Source of the DNA: a virus
UHGV virus genome: UHGV-0138833
Reading direction: 5' to 3' (one strand)
Length of the DNA: 23,871 nucleotides
Shown here one piece after another: positions 1 through 23,871 of the stretch. The notes beneath the pieces are model-generated. The model was not told where the DNA came from. It did no database searches and saw only the letters and a list, made by a program, of their open reading frames with translations. Both the position numbers and the translations under genes were made by a program. Numbering within the stretch: the stretch's first letter is position 1; every line of letters begins with the position of its first letter.

Positions 1-60
1 TCAGCGGCTGCGCCGCGCTTCGGGGCGATGTGGCCCCGCTGCTCCCTGGTATTTTCTTTC
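1..60. repeat. GC-rich ~55-bp element, copy A (second copy at 834-893)
   Basis: Hand alignment of 1-55 with 834-893 gives roughly 75-80 percent identity, sharing the core GCGG-TGCGC-GCGCTT-GGGG-ATGTGGC ... CC-GGGTATTT. Confidence 0.45.
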
Positions 61-146
61 GCCCCTTCCATGCCCTGTCGGGCATCACATGAATGTAACT
101 ATATGTATTTGATGGTGTTTTTTTTGAAGAATGGAGGGAAAAATAC

Positions 147-175
147 TTGATAATAGGTCAGTTCTGACCTATTAT
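147..175 (+). promoter_or_regulatory. Putative sigma70 promoter overlapped by a 26-bp palindromic operator
   Basis: -35 TTGATA (147-152), 17-bp spacer, -10 TATTAT (170-175). Perfect inverted repeat ATAATAGGTCAG-TT-CTGACCTATTAT (150-175) spans -35 to -10. Lies about 55 bp upstream of ORF 231-515. Confidence 0.4.
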
Positions 176-230
176 AAACACATCGGGAGGGGATGGTCCC
201 CAACCACCAAAGCCGCTCAGCGGCAGGAGC

Positions 231-515
231 ATGAAAATGCATTTCACAACTTTTCTAAAAAAACATTTCGATATAGAAAAAGTCGTTGGTACTTCTGATT
301 CTGGAAATGATACCGAATCTATTTATGTTTATGAAAAAGGAAATGATTGCGAACCGTTGTTTATTCTGCATGAATCCTGGCTAAATGCAGAAATTAAAAA
401 GTGTGGGGTATGGACTATTGGCAATATATATTCCACATTGGAACACGGAAAAGAATATTCTGAACAGGAACTAATAAAAATGATTAAGGAGGGTAAAGTA
501 ATCAGCAAATATTAA
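231..515 (+). CDS. Hypothetical protein (94 aa, soluble, AT-rich codon usage)
   Basis: Intact ORF with AGGAG 3-4 nt upstream of ATG 231 (alternative ATG at 237). No recognisable motif. Followed by a long hairpin. Confidence 0.55.
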   Translation: MKMHFTTFLKKHFDIEKVVGTSDSGNDTESIYVYEKGNDCEPLFILHESWLNAEIKKCGVWTIGNIYSTLEHGKEYSEQELIKMIKEGKVISKY

Positions 516-522
516 TTTGGGG

Positions 523-555
523 TTGGTAACAGGCTGTGGGGCAGCCTGTTACCAA
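523..555. terminator. Long perfect hairpin (12-14-bp stem), possible bidirectional terminator or RNA processing site
   Basis: GGTAACAGGCTG / CAGCCTGTTACC arms with TGGGG loop. No clean U-tract on either strand, so function is uncertain. Confidence 0.35.
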
Positions 556-584
556 ATGACAGATGCATCTTTGGAGATTCTCAA

Positions 585-719
585 ATGTCAGTATGTGAAA
601 TGATAGAGCTTGCAAACCGCATTGTAAATGGGGAACCTGTAAAAACACCCGCGATAGAAGCATGGATTATTAGCGAAATCATTTGGTGGGCGCATAACCG
701 GGATAATGCTTTAGTTTGA
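585..719 (+). CDS. Small hypothetical protein (44 aa), not in the supplied ORF track
   Basis: ATG 585 preceded by GGAG (573-576) at 8-nt spacing; translation MSVCEMIELANRIVNGEPVKTPAIEAWIISEIIWWAHNRDNALV; ends 10 nt before an intrinsic terminator. Confidence 0.3.
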   Translation: MSVCEMIELANRIVNGEPVKTPAIEAWIISEIIWWAHNRDNALV

Positions 720-728
720 GTCATATAT

Positions 729-759
729 GGGGAGAGTGTCATGCTCTCCCTTTCTTATT
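729..759 (+). terminator. Rho-independent terminator
   Basis: Stem GGGAGAG / CTCTCCC (7 bp), loop TGTCATG, then TTTCTTATT. Confidence 0.55.
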
Positions 760-774
760 GTGTAGCGCGTTGTA

Positions 775-828
775 TTACATAGTTAGCTTTACGTTGTAAA
801 GATTTTATTGTCTTTACAGTGTGGTGCG
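775..828. repeat. Composite inverted-repeat element, copy 1 of 3
   Basis: TTACATAG...CTTTAC-GTT-GTAAAG palindrome followed by TTGTCTTTACAGTGTGG. Same architecture recurs at 1379-1430 and 1528-1568. Confidence 0.5.
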
Positions 829-833
829 TTTTC

Positions 834-893
834 CGGCGGTTGCGCTGCGCTTAGGGGTATGTGGCTTCGATGATCCAGGGTATTTCGACGTAA
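834..893. repeat. GC-rich ~55-bp element, copy B
   Basis: See copy A at 1-60. Sits immediately after composite element copy 1 and before the 3' end of the minus-strand gene 903-1346. Confidence 0.45.
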
Positions 894-902
894 TGCGTTG
901 TA

Positions 903-1346
903 TTACGATGTATACTCTTTAATTGCTTGCAATCTCTTTTCACGTTCGTTGCTTTGTTGGGCCTTTTCCAGTTGGCTGTATATGTACTCTTCATCTTTAC
1001 CCGTGAGTATTGAGCCGGAGAGCAGACGATTAATAACTATACGTTTAATTTCTGGGTAATCTTTGGTTTTATCGAGTATGGACAATATGTGGTCACTGCT
1101 AAGAATTATCCCACTCCATGAGTCTAAATAGCTCTTAAAAATCACAATCATAAACACACCGAAAAGCATTATGATGATTGTTACCACATTAATGCTAAAC
1201 GTTGATATAAAGGTATACGCGGCCACACCAATTATTGCTAAACAGAGACATAAATAAATGAAACCGATTTTGTTGCGTTGCTTTTTTTCTGCACGATCAT
1301 GATCATCTATGATTTCCAGTATCTTTTCTGGGATTAGTTGAGTCAT
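903..1346 (-). CDS. Hypothetical membrane protein (147 aa, two predicted TM helices)
   Basis: Intact ORF with hydrophobic stretches IGFIYLCLCLAIIGVAAYTFI and VVTIIIMLFGVFMIVIF. AT-rich. Composite repeat copy 2 lies about 40 bp upstream of its start. Confidence 0.55.
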   Translation of the reverse strand: MTQLIPEKILEIIDDHDRAEKKQRNKIGFIYLCLCLAIIGVAAYTFISTFSINVVTIIIMLFGVFMIVIFKSYLDSWSGIILSSDHILSILDKTKDYPEIKRIVINRLLSGSILTGKDEEYIYSQLEKAQQSNEREKRLQAIKEYTS

Positions 1347-1378
1347 TTTCTTTCCTTATTTGGGACACGGAGTGTTTA

Positions 1379-1430
1379 ATTACATAGCTTTACATTGTAA
1401 ATCTATGTTTGTCTTTACGATGTAAATGAT
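1379..1430. repeat. Composite inverted-repeat element, copy 2 of 3
   Basis: TTACATAG + TTTACA-T-TGTAAA (perfect 6-bp inverted repeat, 1-bp spacer) + TTGTCTTTACGATGTAAAT. Confidence 0.5.
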
Positions 1431-1527
1431 GAGATGTGCAGTTAAAAGTGTCAATCAGATATCATATAGTAAAATACTATATTATTTTCTATGTATCACA
1501 TACACAGCGATAAAACTGGATAAATGA

Positions 1528-1568
1528 CTTACACTGTAAAGATTGAGCTGTCTTTACAGTGTGGTTCA
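1528..1568. repeat. Composite inverted-repeat element, copy 3 of 3 (upstream of the hicA promoter)
   Basis: CTTACACTGTAAAG + CTGTCTTTACAGTGTGG. The 13-mer TCTTTACAGTGTGG is identical to that in copy 1. Confidence 0.5.
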
Positions 1569-1590
1569 TAAGTCATACGAATGAAATAAT

Positions 1591-1619
1591 TTGCCTTTGT
1601 GTGTATGCGTGTGTATAAT
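1591..1619 (+). promoter_or_regulatory. Sigma70 promoter for hicAB
   Basis: -35 TTGCCT (1591-1596), 17-bp spacer, consensus -10 TATAAT (1614-1619); GGAGG RBS at 1633-1637 before ATG 1643. Confidence 0.55.
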
Positions 1620-1642
1620 TATCCTCAGGTTAGGGAGGACAT

Positions 1643-1825
1643 ATGAAATCTGCTGACCTGTTGAAAGAACTGATAGCTGCTGGTTGCGAGTTGAAACGGC
1701 ATAAGGCAAGCAGTCACCAGATATGGTGGTCGCCAATAACAGGAAAAACTTTTCCTGTTCCTCATCCTAAAAAGGACTTGCCGCTAGGTACTGTCAGATC
1801 GATCAAAAAAATGGCGGGGATTTAA
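1643..1825 (+). CDS. hicA: HicA-family toxin (mRNA interferase, 60 aa)
   Basis: Size, position upstream of a HicB-like gene, and pattern MK.S..L...G.......SSH ... G....P.HP...L..GT.RSI.K.AGI resembling E. coli HicA as recalled from memory. Confidence 0.7.
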   Translation: MKSADLLKELIAAGCELKRHKASSHQIWWSPITGKTFPVPHPKKDLPLGTVRSIKKMAGI

Positions 1826-1849
1826 TCCCCGCCGACTTTGGAGGTAGCC

Positions 1850-2287
1850 ATGTTCTTTTCTGTTGGTGTCGAAACACCGAAAGATGATCATACAGCATAC
1901 GGTATCACCGTTCCGGTTTTTGATTGCTTTGATTTTGGATGTGTTTCTGCTGCTGATTCTCAGGCAGAAATACCCGCAATGGCGCGTGAAGCGATATTGG
2001 CAATCGTGGAAGAGATGGTAATAAGCGGTGCTCATTCTGTTGATGATATTCATGATGAAGGGTGTTTGACTTATTCCGCCAACCCAAATTATAACCACTG
2101 TGATAGCTGGTTTGTAATTGATGTTGATTTGTCAGAAATTGAGGGCAAACAACAACGTATTAATATTTCATTGCCTGATGTATTGATTCGTCGTATTGAT
2201 GGATATGTGAGAGAAAGTGGTGGCGTATACAAAGATCGTAGCCATTTTCTGGCTCAGGCGGCACGTCATGAACTTGCATATAAATAA
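1850..2287 (+). CDS. hicB: HicB-family antitoxin (about 145 aa) with C-terminal ribbon-helix-helix-like tail
   Basis: Immediately downstream of hicA; ATG 1850 with GGAGG at 1839-1843 (track start 1838 is a TTG). C-terminus RINISLPDVLIRRIDGYVRESGG...SHFLAQAARHEL looks RHH-like. Confidence 0.65.
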   Translation: MFFSVGVETPKDDHTAYGITVPVFDCFDFGCVSAADSQAEIPAMAREAILAIVEEMVISGAHSVDDIHDEGCLTYSANPNYNHCDSWFVIDVDLSEIEGKQQRINISLPDVLIRRIDGYVRESGGVYKDRSHFLAQAARHELAYK

Positions 2288-2291
2288 AACT

Positions 2292-2320
2292 ATCCCCGCG
2301 TTGTGCGGGGATTTTTTTTG
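2292..2320 (+). terminator. Rho-independent terminator after hicB
   Basis: Stem ATCCCCGC / GCGGGGAT, loop GTTGT, followed by TTTTTTTT. Confidence 0.7.
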
Positions 2321-2417
2321 ATAGCTAACCGCTCGCCGCAGTCCAGCGACCGAGCATAGCGAGCGAGCGACGAGGAAGCGGAAGATCCACCGTTGCCAGG
2401 AGAAAAGCAGGTACGCA

Positions 2418-2738
2418 CTATGCGTTCTGCCCTAGTGATGCTTTCACAAACCACGCAGCCTGAACTATTACGCCATGAATCCAGCGTAAATCGGCATCAC
2501 GATTTTCTTTTTTCATTTTTTCGCCACTTAATGCCTTGCTTACGTGACTTTTTACCAGATTTTCGTGTAATTCTTTTGCTTCTTCAATTGTGAAACCACC
2601 AGGCAAATTTGGCGCTTCTGCTTCCAGTGATGCCAGAGCAATTTCATAAGCCCGACGCTCAATATTGTCTCGGACGTCCAGGCTGCCTATACGCTCTTTG
2701 ATTTCTTTAATCAGTTCTTTGTCGGTGAACGTTGTCAT
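2418..2738 (-). CDS. Hypothetical phage protein (106 aa)
   Basis: Intact ORF with AAGGA RBS upstream of ATG 2738. Shares the motif ALASLEAEA with the protein at 3014-3457, suggesting paralogy. Confidence 0.55.
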   Translation of the reverse strand: MTTFTDKELIKEIKERIGSLDVRDNIERRAYEIALASLEAEAPNLPGGFTIEEAKELHENLVKSHVSKALSGEKMKKENRDADLRWIHGVIVQAAWFVKASLGQNA

Positions 2739-2748
2739 GTGTTAGTCC

Positions 2749-3012
2749 TTATCCTGCTGTGCTTTCAACTGATGAGGGGAATAAAATCTTTTCATCAAAT
2801 CCGGCATTCATATCATGGACAGCAACACACCAATCCATCGACGAACGATTATCAAGAGCCTCCATGATTTCATCCATGCGGCGCAGGTCATACAGGTAAA
2901 TGCTTTTATCGCCAATGGTGTAAAAACCAATTTTTTTCGGTGATGGGCAGCGATCAAGAACGTCCTGTAATTCGTTCAACCATGCCCGTTCTTTTTTTGT
3001 TAAAGTTGCCAT
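2749..3012 (-). CDS. Hypothetical phage protein (about 88 aa)
   Basis: Start taken at MATLTKK (ATG 3012) with GGAGAG RBS; abuts the stop of the upstream gene. Confidence 0.5.
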   Translation of the reverse strand: MATLTKKERAWLNELQDVLDRCPSPKKIGFYTIGDKSIYLYDLRRMDEIMEALDNRSSMDWCVAVHDMNAGFDEKILFPSSVESTAG

Positions 3013-3013
3013 A

Positions 3014-3457
3014 TCACTCTCCTTTGATGCCAATGTTTACAGCCTGACAAGCCTCTTCGAGAACCCAGTCAACAGCGTCTTTCCATGCTACGGTTTCGAC
3101 TGCCGGATTCTCATTTTTTACCTGCTCATAAAAACGCACCGCTTTAACCAGTCCTTCAGGCACTACCGGCGCTGGCAAGGCAGCGTGATAGTAGAGTGGC
3201 ATAGTTTTGTACAGTGGTTCGCCAGGACTTCCGTCAACCTGATTCCATTCTTCAACCCAGGCATCAACAACCGCTTTGCTGGTTGATACATGTTCTTCTG
3301 AATCTACATTTTGTCCTGATATACAGAACATAACTGCCTCTGCTTCCAGCGATGCCAGAGCAATTCGTGCCAGTTCCATTTGTTCGCCACGAGTAAGTCC
3401 GTTATCAAGCGGATTTTTAATGAATAATTTGATACGTTCTTTGGTTATAGCGTTCAT
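3014..3457 (-). CDS. Hypothetical phage protein (about 148 aa)
   Basis: Start taken at MNAITKER (ATG 3457) with AAGGAGAG RBS. Ends ...IKGE, as does the upstream Ea22-like gene. Confidence 0.55.
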   Translation of the reverse strand: MNAITKERIKLFIKNPLDNGLTRGEQMELARIALASLEAEAVMFCISGQNVDSEEHVSTSKAVVDAWVEEWNQVDGSPGEPLYKTMPLYYHAALPAPVVPEGLVKAVRFYEQVKNENPAVETVAWKDAVDWVLEEACQAVNIGIKGE

Positions 3458-3458
3458 C

Positions 3459-4274
3459 TCACTCTCCTTTGATGCGAATGCCAGTAGCGCGGATTGCATC
3501 GATGACTTCAGAAACTTTGTATGCCATTACCGTTTGGTAATCATCGTGAAAATCTGTTCGATGAAGCATGCTGCTACGTTCCGGGAGCGATATTTCCCGA
3601 GCATCCAGTTCCTTAACGCGCTCCTCCAGTTCGTAGACCCTGCATTGTTCTCTATCATCAATCAGATATAACCCAAGACATTCGCTTTCTACCCAACCGC
3701 CAAAATCATGATCGTAACGCTCACATGAAAACTCACCGTCACCGTCCTTTGTTGGAATGGTGTAACTATCTAATGGGCCACCATATGTCGGCACATTTCC
3801 CAATGTTGGATGCTCAATCCACATGAAAAATGCACGTCCGGTTATTGGGCAAATATCTGGCCGCCATTGGTTACGAACAGCCTTGGTTTCGGATAATTCT
3901 TCAGCGTGTTGTTTTACTTCCTCAAGCTCAACTCTCAGCTTCCCAACCGTAAGAGCAATATCCTCGTTCTTCTGGTCGCGGCGTTTGATGTATTGCTGGT
4001 TTCTTTCCAGCTCATCCAGCAGCGCCAAGACGGTAGCCGGATTGGCTGCAGCGATGAATTCAGCATTGGCCTGCTGTTCCATTTGGAAATCTTCATCGAA
4101 ACCGCTTTCAGGATGCGCTCCTTCAATTCTGCAAATGGGAATATATCCAGCAGCCTCGCGATGAATTAGCGCATCATCACCATCAAATCGGCCCTCTCCA
4201 TATTCGAGCGACCACTCACCACACGTTGCTTTCTCTGCCTTTTCACGCAGTGCCTGATAGTCAATCTTGCTCAC
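3459..4274 (-). CDS. Ea22/Ead-like early protein (271 aa)
   Basis: GTG start with AGGAGG RBS at 7-nt spacing. Coiled-coil N-terminal region and overall resemblance to the lambdoid Ea22 family (recollection, not searched). Confidence 0.5.
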   Translation of the reverse strand: MSKIDYQALREKAEKATCGEWSLEYGEGRFDGDDALIHREAAGYIPICRIEGAHPESGFDEDFQMEQQANAEFIAAANPATVLALLDELERNQQYIKRRDQKNEDIALTVGKLRVELEEVKQHAEELSETKAVRNQWRPDICPITGRAFFMWIEHPTLGNVPTYGGPLDSYTIPTKDGDGEFSCERYDHDFGGWVESECLGLYLIDDREQCRVYELEERVKELDAREISLPERSSMLHRTDFHDDYQTVMAYKVSEVIDAIRATGIRIKGE

Positions 4275-4575
4275 TGGTTGCCTCCTTTGCCGGGATTTCT
4301 AACTTTTGAGTGGTTGTATCAAATTCAAACAACTTAACCACGTCATCAAACAGGACATAATCACCATCAGGATCTTCAGTCATATCTGCGCCACAATCCT
4401 GACCGCACGAGTCGCAACCATCCATATCAAGCTCGTATCGCTTCAGGTTTGCGATATTTGATAAATTCAGCGCCAGTACAGCCAGGTCATAAACCTCTTC
4501 GGCAGTGACATCGCTGTTCAGTCCCATTTCATGGCGATATATGATTTTTTCTACTCGTTGTTTTGTGATCGTCAT
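4261..4575 (-). CDS. Hypothetical acidic phage protein (start ambiguous: ATG 4575 or ATG 4527)
   Basis: Track start 4599 is a TTG. Acidic C-terminal region with a CDSCGQDCG cysteine cluster. Confidence 0.45.
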   Translation of the reverse strand: MTITKQRVEKIIYRHEMGLNSDVTAEEVYDLAVLALNLSNIANLKRYELDMDGCDSCGQDCGADMTEDPDGDYVLFDDVVKLFEFDTTTQKLEIPAKEATSEQD

Positions 4576-4846
4576 TTTTCTCTTCACTCCGATATACAAG
4601 GATTACCACACCCCCTCTGCTGATTGCGCGAGCTGGATCCCCTGGTTCCATGCCGTCAATTCCGAAGGCTTCGGAAAACGCATTCATTGCCTTCTGGCGT
4701 TCATCCTGCTTACGGCGTTTATTCCATTTTTTCAGGAACAACAGCGACAGCCACCGTCCGCTGCAGAACACGATGTAAAAATAACCAAGGAGCGCCAGGC
4801 CGACATTCAGGGCCGTTTCTATGGTTAGTTGTGAGTCAGTTGCCAT
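4529..4846 (-). CDS. Hypothetical small membrane protein (105 aa, one TM helix)
   Basis: Hydrophobic segment LTIETALNVGLALLGYFYIVFCSG then a basic stretch KKWNKRRK. Overlaps the next gene by up to 47 nt, which lowers confidence. Confidence 0.4.
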   Translation of the reverse strand: MATDSQLTIETALNVGLALLGYFYIVFCSGRWLSLLFLKKWNKRRKQDERQKAMNAFSEAFGIDGMEPGDPARAISRGGVVILVYRSEEKNDDHKTTSRKNHISP

Positions 4847-5084
4847 TTCTTACCTGTTTAAGTAACTGGTTGAACATAACACTTAGGGGATTGCTGTATC
4901 CAAACGGCAGATTGTTTACGCAGTACAGAATCATTTTGTTTTTTTCTCCAGTTCGTACTATTAACCCATTCCACAATAACCGTGATAATTCATTACTGAT
5001 AGAAGTTGCGCTTCTTCCAAGTGCGAGGGATATATCTTCTCTACTGCAATCTGGATTTTCCTGGATATACTCGATAACGGTCAT
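4836..5084 (-). CDS. Small putative winged-helix DNA-binding protein (about 83 aa)
   Basis: Start taken at MTVIEY (ATG 5084, AAGGGA RBS). Segment EDISLALGRSATSISNELSRLLWNGLIVR resembles an HTH recognition helix plus wing. Confidence 0.45.
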   Translation of the reverse strand: MTVIEYIQENPDCSREDISLALGRSATSISNELSRLLWNGLIVRTGEKNKMILYCVNNLPFGYSNPLSVMFNQLLKQVRNGN

Positions 5085-5094
5085 GTGGTCCCTT

Positions 5095-5676
5095 TTACTT
5101 AATATCTGTTTCGGATTGCATGCCATGAGTATTCATTTCGTTAATAATTTCATCCAGAAGGATTTCAAGCCCTTCTCGACCCATATCTGAAAGAATGAAA
5201 CCTTTATCAGGGGAAGTAGTGAGCATTTTCTGATAAAGAAACAGCGCTCTTCCCATTCCTTCAGCTTCGCCGTATTTTTGAATTAAATTCCATTCAATAT
5301 ACTGTTGTAAGGCAAATCGAATGGGGCCGGGATATATCGTCATAAACCCATACATCCCGTTATATACCACGGCGTGTTCAGTTGTTCCGTGTTCATTCAG
5401 GATATCAATTGTGCCGTTCTTGTCTTCTTCTTCGTTGATGAATGTCGTCACATACAACCATCGCCACTGAGCAACCTTCATCTCAACCGGAAGTTTACCC
5501 AGTAATCCTGCTTCGTCGGCTTGCGCCAGACACTGAAGGATACGTAAACCTCGCACATTAGGAGTATCGAATTCTCCGGCATCCAGACGACGTATGGCGT
5601 CGTGATAATCAATCGTCATACTGCCAGTTCGTATACCATTGGCTGTTGCTTCAGCCTGGAATTCATCGTATTGCAT
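5095..5676 (-). CDS. Hypothetical phage protein (193 aa)
   Basis: Intact ORF with GAGGAA RBS 7 nt upstream of ATG 5676; abuts the upstream stop. Confidence 0.55.
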   Translation of the reverse strand: MQYDEFQAEATANGIRTGSMTIDYHDAIRRLDAGEFDTPNVRGLRILQCLAQADEAGLLGKLPVEMKVAQWRWLYVTTFINEEEDKNGTIDILNEHGTTEHAVVYNGMYGFMTIYPGPIRFALQQYIEWNLIQKYGEAEGMGRALFLYQKMLTTSPDKGFILSDMGREGLEILLDEIINEMNTHGMQSETDIK

Positions 5677-5681
5677 GATAT

Positions 5682-5870
5682 TTATTCCTCATCTTCATCT
5701 TCATCTGCTGGTGCAATAACGTCATATCCTGCCCTTTCTGCAATAAACAGGAATGTTGAAAGAGTTCCTACAAGTTCATCGTCATGAACATGGCGAATGA
5801 ATATTACTTTCCCGTTTTTGATGGTCAGCAATATTCTGGTTTGTTCGTGTTCTGCTGTTTTCTGATGCAT
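5682..5870 (-). CDS. Hypothetical small protein (62 aa) with acidic C-terminal tail
   Basis: GGGAGA RBS at 5-nt spacing; C-terminus ...ADEDEDEE. Confidence 0.45.
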   Translation of the reverse strand: MHQKTAEHEQTRILLTIKNGKVIFIRHVHDDELVGTLSTFLFIAERAGYDVIAPADEDEDEE

Positions 5871-6064
5871 TATTATCTCCCGTATGCTTTACGCAGAAAT
5901 AAGCAGGCAATATGCATGTAATTTTCACCGTATTGTGCAATAAGGCAGGCGGTCTTGTGTGATGCCATATTCTTTATAAAAGTCACAATAAAGCCTCCTG
6001 TGGATTAAGGTTGTAACAATCCCCGGCGATAAAACCGCAATAAACGTTCAGGGCATATTTGTTG

Positions 6065-6430
6065 TTATTGCGCTAATTCTTTTTCGGCAGCAGCTTTTGT
6101 ATACTCACATGCAAAACTCAGAATTTCGCTGCCGAGTGTTTTCGTTTCGTGATTACTGGACATATGTAATACCTGTGTTGCATGCAATAAATGATAAACA
6201 TTTACCGCAAATGAATCAGGCTCCAGACAAATGCCTTCGTAATTATCTTGCTGTGAGGTTGTTTCTGTCATTGCTCCTGAAGTGCATGCGAGCCTGTTTT
6301 TGACAATTCTCTTTTCTCTAATCACTATATCGGCAACATCTATTGCCTTTACAACCTCCGGGAGAAGTTCCGGGTTTGTATAATCAAAGTCATCAACATG
6401 GAGAACAGTTATGTTTTCGAACTTTTTCAT
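6065..6430 (-). CDS. Hypothetical phage protein (121 aa)
   Basis: GAGGAA RBS 3 nt upstream of ATG 6430; preceded by about 130 bp of intergenic sequence containing inverted repeats. Confidence 0.5.
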   Translation of the reverse strand: MKKFENITVLHVDDFDYTNPELLPEVVKAIDVADIVIREKRIVKNRLACTSGAMTETTSQQDNYEGICLEPDSFAVNVYHLLHATQVLHMSSNHETKTLGSEILSFACEYTKAAAEKELAQ

Positions 6431-6561
6431 GGCTTCCTCAGCTGACTTATATGTTCTGCTATATAGCGAGTCTCAGAAGTGTTTTCATATTGAGACTGTT
6501 TCCGCAATGATTGATAAAAATGTTCGCATGTACCTTGAAGGGCGAAGCGGCGATTATGTCA

Positions 6562-7062
6562 CTATTGGTATTGGTTCTTCCGCAGAAGAGCTTCGCGAGA
6601 TAAGGGGCAAACTTGTTGAGATGCGTCATGGTGTTGCTGCTCCTCACTTTTTGGTTGCTCCGGAGGAGTAACCTCACCAGTTAACAGCCACATCGGATCG
6701 CAGCCAAGAATATTTGCCAGTGGGATAAGCATACTGATAGTTGGTTCATACTCTCCGCTCTCCCACTGGATGATAATTTCTTCATCGAGATCGAGCAGCC
6801 TGGCGAGTTCGGCGGTTGTTAAGCCGCAGGCTTCGCGTTGGGTGCGAAGACGGTTGTTGATTGCAGAATTTTTGTTCTGTAAAAGCATTGCTGACGATAG
6901 CTTTCTGGATATGCTATTTGTCATATCCCATGCCAGTCCTGCGCATGACTCTATATCGCTAGAGAGCGTAGCATCAGGTGTTGCTTTTGCTATTAGTGTA
7001 ATGAGGCTGCCGAGGTTTTTCAGTTCTTCGAGACAGTCAAGAGTTGTAGCTTTATTGATCAT
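6562..7062 (-). CDS. XRE-family HTH DNA-binding protein (166 aa), first gene of the leftward operon
   Basis: Cro/C1-type HTH segment LRTQREACGLTTAELARLLDLDEEIIIQWESGEYEPTISMLIPLANILGCDPMWLLTG. GAGG RBS 11 nt upstream of ATG 7062. Confidence 0.6.
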   Translation of the reverse strand: MINKATTLDCLEELKNLGSLITLIAKATPDATLSSDIESCAGLAWDMTNSISRKLSSAMLLQNKNSAINNRLRTQREACGLTTAELARLLDLDEEIIIQWESGEYEPTISMLIPLANILGCDPMWLLTGEVTPPEQPKSEEQQHHDASQQVCPLSREALLRKNQYQ

Positions 7063-7099
7063 GAGATGATACCTCAGTTACGAACTTTGTTTTATGGTA

Positions 7100-7141
7100 A
7101 CTAAGGTATCAAGGTGTGGCAAGTGATTTTTGATACTTTGG
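7100..7141. promoter_or_regulatory. Left operator cluster (OL-like): divergent TTGATAC cores
   Basis: CCTTGATACC on the minus strand (7104-7113) and TTGATACTTTGG on the plus strand (7130-7141), between the repressor 3' end and the leftward operon start. Confidence 0.45.
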
Positions 7142-7165
7142 TTTCTTTTTGTGTTTTGTGTCTGG

Positions 7166-7822
7166 TCAGAAAATATCCCACCTGGCATCAACCACAACAC
7201 CTACTATTTCGCAATCATTGTCCATTTCTATGATTGGATATTGTGGATTAAGGGGCTTTAGAAACGCCTTTCCCATGTCAGAAATATATTTTTTGAATGT
7301 TGCTTCATTGGTCGATTTTTTTCTGGCGATGACGTAACACCCTGAAAAAACTTCTTTATCTGGGTTGACAAGGATCGACATTCCTTCAGGAAATGTTATT
7401 CCTACGGGCGAAGTCATTGAGTCTCCGTGCACTTCCAGCCAGAACCCCCTCTCACCAGCGTATTTTACAGAATGCCTCCAATTATCCTGATCATACATGT
7501 TGTAGTCATCACCAGAAGTTGCGAATAATCCTGCCTGAACCCAGTTAATTACAGGGTAAGAGTGTGCTGTGTCTCTCTGTGGGCAGCTCTTAACATTATT
7601 TTCCCAATGCTTATCTTTTTCATCTCCGTTCTGAAGCCACTGCGGTGAACACCGCAGTGCAGCTGCAACTTTAAAAAGGGTGTCACCGTTGAAACTTTTT
7701 GTAAGGCCTTGCTCGGCTTTACTGATTGCAACTCTGGTGATCCCAGCTTTTTTAGCCAACGCATCTTGTGTTAACCCAGCTTTTTGCCGTGCGTTGATGA
7801 GACGTTCACCTAAAGACTTCAT
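7166..7822 (-). CDS. CI-type prophage repressor: N-terminal HTH plus C-terminal S24 (LexA-like) autopeptidase
   Basis: Start taken at MKSLGERLINARQ (ATG 7822) with GAGAGGAGAAGAAAA RBS. HTH QKAGLTQDALAKKAGITRVAISKAEQG; Ala-Gly candidate cleavage site (VQAGLF); GDSM serine motif and downstream Lys (ARKK). Confidence 0.8.
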   Translation of the reverse strand: MKSLGERLINARQKAGLTQDALAKKAGITRVAISKAEQGLTKSFNGDTLFKVAAALRCSPQWLQNGDEKDKHWENNVKSCPQRDTAHSYPVINWVQAGLFATSGDDYNMYDQDNWRHSVKYAGERGFWLEVHGDSMTSPVGITFPEGMSILVNPDKEVFSGCYVIARKKSTNEATFKKYISDMGKAFLKPLNPQYPIIEMDNDCEIVGVVVDARWDIF

Positions 7823-7842
7823 TTTTCTTCTCCTCTCATGGC

Positions 7843-7920
7843 TGTTGATACTAAAGTAACAGAATTTCTTGATACTTTGGATTCCCGTGGTTAACATCGT
7901 TGGATAACAAAGTATCTGGT
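7843..7920. promoter_or_regulatory. Right operator cluster (OR-like): three TTGATAC-type cores
   Basis: GTTGATACTAAAG (7844-7856), CTTGATACTTTGG (7869-7881) and inverted CCAGATACTTTGT (minus strand, 7907-7919). Lies between the repressor start and the rightward genes. Confidence 0.5.
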
Positions 7921-7933
7921 GTGAGACTAAAGA

Positions 7934-8161
7934 ATGACCCTTTATGAAATATTAAAAATTCAATTTAAAACCAATGCCGCTATTGGTCGCAGGTTCCCAA
8001 AGAAAGGAAGGCCTCGTGGCAGTCAAGGTGTTGGAAAGTGGAAAACGCGAGGTGTTCCGGAGGATGTTGCCATTCTTTGTCATCTGGATCCGAGCATTCC
8101 ATATACACACCCAAGTCTAGCGAATACAGAAGATGACAAGCCCACAGGAGACCAACAATGA
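7934..8161 (+). CDS. Hypothetical small basic protein (75 aa) in the Cro position; no recognisable HTH
   Basis: First rightward ORF. Stop overlaps the next start (ATGA). Contains KKGRPRG, an AT-hook-like motif. Weak RBS, odd composition. Confidence 0.3.
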   Translation: MTLYEILKIQFKTNAAIGRRFPKKGRPRGSQGVGKWKTRGVPEDVAILCHLDPSIPYTHPSLANTEDDKPTGDQQ

Positions 8162-8865
8162 ACACCGCAATTTTTAACGGCAAAGCATCCATGACCAGCG
8201 TTGAGATCGCAGAGCTGGTGGGTAAACGTCATGACAATGTGAAACGCACTATTGAAACATTAGCCAAAGGTGGCGTTGTCCGGTCTCCTCAAATTGAGGT
8301 TTCCGAAAGAATCAATAACTTAGGTTTTAAAGTTCAATATGAGCATTACCTGTTTGAAGGAGAACAAGGTAAGCGCGACAGCATCATTGTCGTCGCACAG
8401 CTCTGTCCTGAATTCACTGCTCGCCTGGTAGATCGCTGGCGCGAACTGGAAGAACAGATCCGTAAGCCAATGAGCGAAATCGAAATGGTTGCCGCGATGG
8501 CTCTTGAAGCCGTTCGCCAACAGAAACGGATCACTCAGGTGGAAGAAAAAGTCAGCCACGTTGCTGAAACAGTCGAGCAAATTAAAAAGGGCACTATTCG
8601 TGAGGGCTATGCCGGATATCGCCAACTGAAAGCAAAAACCGGTTTGTCAGATGATAAATGCCGCAATCTGGTGAACGCCTATCAGATTCCTACAGACACC
8701 CATGAGTTCATGACGCCGGACGGATTGTTGTCACGTCGCGCAATTGTTGCTGTGGAACCGTTTATGGCTGCTTTTTATCGGGTTATGGAGGAAGCAGAAC
8801 CGCGAGGGACTCGCTGGTATCACCCGAAAATGGGGTTATTTCAGGTTATTGGTTGGCAGCGGTGA
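8158..8865 (+). CDS. Rha-family phage regulatory protein / antirepressor-like (235 aa)
   Basis: Strong AGGAGA RBS. N-terminal SVEIAELVGKRHDNVKRTIETL pattern typical of Rha-type regulators (recollection of family signature). Confidence 0.55.
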   Translation: MNTAIFNGKASMTSVEIAELVGKRHDNVKRTIETLAKGGVVRSPQIEVSERINNLGFKVQYEHYLFEGEQGKRDSIIVVAQLCPEFTARLVDRWRELEEQIRKPMSEIEMVAAMALEAVRQQKRITQVEEKVSHVAETVEQIKKGTIREGYAGYRQLKAKTGLSDDKCRNLVNAYQIPTDTHEFMTPDGLLSRRAIVAVEPFMAAFYRVMEEAEPRGTRWYHPKMGLFQVIGWQR

Positions 8866-8889
8866 AAAAAAGCCGGGAGTAACCCGGCT
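8864..8889 (-). terminator. Hairpin with a U-tract only in the minus orientation (antisense-blocking terminator candidate)
   Basis: AAAAAAA then AGCCGGG-AGTAA-CCCGGCT. On the minus strand this reads hairpin followed by TTTTTTT. No leftward gene ends here. Confidence 0.4.
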
Positions 8890-9087
8890 CACTCAACATC
8901 AATAACGGGGAGCTGTTTCGCATAAAACGGCTCCGAAACATCCAAGAACAGTTCTAAAGATATCAGCAGCTATATGATCATTTCAAGACCAAATATTGAT
9001 TCTGCAATTTCGGGACGTTACACTGTCTCTGCACCTTATAAAGCGGGTGCCGGGGGTCGCAGCCCGGAATTGTCAACGGCGATATAT

Positions 9088-9108
9088 GACGCGCCAGCGT
9101 CTTTTTTA
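9088..9108 (+). terminator. Short intrinsic terminator candidate in the leader of the second Rha gene (tR1-like position)
   Basis: Stem GACGC / GCGTC, loop GCCA, followed by TTTTTTA. Confidence 0.35.
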
Positions 9109-9273
9109 TCGTCCGCGCTCACGCACGCCAGAATTATGGTGGGCTGGGCAGGGGAGCCGAAAGGCTCGCCGGTCTCCGTTGACGCCGGTACTGCGAACCC
9201 TGTTCAGTCTGCCACCAGTGAGTTTCGCAGCTCCGGTGGTGGAAGTTTTCCACAGTCAACGGAGGCTGCCATC

Positions 9274-9825
9274 ATGGCTACGATCCCAACCCTCACTCAA
9301 CCTGAAATTGCCATCGTTGATGGTCAGGCTGTTACTTCATCCCTGGCTGTTGCCAACTTCTTCTCCAAGCGTCATGACGATGTACTGAAAAAGATCCGCA
9401 CGCTTGAATGCTCCGCATCATTCACTGCCCGCAATTTTTCGGTGAGTGATTACACCGATTGCACAGGCCGCAAACTACCTTGCTATCAAATCACCCGTGA
9501 TGGCTTCGCGTTCCTTGCTATGGGCTTTACTGGCAAACGTGCAGCCCGGTTCAAAGAGGCATACATCAACGCCTTTAACCTGATGGAGAAGAGTTTATCA
9601 GGTGCCGATGCGTCTGATATGTCAGCTGTCGCACGAAACGCCAGAGGCGTATACCTGCATTTGCGTGAAATCCATCAAATCTGGACAAGCCAGCTTTATC
9701 CAATGCTTAAGGCCGTTGAATCTCCGCTGGCTAGCAAACTGTACGACCGTGTTGGTGATGCTGTTTTTGGCGCTGCACTTGTTGGTTCCAGGCTGAATGG
9801 TTCTGACAAGGAGGTTCGCCCATGA
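9274..9825 (+). CDS. Rha-family phage regulatory protein (about 183 aa)
   Basis: Start taken at MATIPTL (ATG 9274) with GGAGG RBS at 9261-9265. Segment FSKRHDDVLKKIRTL...ARNFSVSDY...YQITRDGFAFLAMGFTGKRAARFKEAYINAFNLME matches the Rha pattern. Confidence 0.65.
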   Translation: MATIPTLTQPEIAIVDGQAVTSSLAVANFFSKRHDDVLKKIRTLECSASFTARNFSVSDYTDCTGRKLPCYQITRDGFAFLAMGFTGKRAARFKEAYINAFNLMEKSLSGADASDMSAVARNARGVYLHLREIHQIWTSQLYPMLKAVESPLASKLYDRVGDAVFGAALVGSRLNGSDKEVRP

Positions 9826-10016
9826 TTAGTTACGAAATCATCATCTCCACTACGGAATACAGAAACGATGTATCAGTTCGCACGGATGTATCTGTCTGGC
9901 ACCGTCGCTATAAATCCAGAAAAACAGCGGAACTGAAAGCGGCAGAGATGTGTGAAACCATCTCAATGAAAGGTAGCCCGGTTAAATACGTAACTACGGT
10001 GGAGGTGCGTCCATGA
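9822..10016 (+). CDS. Hypothetical small phage protein (64 aa)
   Basis: Start overlaps the upstream stop (ATGA), indicating translational coupling. Confidence 0.5.
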   Translation: MISYEIIISTTEYRNDVSVRTDVSVWHRRYKSRKTAELKAAEMCETISMKGSPVKYVTTVEVRP

Positions 10017-10237
10017 TCCGCCACATCGTTAATTCCCTGTATCACCGATACAACCGTTGCCCCCGTGTGGGGCAGTGGTTCGCCACCAGCAACGGTCACG
10101 TTCTGCGGGTTTGCCTAGTCAACGCTGAAAGCCAGAAAGTCGTGTGCGAACTACAGGGGCGTAGCTACACCATCAGTTACCCTCTGGCGGTATTTCTGTC
10201 TGGAAAAATGTTTAAGCGTCTGGGAGGTGTGGCGTGA
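10013..10237 (+). CDS. Hypothetical small phage protein (74 aa)
   Basis: Translationally coupled to neighbours by ATGA/GTGA overlaps. Confidence 0.5.
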   Translation: MIRHIVNSLYHRYNRCPRVGQWFATSNGHVLRVCLVNAESQKVVCELQGRSYTISYPLAVFLSGKMFKRLGGVA

Positions 10238-10533
10238 ACTGTTTTCAGTTTGTGTGCGGATGTGCTTTCGATAACCCGATTCAGCGCCTAATTATGTTGC
10301 GTGTTTTGATGTCGGGTTCTTCAGACGGTGAAGGCGAGAGAGTTATTGATCATCAGGTGCTTGCTGATTTCTGCTGTTGTTCTAAGCAAGCGATATTCAG
10401 GGAAACCCTGGCACTGGAAAGAGCTGGTTATCTTCATATCCGAAAAATTGCAACGCTTACTATTGATGCAAAAGCCAGACTACAACCTGCGCGTGGCTAC
10501 ACAATTCTCATGCCGCGGAAGGAGGTTGTATGA
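10234..10533 (+). CDS. Hypothetical small phage protein (99 aa), possible winged helix
   Basis: Coupled ORF; segment AIFRETLALERAGYLHI is HTH-like. Confidence 0.45.
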   Translation: MNCFQFVCGCAFDNPIQRLIMLRVLMSGSSDGEGERVIDHQVLADFCCCSKQAIFRETLALERAGYLHIRKIATLTIDAKARLQPARGYTILMPRKEVV

Positions 10534-11516
10534 GCCGTTACGCCCCCACACCGGAAGTTATGGCTATTGGTCAAATTAATATTTCCGGCAATGTTACACC
10601 TGCGAACTGGTGGAAATATATTCGACTACCCAGTGGGCGTCCGGATGCGACGGCTATCGCTCTGCTTTCAGAGATCGTTTACTGGTACCGCCCGACAGAG
10701 ATCAGGGATGAGCACACCGGAGCGTTGCTGGGATATCGCAAGCGTTTTCAGGGCGACAAACTGCAAAGAAGCTACCAGGCGTTTGCTGAGCAGTTTGGTT
10801 TCGGGAAAAGGGAAACCGCAGATGCGCTGAAGCGTCTGCGCGATGCAGGGTTTATTACTCTGGATTTACGCACGGTGGAAATGCTCGATGGGGTGAAATG
10901 CAGCAATATTTTGTTTGTCGGGATCAACCCACAGGCAATTGCGGCCATCACCACACCTTCTTCTGTTTCGCCAGAAAGTAACAGCAATAATGCAATCAGC
11001 GATACAGCTATTACGTTAAAACGGAACACCCCCCGACGTCATAACGGAACAGGGGATACGCCGAATGTTGATACAAATACAGAGATTACTACAGAGATTA
11101 CAACGGAGACTAAAAACACTATTGATGCATCCGCTGACGCGTCTGCGCGTTCTGCCCGACAGGAATATTCACCGGAATTTGAACAGGCCTGGCAGGAATA
11201 TCCCAAACGTGCTGGTGGCAATTCCAAGTCAGCGGCCTTCAAAGCCTGGAAAGCCCGTATCAGGGAGGGAATAAAACCGGAGACCATGCTTGATGGCGTG
11301 AAGCGGTATGCCGCCTGGGTACGTGCTACAGGAAATACCGGCACACAGTTCGTGAAGCAGGCTGCGACGTTCTTTGGACCCGATCGTCACTTCGAAGATT
11401 ACTGGCAACAGCCAGCCGCTCACGGAGGTGGGCGACAGCGACAGGTCGATGTCCTGGCTGGCCTGGGAGCCATGTCTGACAAATTCGGTAAATCCAGTAA
11501 CAAATTGACATTCTGA
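10530..11516 (+). CDS. Putative replication initiation protein (O-like position, 328 aa)
   Basis: AGGAGG RBS. Sits directly upstream of the DnaC-like and DnaB-like genes. Central low-complexity linker TEITTEITTETK encoded by 12-bp tandem repeats. Confidence 0.5.
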   Translation: MSRYAPTPEVMAIGQINISGNVTPANWWKYIRLPSGRPDATAIALLSEIVYWYRPTEIRDEHTGALLGYRKRFQGDKLQRSYQAFAEQFGFGKRETADALKRLRDAGFITLDLRTVEMLDGVKCSNILFVGINPQAIAAITTPSSVSPESNSNNAISDTAITLKRNTPRRHNGTGDTPNVDTNTEITTEITTETKNTIDASADASARSARQEYSPEFEQAWQEYPKRAGGNSKSAAFKAWKARIREGIKPETMLDGVKRYAAWVRATGNTGTQFVKQAATFFGPDRHFEDYWQQPAAHGGGRQRQVDVLAGLGAMSDKFGKSSNKLTF

Positions 11517-11526
11517 GGTGACAGCG

Positions 11527-12426
11527 ATGATGACGATTGACCAACGTGAGAAACAAACAAGACTACAGGCGCGAATGGATGAGTTACGGGCAGAAATGGA
11601 TGAGTTACGGGCAGAGATTGCATTTGCTCAGAAGGGCGAAAAGCCATGGCCTTATCGTTCCTGCCTGATGCGTGAAGGTCGCGGATATTGCGAAAAACAC
11701 GGTAAATATCGTACGCATATACTGGTGTGGATCGATCGTAATGGCGAGGACAGAGAAAAAATTTCATGCTGCCCTGACTGCTTGATCGCTGAGGCCAGTG
11801 ATTTGACCATGGAACTGTCGTCCCTCAAGGCGGAAGAACTGACTGATAACGCCGGAATTGCTCTGCGTTTTCGGGACTGCGAGTTTGATAATTATCTGGA
11901 GGTTAATCCTGACGCAGCCAGAAATCTTGCGGCCTGTCGCCGCTATGCGGAGAACTGGCCAGATATGCTGGAGAACGGTACCAGTCTTGTTATGACCGGC
12001 AGTTGCGGTACCGGGAAAAATCATCTGGCGGTATCAATGGCAAAACACATCATCCGTAACTATCTGGCCAGTGTGGAGATCACCGACGTGATGCGCCTTA
12101 CCCGGGCTGTGAAAAACTGCTGGCGGAATGACAGTGAAAAAACAGCGGATGACGTCATTGAGCATTATGCGTCACTGGATTTGCTGATTGTCGACGAAGT
12201 CGGCGTTCAGTTTGGCAGTGCGGCTGAAATGGCCATTTTGCAGGAAATTATCAATGCCCGGTATGAGGGTATTTTGCCAACTATCTTGATCAGCAATCTT
12301 TCACCGGAAGAATTGTGGGCGTTCATCAGTCCCCGGATTGCCGACAGGATCACCGATGGCGGGCGCAACTGGTTGTCGTTTAACTGGCCCAGCTACCGTT
12401 CTCGTATCGGAGGTGTTGCCGCATGA
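11527..12426 (+). CDS. DnaC-like helicase loader / IstB-type AAA+ ATPase (about 299 aa)
   Basis: Walker A GSCGTGKNHLA and Walker B LLIVDEVG. Start ATG 11527 after GAGGTGA. Contains a perfect 21-bp tandem duplication (RAEMDELRAEMDEL). Confidence 0.75.
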   Translation: MMTIDQREKQTRLQARMDELRAEMDELRAEIAFAQKGEKPWPYRSCLMREGRGYCEKHGKYRTHILVWIDRNGEDREKISCCPDCLIAEASDLTMELSSLKAEELTDNAGIALRFRDCEFDNYLEVNPDAARNLAACRRYAENWPDMLENGTSLVMTGSCGTGKNHLAVSMAKHIIRNYLASVEITDVMRLTRAVKNCWRNDSEKTADDVIEHYASLDLLIVDEVGVQFGSAAEMAILQEIINARYEGILPTILISNLSPEELWAFISPRIADRITDGGRNWLSFNWPSYRSRIGGVAA

Positions 12427-13823
12427 CCAGCCAGAACACCCCGGCATGGCGTAACGATGACCTGGAAGGCGCTGTCATCGGTGCGTTTTTTCTGCGTGGG
12501 GCCGATCCGGAAGTGATGGATATTCTGGCCACACTTCCGGCGGATGTATTTTTTGTGCGTCAGTACCGGGATATTTACGCGGGGATTTGCAGACAGGCTC
12601 GCATATCCGGCGTCATTGACCCCGTACTGCTGTGCAATGAGATGCCGGAACTTGCCCCGGTGATTACCGACACCGGACGCAAAACCTGGGTGAAGTCTTC
12701 ACTGGAGCACTATGTCGCAGCGTTGCGGCGCAATGCCGCACTGCGCGATGCAGAAAAAACACTGACTGAAGCATTACAGAATTTACGTGATGCGTATACC
12801 TGTGAAGCAGCCGAGGATGCCCTGAAGGATGTGCAGAACATGATGGCCTCACTGTCGACCGGAAAGGGCGTCATTCAGCCGGTTCACATTGATGATGTCC
12901 TTCCGGAAGTGGTCGACCGTGTTGAATGCCGCAATCAGGGACTGGAGAAATCCAGGGCGCTGATGACCGGTATTGATGAACTGGACGCAAAAACGGGCGG
13001 TATGGAGCCCGGAGACCTGGTATTCATTGCCGCCCGTCCTTCGATGGGGAAAACCGAACTTGCGCTGGACATCATCGACAAGGTGACTGAGCAGGGGCAT
13101 GGCGTGCTTCTGTTCACCATGGAGATGGCGAACATCCAGATTGGTGAACGTATGGTGTCTGCTGCCGGTGGAATGCCGGTATCCCGTCTTAAGTCTGTTG
13201 CCCGTTTTGAAGATGAAGACTGGGCGCGTTTCTCGCAGGGCGTGGGACGAATGACGGGGCGTAATATCTGGATGGTGGACCAGGCAAACCTGACCATTGA
13301 TGAGATATGTGCAACCACGAAGCACCACCGGATGAAACACCCGGAAACGGCGCTGGTGGTGGTCGATTACCTCGGCCTGATTAAAACCCGCAGCACGGGG
13401 CGTCACGACCTTGCGGTGGGGGAAATCTCAAAGGGACTTAAAAGCCTGGCAAAATCCGGCGGTTTTCCGCTGATTGCTCTGAGCCAGCTCTCCCGCGGCG
13501 TGGAATCCAGACCCAATAAACGCCCAATGAACTCGGACCTGAAAAACTCCGGGGAAATCGAGGCGGATGCCGACATCATTCTGATGCTTTACAGGGATGA
13601 GGTATACAACCCGGAAACTCAGGCCAGAGGCATAGCAGAAATCAACATCACGAAACAGCGTAATGGCACGCTCGGGACCATTTACCGGCGTTTTCATAAC
13701 GGACATTTTCTGCCTGTGGACCAGGAGAGTGCCCGGGTTCTTTCCACACCCATGACGCCGGGCAATCCGCGCAGATACAGCAATAACCGCATGTCGGGCA
13801 GTAAAACGGAGCGTTTATTTTGA
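12423..13823 (+). CDS. DnaB-family replicative helicase (466 aa)
   Basis: Walker A ARPSMGKTELALDI, Walker B LVVVDYLGLI, ALSQLSR motif. Start overlaps the loader stop (ATGA). Confidence 0.8.
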   Translation: MTSQNTPAWRNDDLEGAVIGAFFLRGADPEVMDILATLPADVFFVRQYRDIYAGICRQARISGVIDPVLLCNEMPELAPVITDTGRKTWVKSSLEHYVAALRRNAALRDAEKTLTEALQNLRDAYTCEAAEDALKDVQNMMASLSTGKGVIQPVHIDDVLPEVVDRVECRNQGLEKSRALMTGIDELDAKTGGMEPGDLVFIAARPSMGKTELALDIIDKVTEQGHGVLLFTMEMANIQIGERMVSAAGGMPVSRLKSVARFEDEDWARFSQGVGRMTGRNIWMVDQANLTIDEICATTKHHRMKHPETALVVVDYLGLIKTRSTGRHDLAVGEISKGLKSLAKSGGFPLIALSQLSRGVESRPNKRPMNSDLKNSGEIEADADIILMLYRDEVYNPETQARGIAEINITKQRNGTLGTIYRRFHNGHFLPVDQESARVLSTPMTPGNPRRYSNNRMSGSKTERLF

Positions 13824-14077
13824 ACAACAGAACAATCACTGTTTCACCGGAACAACTTCGTCGGCAGGCGCAGGAGATGCTTCGTTGTGCTGAACAGATG
13901 AAAAAAACGAGCGTGAAAAAAGATACGCTCCGCAAGCAGCTTACTCCGGCGCTTCGTGATCTGCTGCAGGCAAAACACCGCACACAAAAGGCGGTGGATG
14001 AGCTGGTGGATTGCGTGGCGGAACTGGAAGGACAGGTAAGCCAGTTTGAAACGCTGGTGAAGGAGTTTACTGCGTGA
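13820..14077 (+). CDS. Hypothetical small coiled-coil protein (85 aa, probable TTG start)
   Basis: ORF coupled to the helicase stop; charged helical sequence. Confidence 0.4.
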   Translation: MNNRTITVSPEQLRRQAQEMLRCAEQMKKTSVKKDTLRKQLTPALRDLLQAKHRTQKAVDELVDCVAELEGQVSQFETLVKEFTA

Positions 14078-14123
14078 TGGCTGAATTTTTTTCTCCTGTG
14101 TTCATGCAATACCGTTCGCTGAG

Positions 14124-15119
14124 GTGACCGTGAGAGCACTGCTGACCCCTGAAATTGCCCCGCGTATGGGGATTGTATTGTTCAGGCCCGGTTCAGAGCT
14201 GATGCCCCTGTTTATGCAGGGGCGTGTCCTGCTGGAGCCTGAGCCGGAACGTTATTCATCTTTCGCCAGCGGTGCCGTTCCGGCAGCATCACAACCGCTG
14301 GCGGATGATCCTGCCGTTCGGGCCGTGTTCCGCCATGAGGCGGTGATCCGTCGTGCTGGTGGCGTGGAATGCCTTGAGAGCTGGTTACTTCGTGAAAAAG
14401 GCTGTCAGTGGCCTCATTCCGACTGGCACAGCGAGAACATGACCACAATGCGGCACGCGCCAGGCGCAATCCGTCTGTGCTGGCACTGTGACAATCTTCT
14501 CCGTGACCAGTTCACGGAACGGCTGGAAGCAATGGCAACGGATAACTGTGCCCGCTGGGTGTTGTCTGTTGTGCGCCGTGATCTTGGTTTTGATGACAGT
14601 CACGTTGTGACAATGCCGGAACTGTGCTGGTGGCTGATTCGTAATGACCTGGCGGATGCCTTACCGGAAAGTGCAGCCCGTAAGGCACTGAGATTACCGA
14701 AGCCTGTTGTGCCGTCTGTCACCCGGGAAAGTGACCTTGTGCCTTCGGTTACTGCCACCAGCATCATCCAGGATAAGGCGAAAAAGGTGCTGGCGCTGAA
14801 AGTGGATCCGGAGTCGCCGGAGTCTTTTATGTTACGCCCAAAACGTCGTCGCTGGGTTAATGAAAAGTACACGCGCTGGGTTAAGACGCAGCCGTGTGCA
14901 TGTTGTGGTAAGCCAGCCGACGATCCCCATCACCTGATTGGTCATGGTCAGGGCGGAATGGGGACAAAATCTCACGATATTTTCACGCTACCGCTGTGTC
15001 GGGAGCATCACAACGAGCTTCATGCGGATCCTCTGGCGTTCGAAGAAAAGCATGGTTCTCAGGTTGATTTAATTTTTCGTTTTCTTGATCACGCCTTTGC
15101 AACTGGCGTGCTTGGGTAA
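14124..15119 (+). CDS. DUF968-type protein with C-terminal HNH-like Cys/His cluster (about 331 aa)
   Basis: C-terminal CACCGKPADDPHHLIGHGQGG...LCREHHNELHA. GTG start at 14124 or 14130. Family name is from recollection of E. coli prophage proteins, not searched. Confidence 0.55.
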   Translation: MTVRALLTPEIAPRMGIVLFRPGSELMPLFMQGRVLLEPEPERYSSFASGAVPAASQPLADDPAVRAVFRHEAVIRRAGGVECLESWLLREKGCQWPHSDWHSENMTTMRHAPGAIRLCWHCDNLLRDQFTERLEAMATDNCARWVLSVVRRDLGFDDSHVVTMPELCWWLIRNDLADALPESAARKALRLPKPVVPSVTRESDLVPSVTATSIIQDKAKKVLALKVDPESPESFMLRPKRRRWVNEKYTRWVKTQPCACCGKPADDPHHLIGHGQGGMGTKSHDIFTLPLCREHHNELHADPLAFEEKHGSQVDLIFRFLDHAFATGVLG

Positions 15120-15131
15120 AAGAGGTGACTG

Positions 15132-15491
15132 ATGCTCATAGATTTGGTTTTACCTTACCCGCCGACGGTGAACACTTACTGGCGACGCCGTGGCAGCACA
15201 TATTTTGTATCAAAAGCCGGGGAGCGTTATCGCCGGGCAGTGGCGCTTATTGTTCGCCAGCAGCGGCTGAAATTAAGCCTGTCCGGAAGGCTGGCGATAA
15301 AGGTGATTGCAGAGCCACCGGATAAGCGCCGTCGTGACCTGGACAATATTCTGAAAGCACCACTGGATGCACTGACACATGCGGGGTTGCTTATCGACGA
15401 CGAGCAGTTTGATGAAATCAATATTGTGCGCGGACTGCCTGTTCCTGGTGGTCGGTTGGGGATAAAAATCACAGAGCTGGAGTGCGCATGA
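15132..15491 (+). CDS. rusA: RusA-family Holliday junction resolvase (119 aa)
   Basis: Close resemblance to E. coli RusA as recalled: LPYPPTVNTYWRRRG..., DKRRRDLDNILKAPLDALTHAGLLIDDEQ, GGRLGIKITELE. Confidence 0.8.
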   Translation: MLIDLVLPYPPTVNTYWRRRGSTYFVSKAGERYRRAVALIVRQQRLKLSLSGRLAIKVIAEPPDKRRRDLDNILKAPLDALTHAGLLIDDEQFDEINIVRGLPVPGGRLGIKITELECA

Positions 15492-16177
15492 ATAACCAGT
15501 ATTTACAGTTTGTTCGTGAGCAACTCATTATCGCCACCGCCGATTTGAGTGGGGCAACAAAAGGTCAGCTTGAAGCCTGGCAGGAGAATGCCATGTTTGA
15601 TACAGGGCGTTACAGACGTAAAAAAATCCGGTACCGCGATAAGGTCACTGGAAAAATGGTAACGCTGGATAATCCACCGATCCCGGGAAAGCAATCGCTG
15701 GCGAAAGGTTCATCAATTGCCCTAGTCAGTCCGGTTGAGTTTTCGACATCATCATGGCGACGCGCCGTTCTGTCTCTTGAAGAGCATCAGAAGGCGTGGG
15801 TACTGTGGGTATACAGTGAAAATCCGAGTTGGGATTATCAGGTGGTCATTGCGAAATGGGCGTGGGATAAGTTTCAGGTGCATTTTGGCACCAGAAAAAT
15901 TACAGGGAAAACGCTTGAGCGTCTGAAGAAATTAATCTGGCTGGCGGCGCAGGATGTCAGGGGGAGGATTACTGGGTGTGACGTCTACCAGCGACAGGAA
16001 CTTGCCAGACTGTGTGGAGTTAAGTCAGACAACTGGAGCCACAATTATGCGCACTACTGGCGTGATATGTGCGACATTTTTAAGAACCTCGACAACGAAT
16101 CTTTGATTTATACCATGAAAACAAGATCGCAACAAAAAGCGACCTTTTCGCGGCGGGTTATTGCAAAAGTCAATTAA
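15488..16177 (+). CDS. Putative late-gene antiterminator (Q-like, about 229 aa)
   Basis: Assignment is positional: directly after rusA with an ATGA overlap and followed within about 70 nt by a terminator-like hairpin (lambda Q-PR'-tR' geometry). No sequence motif was confirmed. Confidence 0.4.
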   Translation: MNNQYLQFVREQLIIATADLSGATKGQLEAWQENAMFDTGRYRRKKIRYRDKVTGKMVTLDNPPIPGKQSLAKGSSIALVSPVEFSTSSWRRAVLSLEEHQKAWVLWVYSENPSWDYQVVIAKWAWDKFQVHFGTRKITGKTLERLKKLIWLAAQDVRGRITGCDVYQRQELARLCGVKSDNWSHNYAHYWRDMCDIFKNLDNESLIYTMKTRSQQKATFSRRVIAKVN

Positions 16178-16241
16178 ATCGCGTACATTTCGTGTAAATC
16201 TGATATTTTGCTGATTTTGTACACGATGGCAAACTAAACAA

Positions 16242-16272
16242 AGCCTGCTGCTGAGCGGGCTATCTTTTGTCG
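16242..16272 (+). terminator. tR'-like intrinsic terminator candidate downstream of the Q-like gene
   Basis: Stem AGCCTGC / GCGGGCT (7 bp including one G-U pair), loop TGCTGA, followed by ATCTTTTGT. Confidence 0.4.
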
Positions 16273-16449
16273 TAAGTTGAGCGAAAGACCATCGATTTTA
16301 CCTTGCTAAAACTATTCTGCTATTGCCGAGTTACCCTTTAGGTAATACACTCATCTTATAAAAGAAAGTGGTTGTTAGCCACATAGGTTAGGATGTGCGC
16401 ATACTTTGTTTGTGTGCTTTTTGTGTTTTATCTGTTAACGGAGGGGAGC

Positions 16450-16677
16450 ATGCCGAAATATCTAACACTTGCCGCTCGCGCGATCCTCTCACCTGAGAAG
16501 ATCATCAAAAAAATTGCAGATATAGCTTCCATGTGTGATGGAAAAGAAGCTAAGCATGAAAGTGACAAGTTTTTCATTGATAGTAATGGTTCGATGGTTT
16601 TGAATCGCAACAACGCTGATGTGCAAAAGGCTTTCGCAGCCAATATTAAGGGATTGAGTACTAAGAAGAAGGGTTAG
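16450..16677 (+). CDS. Hypothetical small soluble protein (75 aa), first gene of an AT-rich two-gene cassette
   Basis: Strong GGAGGGGAG RBS before ATG 16450 (track start 16393 lacks an RBS). AT-rich relative to flanking phage genes (visual estimate). Confidence 0.55.
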   Translation: MPKYLTLAARAILSPEKIIKKIADIASMCDGKEAKHESDKFFIDSNGSMVLNRNNADVQKAFAANIKGLSTKKKG

Positions 16678-16683
16678 TCTTCT

Positions 16684-17481
16684 ATGTGGGCTGCGCTGAT
16701 TGTTATTGTTTTAGTTTGTGGTTATCACTATACCAACTGCCATTTGCCGTCACGATACCGTCAAAGCAAAGCGATCGGTTGGAATGCATACTTTGATGTT
16801 GCACTGAAAGGTGGTGAGTTTCTCATAAGTGGTATTCTTATCGCTGCCTTATTGGTTGTTGTTCTGTACGCTGGAATGTCACTTTGGAACATTCCAGCGT
16901 ACTTGTTTGGTTGGTACGCTCCCTTTACTTTCGCCCATGACTTTCTCAAAATGCAAGTGTTTGGGTTGAGCATGTTCCCTGCTATGTCGATAGCTTTCAC
17001 TATTATTGTAAGTATCGGGAAGGCATCAGAGGCAACCAAAAACCATAAAGACCCACAAAAGCGCAAGGCTATTTTTGAAGAAATTGCGGCTCATAGTGCC
17101 GTGGAAAATATCCTTCTTGAATCAGTTGAGCGTGGATTGTTATTGTTGGTTACACTGAAGTCTCGCAAGGTCTATGTGGGGATGATTGATGAGGCACGTT
17201 TCAATCAGTTAGATACTAACACATTGGTGCTAATCCCTTTTATGTCCGGGTACAGAGATAAAGATACTCTGACTTTTTGTGTTGAGCATAATTATGTGGA
17301 CTACTACCTTAGTCAGGGTATCACATTAACTTCTGAGCCATTGTCAGTTTATCAGTTTAGGCATGTGTTGCCCTTCGATCAGATCGAATCTTTTTCGCTG
17401 TTTAATGTTGAAACATTCGAGACTTTCAAGGCAGGTATTGAAGGGAAGAAGGCCACTGAAGTACAGAATCAAACAAGTTAA
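16684..17481 (+). CDS. Hypothetical membrane protein (265 aa): about three N-terminal TM helices plus a ~150-aa soluble C-terminal domain
   Basis: Hydrophobic segments AALIVIVLVCGY, FLISGILIAALLVVVLYAGMSLW and VFGLSMFPAMSIAFTIIVSIG. No recognisable catalytic motif. Followed by a strong terminator. Confidence 0.6.
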   Translation: MWAALIVIVLVCGYHYTNCHLPSRYRQSKAIGWNAYFDVALKGGEFLISGILIAALLVVVLYAGMSLWNIPAYLFGWYAPFTFAHDFLKMQVFGLSMFPAMSIAFTIIVSIGKASEATKNHKDPQKRKAIFEEIAAHSAVENILLESVERGLLLLVTLKSRKVYVGMIDEARFNQLDTNTLVLIPFMSGYRDKDTLTFCVEHNYVDYYLSQGITLTSEPLSVYQFRHVLPFDQIESFSLFNVETFETFKAGIEGKKATEVQNQTS

Positions 17482-17500
17482 GGTTGTTACCTCATTAATT

Positions 17501-17527
17501 AAACCCGCCATTGAGCGGGTTTTTTGA
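17501..17527 (+). terminator. Strong rho-independent terminator closing the two-gene cassette
   Basis: AAACCCGC-CATTGA-GCGGGTTT followed by TTTTTG. Confidence 0.75.
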
Positions 17528-17643
17528 TGCCCGAAGTGCGGTACATTAAACGCGCTGGTAGTTATTAATATCGGTCTTTCAGCTTGCTGGCTTTTTCGAC
17601 AAGAGTTATTGGTATGTCACGTTAACCAGAAAAGGGAAAAGGC

Positions 17644-17841
17644 ATGCTAAAACAGCAGGATATGACCGAAACTGCCAGAGTGGTGTTTAATGAATTAAGC
17701 GTCACCGAACCGGCGACCGTCGGGGAAATTGCGCATAATACTTACCTTTCACGCGAACGTTGCCAGTTAATACTGACCCAGCTTGTTATGGCGGGTCTGG
17801 CAGATTATCAGTTCGGTTGTTACAGACGCCTTCCTCAGTGA
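17644..17841 (+). CDS. Small putative HTH DNA-binding protein (65 aa) upstream of the methyltransferase
   Basis: Segment ATVGEIAHNTYLSRERCQLILTQLVMAGLA resembles a winged-helix/HTH. Confidence 0.45.
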   Translation: MLKQQDMTETARVVFNELSVTEPATVGEIAHNTYLSRERCQLILTQLVMAGLADYQFGCYRRLPQ

Positions 17842-17939
17842 AGGCTTTTTTATTTGTGGTAATGGGCGGCTGGTGGGTGTTAGCGGCACCTGCCAGCCAT
17901 CTGCTCATGCGTTGGGTTCACAAGCAAACCTCAGGCCCA

Positions 17940-17958
17940 CTGCTTTGCGCAAAAGCAG
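17940..17958. promoter_or_regulatory. 19-bp palindrome just upstream of the methyltransferase start
   Basis: CTGCTTT-GCGCA-AAAGCAG, about 30 bp before ATG 17991. Confidence 0.35.
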
Positions 17959-17990
17959 AATGAGCCTATCAGAGACAGGCTTAATGATCC

Positions 17991-19040
17991 ATGCTTAATA
18001 CTGTAAAAATATCCAGTTGTGAGTTAATCAACGCCGACTGCCTGGAATTTATCCGGTCGTTACCCGAAAATTCTGTTGACCTGATAGTTACGGACCCGCC
18101 GTACTTTAAAGTGAAGCCTGAGGGCTGGGATAACCAGTGGAAGGGCGACGATGATTACCTGAAGTGGCTGGACCAGTGTCTGGCGCAGTTCTGGCGGGTG
18201 CTGAAACCTGCCGGAAGTCTTTACCTGTTCTGTGGTCATCGCCTGGCATCTGATATCGAAATCATGATGCGTGAACGCTTCAGTGTGCTGAACCATATTA
18301 TCTGGGCGAAGCCGTCCGGACGCTGGAACGGATGCAACAAGGAAAGCCTGCGGGCGTATTTCCCCGCCACAGAGCGCATTCTGTTCGCGGAACATTATCA
18401 GGGGCCGTATCGTCCGAAAGATGCCGGGTATGAGGCGAAGGGCAGGGCACTGAAACAGCATGTGATGGCCCCGCTGATTGCTTACTTTCGTGATGCGCGC
18501 GCTGCCCTGGGGATAACGGCAAAACAGATTGCAGATGCCACAGGAAAGAAAAACATGGTGCCGCACTGGTTCAGTGCCAGTCAGTGGCAGCTACCGAACG
18601 AAAGCGATTATCTGAAATTACAGTCGCTGTTTGCCCGGGTGGCAGAAGAGAAACATCAGCGCGGGGAACTGGAAAAGCCACACCACCAGCTGGTCAGCAC
18701 ATACAGTGAGCTGAACCGGCAGTATATGGAACTGCTGAGTGAATATAAAAATTTGCGGCGGTATTTCGGTGTGACGGTGCAGGTGCCGTACACCGATGTG
18801 TGGACGTATAAACCGGTGCAGTACTATCCCGGGAAACATCCGTGCGAAAAACCGGCAGAAATGCTGCAGCAGATAATCAGCGCAAGTAGTCGTCCTGGTG
18901 ATCTGGTTGCGGATTTTTTCATGGGGTCGGGTTCAACGGTAAAAGCGGCGATGGCACTGGGGCGTCGTGCGATTGGTGTTGAGCTGGAGACCGGACGTTT
19001 TGAGCAGACAGTCAGGGAAGTTCAGGATTTAATCGTTTGA
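17991..19040 (+). CDS. DNA amino-methyltransferase (probable N6-adenine, beta-class motif order; 349 aa)
   Basis: Catalytic motif IV DPPY (VTDPPYF) near the N-terminus and AdoMet motif I FFMGSGST near the C-terminus. No adjacent restriction endonuclease, so apparently orphan. Confidence 0.8.
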   Translation: MLNTVKISSCELINADCLEFIRSLPENSVDLIVTDPPYFKVKPEGWDNQWKGDDDYLKWLDQCLAQFWRVLKPAGSLYLFCGHRLASDIEIMMRERFSVLNHIIWAKPSGRWNGCNKESLRAYFPATERILFAEHYQGPYRPKDAGYEAKGRALKQHVMAPLIAYFRDARAALGITAKQIADATGKKNMVPHWFSASQWQLPNESDYLKLQSLFARVAEEKHQRGELEKPHHQLVSTYSELNRQYMELLSEYKNLRRYFGVTVQVPYTDVWTYKPVQYYPGKHPCEKPAEMLQQIISASSRPGDLVADFFMGSGSTVKAAMALGRRAIGVELETGRFEQTVREVQDLIV

Positions 19041-19089
19041 AACGGATGAGATTGCAGTATTAATTCCGTAACGTTATTATTCTGCGCGC

Positions 19090-19165
19090 GGCCCTTTAGC
19101 TCAGTGGTGAGAGCGAGCGACTCATAATCGCCAGGTCGCTGGTTCAAATCCAGCAAGGGCCACCA
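19090..19165 (+). tRNA. tRNA with anticodon CAU (Ile2-like, ileX/ileZ type; Met not excluded)
   Basis: Manual cloverleaf: acceptor GGCCCTT/AAGGGCC, D-arm GCTC..GAGC, anticodon loop CTCATAA, T-arm GCTGG-TTCAAAT-CCAGC, encoded CCA. Resembles E. coli ileX as recalled. Confidence 0.8.
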
Positions 19166-19172
19166 TCACATA

Positions 19173-19249
19173 CCGCCATTAGCTCATCAGGAAAGAGCGC
19201 CAGCCTTCGAAGCTGGCTGCGCGGGGTTCAAGTCCCCGATGGCGGTCCA
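19173..19249 (+). tRNA. tRNA-Arg (anticodon UCG)
   Basis: Manual cloverleaf: acceptor CCGCCAT/ATGGCGG, anticodon stem CCAGC/GCTGG with loop CTTCGAA, T-arm CGGGG-TTCAAGT-CCCCG, encoded CCA. Confidence 0.75.
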
Positions 19250-19262
19250 TTATCTGCATCAT

Positions 19263-19339
19263 GCGTTGTTAGCTCAGCCGGACAGAGCAATTGCCTTCTA
19301 AGCAATCGGTCACTGGTTCGAATCCAGTACAGCGCGCCA
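19263..19339 (+). tRNA. tRNA-Arg (anticodon UCU)
   Basis: Manual cloverleaf: acceptor GCGTTGT/ACAGCGC (one G-U pair), anticodon stem ATTGC/GCAAT with loop CTTCTAA, T-arm ACTGG-TTCGAAT-CCAGT, G73, encoded CCA. Confidence 0.8.
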
Positions 19340-19446
19340 TATTCATTCTTCCAGATTCCTTTCGGCAGAGCCTTATACTGAAATATACCTGGCTCAGGAT
19401 ATTGTTGAAAATATTATATGTTTGTCAAAAATAAAAGTTCTGTTAA

Positions 19447-19803
19447 GTGTTGATTGAGTGTTTGTTATACGGTCTAATGGTTTTTTCAGCATTAAATATT
19501 TATCATTCATATGGTGTGGGTAGAGTGAATATTGATGAGGCGTCGGGGTGTTTCATCCTTAGGCAGCGTATTGATATAGTCAATGCAGAACGAGCAAAGG
19601 CCTTCAGCCGTTTGACAGTTTTGTTCTGTACTCCTGATCGTCTTTCGGGAAGAGACGTTATTATTCTGAATAGTGATGCTATACAGAGGGTTTGCGATGA
19701 GTTCATGGTGGCTAATTCAGAATTATTTGCTCTTGTTCAGGAGTACAACAGAATAGCCAGGACCTGTGGTATGGATGAACTTCGGATTACTCATCTGGGG
19801 TAG
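19447..19803 (+). CDS. Hypothetical protein (about 109-118 aa) in the AT-rich island after the tRNAs
   Basis: ORF with uncertain start (TTG 19447 or ATG 19474). AT-rich; no recognisable motif. Confidence 0.4.
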   Translation: MLIECLLYGLMVFSALNIYHSYGVGRVNIDEASGCFILRQRIDIVNAERAKAFSRLTVLFCTPDRLSGRDVIILNSDAIQRVCDEFMVANSELFALVQEYNRIARTCGMDELRITHLG

Positions 19804-20195
19804 ATACATATCTGGATTATCACCGGTTACGGTAAAAAGTGATTGCTTACTGTTTTTGTGAATGGCATTGCAGCAGCCGGATAATGTCAGTGCTGGCTGA
19901 CGGTGTGCTGGTGGCGGGTGTGGTGGTTGCTGCTTTCCCGTTGCTGAAAAAGAAAACGCCAGACTGTTAGCCGGGTATCAGTTAGCGGGAGAAATTTTTA
20001 AATACTTCACAATTCAGGCGGTTGACTGTTGTCTGGTTTGCGGGGAGTTTGTTAAAAGAAACTGGCATGGTGAATCCCCCTGTGCGGAGGGGCAATCAGC
20101 GAGTAGGTATATGGGATAATCGCGGATTCAGGTGCTGGTACTGAATTCACCGGGAGGCACCCGGCACCATGCAATGGCACATAGCGCCACTCTCC

Positions 20196-20231
20196 AGCCC
20201 CTCTCCGGAGGGGCTGTTTATATTGATTTTG
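20196..20231 (+). terminator. Rho-independent terminator ending a GC-rich structured segment
   Basis: AGCCCCTC-TCCG-GAGGGGCT (8-bp stem) followed by GTTTATATTGATTTTG. A sibling hairpin CCCCT-GTGCGG-AGGGG lies at 20077-20092. Confidence 0.65.
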
Positions 20232-20250
20232 TCAGATGTGAGTAAACTCC

Positions 20251-20586
20251 TTATGGACTTTGTTGTTTTAGCCCATAAGGACATATTTGCAGAGTGCAAC
20301 GGTTATTAAAGCATTCATTCAATACGTTATCTGTATTTGTAGGGCATTCCTGGCTGTTTTTGATTAAATTCCAGAATGTTTTATTGAATGGTACTACGTT
20401 GTAAATGGTTACAGGCAGCACTTTGTTATTGAGCATGATGCCTGTGTGAGTCAGTGTAAATATACTTTCAGGAGGTAAGAAAGCATCCGATTGATACCAG
20501 ATTATTAATTTTATTTTACTCCATATGACTGAAAAAGATATTCCGCATGATGGCTGGATAACTGTATCAATCACAATCCACTTCAT
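20251..20586 (-). CDS. Hypothetical protein (111 aa), very AT-rich, convergent with the preceding plus-strand unit
   Basis: Good AAGGAAA RBS about 5 nt upstream of ATG 20586. Cys-containing; no recognisable domain. Confidence 0.5.
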
Positions 20587-20846
20587 TTAGTTTCCTTGTT
20601 TATGCCTTGCTGGTGATGTTCTGAAAAGTATAAATGATATTTTTGATTGTAAACCATAGAGCAGAATTATTTTTCTGATGTTGTTTATTGTTTATTTAAA
20701 TGCAGGGTGGTTTATATCTCGTCTTGTAGTTTATCCATGCATATCTGCTTGATGATGAGGTTTTTAATTAAGGTATGGTTTTGTGTTTTTTCTGTATTAC
20801 ATGTCAGGTATTTTAAAGAATCATTTTTCAGATGGTGGAAAGAACC

Positions 20847-21035
20847 ATGGCATTTAAACACTATGATGTTGTCAGGGCGGCGTCGCCGTCAGATCTTGCG
20901 GAAAAGCTGACACATAAACTGAAAGAGGGCTGGCAGCCGTTTGGTAGTCCGGTGGCCATAACCCCTTATACCCTGATGCAGGCGATTGCAGCAGAAGGTG
21001 ATGTGGTGGTCAGTGGTGCAACTGAGCCGGAGTGA
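20847..21035 (+). CDS. Hypothetical small protein (about 63 aa) upstream of the holin
   Basis: Start taken at MAFKHYD (ATG 20847). Family not determinable from sequence alone. Confidence 0.5.
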   Translation: MAFKHYDVVRAASPSDLAEKLTHKLKEGWQPFGSPVAITPYTLMQAIAAEGDVVVSGATEPE

Positions 21036-21278
21036 TACTACGTCATCGTACTGGCCCGGCATTCCAGGCCATAAAAGACGGTCTGGCAGTGGGACTAAAT
21101 GCACTGACGCTGACGGATATTACCAAAAATGCAACGTATGGCGTTGAGATGGAAAGTCTGGTGCTGGAGATAAATGCACCGGCATCATCATAAAAAGTGA
21201 GCCAGTCAAATGGAAGGTATCGTTAAACTCACCGGTAGTGTCAGTGGGTCGTCTGAGACGCCTGCATGAGTTATCAGA

Positions 21279-21310
21279 GCCATCAGTACTTAACTGGTGG
21301 CTTTTTTATT
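21279..21310 (+). terminator. Rho-independent terminator immediately upstream of the holin gene
   Basis: Stem GCCATCAG / CTGGTGGC (8 bp, one G-U pair), loop TACTTAA, followed by TTTTTTATT. Confidence 0.6.
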
Positions 21311-21342
21311 GTTGTCAGCTTCCGGATAACGGGAGACGGGGT

Positions 21343-21558
21343 ATGTACCAGATGGAAAAAATCACAACAGGTGTGTCATACACCACGTCAGCGGTGGGAA
21401 CGGGCTACTGGTTCCTGCAGTTGCTGGACAGGGTTTCCCCGTCTCAGTGGGCGGCAATAGGCGTGCTGGGGAGTCTGCTGTTTGGGCTGCTGACATATCT
21501 GACTAACCTGTATTTCAAAATCAAAGAGGACCGGCGTAAGGCGGCGCGGGGAGAGTAA
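21343..21558 (+). CDS. Pinholin (phage 21 S-type holin, 71/68 aa) with dual-start motif
   Basis: [10 protein letters not shown]... has two in-frame starts (Met1, Met4). Core ...[51 protein letters not shown] closely matches the S21 pinholin as recalled. GGAG RBS present. Confidence 0.8.
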
Positions 21559-21562
21559 AGTG

Positions 21563-22453
21563 ATGAATAAAAAATATGAACTGGTTGTTAAGGGGATAAA
21601 TAATTACGGGGATAAGGTTACTGTTACTGTGAAGCCGGAAGGTGACGGGCAAGCGTCGCTGTTGTTGCCAGATGTGGCGATTAGTCTTGACCGTACTGAA
21701 GGTGCCACGCTGGAGTTTTACGAAGCTGAGGCGAAAAAGCAGGCGAAGCAGTTTTTCATGGATGTTGCTGCCGGGTTATGTGAAGGGGATGGTCCGTTGC
21801 CGGAAAAGCGCCCCGTAATTTTAGAGGCGCAGGATGTGTTGATAACCTACAAAGGAAAGCTACCGGGAAGAATTACTTGTTCTCTGAAGATGCCGCCGTC
21901 AACACTGCGGTCAGAAAAAGATGATGTTGAATCACGTATTGAAAAACTGGAGAGCTACGTCGTTGAGCTGAATAAGAAATGGTCGATATTGGTGCCTTCT
22001 GGCGATGAAAAGCAGTTTGCTGCGTTTGACGATTATTGTCGGAAAGTGATGAGCAGAAATCTCGCAGAGTGTTTCAGTATTCATAATGATAATTTCAGTG
22101 ACCCGGAATGGGAGTGTAACCGGCCATCCTTTGTTGTATCCGGTGATGCTGGGAAAATAACCATCTCAGAAAATGGGAAAGTAACACCTCCATCGCACCA
22201 GCACAGTGAGGAGCTCATTGAATTTGCCATTGATTACCTGAAGAACAATAAAAAGCAGGGGCTGATGAAGCGCGTTGGCCGTTGCATGGGATATCTGCAG
22301 GTAGCTGCTGAGATTGAAGCGCTGGCCAGTGGTGCTGATAAGGATGCAATTGTGCGGGAGGCTCTTCTTCGTGATTTTAATACTCCACCCTTTAAAAAAG
22401 TGCCGGCTTACTGGCTTCATCCGGGGCTGACTTATCTTAAAGTGCGTATTTAG
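21563..22453 (+). CDS. Hypothetical soluble protein (296 aa) inserted between pinholin and endolysin
   Basis: GGAGAG RBS 7 nt upstream of ATG 21563. No TM segment or recognisable catalytic motif. Lower GC than flanking lysis genes (visual estimate). Confidence 0.6.
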   Translation: MNKKYELVVKGINNYGDKVTVTVKPEGDGQASLLLPDVAISLDRTEGATLEFYEAEAKKQAKQFFMDVAAGLCEGDGPLPEKRPVILEAQDVLITYKGKLPGRITCSLKMPPSTLRSEKDDVESRIEKLESYVVELNKKWSILVPSGDEKQFAAFDDYCRKVMSRNLAECFSIHNDNFSDPEWECNRPSFVVSGDAGKITISENGKVTPPSHQHSEELIEFAIDYLKNNKKQGLMKRVGRCMGYLQVAAEIEALASGADKDAIVREALLRDFNTPPFKKVPAYWLHPGLTYLKVRI

Positions 22454-22489
22454 TGGGCCAGGGACAGCGGCTGAATATTTAATATATCC

Positions 22490-23023
22490 ATGAACACCAA
22501 AATCAAATACGGCCTGTCGGCTGCCGTTCTGGCGCTGATTGCCGCTGGTGCGCCTGCGCCTGACATTCTCGACCAGTTTCTGGATGAAAAGGAAGGCAAG
22601 CACACCACAGCATACCGTGATGGTGCAGGTATCTGGACCATCTGCCGTGGTGCCATCATGGTGGATGGCAAACCTGTCGTTCCGGGCATGAAGTTGTCGA
22701 AGGAAAAATGCGACCAGGTTAACGCCATTGAGCGTGATAAAGCGCTGGCGTGGGTGGAGAAAAACATCAGAGTGCCGCTGACCGAACCCCAGAAAGCGGG
22801 GATCGCGTCATTCTGTCCGTACAACATTGGTCCCGGTAAGTGTTTCCCGTCGACGTTTTACAGACGAATTAATGCTGGTGATCGAAAAGGTGCCTGCGAA
22901 GCGATTCGCTGGTGGATTAAGGACGGTGGCAGAGACTGCCGTATTCGTTCAAACAACTGTTACGGTCAGGTATCCCGTCGTGACCAGGAGAGCGCGCTGG
23001 CGTGCTGGGGTATCGACAGATAA
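22490..23023 (+). CDS. SAR endolysin (phage 21 R-type lysozyme, GH24-like; 177 aa)
   Basis: N-terminal signal-anchor-release segment YGLSAAVLALIAAGAPAP; E-D-T catalytic arrangement in EGKHTTAYRDGAGIWTICRG; C-terminal ACWG. Pairs with the pinholin. Confidence 0.8.
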   Translation: MNTKIKYGLSAAVLALIAAGAPAPDILDQFLDEKEGKHTTAYRDGAGIWTICRGAIMVDGKPVVPGMKLSKEKCDQVNAIERDKALAWVEKNIRVPLTEPQKAGIASFCPYNIGPGKCFPSTFYRRINAGDRKGACEAIRWWIKDGGRDCRIRSNNCYGQVSRRDQESALACWGIDR

Positions 23024-23215
23024 GCAGAATATTTTGCTGAAAAATGAGGAATGGCCACGCGGGCGGATAACACGAAATCCTGCGAACTGGCGAAACGTAA
23101 GTGAATAAAAGTAAAAACCCCGTTTGTTGGCACCAAGCGAGGTTTTGTGTTTCTGACCTTGAGTAAGGCAAGGGAGAACATGGCGAAGTGTAAACGAATT
23201 CTGTTGAGGTTGACT

Positions 23216-23362
23216 ATGAAAAATGGCCTTGAACTGAAAGCGCCTGTAACTGATGACATCAGCAGAGCACTGGCTTTTGCCATTAAGTGGGTGGCGGTCG
23301 GTGTTGCTGTGTCCCCGATGCTGTATGGGCTGGCAAAACTGGTCATTGCGTTGAAATCGTGA
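23216..23362 (+). CDS. Hypothetical small membrane peptide (about 48 aa; alternative start ATG 23180)
   Basis: GAGG RBS 6 nt upstream of ATG 23216. Hydrophobic segment [27 protein letters not shown]. Confidence 0.35.
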
Positions 23363-23376
23363 AGGGAGGATTAAGC

Positions 23377-23508
23377 ATGTCAGACAAACTCATAACGCTG
23401 GCGAAGATCCTCTGTGTAATTGTCGGCATTTCATTTTCACTAATGCTGGTTGCTCTTTTTCTTTCCATGGCCTGGATGATGTTGTCTTCGTCGGGGTTGC
23501 TGGGGTGA
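23377..23508 (+). CDS. Hypothetical small TM peptide (43 aa)
   Basis: Strong GGGAGGA RBS 5-6 nt upstream of ATG 23377. Almost entirely hydrophobic ([26 protein letters not shown]). Stop overlaps the Rz start region. Confidence 0.45.
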
Positions 23509-23519
23509 ACATAAACCGA

Positions 23520-23871
23520 ATGCTTTCCGCGTTTATCGTTATTCTGCTGGTGGCCTGTGGTGCGCTGTGGATGGCAACAGACCATTACCGTGATAACGCG
23601 ATTACCTACAAAGCGCAGCGCGATAACAAAGCCAGTGAACTGAAGCTGGCGAACGCAACCATTACTGATATGCAGGTGCGCCAGCGCGATGTTGCTGCGC
23701 TCGATGCAAAATACTCGAGGGAATTAGCCGATGCGAGAACTGAAAATGAAACTCTTCGCGCTGACGTTGCCGCTGGTCGTAAGCGCCTGCGGATCAACGC
23801 CACCTGTCCAGGCTCCGTGCGTGAAGCCACCACCGCCTCCGGCGTGGATAATGCAGCCTCCCCCCGACTGG
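23520..23871 (+). CDS. Rz: Rz i-spanin, 3'-truncated by the window end
   Basis: Hand translation [65 protein letters not shown]... matches lambda Rz as recalled. Not in the ORF track because no stop lies within the window. Confidence 0.8.
23731..23871 (+). CDS. Rz1: Rz1 o-spanin lipoprotein, embedded in Rz in a different reading frame, 3'-truncated
   Basis: Hand translation [47 protein letters not shown]: lipobox LVVSAC and proline-rich region typical of Rz1. Confidence 0.75.

Follow-up and report, generated by a model that had tools for sequence, protein, structure and literature searches.

A conserved mRNA leader and a small winged-helix gene precede an M.EcoGI/GII-family adenine methylase in lambdoid prophages

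How does a prophage keep a DNA methylase silent that is toxic on expression, and what do the small gene and the inverted repeat directly upstream of it contribute? Could the arrangement hint at a controller of the kind found in restriction-modification systems? We addressed these questions for a locus in the virus genome UHGV-0138833, of which a stretch of 23,871 nucleotides (the window) was analysed. The initial annotation had described positions 17644 to 19040 as an orphan methyltransferase preceded by a small HTH-like protein and a perfect palindrome, possibly a controller-regulated anti-restriction or epigenetic module.

A known methylase in the late operon of lambdoid prophages

The open reading frame at 17991..19040 (plus strand) encodes a protein of 349 amino acids that matches the Pfam family PF01555 (N6_N4_Mtase) with 152.7 bits, at a gathering threshold of 26.7. 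In the beta class, motif IV (DPPY) lies N-terminal to motif I (FxGxG), which binds SAM, and the target-recognition domain sits centrally, between the two. This order, claimed by the initial annotation, was borne out: DPPY occupies residues 35-38 (18093-18104) and F-M-G-S-G residues 310-314 (18918-18932). Relatives in the PDB cover residues 8-114 and 269-343 only, and the middle of the protein is unmatched. The enzyme is also an orphan, as proposed, its neighbours showing no nuclease or defence-system match in Pfam and PADLOC searches; this includes two open reading frames upstream (94 and 265 amino acids), neither of which has a Pfam or PADLOC match.

Which enzyme is this? It shares its length, the beta-class order and 96% of its residues (334/349, without gaps) with WP_000935536.1 of E. 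coli O104:H4 C227-11, one of several copies in that strain, which we do not equate with the purified M.EcoGII. The C227-11 copy occupies the same prophage position, and the small gene, the leader and the tRNAs likewise lie beside it. M.EcoGI and M.EcoGII of C227-11 have 333 of 349 residues in common (Murray et al. 2018, PMC5778455), and phage 1720a-02, our top phage match, is named in the same paper as the bearer of a very similar enzyme. Judged by its sequence, the gene at 17991-19040 is another prophage-borne version of M.EcoGI/GII, a non-specific adenine methylase described before, and encodes a beta-class N6-adenine DNA methyltransferase.

Members of this family methylate adenine non-specifically, in any sequence context; they are toxic on expression and silent in lysogens, by a mechanism only guessed at in the publication (PMC5778455). 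Non-specificity, toxicity and silence are reported for the family and are predicted here for the present allele. Because the family is motif-less and silent in the lysogen, a search for a methylation motif in a lysogen would mislead: the enzyme is invisible to methylome surveys, and a missing motif says nothing about its function. Membership in the family makes the suggested anti-restriction role of this phage-borne module plausible. The suggestion that the module is regulated holds as well, given a family described as toxic and lysogen-silent and an enzyme that resides in a conserved cassette with the small protein and the repeat.

The cassette is part of a lambdoid prophage late operon, between Q and the tRNA and lysis genes. 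The start of this operon is defined by the late-gene antiterminator Q (15482..16177, plus strand; PF06323, Phage_antiter_Q, E=1.5e-83), whose counterpart in a near-identical RefSeq locus is annotated as antitermination protein Q. An intrinsic terminator (17501..17528, plus strand) marks the left edge of the cassette, with a perfect 8-bp inverted repeat (AAACCCGC / GCGGGTTT) followed by TTTTTT; terminators occur at this position in all related loci and differ in sequence. On the 3' side lies the tRNA cluster ileZ-argN-argO (19090..19339, plus strand; ARAGORN, Rfam), labelled tRNA-Ile, tRNA-Arg and tRNA-Arg in RefSeq. A tRNA cluster in this place is an arrangement as in Stx phages. In the loci examined, the cassette is always found between a Q antiterminator and the holin/lysis genes, beside at least three families of Q (PF06323, PF03589, PF06530). 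This is the moron slot downstream of PR'/Q, which in lambdoid and Stx phages accommodates stx, tRNA genes and other morons, and from which expression is expected via the Q-antiterminated late transcript, as it would be for the cassette. Unlike other morons, the cassette brings along its flanking terminators, a leader of its own and a promoter-like motif that is conserved.

The promoter-like motif, cTTGCTG-N17-TAYNNG..TGTRTGTCA (17583..17619, plus strand), is bipartite and kept at fixed spacing from E. coli to Plesiomonas; its 17-nt spacer varies in sequence and contains no indels. It is a candidate for a weak cassette promoter, and a consensus promoter scan left it unflagged. Readings of the motif as a LexA box, a sigma-54 site or a CII-type site were dropped after inspection by eye. 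Matches to the cassette region occur in 3305 of 5426 complete E. coli genomes, at a median of 2 places per genome, the cassette usually being multi-copy. Nearly the whole stretch is present in at least 1753 E. coli genomes, including the Stx-phage region just 5' of the toxin genes.

The small winged-helix gene

Is the reading frame of 65 codons upstream of the methylase (17644..17841, plus strand) a gene at all? Its dN/dS of 0.04-0.3, at saturated synonymous sites, and its retention in every related locus fetched via it mark it as a real protein-coding gene under strong purifying selection, in agreement with the initial annotation. The product is predicted to be a minimal winged-helix (wH) protein of three helices and a wing. 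The description as HTH-like stands in part: the family gives sub-threshold matches to winged-helix profiles only (TrmB, DprA_WH, MarR_2, HTH_20), among them TrmB for the protein itself (E=0.002) and DprA_WH for 13 of 20 family members, whereas the Xre-type profile HTH_3 matches neither the protein nor its family members. In databases the protein is named a TrmB-family regulator. The family is small, with about 420 clusters among 5.8 billion proteins, and those seen are all from Enterobacterales.

An AF2 model shows the three helices, at a poor pLDDT of 60. Foldseek comparison of this model with the PDB returned nothing below E=0.18, the nearest, non-significant neighbours being MarR, Rrf2 and ArsR repressors; given such a model and no match, structure does not decide between DNA and RNA as the ligand. 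Double-stranded DNA is what winged-helix proteins usually bind. A profile search of PDB sequences with the wH protein gave no meaningful match. Z-alpha domains were the best size-matched neighbours, yet this reading was rejected, as inspection by eye found the contact residues missing, both the Asn/Tyr of the recognition helix and the Pro-Pro-x-Trp of the wing. One cysteine is nearly invariant in the family, and a second is missing in Proteus and Providencia. Identity with the RNA-binding protein ECs1762 of EHEC was likewise rejected: where the cassette occurs in the Sakai prophage Sp9, its small gene and methylase carry the locus tags ECs_1779 and ECs_1780. A literature search for the wH protein or the leader sequence found nothing, and the M.EcoGI/GII literature examined gives no description of the upstream small gene and leader.

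How closely is the small gene tied to the methylase? In loci fetched via the small protein, the methylase lies 142-153 nt 3' of the small gene in all 33 that could be assessed. The leader is present in every one of the 79 virus contigs that could be assessed. Searching IMG/VR with the methylase retrieved only near-identical E. coli-type loci, which are informative for linkage and uninformative for covariation. Among six non-E. coli genomes fetched via the methylase, five have the leader and three the small gene. Kosakonia (L122) and Trabulsiella (L124) have kept leader and methylase and lost the small gene, and Erwinia (L120) has neither leader nor small gene beside its methylase, which indicates that the small protein is dispensable in cis. 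As loci were gathered partly via the peptide RCQLILTQL, the invariance of that peptide is a selection artefact. The association of small protein and repeat with the methylase, proposed from this one locus, proved to be that of one conserved cassette across genera.

The leader and its two folds

The inverted repeat CTGCTTT-GCGCA-AAAGCAG is found at 17940..17958 (plus strand), 99 nt 3' of the wH stop codon, and is present in a single copy within the window. It had been called a perfect 19-bp palindrome; the repeat and its position were confirmed, but not its perfection, since the 7-nt arms flank a 5-nt centre that is not palindromic. By chance, about 16 such 7/5/7 repeats are expected per window (P ~0.07 per 149-nt stretch), so that the repeat alone is unremarkable and only its conservation across genera lends it weight. 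Could it simply be a chance repeat in an ordinary spacer, next to a reading frame without function? A lone repeat would be compatible with this at the frequency just given. Nonetheless we consider it highly improbable, because conservation of the repeat and the entire spacer extends over 15 or more genera and is accompanied by compensatory changes, and the reading frame is under the strong purifying selection described above.

A structured mRNA leader extends over 17854..17996 (plus strand). The model built for it, R1 (143 positions, 43 base pairs), scores 123.9 bits here (E=8e-26) and yields one match per locus, always on the plus strand and adjoining the methylase on its 5' side. This structure of about 143 nt occupies an intergenic gap of 142-153 nt (149 nt at this locus) in 36 loci that range from Escherichia to Plesiomonas. 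R1 pairs are formed in 93.8% of cells, compared to 28-40% in slid controls. Compensatory, two-sided changes affect 15 of the 43 pairs, and the observed covariation score was reached by none of 500 shuffles. G-U cells outnumber A-C cells by 103 to 19, a bias that implicates the sense strand. The E. coli leader shares 77-80% of its positions with those of Salmonella or Klebsiella, a distance at which the synonymous sites of the adjoining gene are saturated.

No conserved reading frame was found in the leader. We rejected a leader peptide encoded by a mini-ORF that begins at AUGGGC and includes tandem Trp codons: this ORF stops after 7 codons in many taxa, and its frame is changed in Proteus. An upstream ORF at (A/G)UGAGCC was discarded because its start codon is not conserved. 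Rfam 15 gave no match for 17842-17990 at the gathering score or at E<=1. Elsewhere in the window, Rfam returned weak isrJ-like and Trp-leader-like matches only. The pattern of substitution describes a conserved folded RNA, apparently undescribed so far.

How is this RNA built? A hairpin, P0 (17828..17855, plus strand; GCCTTC..GAAGGC and TTTTTTATTT), encloses the wH stop codon in its loop and runs into a stretch of T. It is terminator-like in E. coli; its U tract is variable, its stem covaries in other genera, and it is absent from Proteus and Providencia. The long 5' hairpin P1 (17862..17908, plus strand) carries a 4-nt bulge and combines AUGGGC/GCUCAU with GGCUGGUGGGUG/CACCUGCCAGCC; its helices 1 and 2 are paired at 99% and 98%, with compensatory changes at 7 pairs, and its Proteus counterpart reads ACUGUAAAAGUG/CACCUUUACAGU. 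The long-range helix P2 (helix 3, columns 68-79 with 135-147) has 5 pairs with compensatory changes. The 5' arm of P2 (17914..17925, plus strand) shares positions with the 3' strand of the alternative helix Alt-2. The 3' arm of P2 (17979..17990, plus strand), defined by pairing and covariation, comprises the last 12 nt before the methylase AUG, among them a conserved GATC (17986-17989). The inverted repeat forms hairpin P4, at the tip of the P2-P3-P4 stem. The arms of P4, GCUUU/AAAGC, are nearly invariant among genera and hence neutral with respect to pairing, neither for nor against it; the centre varies and retains its dyad symmetry (GCGCA, AGCGCU, UGUGCACA). Nested as it is among compensating helices with an excess of G-U over A-C, the repeat is best regarded as part of a sense-strand RNA structure.

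Might a dimer of the wH protein instead bind the repeat as a DNA operator and repress or activate a methylase promoter, as a controller would? Near-invariant arms around a symmetric but changing centre are what a dimer operator would show. The MarR, Rrf2 and ArsR neighbours, although non-significant, and the TrmB-family name agree with such a role, as does the conserved promoter-like motif 5' of the small gene. We nevertheless judge this explanation improbable. There is no plus-strand promoter-like site between 17842 and 17990; the repeat lies among compensating helices with a sense-strand G-U bias, and it is unchanged in the two loci that lost the small gene (L122 and L124). The C proteins of type II restriction-modification systems are of the Xre type, bind paired C-boxes in their own promoter and time the restriction gene. 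With C.PvuII, C.AhdI and C.Esp1396I the cassette has in common a small HTH protein gene beside a methyltransferase and an inverted repeat nearby. However, its protein is a winged helix without an Xre-type HTH, its repeat is single, lies 3' of the regulator gene and has no sigma-70-like promoter near it, and a restriction gene is absent. The controller-like arrangement seen by the initial annotation did not withstand this comparison.

P2 reaches into the start region of the methylase. The segment that it pairs, from -1 to -13 (12-13 nt) before the start codon, shows covariation. No Shine-Dalgarno sequence precedes the AUG: the SD-antiSD duplex averages -1.1 kcal/mol over 35 leaders, whereas strong sites within the window reach -11 to -13. 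Against an occluded start region speaks the computed ensemble, in which positions -13..+3 are only slightly less accessible than the rest of the leader (unpaired probability 0.33-0.34 versus 0.37); the AUG itself is unpaired. Alt-2 is mutually exclusive with P1a and P2b, and both sides covary independently; its column pair 53-79 occurs as CG (12), UA (7), AU (5) and UG (4). A mean of 4.2 kcal/mol separates the two folds. As read from covariation, the leader adopts two mutually exclusive folds.

Possible modes of silencing

How could such a leader silence the methylase? We lean, with some reservation, towards a Q-dependent late cassette in which the RNA leader, and probably the wH protein, keep the toxic methylase silent until lytic growth. 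Transcription from PR' would reach the cassette only once Q allows read-through of the terminators flanking the small gene, and the wH gene and the methylase would form a single transcription unit. In the more stable fold, P2 would pair the 12-13 nt before the SD-less start codon, so that leaky transcripts in the lysogen would yield no toxic enzyme; the alternative fold would free this segment. The leader is also the most likely target of the wH protein, which is inherited together with it, and the invariant P4 arms would be the obvious candidate binding site. Once produced, the methylase would broadly methylate progeny phage DNA and so protect it against restriction. The analysis establishes the family of the enzyme, the place of the cassette, an RNA structure with two covarying folds and the coding status of the small gene; our inferences concern translational control, the way in which the leader switches and RNA binding by the wH protein.

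The logic would resemble that of Com acting on mom mRNA in phage Mu, with unrelated parts, and a translational switch of the com-mom type, with a putative role for the wH protein, is the best fit (Hattman; Wulczyn and Kahmann; PMC6483171). In both cases a gene of about 62-65 codons lies directly 5' of the gene for an anti-restriction enzyme that modifies adenine, is toxic and is made late, here on the same strand with a gap of 149 nt and conserved across genera, and the mRNA is structured at the start region of the enzyme, with a nearby hairpin as candidate protein site. The differences are considerable. Mu Com is a CCCC zinc finger, whereas the wH protein is a winged helix without a conserved Cys set and is only a candidate for Com-like RNA binding. 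Mom, unlike the present enzyme, is no SAM methyltransferase. The RNA described here is much larger than the Mu element (143 nt, two folds), the wH and methylase genes do not overlap as com and mom do, and transcription would be controlled by Q read-through instead of C and Dam/OxyR. A second parallel is offered by Hin1523, Nma1821 and Hia5, non-specific adenine methylases that are lysogen-silent and encoded behind a small regulator gene, with putative regulatory RNA elements at the 5' end (Drozdz et al. 2012, PMC3299994). The enzymes are of the alpha class, and what lies before them in these Mu-like prophages are com homologues, together with putative binding sites (PMC3299994); the elements are Mu-like, not lambdoid, and have no sequence relationship to the parts found here.

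Could the leader act on its own, as a kinetic trap, a thermosensor, an RNase site or a SAM/SAH-type ligand switch? The wH protein would then do another job, for instance assisting the methylase by binding DNA or sensing m6A, or acting on the host. Among the methylase-selected non-E. coli loci, linkage to the methylase is indeed tighter for the leader (5/6) than for the small gene (3/6). Moreover, two exclusive covarying folds are typical of ligand-responsive or kinetic switches, and some winged-helix domains read m6A in DNA. We still regard an autonomous leader as rather unlikely. The tiny size of the wH family, the fixed spacing to the methylase in 33 of 33 loci and the joint inheritance of both genes from Escherichia to Plesiomonas argue that the function of the wH protein is tied to the cassette. 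The leader matches no known riboswitch family. Genomes usually hold several copies of the cassette (median of 2 matching places), so a wH protein encoded elsewhere in the genome may serve the loci that lost theirs.

Within the preferred reading of a leader-silenced late cassette, we tentatively put forward a more specific possibility, which we hold with less confidence: the 143-nt leader may represent a new class of two-state RNA switch, in which the wH protein as effector binds the GCUUU/AAAGC hairpin and gates translation of the methylase.

The enzyme itself was already known; the regulatory part, the leader, appears to be new. M.EcoGII is in wide use as a laboratory reagent, and a leader with two folds, together with a co-inherited small protein, makes the silencing of such enzymes experimentally addressable. 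If correct, the proposed switch would have converged on the logic of Mu Com-mom with unrelated parts, in control of a methyltransferase that most E. coli prophage complements carry, and it would add a new cis-regulatory RNA motif for phages of Enterobacterales.

A known methylase family in a lambdoid late region

The window is a portion of a lambdoid prophage. Just 3' of its Q antiterminator gene (15482-16177, + strand; PF06323, E=1.5e-83) lies a terminator-like hairpin (16242-16261, +) that may be the tR' of the phage. A weak isrJ-like match (16193-16263) overlaps this hairpin, and the region 16193-16270 probably corresponds to the phage's short PR'-tR' transcript. Two ORFs of 94 and 265 amino acids (16393-17481, +) separate Q/tR' from the cassette of small gene, leader and methylase; neither has a family match in Pfam or PADLOC, and the N-terminal half of the longer one looks hydrophobic by eye. 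Phage phiP27 carries a GIY-YIG nuclease gene at this point and C227-11 has nothing there, which marks the interval as a variable moron site. The 65-aa small ORF (17644-17841, +) follows a strong intrinsic terminator (17501-17528, +) and has its stop codon within another terminator-like hairpin (17828-17855, +); a 149-nt gap on the same strand leads to the 349-aa methyltransferase (17991-19040, +). Of the three tRNA genes that follow (19090-19339, +), the first (19090-19165) is tRNA-Met (CAT) according to ARAGORN but tRNA-Ile (ileZ) in RefSeq; the CAU anticodon of ileZ reads Ile once lysidine-modified. 3' of the tRNAs, a strong match to an STnc100-type sRNA (20036-20225, 132 bits) adjoins an iraM-like ORF on the - strand (20251-20586); in EHEC prophages, anti-sRNAs, AgvB and AsxR among them, are reported from this region. 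The lysis genes (+) come next. In the early prophage region, isrK (9031-9107) adjoins a C4 antisense RNA (9132-9219), both + strand matches at Rfam gathering score.

The position of the cassette is constant in the loci examined, with Q on one side and holin/endolysin genes on the other; at least three families are represented among the flanking Q proteins. In each locus a terminator, different in sequence from one to the next, stands 5' of the small gene and is followed by a bipartite motif, cTTGCTG-N17-TAYNNG..TGTRTGTCA (window 17583-17619), that is conserved with an unchanging spacing of 17 nt. This motif lies 25-60 nt 5' of the small gene in every genus examined and is possibly a weak cassette promoter, with TTGCTG as -35 and a -10 that lacks the final T.

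The methyltransferase had been described as a beta-class enzyme with no adjoining endonuclease, and both points hold: it matches PF01555 (152.7 bits), DPPY (residues 35-38) precedes FMGSG (residues 310-314), and no nuclease or defence gene was found next to it. Is it a novel orphan? We matched the 1.9-kb stretch from the upstream terminator through the tRNAs to 292 phage records, chiefly Stx2-converting phages (top match phage 1720a-02, 93%), and to 3305 of 5426 complete E. coli genomes, 1753 of which cover at least 80% of the query. The enzyme shares 334 of 349 residues with WP_000935536.1 (349 aa) of E. coli O104:H4 C227-11, the origin of M.EcoGI and M.EcoGII, two 349-aa beta-class prophage enzymes with 333 of 349 residues in common (PMC5778455). 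M.EcoGII acts on adenine irrespective of sequence context, is toxic if constitutively expressed and is unexpressed in the lysogen; its authors name phage 1720A-02 as the carrier of a very similar enzyme (PMC5778455). Homologues from O111 STEC are also listed as non-specific and gave no methylome signal, and a 2025 review groups M.EcoGII with Mu Mom as lysogen-silent and toxic. The identity to the C227-11 protein, read with this literature, places the orphan DPPY methyltransferase in a characterised family and indicates that the enzyme is already known.

A small winged-helix gene tied to the methylase

Does the small ORF encode a protein? It had been proposed as a real gene, and selection on it bears this out: dN/dS is 0.04-0.3, with synonymous sites saturated, and the frame is intact at 62-67 aa in every locus except L030, in which it is cut short by a premature stop. 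Scanning with the small protein, one genome per species, recovered 34 loci, from Escherichia to Proteus, Providencia, Mangrovibacter, Mixta and Plesiomonas. The methylase lies downstream in 32 of them; of the other two, one ends at a contig edge and one is a decayed remnant (L020, 3980-4310) that has lost the methylase and retains small gene and leader. This distribution marks the ORF as a genuine gene that is linked to the methylase. RCQLILTQL is invariant in the fetched loci partly as an artefact, since the search used this peptide as one of its two patterns. The first seven codons, MLKQQDM (17644-17664), are kept from E. coli through Plesiomonas; translation might instead begin at Met7.

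The protein family is small: searches of 5.8 billion proteins yield only some 330-420 clusters, and those listed are all from Enterobacterales. Names, where given, are TrmB-family or DprA-like winged-helix; 13 of 20 diverse members matched DprA_WH (best E=5e-6) and TrmB, with scores close to the threshold or under it in every case. In an AlphaFold2 model (pLDDT 60) the protein has three helices and, at its C-terminus, a wing of low confidence, and Foldseek found no significant structural neighbour.

A conserved RNA leader with two folds

In the window and the 34 fetched loci whose two genes are both intact, 142-153 nt separate small gene and methylase, except in a Providencia locus (134 nt). 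The conservation of this gap far exceeds that of synonymous sites in the adjacent gene: across the gap E. coli is 77-80% identical to Salmonella or Klebsiella, where pS in that gene is 0.7-0.8. The gap holds no conserved reading frame, and single-sequence folds of most members share one architecture. In a covariance-model alignment of 36 loci, standard pairs fill 93.8% of cells, compared with 28-40% when partners are slid; two-sided changes occur at 15 of 43 pairs, and none of 500 shuffles reached the observed covariation score. Because G-U pairs exceed A-C pairs 103 to 19, the sense strand is the one that folds. The model matches exactly once per locus, always on the + strand and directly 5' of the methylase; Rfam has no match to the leader.

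The covariation thus argues that the gap is a structured RNA. It comprises a long 5' hairpin, P1 (17862-17908, +); a long-range helix, P2, whose 3' arm (17979-17990) is the 12 nt immediately before the AUG and whose 5' arm is at 17914-17925 (+); P3, AGGC/GCCU plus CAC/GUG in most genera, with AUG replacing GUG in the window; and an apical hairpin, P4 (17940-17958, +). P4 is the repeat CTGCTTT-GCGCA-AAAGCAG of the initial annotation. The repeat is present, but it is no perfect palindrome, its 7-nt arms flanking a non-palindromic 5-nt centre. About 16 repeats of this 7/5/7 type are expected per window of this size, and P is about 0.07 in a 149-nt stretch, so the sequence by itself gives it no significance. 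Across loci the arms GCUUU/AAAGC are nearly constant, and the centre varies yet retains dyad symmetry, a pattern that is uninformative on pairing but compatible with a candidate sequence-specific binding site. The observations of the initial annotation were mostly right; its reading of them as controller-protein regulation was wrong, failing for the type of protein and the position of the operator, and equally for promoter and restriction gene.

In P3 (GGCCCAC/GUGAGCC) a mid-helix C-A mismatch is conserved (columns 90 and 119 of leader alignment A6; window 17937 with 17963), with U-A only in Mixta. In 34 of 35 leaders a Dam site, GATC (17986-17989; A6 columns 143-146), occupies -5 to -2, 1 nt 5' of the methylase ATG. 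The opposite P2 arm has an additional GATC in Proteus and Providencia, which may simply reflect pairing.

A second set of helices, Alt-1 and Alt-2, is mutually exclusive with P1a and P2b. All 35 sequences are paired in Alt-1 (UGGGC with GCCCA), which has one compensatory change; the GCCCA of P3 can pair perfectly with this UGGGC. Alt-2 (UUCGCU with AGCGAA) varies among CG, UA and AU at one pair and between UA and CG at a second. Each fold has support that the other does not explain, since column 79, unpaired in P2b in 19 of 35 sequences, covaries in Alt-2, whereas columns 76 and 77 show covariation with the columns they pair with in P2b. In constrained folding the P1/P2 fold lies below the alternative by 4.2 kcal/mol on average and by 6.0 kcal/mol in the window. 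These data are evidence for a conserved two-fold RNA, a candidate switch. None of the 35 leaders has a Shine-Dalgarno sequence before the methylase. Computed accessibility of -13..+3 is 0.33-0.34, near the leader average, so occlusion of the start region rests on covariation and not on thermodynamic prediction.

Leader, small protein and proposed lytic expression

When loci were fetched via the methylase, all 79 assessable IMG/VR contigs carried the leader. Outside E. coli, small gene and leader both accompany the methylase in Pantoea, Cronobacter and Atlantibacter; Kosakonia (L122, 1330-1506) and Trabulsiella (L124, 1305-1506) retain leader and methylase and have lost the small gene; and Erwinia endophytica (L120, 2580-3000) has neither, with no more than the ~14 nt adjoining the ATG on its 5' side remaining. 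By this distribution the leader is linked to the enzyme more tightly than the small gene is. Might the leader then act alone, the small protein having some other function? This is a serious rival, favoured by the two loci that keep the leader without the small gene; against it stands the constant and exclusive association of the small gene with the cassette.

On the best-supported reading, lytic growth is the only phase in which the methylase is made: Q read-through would carry transcription over the terminators, the leader would block translation of any leaky transcript, and the winged-helix protein would most likely be the trans-acting factor. The closest functional precedent for such control is Mu com-mom, and in Mu-like prophages com homologues and putative RNA elements precede alpha-class non-specific adenine methylases (PMC3299994). 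As its parts are unrelated to Com and Mom, the cassette would be an analogue of com-mom and not a member. Neither the conserved two-fold leader RNA nor the dedicated small protein is described in Rfam or in the literature searched. A search for a new methylation motif in the lysogen is expected to yield nothing, for a trivial reason.

Follow-up and report, generated by a model that had tools for sequence, protein, structure and literature searches.

The ileZ–argN–argO tRNA gene cluster in a lambdoid Escherichia coli prophage without Shiga toxin genes

Genomic context of the tRNA genes

The window (the whole stretch of DNA that was analysed, 23,871 nucleotides) comprises the left two-thirds of an E. 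coli prophage of the lambdoid type. Its left part contains early-left genes on the minus strand, followed by a LexA-family repressor gene, from which cro-like and Rha genes diverge, and by the replication genes, one of which encodes a DnaB-type helicase. The replication genes are followed by DUF968 and RusA genes and then by Q. As shown in Table 1, a terminator-like hairpin with a T run was found just 3′ of Q, and two AT-rich ORFs of unknown function are located between this putative tR′ and a DNA methyltransferase gene. Three tRNA genes, a segment with two small ORFs and the sRNA STnc100 come next. An IraM-family gene on the minus strand and then a DUF1737 gene were found to the right of STnc100, and the right end of the window encodes the holin, a DUF1327 protein, the lysozyme and the start of Rz.

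Table 1. Features of the late region around the tRNA gene cluster (positions in the window).
Feature	Position	Strand	Basis
Antiterminator Q	15488-16177	+	Pfam Phage_antiter_Q 1.5e-83
Terminator-like hairpin and T run, at the position expected for tR′ just 3′ of Q	16242-16261	+	Sequence
Further terminator-like hairpins	16397-16417, 17828-17845, 20195-20216 (in STnc100), 21276-21304	+	
DNA methyltransferase	17991-19040	+	Pfam N6_N4_Mtase 1.9e-44; PADLOC MTase_II 2.6e-167
Promoter-like element: TTGCAG (19052-19057), 17-nt spacer, TATTAT (19075-19080)	19052-19080	+	Read from sequence
ileZ, tRNA-Ile2 type, anticodon CAU	19090-19165	+	ARAGORN; Rfam tRNA model 72.5 bits
argN, tRNA-Arg, anticodon UCG	19173-19249	+	ARAGORN; Rfam tRNA model 58.0 bits
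argO, tRNA-Arg, anticodon UCU	19263-19339	+	ARAGORN; Rfam tRNA model 68.0 bits
Cassette in place of stx2AB	19353-20006	+	Synteny breakpoints against Stx2a_1447
Small ORF, about 92-108 aa, start uncertain	19477-19803	+	phrog_2873 (function unknown) 1.7e-70
DUF3927/TciB-like 43-aa ORF	19839-19970	+	DUF3927 1.3e-26; phrog_1470 1.5e-11
STnc100 sRNA, conserved right border of the cassette	20036-20225	+	Rfam RF02076, 132.4 bits
Holin	21343-21558		
Lysozyme	22490-23023		

Exactly three tRNA genes were detected by ARAGORN in the whole window, all on the plus strand. They lie within about 250 bp in the order CAU–UCG–UCU, separated by spacers of 7 and 13 nt, and the 3′ CCA is encoded in all three genes. 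The scores obtained with the Rfam tRNA covariance model are to be read against its gathering score of 29. Minimum-energy folding of the single tRNAs gave a cloverleaf for argN only, which was perfect (-35 kcal/mol, z = -2.85), and the calls were judged by the covariance-model scores rather than by such folds. The methyltransferase ORF ends 50 bp upstream of ileZ. A preliminary description of this DNA had placed three tightly packed tRNA genes with these anticodons after a methyltransferase gene, and the folds, the anticodons and the location were all borne out.

Within the late region, the cluster has Q on its left and the lysis genes on its right, and it is collinear with an Stx2a phage and with the prophage of E. 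coli AREA_499. AREA_499 was the closest complete genome, in which 85% of the window was matched at 99.3% identity; the left end of the window is its own and is not common to AREA_499. The possibility that the tRNA genes form a phage attachment site was considered and rejected, as they sit deep in the late region of the prophage, about 18 kb from its left end in AREA_499.

Identity of the three tRNAs

The CAU tRNA gene was compared with the host genes that have the same anticodon. It was identical to K-12 ileX at 68 of 76 positions (8 differences) and to the elongator gene metT at only 52 of 77 aligned columns. The alignment showed G1-C72, C4-G69 and C5-G68 in the acceptor stem and C11-G24 and U12-A23 in the D stem, without the A11-U24 and G12-C23 pairs of the fMet type. 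The tRNA is not initiator-like because it has the G1-C72 pair. C4-G69 and C5-G68 are the pairs required by E. coli TilS (PMC1635315). The anticodon loop is that of host ileX, and the stem differs, with A27×C43 in ileZ and G27-U43 in ileX. Identical copies of the gene are called tRNA-Ile by PGAP. By these features ileZ is of the tRNA-Ile2 type, which had been considered earlier, and is neither an initiator nor an elongator tRNA-Met. We infer that it would read AUA once C34 is converted to lysidine and that it would be charged with isoleucine.

Recognition by ArgRS depends mainly on C35, on either U36 or G36, and on A20 of the D loop. These elements are present in both argN and argO, which have G18-G19-A20 and the anticodons UCG and UCU in the alignment. 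tRNA-Arg genes of E. coli have a purine at the discriminator position 73, and argO has G73, like argU, whereas argN has U73. The first pair of argN is C1-G72; this pair and U73 are unusual, but both are shared with argN of the Stx2a phage. K-12 has the Arg anticodons ACG, CCG, UCU and CCU, and UCG is absent; CGA is read in K-12 by inosine-modified ACG tRNAs. argN is predicted to read CGA and probably CGG as well, and argO AGA, plus AGG by wobble. argO and K-12 argU were identical at 57 of 77 positions, with identical anticodon loops and different anticodon stems (ATTGC/GCAAT in argO, ACGAC/GTCGT in argU).

The 17-mer of the argN anticodon arm, CCAGCCTTCGAAGCTGG, was not specific, with Xanthomonadales, Burkholderia, Pseudomonas, Acidobacteriota and others among the matches listed. 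The matches outside E. coli are presumably these organisms' own tRNA-Arg(UCG) genes, and the scan indicates only that the anticodon arm of argN is of a common type.

Comparison with the Stx2a phage

The cluster was compared with the copies annotated in Stx2a_1447 (AP012536), where ileZ, argN and argO are followed by stx2A and stx2B. The genes were identical at 76 of 76, 73 of 77 and 76 of 77 positions, respectively, and the methyltransferase shared 92.1% identity with the methylase that precedes ileZ there. The two clusters are alike in anticodons, order, strand, spacing, the methylase upstream and STnc100 downstream. The cluster is also present upstream of stx2AB in 933W and Sakai Sp5. The likeness to the cluster upstream of stx in Stx2 phages, which had been proposed in the preliminary description, was confirmed, and it is nearly certain that the three genes are the known ileZ–argN–argO cluster of lambdoid E. 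coli phages, carried in this case by a prophage of the non-Stx kind. Every defining feature of this cluster, of tRNA-Ile2 and of tRNA-Arg that could be tested was found, and U73 of argN alone was atypical. The cluster itself is already known: it is named in Stx phage records and annotated by PGAP in thousands of E. coli genomes, and nothing relevant was found in the literature under the names ileZ, argN and argO. As a discovery it is of little weight, and the use of the present analysis lies in a corrected emphasis.

The absence of stx had also been described correctly. No Stx-like coding capacity was detected in the window by tblastn with Stx2A, Stx2B and Stx2eA (best E 0.6), and the feature that defines an Stx-converting phage, stxA and stxB in the late region, is missing. 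Over the block of methylase and tRNA genes (17499-19352) the window was 91% identical to Stx2a_1447. Homology stopped at 19352, 13 nt past argO, and resumed at 20007. The segment between argO and STnc100 carries stx2AB and is 1365 bp long in Stx2a_1447, whereas here it is 654 bp long and carries the small ORF and the DUF3927 gene. STnc100 comes directly after stx2B in Stx2a_1447 (8349-8564, 153.8 bits). Since homology stops after argO and resumes at STnc100, the tRNA genes and STnc100 bracket an exchangeable cassette, and stx2AB is one of several cassettes able to occupy this interval. Further downstream, the window has the IraM-family gene where the Stx2 phage has a large esterase-like ORF.

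The small ORF of the cassette was examined as a candidate toxin or defence gene; it had no Pfam, NCBIfam or PADLOC match, and phrog_2873 was the only family assigned. Its homologues were E. coli and Shigella hypothetical proteins only. The AlphaFold model (pLDDT 75) has two long helices and short strands and gave no PDB match below E = 0.1, and the product is unrelated to the neighbouring IraM-like protein.

The 91% identity up to the end of the tRNA block, with homology again from STnc100, raises the possibility that the prophage descends from an Stx phage, in which stx2AB was lost by cassette replacement and the tRNA genes remained as a relic of the toxin locus. The location of the closest relative also agrees with this history: the AREA_499 prophage adjoins yecN and a DUF72 gene, a neighbourhood that corresponds to yecE, where Stx phages are known to integrate. 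However, later insertion of stx is equally possible, and the direction of exchange cannot be inferred from the comparison. In the lambdoid phage mEp460, which is not an Stx phage, the stretch from the tRNA genes to STnc100 is the same and is located directly after Q (ileZ, argO, the phrog_2873 ORF and DUF3927, with a degenerate argN), and the copies of the cluster without stx2 far outnumber those next to the toxin, as described below. Descent from an Stx phage is considered unlikely, although not negligible; it would be compatible with a role of the tRNAs in codon supplementation.

Distribution of the cluster in E. coli

The cluster, taken as present when at least 80% of the 250-bp query was covered, was found in 2578 of 5426 complete E. 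coli genomes (about 48%). It was located at 7593 places in 3061 genomes, with up to 13 places per genome. A query consisting of the cluster plus stx2AB showed the two to be contiguous in 595 genomes, a count that covered stx2AB only. The arrangement of the window from the methylase to DUF1737 was found in 491 genomes, including the O104:H4 outbreak lineage at 97.9% identity, in which Stx2a is encoded on a different prophage.

The preliminary description had singled out the cluster for being without a toxin locus. This emphasis did not hold: the absence of stx is unremarkable because the cluster is present in nearly half of the complete genomes and contiguous with stx2AB in far fewer, and the cluster without the toxin is the usual state in E. 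coli. The three tRNA genes are a general accessory of lambdoid prophages and no marker of a toxin locus, and genome scans that take them as a sign of Stx phages would mislead.

Conservation and decay of the tRNA genes

Compared with Stx2a_1447, identity was 100% for ileZ, 98.7% for argO and 94.8% for argN, while it was 61-78% in the spacers and 90-92% in the neighbouring coding sequence. All four differences in argN are located in the D and T loops, and the sole change in argO, U4-A69 to U4-G69, keeps the pair. Since the tRNAs are far better kept than the spacers, with loop-only differences in argN and a preserved pair in argO, selection on tRNA function rather than on mere homology is suggested, and purifying selection is visible in the comparison with this phage. 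Among eight phage and prophage contexts ileZ was identical in seven, and argO differed by at most 2 nt.

argN was much less stable. It was not detected by ARAGORN in mEp460, in vB_EcoS-640R1, in an Stx2c phage, in an Stx2e prophage and in a blood-isolate prophage, the last of which carries the same cargo as the window. A tRNA-like element of 80-81 nt stood in its place in three of these, mEp460 and the prophages of Stx2e and the blood isolate. The two elements that were folded (Stx2e and blood isolate) keep the acceptor stem and have a 7-bp hairpin with a 3-nt loop for the anticodon arm. Judged from these sequences, argN is dispensable in nature. In the window the cluster is fully intact, argN included.

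Such decay bears on the idea that the tRNAs are of little or no present benefit and persist in a methylase–tRNA–sRNA block that serves recombinational cassette exchange between lambdoid phages. In its favour, argN, and sometimes argO, are decayed in many lineages; no copy of the cluster was better than 80-90% identical in 1430 of 3073 records, and the sampled ones had two annotated tRNAs, not three. The tRNA genes and STnc100 also bracket the sole segment here that differs from the Stx2a phage. However, ileZ and argO are kept at the levels given above across contexts in which the spacers diverge, and the changes in intact argN and in argO spare the paired structure. We regard mere persistence with the block as very unlikely.

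Promoter-like sequence and expected expression

The promoter-like element upstream of ileZ (Table 1) is followed by a GC-rich stretch of 9 nt between TATTAT and the mature 5′ end of the tRNA. The pattern TTGC(A/G/T)(G/A)-17-TAT(T/C)AT was kept in all eight contexts, some of which have unrelated sequence further upstream. In mEp460 the element directly follows the T run of a terminator. In a prophage of strain 3385 it was kept though the upstream genes are unrelated and oppositely oriented. The layout of K-12 ileX is similar, with TATAAT 10 nt before the tRNA. A consensus promoter scan gave no site upstream of the cluster, because the -35 hexamer matches the consensus at only 3 of 6 positions. 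For O157:H7, a promoter located between q and stx2 has been named the 'pS tRNA promoter' (PMC2858043). From the conservation of the element and this mention in the literature, the cluster appears to have its own promoter with a short leader.

The cluster lies downstream of Q and of the presumed pR′/tR′. After induction, Q-modified polymerase would read past the terminators listed in Table 1, so that the tRNAs would be part of the late transcript, and the genes would also be amplified together with the replicating genome. The tRNAs are probably made in the lysogen as well, from their own putative promoter.

Codon usage of the prophage genes

Codon usage was compared between 40 genes of the window (6418 codons) and 42 annotated genes from 100-150 kb of K-12 (14790 codons). 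As shown in Table 2, all five codons that the three tRNAs are expected to read were more frequent in the window.

Table 2. Frequencies (per 1000 codons) of the five codons in the window and in a single 50-kb core region of K-12.
Codon	Window	K-12 core	Ratio	p	Rank among 61 codons
ATA	12.2	2.4	5.0	5e-17	3
AGA	8.6	1.2	6.9	2e-15	1
AGG	4.5	0.7	6.5	2e-8	2
CGG	9.0	3.5	2.6	1e-6	5
CGA	4.8	2.6	1.8	0.013	10

The three codons most over-used by the prophage are those assigned to ileZ and argO; by our own calculation, three top codons drawn at random would all belong to these five with a probability of 10/35990. CTA, a rare codon outside the reach of the cluster, showed no enrichment (4.8 per 1000 in the window, 4.1 in K-12). 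A single 50-kb core region served as the host baseline, and the genome-wide frequencies of these codons in K-12 are about twice as high, which would roughly halve the ratios in Table 2; the true enrichment is probably 2.5-4 fold.

The enrichment was not uniform along the prophage. In the cargo between Q and the holin, AUA reached 18.5 per 1000 (7.6 times the host value, p = 7e-10), and the IraM-like gene alone has 6 ATA in 111 codons. AGA in this cargo was 3.9 per 1000 (p = 0.05), no clear excess, and CGA was 1.0 per 1000, below the host. The flanking AT-rich cargo had been named as the natural beneficiary of the tRNAs; this held for AUA but not for AGA or CGA. AGA and AGG were highest in early, immunity and lysis genes, and CGA in the early-left genes. 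For CGG, the maxima were in the early-right genes and, at 17.7 per 1000, among the late structural genes of the closest relative. Genes rich in these rare codons include cI (3 AUA, 3 AGA and 3 AGG in 218 codons), Q and the lysozyme gene. In the closest relative, none of the five codons occurs among the 342 of the major capsid gene, and 1-4 occur in each of the decoration and tail-tube genes; the major structural genes avoid these codons, and the most highly expressed late genes would have no need of the tRNAs, which counts against supplementation. The stx2AB genes have 36.8 ATA and 14.7 AGA per 1000 codons. The codon match thus fits supplementation across the prophage, with the flanking cargo enriched in AUA only. 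It is a correlation, as AT-rich horizontally acquired DNA in E. coli is generally rich in AUA and AGA with or without tRNA genes.

Proposed role of the tRNA cluster

We consider it likely that the cluster supplements the decoding of AUA, AGA/AGG and CGA/CGG in prophage genes. The three tRNAs would be decoders that are scarce or absent in the host. TilS would convert ileZ to a lysidine-bearing reader of AUA, argO (UCU) would read AGA and AGG, and argN, whose UCG anticodon is missing from K-12, would read CGA and probably CGG. Slow decoding would be relieved mainly in regulatory, accessory and low-abundance genes, not in the major structural proteins. Codon compensation is the classical explanation for phage tRNA clusters such as those of large virulent phages (PMC10264068).

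Exactly in the slot of the cluster, behind the same promoter-like element, the prophage of strain 3385 has an array of Ile(CAU)–Lys(UUU)–Thr(UGU)–Gly(UCC). Three members of this array read codons that are high on the enrichment list of the window (ACA rank 4, GGA rank 8 and AAG rank 11), and, as ACA and GGA rank 4th and 8th, codon supplementation would also cover the array of strain 3385.

The same array can also be read in another way, since Lys(UUU) and Thr(UGU) are anticodons known from phage counter-defence. The tRNA-Thr(UGU) of the lambdoid phage 21 protects against P2-OLD, and phage tRNA-Lys(UUU) copies rescue cells from AriB of PARIS (PMC12445682). By analogy, the cluster may be kept mainly for nuclease-resistant replacements of host tRNAs that are cut by a toxin such as colicin D, which acts on tRNA-Arg, or by defence systems such as prophage-borne Toprim/HEPN anticodon nucleases. 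The anticodon stems of argO and argU, and those of ileZ and ileX, do differ. PMC10264068 lists colicin D as one of the tRNases against which phage tRNAs might act. However, the loop-mutation signature proposed in that source is absent here, the loops of ileZ and argO being those of ileX and argU. In the literature examined, no nuclease was reported to target tRNA-Ile2 and none to target tRNA-Arg(UCU) specifically, and argN has no host counterpart to replace. Protection from nucleases is also not needed to explain the codon match.

Colicin D is the only tRNase in the literature examined whose known target is tRNA-Arg, and no nuclease is known to us that acts on tRNA-Ile2. Phage tRNAs that evade nucleases, such as tRNA-Thr of phage 21, the tRNA-Lys countering PARIS and a tRNA-Tyr countering retron-Eco7, are phage-borne too, and one of them is carried by a lambdoid phage; however, their anticodons are other than those of the cluster, whose loops are unchanged from the host. 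Counter-defence as the main reason for keeping the tRNAs is accordingly improbable in our view. The broader proposal, that the slot between Q and the holin in lambdoid prophages is a counter-defence locus in which ileZ, argN and argO would chiefly be nuclease-resistant spares and the codon match secondary, is somewhat more doubtful still. If the counter-defence reading were true, toxins or defence systems that cleave tRNA-Arg or tRNA-Ile2 would be the targets, some of them perhaps undiscovered.

Codon supplementation is our preferred explanation. The phage genes were also set beside their host counterparts. ileZ and argO have the same anticodons and anticodon loops as ileX and argU, ileZ shares the TilS determinants with ileX, and the -10 element lies 9-10 nt upstream of the mature 5′ end in both. 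Unlike the host genes, the phage genes are clustered within the phage late operon. In large virulent phages, T4-like and others, Arg(UCU) tRNAs occur along with a CAU tRNA whose identity to ileZ is about 80%. Their arrays are larger, whereas the cluster described here is a minimal set of three genes in a temperate phage and is probably expressed in the prophage state too.

tRNA genes and tRNA-like elements in related prophages

In place of argN, many related prophages carry a tRNA-like element of 80–81 nt whose acceptor stem is intact (Table). The central segment of this element was common to mEp460, an ST131-type blood isolate and an Stx2e prophage. Two copies were folded, those of the blood isolate and of the Stx2e prophage; in both, the anticodon arm was replaced by a 7-bp hairpin closed by a loop of 3 nt. 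PGAP labels the element of the Stx2e prophage "tRNA-OTHER". The tRNA-like element is perhaps a pseudogene, or else an RNA serving a different function.

The prophage of E. coli strain 3385 (L134) carries a different tRNA array, which occupies the same Q-to-holin slot as ileZ–argN–argO and is preceded by the same promoter-like element. Its Lys and Thr anticodons are those of the known PARIS and P2-OLD targets. ACA and GGA codons, matching its Thr(UGU) and Gly(UCC), were over-used in the genes of the window as well.

Table. Positions of tRNA-like elements, RNAs and genes in the window and in related prophages
Feature	Sequence	Position	Strand	Remark
tRNA-like element	L132	2584-2664		in place of argN; acceptor stem intact
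tRNA-like element	L131	2584-2663		as L132
tRNA-like element	L010	3687-3786		as L132
Ile(CAU)-Lys(UUU)-Thr(UGU)-Gly(UCC) array	L134	2501-2810		Q-to-holin slot
hicA	window	1643-1825	+	Pfam HicA_toxin, 1.1e-15
hicB	window	1838-2287	+	Pfam HicB_lk_antitox, 1.4e-26
isrK RNA match	window	9031-9107	+	Rfam, 58.7 bits
C4 antisense RNA match	window	9132-9219	+	Rfam, 78.8 bits
Two AT-rich ORFs (75 aa; 265 aa, phrog_3630)	window	16450-17481	+	between tR' hairpin and methylase
Small ORF, phrog_2873	window	19477-19803	+	stx-equivalent slot; conserved
DUF3927/TciB-like ORF, 43 aa	window	19839-19970	+	after phrog_2873 ORF
STnc100 sRNA	window	20036-20225	+	Rfam RF02076, 132 bits; immediately right of cassette
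IraM/IraL-family RssB anti-adaptor gene	window	20251-20586	-	NCBIfam NF007393, 162 bits
DUF1327 protein gene, 297 aa	window	21560-22453	+	phrog_1085, full length; between holin and lysozyme

The stx-equivalent slot and its border

The phrog_2873 ORF was confined to E. coli and Shigella, and PGAP leaves it without annotation in the closest genome. Its true start is uncertain because the conserved core begins near 19525. The product was predicted to fold as a helical hairpin, which had no match in PDB. An STnc100-family sRNA also lies directly 3' of stx2B in the Stx2a phage (L001, 8349-8564), and phage vB_EcoS-640R1 carries two copies of STnc100. In related genomes, PGAP instead places a minus-strand pseudogene over this sRNA, which is probably a spurious annotation.

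Cargo genes and Rfam isrK and C4 RNA matches

The IraM/IraL-family gene is prophage cargo on the opposite strand and is very AT-rich (GC 0.35; 6 AUA codons of 111), its product being 62% identical to K-12 IraM. This gene could connect the prophage with the stability of RpoS in the lysogen. The two ORFs upstream of the methylase are late-region cargo and had no match in Pfam, NCBIfam or PADLOC. Between holin and lysozyme, related prophages encode a YdfR-type protein of 115–185 aa, whereas the window encodes the 297-aa DUF1327 protein; this difference is a length polymorphism.

The hicA–hicB toxin–antitoxin pair lies within the very AT-rich left end of the window (1-2733), a part that the window does not have in common with AREA_499, the closest relative, and whose ORFs contain 38 AUA codons per 1000. 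The isrK and C4 antisense RNA matches fall within the 5' part of an Ash/Rha-family ORF annotated at 8974-9825, whose start may be over-extended. Their layout resembles P1 immI (c4–ant) or the isrK–antirepressor arrangement of Gifsy-1.

Follow-up and report, generated by a model that had tools for sequence, protein, structure and literature searches.

A lambdoid prophage island with an STnc100 small-RNA gene and iraL, read as two adjacent cargo slots

The region following the tRNA array in the analysed stretch of 23,871 nucleotides (UHGV virus genome UHGV-0138833, in the following called the window) very probably consists of two adjacent prophage cargo slots holding STnc100, iraL and two small genes. 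According to this joint reading the prophage would be lambdoid and of the CFT073-potB / O104:H4 type, its late-gene leader holding the two cargo ("moron") slots with the small-RNA gene STnc100 as separator between them. Slot 1 would carry a helical-hairpin protein of the phrog_2873 family together with a 43-aa DUF3927 membrane peptide. In slot 2 iraL would be expressed on the opposite strand from its own promoter, and IraL would, judging from the identical CFT073 protein, raise RpoS in growing cells. The island is ordinary, widespread prophage cargo and almost all of its features are already known, since STnc100 is catalogued, iraL is characterised and the other two genes are tiny and uncharacterised. 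The original prediction of unknown genes and unknown function therefore applies to ORF118 and the DUF3927 peptide alone and not to STnc100 or iraL. The features are as follows, with the evidence in brackets.

19090-19339, plus strand: tRNA array, CAT (Ile/ileZ in RefSeq), Arg-TCG and Arg-TCT (ARAGORN, Rfam)
19447-19803, plus strand: ORF118 (phrog_2873 profile match)
19839-19970, plus strand: DUF3927 gene, 43 aa (Pfam PF13064, phrog_1470, PGAP)
20022-20058, plus strand: predicted sigma-70 promoter of STnc100 (inferred from motif comparison)
20065-20172, plus strand: structured core of STnc100 (Rfam RF02076, MFE fold, covariation)
20173-20194, plus strand: variable segment of STnc100, likely seed region (homology break, analogy with PasD)
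20195-20230, plus strand: intrinsic terminator of STnc100 (terminator scan, Rfam alignment)
20251-20586, minus strand: iraL, 111 aa (identity to CFT073 IraL, NCBIfam NF007393)
20587-20660, minus strand: 5' UTR and predicted promoter of iraL (upstream identity to CFT073; hexamers inferred)
20832-21193, plus strand: nanS-p (SASA/YjhS) esterase remnant, anchoring the cargo region on its right (phrog_143 matches)

On its left the cargo region is anchored by the tRNA array, and the three tRNAs do directly precede the island, the last base being 19339 (ARAGORN). Alignment with phage 933W showed that 18939-19347 is 91.5% identical to its pT-ileZ-argN-argO stretch and that the homology ends at 19347 and restarts at 20007, which defines slot 1 as 19348-20006. 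The matching interval contains a terminator, stxA2 and stxB2 in 933W and tciA-tciB in JLK-2012, and the two aligned segments of the window (18939-19347 and 20007-20173) flank stx2AB on either side. The proposal of cargo at the stx-equivalent position could therefore be made precise, slot 1 being the exact stx2AB site of 933W with insertion boundaries defined, as had been suggested, against a stx-carrying relative. The toxin is indeed absent, as no stx similarity was found and the 933W alignment skips stx2AB completely. The idea that the whole island occupies the stx slot was right for ORF118 and the DUF3927 gene but not for iraL, which is located in a second slot downstream of STnc100.

This second slot (20174-20845) lies between STnc100 and a deleted nanS-p gene and carries iraL on the minus strand. 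Both ORFs of the nanS-p remnant match the 634-aa phrog_143, one at residues 1-58 and the other at residues 582-632, so that what remains is a DUF1737 N-terminus plus a fragment of the C-terminus. Compared with yjhS of JLK-2012 about 1.49 kb is absent, positions 20854-21066 corresponding to one end of that gene and 21051-21561 to the other. The stx slots of 933W and Shigella phage 75/02 Stx, and likewise the tciAB slot of JLK-2012, resemble the window in having the tRNA array to the left and STnc100 followed by nanS-p to the right, STnc100 family members being situated directly 3' of stx1B (locus L004), stx2B (933W) and tciB (JLK-2012) and then followed by nanS-p, but differ in their cargo, which in the window is ORF118 and DUF3927 without a toxin. 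Where the window has its additional iraL cassette after STnc100, the Stx1 phage (Shigella phage 75/02) carries AgvB on the minus strand; in the window the Rfam models of the anti-sRNAs AgvB and AsxR (RF02702/RF02703) found nothing, even with the limit relaxed to E <= 5. Hundreds of E. coli genomes, O104:H4 and relatives of CFT073 among them, carry an identical copy of the whole island.

The separator, positions 20036-20225, matches STnc100 (Rfam RF02076) over its full length (model positions 1-206, 132.4 bits against a threshold of 47, E = 2.6e-29), which bears out the suggestion that a structured, terminator-ended stretch at this place is a small-RNA gene. With this E-value and an MFE of -69.5 kcal/mol (z = -2.66 compared to shuffles) the structured segment lies well outside chance expectation, and the twin hairpins noted earlier were located at 20076-20092 and 20195-20216, the second one being terminator-like according to the terminator scan. 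The core domain is closed by P1 (20065-20072/20165-20172) and contains the invariant hairpins P2 (20076-20092) and P5 (20150-20164), the helix P4 (20124-20131/20141-20148) and an H-type pseudoknot in which the strand after P2 (20095-20101) pairs with the loop of P4 (20133-20139).

When 63 cores were aligned using MAFFT the inner P4 and pseudoknot columns lost register (34-44% paired), and P1, P4 and the pseudoknot were therefore tested register-free by comparing matched with permuted pairs. Matched partners scored higher for P4 (6.95 vs 4.52 +/- 0.15), for the pseudoknot (6.46 vs 5.42 +/- 0.14) and for outer P1 (2.22 vs 1.78). The base of P4 was 97% paired with 28 double changes, and the P1 pair 3-151 occurred as GC (45), AU (12) and GU (3). 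The check for covariation across homologues thus came out positive, with compensatory changes in P1, P4 and the pseudoknot.

When analysing the region upstream of the core, a putative sigma-70 promoter was identified with a -35 box TTGTCT (20029-20034) or TTGACT (20022-20027) and a -10 box TAAAAG (20053-20058). In an anchoring of 92 non-identical STnc100 copies on the invariant motif GTGGTGAATCCCC, many copies showed a -10-like TAAAnT ending 7-8 nt before the motif and a TTGACn about 17 nt further upstream. The 5' end of PasD2, estimated by RNA-seq at NC_011601 741157 (PMC8550237 Table S6), corresponds to the homologous first G of GCAUGGUG, which is the first base of P1, and from this a start at about 20065 is predicted for the window copy. 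Homology to other phages breaks at 20173, the edge between the core and the variable segment. By analogy with PasD the latter (20173-20194) is likely a single-stranded pairing (seed) region, the RIL-seq chimeras of PasD mapping to the equivalent part of that RNA, its last ~50 nt (PMC8550237 supplement). The terminator (Rfam model positions 178-206) has a 9-bp stem with 7 GC pairs followed by the T-rich tail TTTATATTGATTTT, and its hairpin is common to STnc100 and the 3' end of the convergent iraL, the stop codon of which is 35 nt away on the opposite strand; on the minus strand the hairpin has no T-run.

Taken as a gene of its own, STnc100 would comprise a sigma-70 promoter, a pseudoknotted core of 108 nt and a short variable tail closed by an intrinsic terminator, and the predicted RNA would measure about 155-160 nt. 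As judged from its homologues, PasD/EcOnc13 and the copies of EDL933, this RNA would be made in lysogens, bind Hfq and pair with mRNAs via its variable 3' part, its expression in this prophage being expected from homologous or identical loci. After induction, Q-modified RNA polymerase arriving from upstream would read through the STnc100 terminator into the lysis genes.

The window copy is a member of the STnc100 family, first reported from Hfq co-IP in Salmonella and present in eleven copies in E. coli O157:H7 EDL933, and shares with it the helices, the promoter-core-terminator layout and the site between cargo (stx/tci) and nanS-p or lysis genes, this being in the prophage late region after antiterminator or cargo genes. 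It differs from the copies of 933W, Shigella phage 75/02 and mEp460 in positions 20173-20194. The STnc100 copies of EDL933 are transcribed, one being positive in Northern blot (PMC5331693), and PasD1 and PasD2 of EPEC E2348/69, equated with EcOnc13 of EHEC, are Northern-validated RNAs of 172-173 nt with Hfq-dependent stability (PMC8550237), so that transcription of the family and its PasD/EcOnc13 relatives is known in both EHEC and EPEC (PMC5331693, PMC8550237); a common ancestor of PasD and STnc100 has been proposed (bioRxiv 10.64898/2026.05.13.724894). PasD resembles the window in gene order (DUF3927 gene, sRNA, nanS-p) as well as in promoter, P1 5' strand, P2, pseudoknot and P4, but has a degenerate P5 and P1 3' strand and another 3' seed (UGUGAG). 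In the alignment the window copy retains CCGGGAGGCACCCGGCACCAUGC and lacks the 3' segment of PasD, and because the canonical STnc100 core is kept the RNA is assigned to STnc100 and not to PasD. Pairing of STnc100 with stxB is a prediction only (PMC12370729), and the literature found on STnc100 gives no demonstrated target or phenotype.

Other types of phage RNA were considered as well. The lambda 6S RNA and StxS of Stx phages are similar in being small RNAs which lysogens make from a constitutive promoter and which end at a terminator within the late leader, but STnc100 is no pR'-tR' transcript. A Q-dependent late-promoter leader of this type was rejected, as both of the related loci inspected (L080, L100) have a promoter and terminator of their own directly after Q, ahead of STnc100; the sequence after Q in L080 presumably resembles lambda pR'. 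A Q-proximal leader was rejected on the position of the Q-like gene of the window (15482-16177), 3.9 kb upstream. The 265-aa ORF at 16684-17481 was rejected as antiterminator. A put-like antiterminator RNA was also rejected, since the homologues accumulate as terminated RNAs of ~170-190 nt (PMC8550237, PMC5331693).

The alternative that survives best, although we regard it as unlikely, concerns the mode of action and states that the core is mainly cis-acting or structural and no classic trans-acting sRNA: a leader or attenuator subject to regulation, a scaffold for protein binding or stabilisation with exchangeable 3' seeds, or a recombination joint for cargo swaps. The core is conserved across Enterobacteriaceae, with the motifs GGUGAAUCCCC and CCGGGAGGCACCCGGCACCA recurring in many enterobacterial genera and with a covarying pseudoknot and P4 helix, but this invariance is partly circular because the copies were gathered by exact-match patterns. 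It is often found in tandem, several genera having arrays of 2-4 between Q and the holin gene, and the edges of the element are also the sites of the mosaic breakpoints (20007 and 20173). The core is also found in the leader of a chromosomal kdgM porin-pectate lyase operon, in Klebsiella about 95 nt upstream of the operon, and was co-oriented with it at 17 of 17 loci, but these are probably one orthologous locus and would therefore count as one event. PasD, for its part, still pairs Hfq-dependently despite its decayed P5 and P1 3' strand. Against such a role stand the discrete terminated RNAs of expected size in EPEC and EHEC (PMC8550237, PMC5331693), which favour a stand-alone sRNA and disfavour an antiterminator.

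Within the preferred reading of STnc100 as a stand-alone sRNA gene, a function of the core beyond base-pairing is hinted at by a conservation exceeding that needed by a seed-type sRNA, by the tandem arrays and by the chromosomal mRNA leader. We put forward with considerable doubt that the ~105-nt core is a functional RNA domain, a protein- or ligand-binding or cis-regulatory module which phages reuse, as one copy or as several in a row, in front of lysis and cargo genes, which was co-opted as 5' leader of the kdgM-pectate lyase operon in Klebsiella, Kosakonia, Raoultella, Citrobacter and Enterobacter, and whose variable 3' tail provides sRNA seeds. No mention of a pseudoknot, tandem arrays or the kdgM context was present in the literature found on STnc100, and the pseudoknotted-core anatomy may be a new element.

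Slot 1 contains the first of the two ORFs described in the original prediction, both of which are present at 19447-19803 (plus strand) and 20251-20586 (minus strand). ORF118, on the plus strand, encodes 118 aa with alternative starts at ATG 19477 and GTG 19525, and matches phrog_2873, a conserved family of small phage proteins (E = 1.7e-70). Its 23 relatives include a clade at about 60% identity. The AF2 model (pLDDT 85), with helices at 3-35 and 50-81 of a 92-aa core, predicts a two-helix hairpin protein; Foldseek found nothing similar to it in PDB or BFVD at E <= 0.001, the model being a generic helical hairpin. That the frame is no gene but a chance opening in the AT-rich leader of a DUF3927/STnc100 unit appears improbable. 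Such an explanation fits the missing annotation by PGAP in CFT073 and O104:H4, the absence of significant Pfam or NCBIfam matches, the ambiguous start codon (three possible starts, a weak ribosome-binding site and no clear Shine-Dalgarno) and a tiny family of 21 representatives in 1.84 billion proteins. It does not fit the comparison with a homologue of 68% nucleotide identity, which had no indels over 279 nt and differences at the three codon positions of 24/21/42, this third-position excess and lack of indels placing the frame under coding constraint. Frame and stop codon are kept between the two ~60%-identical clades, more distant relatives of 91-106 aa exist, a confident AF2 helical hairpin was obtained from six sequences only, and ORF118 is intact in every relative checked, CFT073 and O104:H4 among them. 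Decay, which had been named as a sign of a degraded remnant, was seen neither in ORF118 nor in the DUF3927 gene of the relatives examined.

The second gene of slot 1 (19839-19970) scores 92.7 bits with Pfam PF13064 (cut-off 25, E = 1.3e-26), matches phrog_1470 (E = 1.5e-11) and corresponds to the PGAP CDS WP_001438304.1. Its product is a TciB-like protein of 43 aa with a hydrophobic stretch that probably spans the membrane, and genes of this type precede PasD2 in E2348/69 and STnc100 in JLK-2012. The segment of about 350 bp between the two ORFs is consequently not entirely non-coding, as had been assumed, and the RNA gene proper covers about 20029-20230. Nor is the segment GC-rich in absolute terms; its GC content (0.475-0.53) is similar to that of neighbouring phage genes in the window (0.50-0.59) and appears high because both flanks are AT-rich (0.29-0.43), so that the description holds in relation to these flanks. 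That the middle segment would be a decayed coding remnant and no RNA gene, either of stx or of a minus-strand "hypothetical protein" pseudogene called by PGAP at 20055-20180, where a 71-aa minus-strand ORF is annotated in phage vB_EcoS-640R1, is disfavoured and very improbable, as there is no stx similarity and the 933W alignment passes over stx2AB entirely, the 42-aa frame has no match in Pfam, NCBIfam or PHROGs, the sequence fits the covariance model end to end with compensatory changes, and discrete plus-strand RNAs are known for its homologues (PMC5331693, PMC8550237).

The minus-strand gene of slot 2, previously described as unknown, is iraL, its 111-aa product being 100% identical to the characterised IraL of CFT073 (PMC4045071), where the gene lies in the potB prophage with matching gene order. 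CFT073 IraL is an RssB anti-adaptor that binds RssB and stabilises RpoS, as reported in CFT073 and K-12 (Hryckowian et al. [quoted passage not shown] The protein scores 162 bits with NCBIfam NF007393 (cut-off 121), its residues 1-110 covering positions 1-113 of the profile, a family which also includes K-12 IraM and Salmonella RssC, and gave no significant Pfam match. It shares 66 of 111 residues with K-12 IraM (PDB 8twd, E = 9e-32), to which the N-terminal 78 residues align throughout. An assignment as K-12-type iraM was rejected, as the nucleotide identity of 70.9% is confined to the coding region and does not extend upstream, the reportedly Mg2+-starvation-responsive promoter region of K-12 iraM not being common to iraL; the K-12 iraM locus has no STnc100 and no flanks in common with the window.

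The 245 nt upstream of iraL are 96.7% identical to CFT073 without gaps, and the window gene falls under the definition of iraL used in PMC4045071, which asks for at least 95% identity to CFT073 iraL and the conserved native promoter. Its promoter is predicted to consist of a -35 box TTTACA (20653-20648), a 17-nt spacer and a -10 box TACTTT (20630-20625) with a start at about 20619, which fits a leader of 33 nt; the iraL TSS has been mapped by 5' RACE and the region -100 to +33 cloned (PMC4045071). The RBS (AAGGAA, 7 nt upstream of the ATG) is reasonably good but does not stand out, so that its earlier description as strong holds only in part. With no difference at the protein level, the same prophage context and a nearly identical promoter region, iraL would be expected to affect RpoS in this prophage as in CFT073. 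Of 5426 complete E. coli genomes, 1446 carry the iraL cassette.

The locus is thus a common, annotated combination in hundreds of sequenced E. coli, the two main parts of which are named and have a literature. More general questions that it touches are the role of STnc100, which is among the most frequently annotated bacterial sRNAs, and the reason for its conserved pseudoknotted core. If the two-slot reading holds, lambdoid prophages use the stx slot as a general site for cargo, edged by a conserved sRNA gene, and in non-toxigenic relatives the neighbouring slot carries IraL, a regulator raising the RpoS of the host.

The window is a lambdoid prophage, and at 19340–20846 it carries an already known and widespread pairing of the structured RNA STnc100 with iraL, together with two small uncharacterised genes:

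19447–19803, plus strand: ORF118
19839–19970, plus strand: DUF3927 gene
20036–20225, plus strand: STnc100
20251–20586, minus strand: iraL
20832–21193, plus strand: remnant of the esterase gene nanS-p (SASA/YjhS), with its DUF1737 N-terminus and a C-terminal piece

Scans for ORFs, composition and terminators placed the ORFs, the two hairpins and the AT-rich flanks where the original prediction had them, following three tRNA genes of which the last ends at 19339. The genes it called unknown can be named for the structured RNA, STnc100, and the convergent gene, iraL, both of them known. The middle described as GC-rich has a GC content of only 0.475–0.53, about that of neighbouring phage genes in the window, a value that is not high in absolute terms; about one third of the supposedly non-coding stretch is the 43-aa gene at 19839–19970. 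The 1507-bp region recurs with 100% identity in many complete E. coli genomes, among them genomes of the O104:H4 outbreak lineage; at least 80% of it is present in 863 of the 5426 complete genomes.

Alignment with the stx2 phage 933W supported the proposed stx-equivalent position. Window 18939–19347 aligns with the 933W tRNA promoter and ileZ-argN-argO, after which 933W has a terminator and then stx2AB. Homology returns at 20007–20173, which is STnc100 and in 933W starts 46 nt after stxB2, so that 19348–20006 is the exact stx-equivalent slot; as had been claimed, no toxin is present, stx leaving no trace at the locus. A further return at 20846 marks the start of nanS-p and leaves a second slot, 20174–20845, in which iraL is found. 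The order is stx1AB, STnc100 and esterase in Shigella phage 75/02 Stx, and tciA-tciB(DUF3927), STnc100 and esterase in phage JLK-2012. In the former, an Stx1 phage, the place of iraL adjoining the STnc100 terminator is filled by the minus-strand anti-sRNA AgvB. There (locus L004) AgvB (RF02702, 4166–4225, minus strand) abuts the 3' end of STnc100 (3972–4170, plus strand), the two being convergent and sharing the terminator region. Positions 20007 and 20173 are breakpoints of homology to several phages, 20173 being the first base 3' of helix P1, which makes the conserved RNA core a mosaic joint. Compared with JLK-2012 the nanS-p remnant has an internal deletion of ~1.49 kb, the two pieces overlapping by 16 nt where they join (21051–21066), and CFT073 has the same remnant.

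In a scan of all Rfam families, 20036–20225 on the plus strand matched STnc100 (RF02076) over its full length (132.4 bits, gathering threshold 47, E = 2.6e-29), bearing out the small-RNA candidate; the two hairpins noticed earlier are helices in the RF02076 model. When folded by itself, 20065–20230 gave -69.5 kcal/mol (z = -2.66). STnc100 is among the most frequently annotated bacterial sRNAs, with no function assigned (PMC9029176); in EDL933 eleven copies are transcribed, one confirmed by Northern blot (PMC5331693), and Stx2 phages have a copy directly 3' of stx2, the RNA also being detected in vesicles (PMC12370729). A 2026 preprint argues for a common ancestor of STnc100 and the EPEC sRNAs PasD1 and PasD2 (bioRxiv 10.64898/2026.05.13.724894), which are Northern-validated RNAs of 172–173 nt that need Hfq for their stability and are regarded as the same as EcOnc13 of EHEC (PMC8550237). 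Alignment showed that PasD2 and the window copy have in common the promoter, the P1 5' strand, P2, the pseudoknot described below and P4, but that PasD2, unlike the window copy, is without P5 and the P1 3' strand; since it is PasD2 that has lost these, the window copy is the canonical STnc100.

In the same alignment the 5' end of PasD2, estimated from RNA-seq, coincides with the first G of GCAUGGUG, window position 20065. A -10-like box (TAAAAG, 20053–20058) lies 7 nt upstream, an arrangement that is repeated in many of the 92 non-identical copies compared, which come from many genera; a consensus TTGACn -35 box often accompanies it. Together with the T-tract 3' of the terminator hairpin at 20195–20216, this predicts an RNA of ~155–160 nt starting at ~20065, whose putative 3' end would agree with the ~20231 first guessed. 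Inside the STnc100 gene, RefSeq/PGAP has a minus-strand pseudogene (20055–20180), a partial "hypothetical protein", and some phage records place a 71-aa ORF there; such protein calls on what is an RNA gene are probably spurious.

Across enterobacterial genera at least 120 stretches contain the core 20-mer CCGGGAGGCACCCGGCACCA, and those tested were called STnc100 by Rfam. Among 63 diverse copies the three outer pairs of P1 covary (GCA/UGC, GUG/CAC, UUA/UAA) and covariation in P4 is strong, with 6.95 contiguous pairs for matched against 4.52 ± 0.15 for permuted strands. The strand just 3' of P2 also pairs with the P4 loop (6.46 matched against 5.42 ± 0.14 permuted, none of 300 permutations reaching 6.0), with co-changing partners such as AUCAGC/GCUGGU, UUUGAUC/GAUCAAA and GCUAGGC/GUCUAGC. 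As this pairing, in the window 20095–20101 with 20133–20139, crosses P4 it forms a pseudoknot, which has no place in the Rfam structure line from cmscan. The apparent invariance of two core motifs is partly circular, since copies were collected with exact patterns.

Outside E. coli two contexts were seen. In the first, STnc100 lies between a Q gene (PF03589) and holin-lysozyme genes, often as 2–4 tandem copies ~250 nt apart, every copy with its own terminator, in Superficieibacter, Enterobacter and others; matches to isrI (RF01392) are interleaved in some arrays. Arrays were located in the following retrieved loci:

L043, 6323–7018
L114, 5406–6576
L063, 2740–3154
L080, 1903–2346
L054 and L086

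In the second, the RNA is chromosomal and non-prophage, between a minus-strand LuxR-type gene and genes for a KdgM porin (PF06178) and a periplasmic pectate lyase (PF06917), in the same orientation as the porin gene (loci L037, L052, L087, L088, L119, L046 and 11 more). In Klebsiella only ~95 nt separate the core end from the porin ATG, for which reason STnc100 is there probably part of the porin mRNA leader. No mention of the pseudoknot, the tandem arrays or the kdgM context was found in the literature searched. Together these features raise the possibility that the core has a role beyond base-pairing, at a fairly low probability.

The 111-aa product of the convergent gene belongs to the IraM anti-adaptor family (NCBIfam, 162 bits against a cut-off of 121), and its N-terminal 78 residues align with crystallised K-12 IraM (8twd). 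In the potB prophage of CFT073 the genes stand in the same order (tRNAs, DUF3927, minus-strand pseudogene call, "IraM", DUF1737 remnant, holin), and its "IraM" protein accession is that of the O104:H4 locus. By direct translation the window protein is 100% identical to CFT073 IraL, compared with 66 of 111 residues for K-12 IraM. The CFT073 gene, formerly ycgW of the "potB genomic island", was named iraL by Hryckowian et al.; it stabilises RpoS in logarithmic phase, an effect that persists from its own promoter after transfer into K-12 (PMC4045071). The 245 nt upstream of iraL align gaplessly with CFT073 at 96.7% identity, whereas homology to K-12 iraM is confined to the coding region (70.9%), which implies different regulation. 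We propose a promoter with a putative -35 box (TTTACA, 20653–20648) and -10 box (TACTTT, 20630–20625); the predicted 33-nt leader fits the "-100 to +33" clone of PMC4045071. Of 5426 complete E. coli genomes, 1446 carry the cassette of iraL and its promoter.

In the stx slot, the DUF3927 gene encodes 43 aa (Pfam, 92.7 bits) and is annotated by PGAP. ORF118, which matches phrog_2873 (E = 1.7e-70), is without PGAP annotation and is intact in CFT073 and O104:H4. Its family is small, with 23 matches in a set of 5.8 billion clustered proteins and 21 representatives in one of 1.84 billion, and forms two clades of ~60% identity. Compared with the clade-2 gene of locus L012 the last 279 nt align without indels at 68% identity, the stop codon is shared and differences by codon position are 24/21/42; judged from this alignment, the substitution pattern is that of a translated gene. 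Some clade-2 members resemble ORF118 in the N-terminal extension as well, leaving the start ambiguous among 19447, 19477 and 19525. AlphaFold gave a confident two-helix hairpin (pLDDT 85), for which fold searches returned generic coiled coils only. In clade 2 (L008, L012) the small ORF is directly 3' of a 241-aa AraC-type (HTH_18) prophage regulator, and in L008 it lies between two STnc100 copies, so that every cargo unit is closed by an STnc100 of its own. From the toxin-slot location and small size our guess is that ORF118 and the DUF3927 peptide are accessory or host-modulating peptides.

Elsewhere in the window the following were identified:

9031–9107, plus strand: isrK (Rfam, 58.7 bits)
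9132–9219, plus strand: C4 antisense RNA (Rfam, 78.8 bits), adjacent to isrK
15482–16177, plus strand: Q-like antiterminator (phrog_304)
21560–22453, plus strand: 297-aa ORF of unknown function (phrog_1085), between the holin and endolysin genes

The isrK and C4 pair is a P1/P7-type c4 immunity-like RNA module within a lambdoid prophage. The ORF adjoining the tRNAs is not the Q-like antiterminator. In the stretch 15482–19040 (plus strand), between the Q-like gene and the tRNAs, there are a 94-aa ORF without family, a 265-aa ORF of unknown function (phrog_3630), a strong terminator (17502–17527), a 65-aa winged-helix-like ORF and a DNA methyltransferase; the genes of this interval are more cargo in the late leader. 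The tRNA at 19090–19165 (plus strand) is Met with anticodon CAT according to ARAGORN, while both RefSeq and the 933W record have its homologue as tRNA-Ile (ileZ); lysidine modification can give a CAT anticodon Ile identity.

In the proposed working of the locus, iraL and STnc100 would both be expressed from the repressed prophage by their own promoters. IraL would block RssB so that RpoS escapes ClpXP, as shown elsewhere for identical or homologous parts, and the RNA would accumulate in lysogens, as shown for homologous STnc100/PasD RNAs; for PasD, Hfq-dependent stability and contacts of the 3' part with mRNAs have been shown elsewhere. The STnc100 terminator may insulate the downstream late genes until read-through by Q-modified polymerase, and the convergent iraL transcript would stop at, or run into, the shared hairpin, which is without a T-run on the iraL strand, making some antisense overlap with the STnc100 3' end possible. 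As lysogenic-conversion functions, iraL and STnc100 would tune the stress physiology of the host.

Follow-up and report, generated by a model that had tools for sequence, protein, structure and literature searches.

The stretch of DNA analysed here, hereafter the window (virus genome UHGV-0138833, 23,871 nt), ends in the lysis cassette of a lambdoid Escherichia coli prophage, downstream of the gene for the Q antiterminator (positions 15482-16177, PF06323), a DNA methylase gene and three tRNA genes. The cassette lies on the plus strand and opens with a class II pinholin of the phage 21 S type (21343-21558, 71 aa, Pfam PF04971 with E 7e-33), which has a dual start at Met1 and Met4 and is labelled 'class II holin' by PGAP in the identical locus L001. 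It is followed by a 297-aa DUF1327/YdfR-like gene between holin and endolysin (21560-22453; PF07041, E 4e-40; phrog_1085 over its full length, E 2e-188) and by a signal-anchor-release (SAR) lysozyme of the R21/RrrQ type (22490-23023, 177 aa; PF00959, E 3e-24; 'lysozyme' in PGAP), the N-terminal segment of which is weakly hydrophobic. At the far end are the i-spanin Rz (23505-23871; PF03245, E 3e-33), with a start at either GTG 23505 or ATG 23520, and, inside it in the +1 frame, the o-spanin lipoprotein Rz1 (23746-23871), recognised by its lipobox and proline-rich mature part; both genes run past the window end. Two small genes, ORF1 and ORF2, are inserted between the lysozyme and Rz, giving the order pinholin, DUF1327/YdfR-like gene, SAR lysozyme, ORF1, ORF2 and Rz with embedded Rz1. 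Nothing occupies this slot in phage lambda, as an earlier note on this DNA had pointed out and as the 4-nt overlap of R and Rz in lambda bears out, and the slot is likewise without a gene in DLP12 and Qin, where R adjoins or overlaps Rz (in DLP12 the overlap is like that of lambda).

In its long form ORF1 encodes 60 aa (23180-23362, plus strand, ATG 23180, TGA 23360-23362; WP_001446668.1, matching phrog_1115). A second, in-frame ATG at 23216 begins a constrained core of 48 aa (23216-23362), which consists of an 18-residue N-terminal motif and then a helix ending in KS. Shine-Dalgarno (SD)-like elements are found at 23172-23176 (GGGAG) and at 23206-23209 (GAGG), the latter 6 nt before ATG 23216. 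ORF2 encodes 43 aa (23377-23508, plus strand, ATG 23377, TGA 23506-23508; WP_001280932.1, phrog_4906) and has the Shine-Dalgarno sequence GGGAGGA (23364-23370) 6 nt upstream of its ATG. The description of the pair in the earlier note holds up well in that both ORFs are present where it had placed them between the SAR endolysin and Rz, the roughly 48 aa it gave for the first correspond to the in-frame ATG at 23216, each has a ribosome-binding site of its own (GGGAG, GAGG and the strong GGGAGGA of the second are all read in the sequence), each has one transmembrane-like hydrophobic segment, strong in ORF2 and moderate only in ORF1, and the second abuts the Rz start, its stop codon overlapping GTG 23505 and the Rz ATG chosen by PGAP lying at 23520.

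Neither gene is rare. The segment 23020-23560 is present in 2,125 of 5,426 complete E. coli genomes, with at least 80% coverage in 989 and at least 99% identity in 420 records, and the ORF1-ORF2 pair occurs in about 989-1,035 of the 5,426. Both are also carried by the plaque-forming phages PhiR5_2 and PhiR12_x. RefSeq/PGAP calls both as hypothetical proteins (WP_001446668.1 with 60 aa and WP_001280932.1 with 43 aa), and among the PHROG families ORF1 matches phrog_1115 (E 3.7e-42 over residues 1-60) as well as phrog_4493 and phrog_3246, and ORF2 matches phrog_4906 (E 2.1e-23 over residues 1-43). These families are without functional annotation, and hence membership names the two ORFs and gives no explanation of them. 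A literature search returned no study of these genes or their function, and ORF1 and ORF2 are without mention in the comparative literature on Stx phages that was searched.

The coding status of the two frames was assessed on about 150 loci, which yielded 32 distinct DNA alleles of ORF1 and, after addition of the copies from Stx phages and GH108 cassettes, 29 of ORF2. In the 80 loci of a first viral-contig search ORF2 was near-identical (98-100% amino-acid identity), and its diversity was drawn from a Salmonella-type ORF1 query, E. coli 'spread' matches and Stx phages. The ratios of non-synonymous to synonymous change (dN/dS) were computed as pooled pairwise counts on related sequences, with the off-frame readings as controls. 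The pooled dN/dS of ORF1 is 0.27 in frame, and the off-frame readings give 0.52 and 2.5; for ORF2 the corresponding values are 0.30 in frame, and 0.93 and 1.57 for the controls. The variable sites of ORF1 are distributed 14/5/26 over the three codon positions. Synonymous variants are in excess (binomial p about 2e-5 per ORF), this bias is confined to the proposed frames, and the frames are open in all of the alleles examined. Start codons and SDs, including both ORF1 ATGs and both of its SD-like elements, are kept across 65 distinct segments. Judged by these substitution patterns, ORF1 and ORF2 are genuine protein-coding genes. The earlier note had allowed that they might be spurious, in which case their frames should not be conserved among homologous lysis cassettes. 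The purifying selection on both frames, together with the PGAP and PHROG calls, leads us to reject that option, and since conservation and dN/dS among related prophages show the frames to be conserved in homologous cassettes, the finding survives this test.

Constraint is distributed very unevenly along ORF1. Codons 13-30 have a dN/dS of 0.027 and codons 31-60 one of 0.285, compared with 1.25 over codons 1-12, and the pairwise ratios for the core are 0.09-0.30 at dS values of up to 1.1. When the window is compared with a Salmonella-type allele, codons 13-60 differ by 19 synonymous and 12 non-synonymous changes (dS 0.84, ratio 0.14), whereas codons 1-12 differ by no synonymous and four non-synonymous changes, including one by which the first ATG becomes GTG. 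These twelve codons are highly conserved as nucleotides and show no constraint at the amino-acid level, and from this pattern of substitution it follows that the first 36 nt are conserved as nucleotides and not as codons, which would suit a translation-initiation leader for ATG 23216. The majority of the distant relatives of ORF1 start exactly at MKNG, with a few that retain an N-terminal extension of basic character. We also considered whether the conserved leader contains a regulatory RNA structure and dropped the idea, as the leader folds no better than its shuffled versions (z 0.01), and the same is true of the whole spacer between R and ORF1 (z -0.75). Of the two ATGs of ORF1, the second, at 23216, is probably the start with the better support, and gives a 48-aa product; that the well-constrained part of the gene starts there, by the distribution of its substitutions, is a point beyond the earlier note. 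A longer and more basic isoform of 60 aa from ATG 23180 is possible, and, to speculate, such a dual start would resemble the holin/antiholin pairs.

A terminator-like hairpin followed by a T-run (23113-23152, plus strand, with the hairpin itself at 23113-23146) precedes ORF1. It was found by a terminator scan and by RNA folding, and consists of AAAAACCCCG, an inner part of 15 nt and CGAGGTTTT. The hairpin is the left edge of a block of homology, comprising hairpin, leader and ORF1, that is common to cassettes in which the endolysin is a SAR lysozyme, a GH108 enzyme or an M15 peptidase. Its stem is kept after all three endolysin classes, the loops and inner stems vary, and at one locus the outer stem carries a compensatory change. 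Genes of the ORF1 family are accordingly located 3' of SAR lysozyme, GH108 and M15 endolysins in E. coli and Salmonella. They are accompanied by ORF2 in 118 of the 150 first sources (the window and 149 loci); in the Salmonella-type cassette ORF1 stands before Rz without ORF2, and the family also includes a truncated or short 28-aa '...RWW' paralog that adjoins Rz or a lipoprotein gene. The junction therefore exists in the forms R-Rz, R-ORF1-ORF2-Rz, R-ORF2-Rz, R-ant-ORF2-Rz and R-ORF1-Rz, a presence/absence pattern of the sort looked for in morons, and by this distribution ORF1 and ORF2 are independent modules, a point that the earlier note does not have. Relatives also carry other, unrelated small TMD ORFs in the slot, namely phrog_6632, phrog_12997 and a 49-aa ORF without a PHROG match.

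Only 18 representatives of the ORF1 family were found when 1.84 billion representatives were searched exhaustively by HMM, and a profile search of genome contigs with the ORF1 alignment gave pattern matches, none of which was confirmed. The genomic context could be read for five distant relatives. Two are beside lysis genes, one, from a P2-like phage, being 3' of an endolysin with GH19 plus PG_binding and the other abutting Rz in a Yersinia prophage remnant, and three are in tail modules, so that the family behaves like a generic mobile gene of late operons. The relatives in tail modules weaken a strictly lysis-specific reading of ORF1.

ORF2, by comparison, is restricted to phages of Escherichia and Shigella, among which it is very common. 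A full-length homolog is present in 276 phage records. In the Stx phage 933W it lies, unannotated, between ant and Rz (phrog_4906, E 1e-27), and further homologs are found in phi24B, Min27 and phages of the O104:H4 type; in most of the phage records listed ORF2 is without annotation. None of the 29 alleles has a frameshift or a premature stop, and the length is always 43-44 aa. The dN/dS is 0.20-0.30 in each third of the gene, and for pairs from divergent clades the ratios are mostly 0.04-0.3 at dS of 0.7-1.6, with 0.41 for the window against 933W and 0.5-0.7 among closely related pairs. From its occurrence in these sequences ORF2 is a near-universal and mostly unannotated companion of Rz in the Stx phages, which again goes beyond the earlier note.

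The neighbor upstream of ORF2 varies, and may be ORF1, ant or a non-homologous spacer, with a G-rich SD kept before ORF2 in each case. Downstream, among the 29 alleles, ORF2 is always directly 5' of the next gene, either Rz or a lipoprotein gene, with the exception of one rearranged type (L087) in which the gene after ORF2 is a truncated copy of ORF1. Where Rz is of type A, the ORF2 stop either overlaps its start (GTGA) or lies 11 nt before the ATG, and the distance is 8 nt both to Rz of type B and to the 60-aa lipoprotein gene of the GH108 and M15 cassettes. In all three junction types the 3' end of ORF2 (GGGGTGA or GGTGGA) is an SD-like element of the downstream gene. In the window the stop overlaps a GTG (GTGA, 23505-23508), and PGAP places the start of Rz at ATG 23520; Rz may start instead at GTG 23505, overlapping the ORF2 stop, in which case it would have MNINR before its TMD. 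Because the ORF2 stop is 0-11 nt from the next start and its last codons form the ribosome-binding region of that start, ORF2 is probably translated in step with Rz, and we infer translational coupling of the two genes.

The properties of the two peptides point to the membrane. The mean Kyte-Doolittle value of the best 19-aa window is 2.89 for ORF2 and 1.88 for ORF1, the ORF1 value being close to those of the SAR domain (1.74) and the pinholin TMD (1.70) of this cassette. ORF1 has the very strongly conserved 18-residue motif at its N-terminus and then one long, moderately hydrophobic helix in its C-terminal part, and AF2 with the family alignment models its core as a single helix over residues 11-47 (pLDDT 84). 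ORF2 is nearly all strongly hydrophobic helix, flanked by MSDK on one side and some ten residues on the other. Each ORF most likely encodes a single-pass micro-protein of the inner membrane, with predicted membrane insertion and topology. The two were considered as possible paralogs and rejected as such by profile-profile comparison with hhalign, which gave a probability of 2.4%.

Neither peptide could be assigned to a characterized class. No solved structure is related to either of them, and scans of both against Pfam, NCBIfam and PADLOC gave no family, the sole match being DUF3930 with E 0.08, below its cut-off. They share with the holins and antiholins a transmembrane helix (Kyte-Doolittle 1.88 and 2.89), and lack the charged C-terminal tail, since ORF1 ends in LVIALKS and ORF2 in SSSGLLG, to be compared with the tail of the holin in this cassette; no holin family in Pfam or PHROGs was matched at E values of up to 1. 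More generally, no sequence relationship was found to any characterized holin, antiholin, releasin or spanin. In position they do resemble the releasins, which are encoded within five genes downstream of the endolysin, as the endolysin gene is followed first by ORF1 and then by ORF2. They have no Pfam match to the releasin domain DUF2730, and the releasin layout of an N-terminal TMD and a cytoplasmic domain of about 70 aa is absent, the helix of ORF1 being C-terminal and ORF2 having only some ten residues outside its helix. Membership in a class of SAR-specific releasins was rejected on this opposite architecture and on the occurrence of both ORFs with GH108 and M15 endolysins. As to spanins, both ORFs are below 61 aa, have no cysteine in a lipobox context and do not match PF03245, and the true Rz and Rz1 follow them; the idea that they supply the missing i-spanin of the GH108/lipoprotein cassettes was also discarded, as they are essentially without a periplasmic domain. 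Neither protein matched a PADLOC defense model at E up to 1, and neither Pfam nor NCBIfam gave a match to a toxin family, Hok included. Overall, both sequences already have catalogue entries, as hypothetical proteins and in PHROGs, lie outside every characterized family, and fit with small accessory membrane proteins of phage late operons.

The signals for expression around the two genes are few. No promoter-like site was found on either strand between 22800 and 23871 in a scan limited to the sigma-70 consensus, and the best match to Rfam in 22900-23871, an unrelated leader on the minus strand, has E 0.94 and is at the level of chance. An antisense RNA of the kind that accompanies type I toxins was likewise not found, there being no promoter-like site and no Rfam family with E < 0.9. 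A promoter of their own and a downstream terminator, as in morons, are also absent, the sole terminator-like hairpin being that upstream of ORF1. ORF1 and ORF2 lie on the same strand, and are as tightly spaced, as the Q-dependent lysis genes, and would thus be expressed late with the holin, endolysin and spanin from the Q-dependent transcript.

Several known systems come close to the two ORFs. In phage P2, lysA is located between the endolysin gene K and the spanin genes lysB and lysC, and encodes a non-essential membrane protein with a reported effect on the timing of lysis. ORF1 and ORF2 resemble LysA in occupying the slot between endolysin and spanin and in encoding predicted membrane proteins, but LysA is much larger and has several TMDs, whereas each of the two ORFs has a single helix. 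The releasin gp25 of phage Mu (DUF2730) is a 99-aa protein with an N-terminal TMD (N-out, C-in) and an acidic cytoplasmic domain of 73 aa (PMC9239132). As ORF1 and ORF2 would be, it is a small membrane-tethered accessory to the canonical scheme of holin, endolysin and spanin, and only a few genes separate it from a SAR endolysin. However, the layout of ORF1 is the opposite, ORF2 is almost without a soluble part, neither has DUF2730, the cassette in the window has a pinholin of its own, and both ORFs also occur with non-SAR endolysins. A third case is Lcc6 of the Shewanella phage LambdaSo, a 65-aa protein of unknown fold with a single TMD that is needed beside the pinholin, SAR endolysin and Rz/Rz1 and acts at holin level; its gene is remote from the lysis cassette, the protein has its TMD at the N-terminus and a cytoplasmic tail of 43 aa, and it is essential for lysis (bioRxiv 10.1101/2024.01.23.576932). 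Lcc6 demonstrates that single-TMD micro-proteins, as ORF1 and ORF2 appear to be, can be real lysis factors. By its published description it differs from them in that they are encoded within the cassette and are evidently dispensable for this type of cassette, because lambda lacks them. Lastly, ORF52 of the Salmonella phage BSPM4 is reported to be a small, uncharacterized phage protein that modulates holin function and lysis timing (PMC11657625). The likeness here is that of a small lysis-linked protein, and no sequence or positional relationship to ORF1 or ORF2 is in evidence.

We propose, as a best guess that we hold tentatively and with more doubt than confidence, that ORF1 and ORF2 are late-expressed micro-proteins of the inner membrane that serve as non-essential accessories and modulate lysis. 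What points to a role in lysis is their position, their likely co-expression with the lysis genes, their membrane character and the precedents of gp25, Lcc6 and ORF52. The two proteins would be made together with the holin, endolysin and spanin, would act in the inner membrane, and could tune the timing or the sharpness of lysis through the triggering of the holin, release of the SAR endolysin or the end of the spanin that is anchored in the membrane. Neither would carry out a step of lysis itself, because the cassettes of lambda, DLP12 and Qin are organized without them. Because both ORFs are found in the company of several classes of holin and of endolysin, a role specific to the pinholin or the SAR endolysin is unlikely, and a specific partnership with that system can be excluded. 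The ORF1 block, beginning at the hairpin, has been placed behind at least three unrelated types of endolysin, and ORF2 is physically coupled to whichever gene for outer-membrane disruption follows it, be that Rz type A, Rz type B or the small lipoprotein, although this positional linkage could be simple genetic hitch-hiking. Among the readings offered in the earlier note, lysis modulation is the one we retain, on position and co-expression; that of a spurious ORF is rejected, and that of a membrane-acting toxin finds no support.

An unlikely, though by no means far-fetched, alternative is that the pair are moron-like accessory genes with no connection to lysis, concerned with superinfection exclusion or with interference with host membrane proteins, and that the R-Rz junction is merely a permissive joint for recombination. 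HK97 gp15 and T4 Imm are reported to bring about superinfection exclusion by keeping DNA from entering at the inner membrane, and the late-operon morons bor and lom of lambda and gp15 of HK97 are small membrane proteins, classical morons having their own promoter, a downstream terminator and expression in the lysogen. ORF1 and ORF2 share with these a small size, a membrane character, a location at a late-operon junction and a mosaic distribution. ORF1 moves as a discrete block of hairpin, leader and gene across otherwise non-homologous cassettes, and its distant relatives are found in tail modules, as classical morons are; the slot is held by the antirepressor gene ant in Stx phages and by the other unrelated small TMD ORFs in relatives, and cassettes of the lambda type function with neither gene. 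Yet neither ORF has a promoter-like site, and with the hairpin upstream of ORF1 rather than downstream, expression in the lysogen is not obviously provided for. ORF2, moreover, is never apart from the gene after the endolysin block among the 29 alleles and is packed against it, and no defense-system family is matched by either protein.

It is improbable, in our estimation, that ORF2 is mainly a translated leader, which would restore the coupling of Rz after ant, ORF1 or other DNA had split it from R, with its peptide of minor function. The overlap of its stop with the candidate GTG of Rz (GTGA), or its distance of 8-11 nt from an ATG, is what such a device would call for, as is the SD-like 3' end in three junction types, and in lambda and DLP12 it is R itself that overlaps Rz in the same way. 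A pure coupling device, however, would need neither the fixed length of 43-44 aa nor the strongly hydrophobic helix that ORF2 has in every clade, and purifying selection extends along its whole length (0.20-0.30 in thirds; 0.04-0.3 at dS up to 1.6). Still less probable are membrane-damaging toxins, either of a type I toxin-antitoxin system (Hok-like) or as extra holin-like killers. Both peptides, and notably ORF2 with its 43 aa of almost nothing but TMD, do have the size and hydrophobicity of type I toxins, and the earlier note had raised a membrane toxin as one option. That option finds no support here, as there is no promoter-like site on either strand, no antisense RNA family (the unrelated leader at E 0.94 being the best that Rfam offers) and no match to Hok or another toxin family in Pfam or NCBIfam, and in addition both ORFs lack the charged C-terminal tail typical of holins and are tightly packed in a polycistronic late operon. 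Chance ORFs in an intergenic spacer are scarcely credible. The two frames are short, have no known function and, in the case of ORF2, are unannotated in many phage records, but they are kept in all alleles with a synonymous excess in the proposed frame only, and ORF1 is conserved as far as Salmonella and Yersinia, ORF2 in every major lineage of Stx phages.

A bolder version of the accessory lysis reading is that the endolysin-to-spanin junction of enterobacterial temperate phages harbors a shuffling repertoire of unrelated single-helix micro-proteins, which would make up an as yet unrecognized fourth functional class of lysis-cassette protein, active within the inner membrane and directed at either the triggering of the holin or the anchor of the spanin, with ORF2 influencing the timing of lysis and of Shiga toxin release. 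We regard this as speculative and doubtful. Such a repertoire would include ORF2, the ORF1 family in its long as well as its short form, and no fewer than three other small TMD ORFs.

If ORF1 and ORF2 do modulate lysis, the three-step model of holin, endolysin and spanin gains a widespread accessory layer in the best-studied group of phages, for which the precedents so far, the releasin of Mu and Lcc6 of LambdaSo, have been isolated ones. In that case ORF2, which is present in essentially the whole Stx-phage lineage and directly before Rz, would become a candidate for a gene that determines when lysis takes place and, with it, the release of Shiga toxin. If the two genes prove to be ordinary accessories and to have no phenotype, the case is a routine one of conserved small genes for hypothetical proteins at the joint of a mosaic. 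Whatever its function, ORF2 is a conserved gene of 43-44 aa that is absent from the annotation of 933W and of most Stx phage records.

The codons that distinguish the long form of ORF1, the first of the two small ORFs between the SAR endolysin gene and Rz, are conserved at the nucleotide level. Codons 2-12 (window 23183-23215) show no synonymous changes between E. coli and Salmonella-type alleles, and the synonymous sites immediately downstream are near saturation (dS 0.8-1.1). No significant RNA structure was predicted for this leader (z 0.01). A 44-aa homolog of ORF2, the second small ORF (MISDKLITLVKSLCVLVG...), is unannotated in Stx phage 933W (AF125520, record positions 27435-27569; 2498-2632 of our locus L150), where it falls in the 153-nt 'gap' from ant to Rz. 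Most Stx phage records among the matches listed have no annotated feature at this position, and in a few the homolog is annotated as a 49-aa protein (MEWWLMISDK...) with a start that overlaps the ant stop.

The slot between endolysin and Rz carries additional small single-helix ORFs in related loci (L087, 2907-3353; L090 and L093, 3218-3450; L146 and L148, 2850-3132). Those found in relatives include a 31-aa ORF (MISQLPNWKF..., phrog_6632), a 50-aa ORF (MQVKDNN..., phrog_12997) and a 49-aa ORF (MIKAETT...) that has no PHROG match, together with 28-aa paralogs of the ORF1 family that end in RWW and adjoin Rz or a lipoprotein gene. The order in L087 is rearranged, with ORF2 followed by a truncated ORF1, a short paralog and Rz. 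Rz/Rz1 are not recognisable in the cassettes that combine two holins with a GH108 or M15 endolysin (L086, 1675-3858; L134, 808-2480), and the position of the spanin genes is taken there by a 60-aa lipoprotein (phrog_7528, a family without functional annotation), the gene for which lies immediately 3' of ORF2 or an ORF1-family gene.

Immediately 3' of the endolysin gene is a terminator-like hairpin with a T-run (window 23113-23152), and it is also found in L086 (about 2975-3010), L134 (1904-1940) and L087 (2802-2840). It is kept after three unrelated endolysin classes, with differing loops and inner stems. The outer stem has a compensatory change in one locus (AAAACCCCG/CGGGGTTTT to AAAGCCCCG/CGGGGCTTT), and in the copy from the window a G-to-A change leaves one stem pair mismatched. 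The hairpin looks bidirectional because of the A-run upstream. It sits within what is probably a Q-antiterminated operon.

The start of Rz is ambiguous (window 23505-23522). From GTG 23505, which overlaps the ORF2 stop, Rz would begin MNINR and have a basic residue ahead of the TMD, like the 933W-type Rz (MNR...), whereas from ATG 23520, the PGAP choice, it would begin MLSAF... with no charged residues ahead of the TMD.

A further non-canonical insertion in the lysis cassette is the intact 297-aa gene in the holin-endolysin interval (window 21560-22453; phrog_1085, full length), which has an N-terminal DUF1327/YdfR domain. K-12 YdfR is just 103 aa, and PGAP labels the identical region of strain 7/2 a truncated YdfR-family pseudogene. 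The interval 19090-19339, downstream of Q, encodes three tRNAs, namely Met(CAT), Arg(TCG) and Arg(TCT); the lysis region lies on one side of it and a DNA methylase gene (17991-19040) on the other. On the minus strand, a gene at 20251-20586 matches the anti-adapter IraM annotation of the identical locus.
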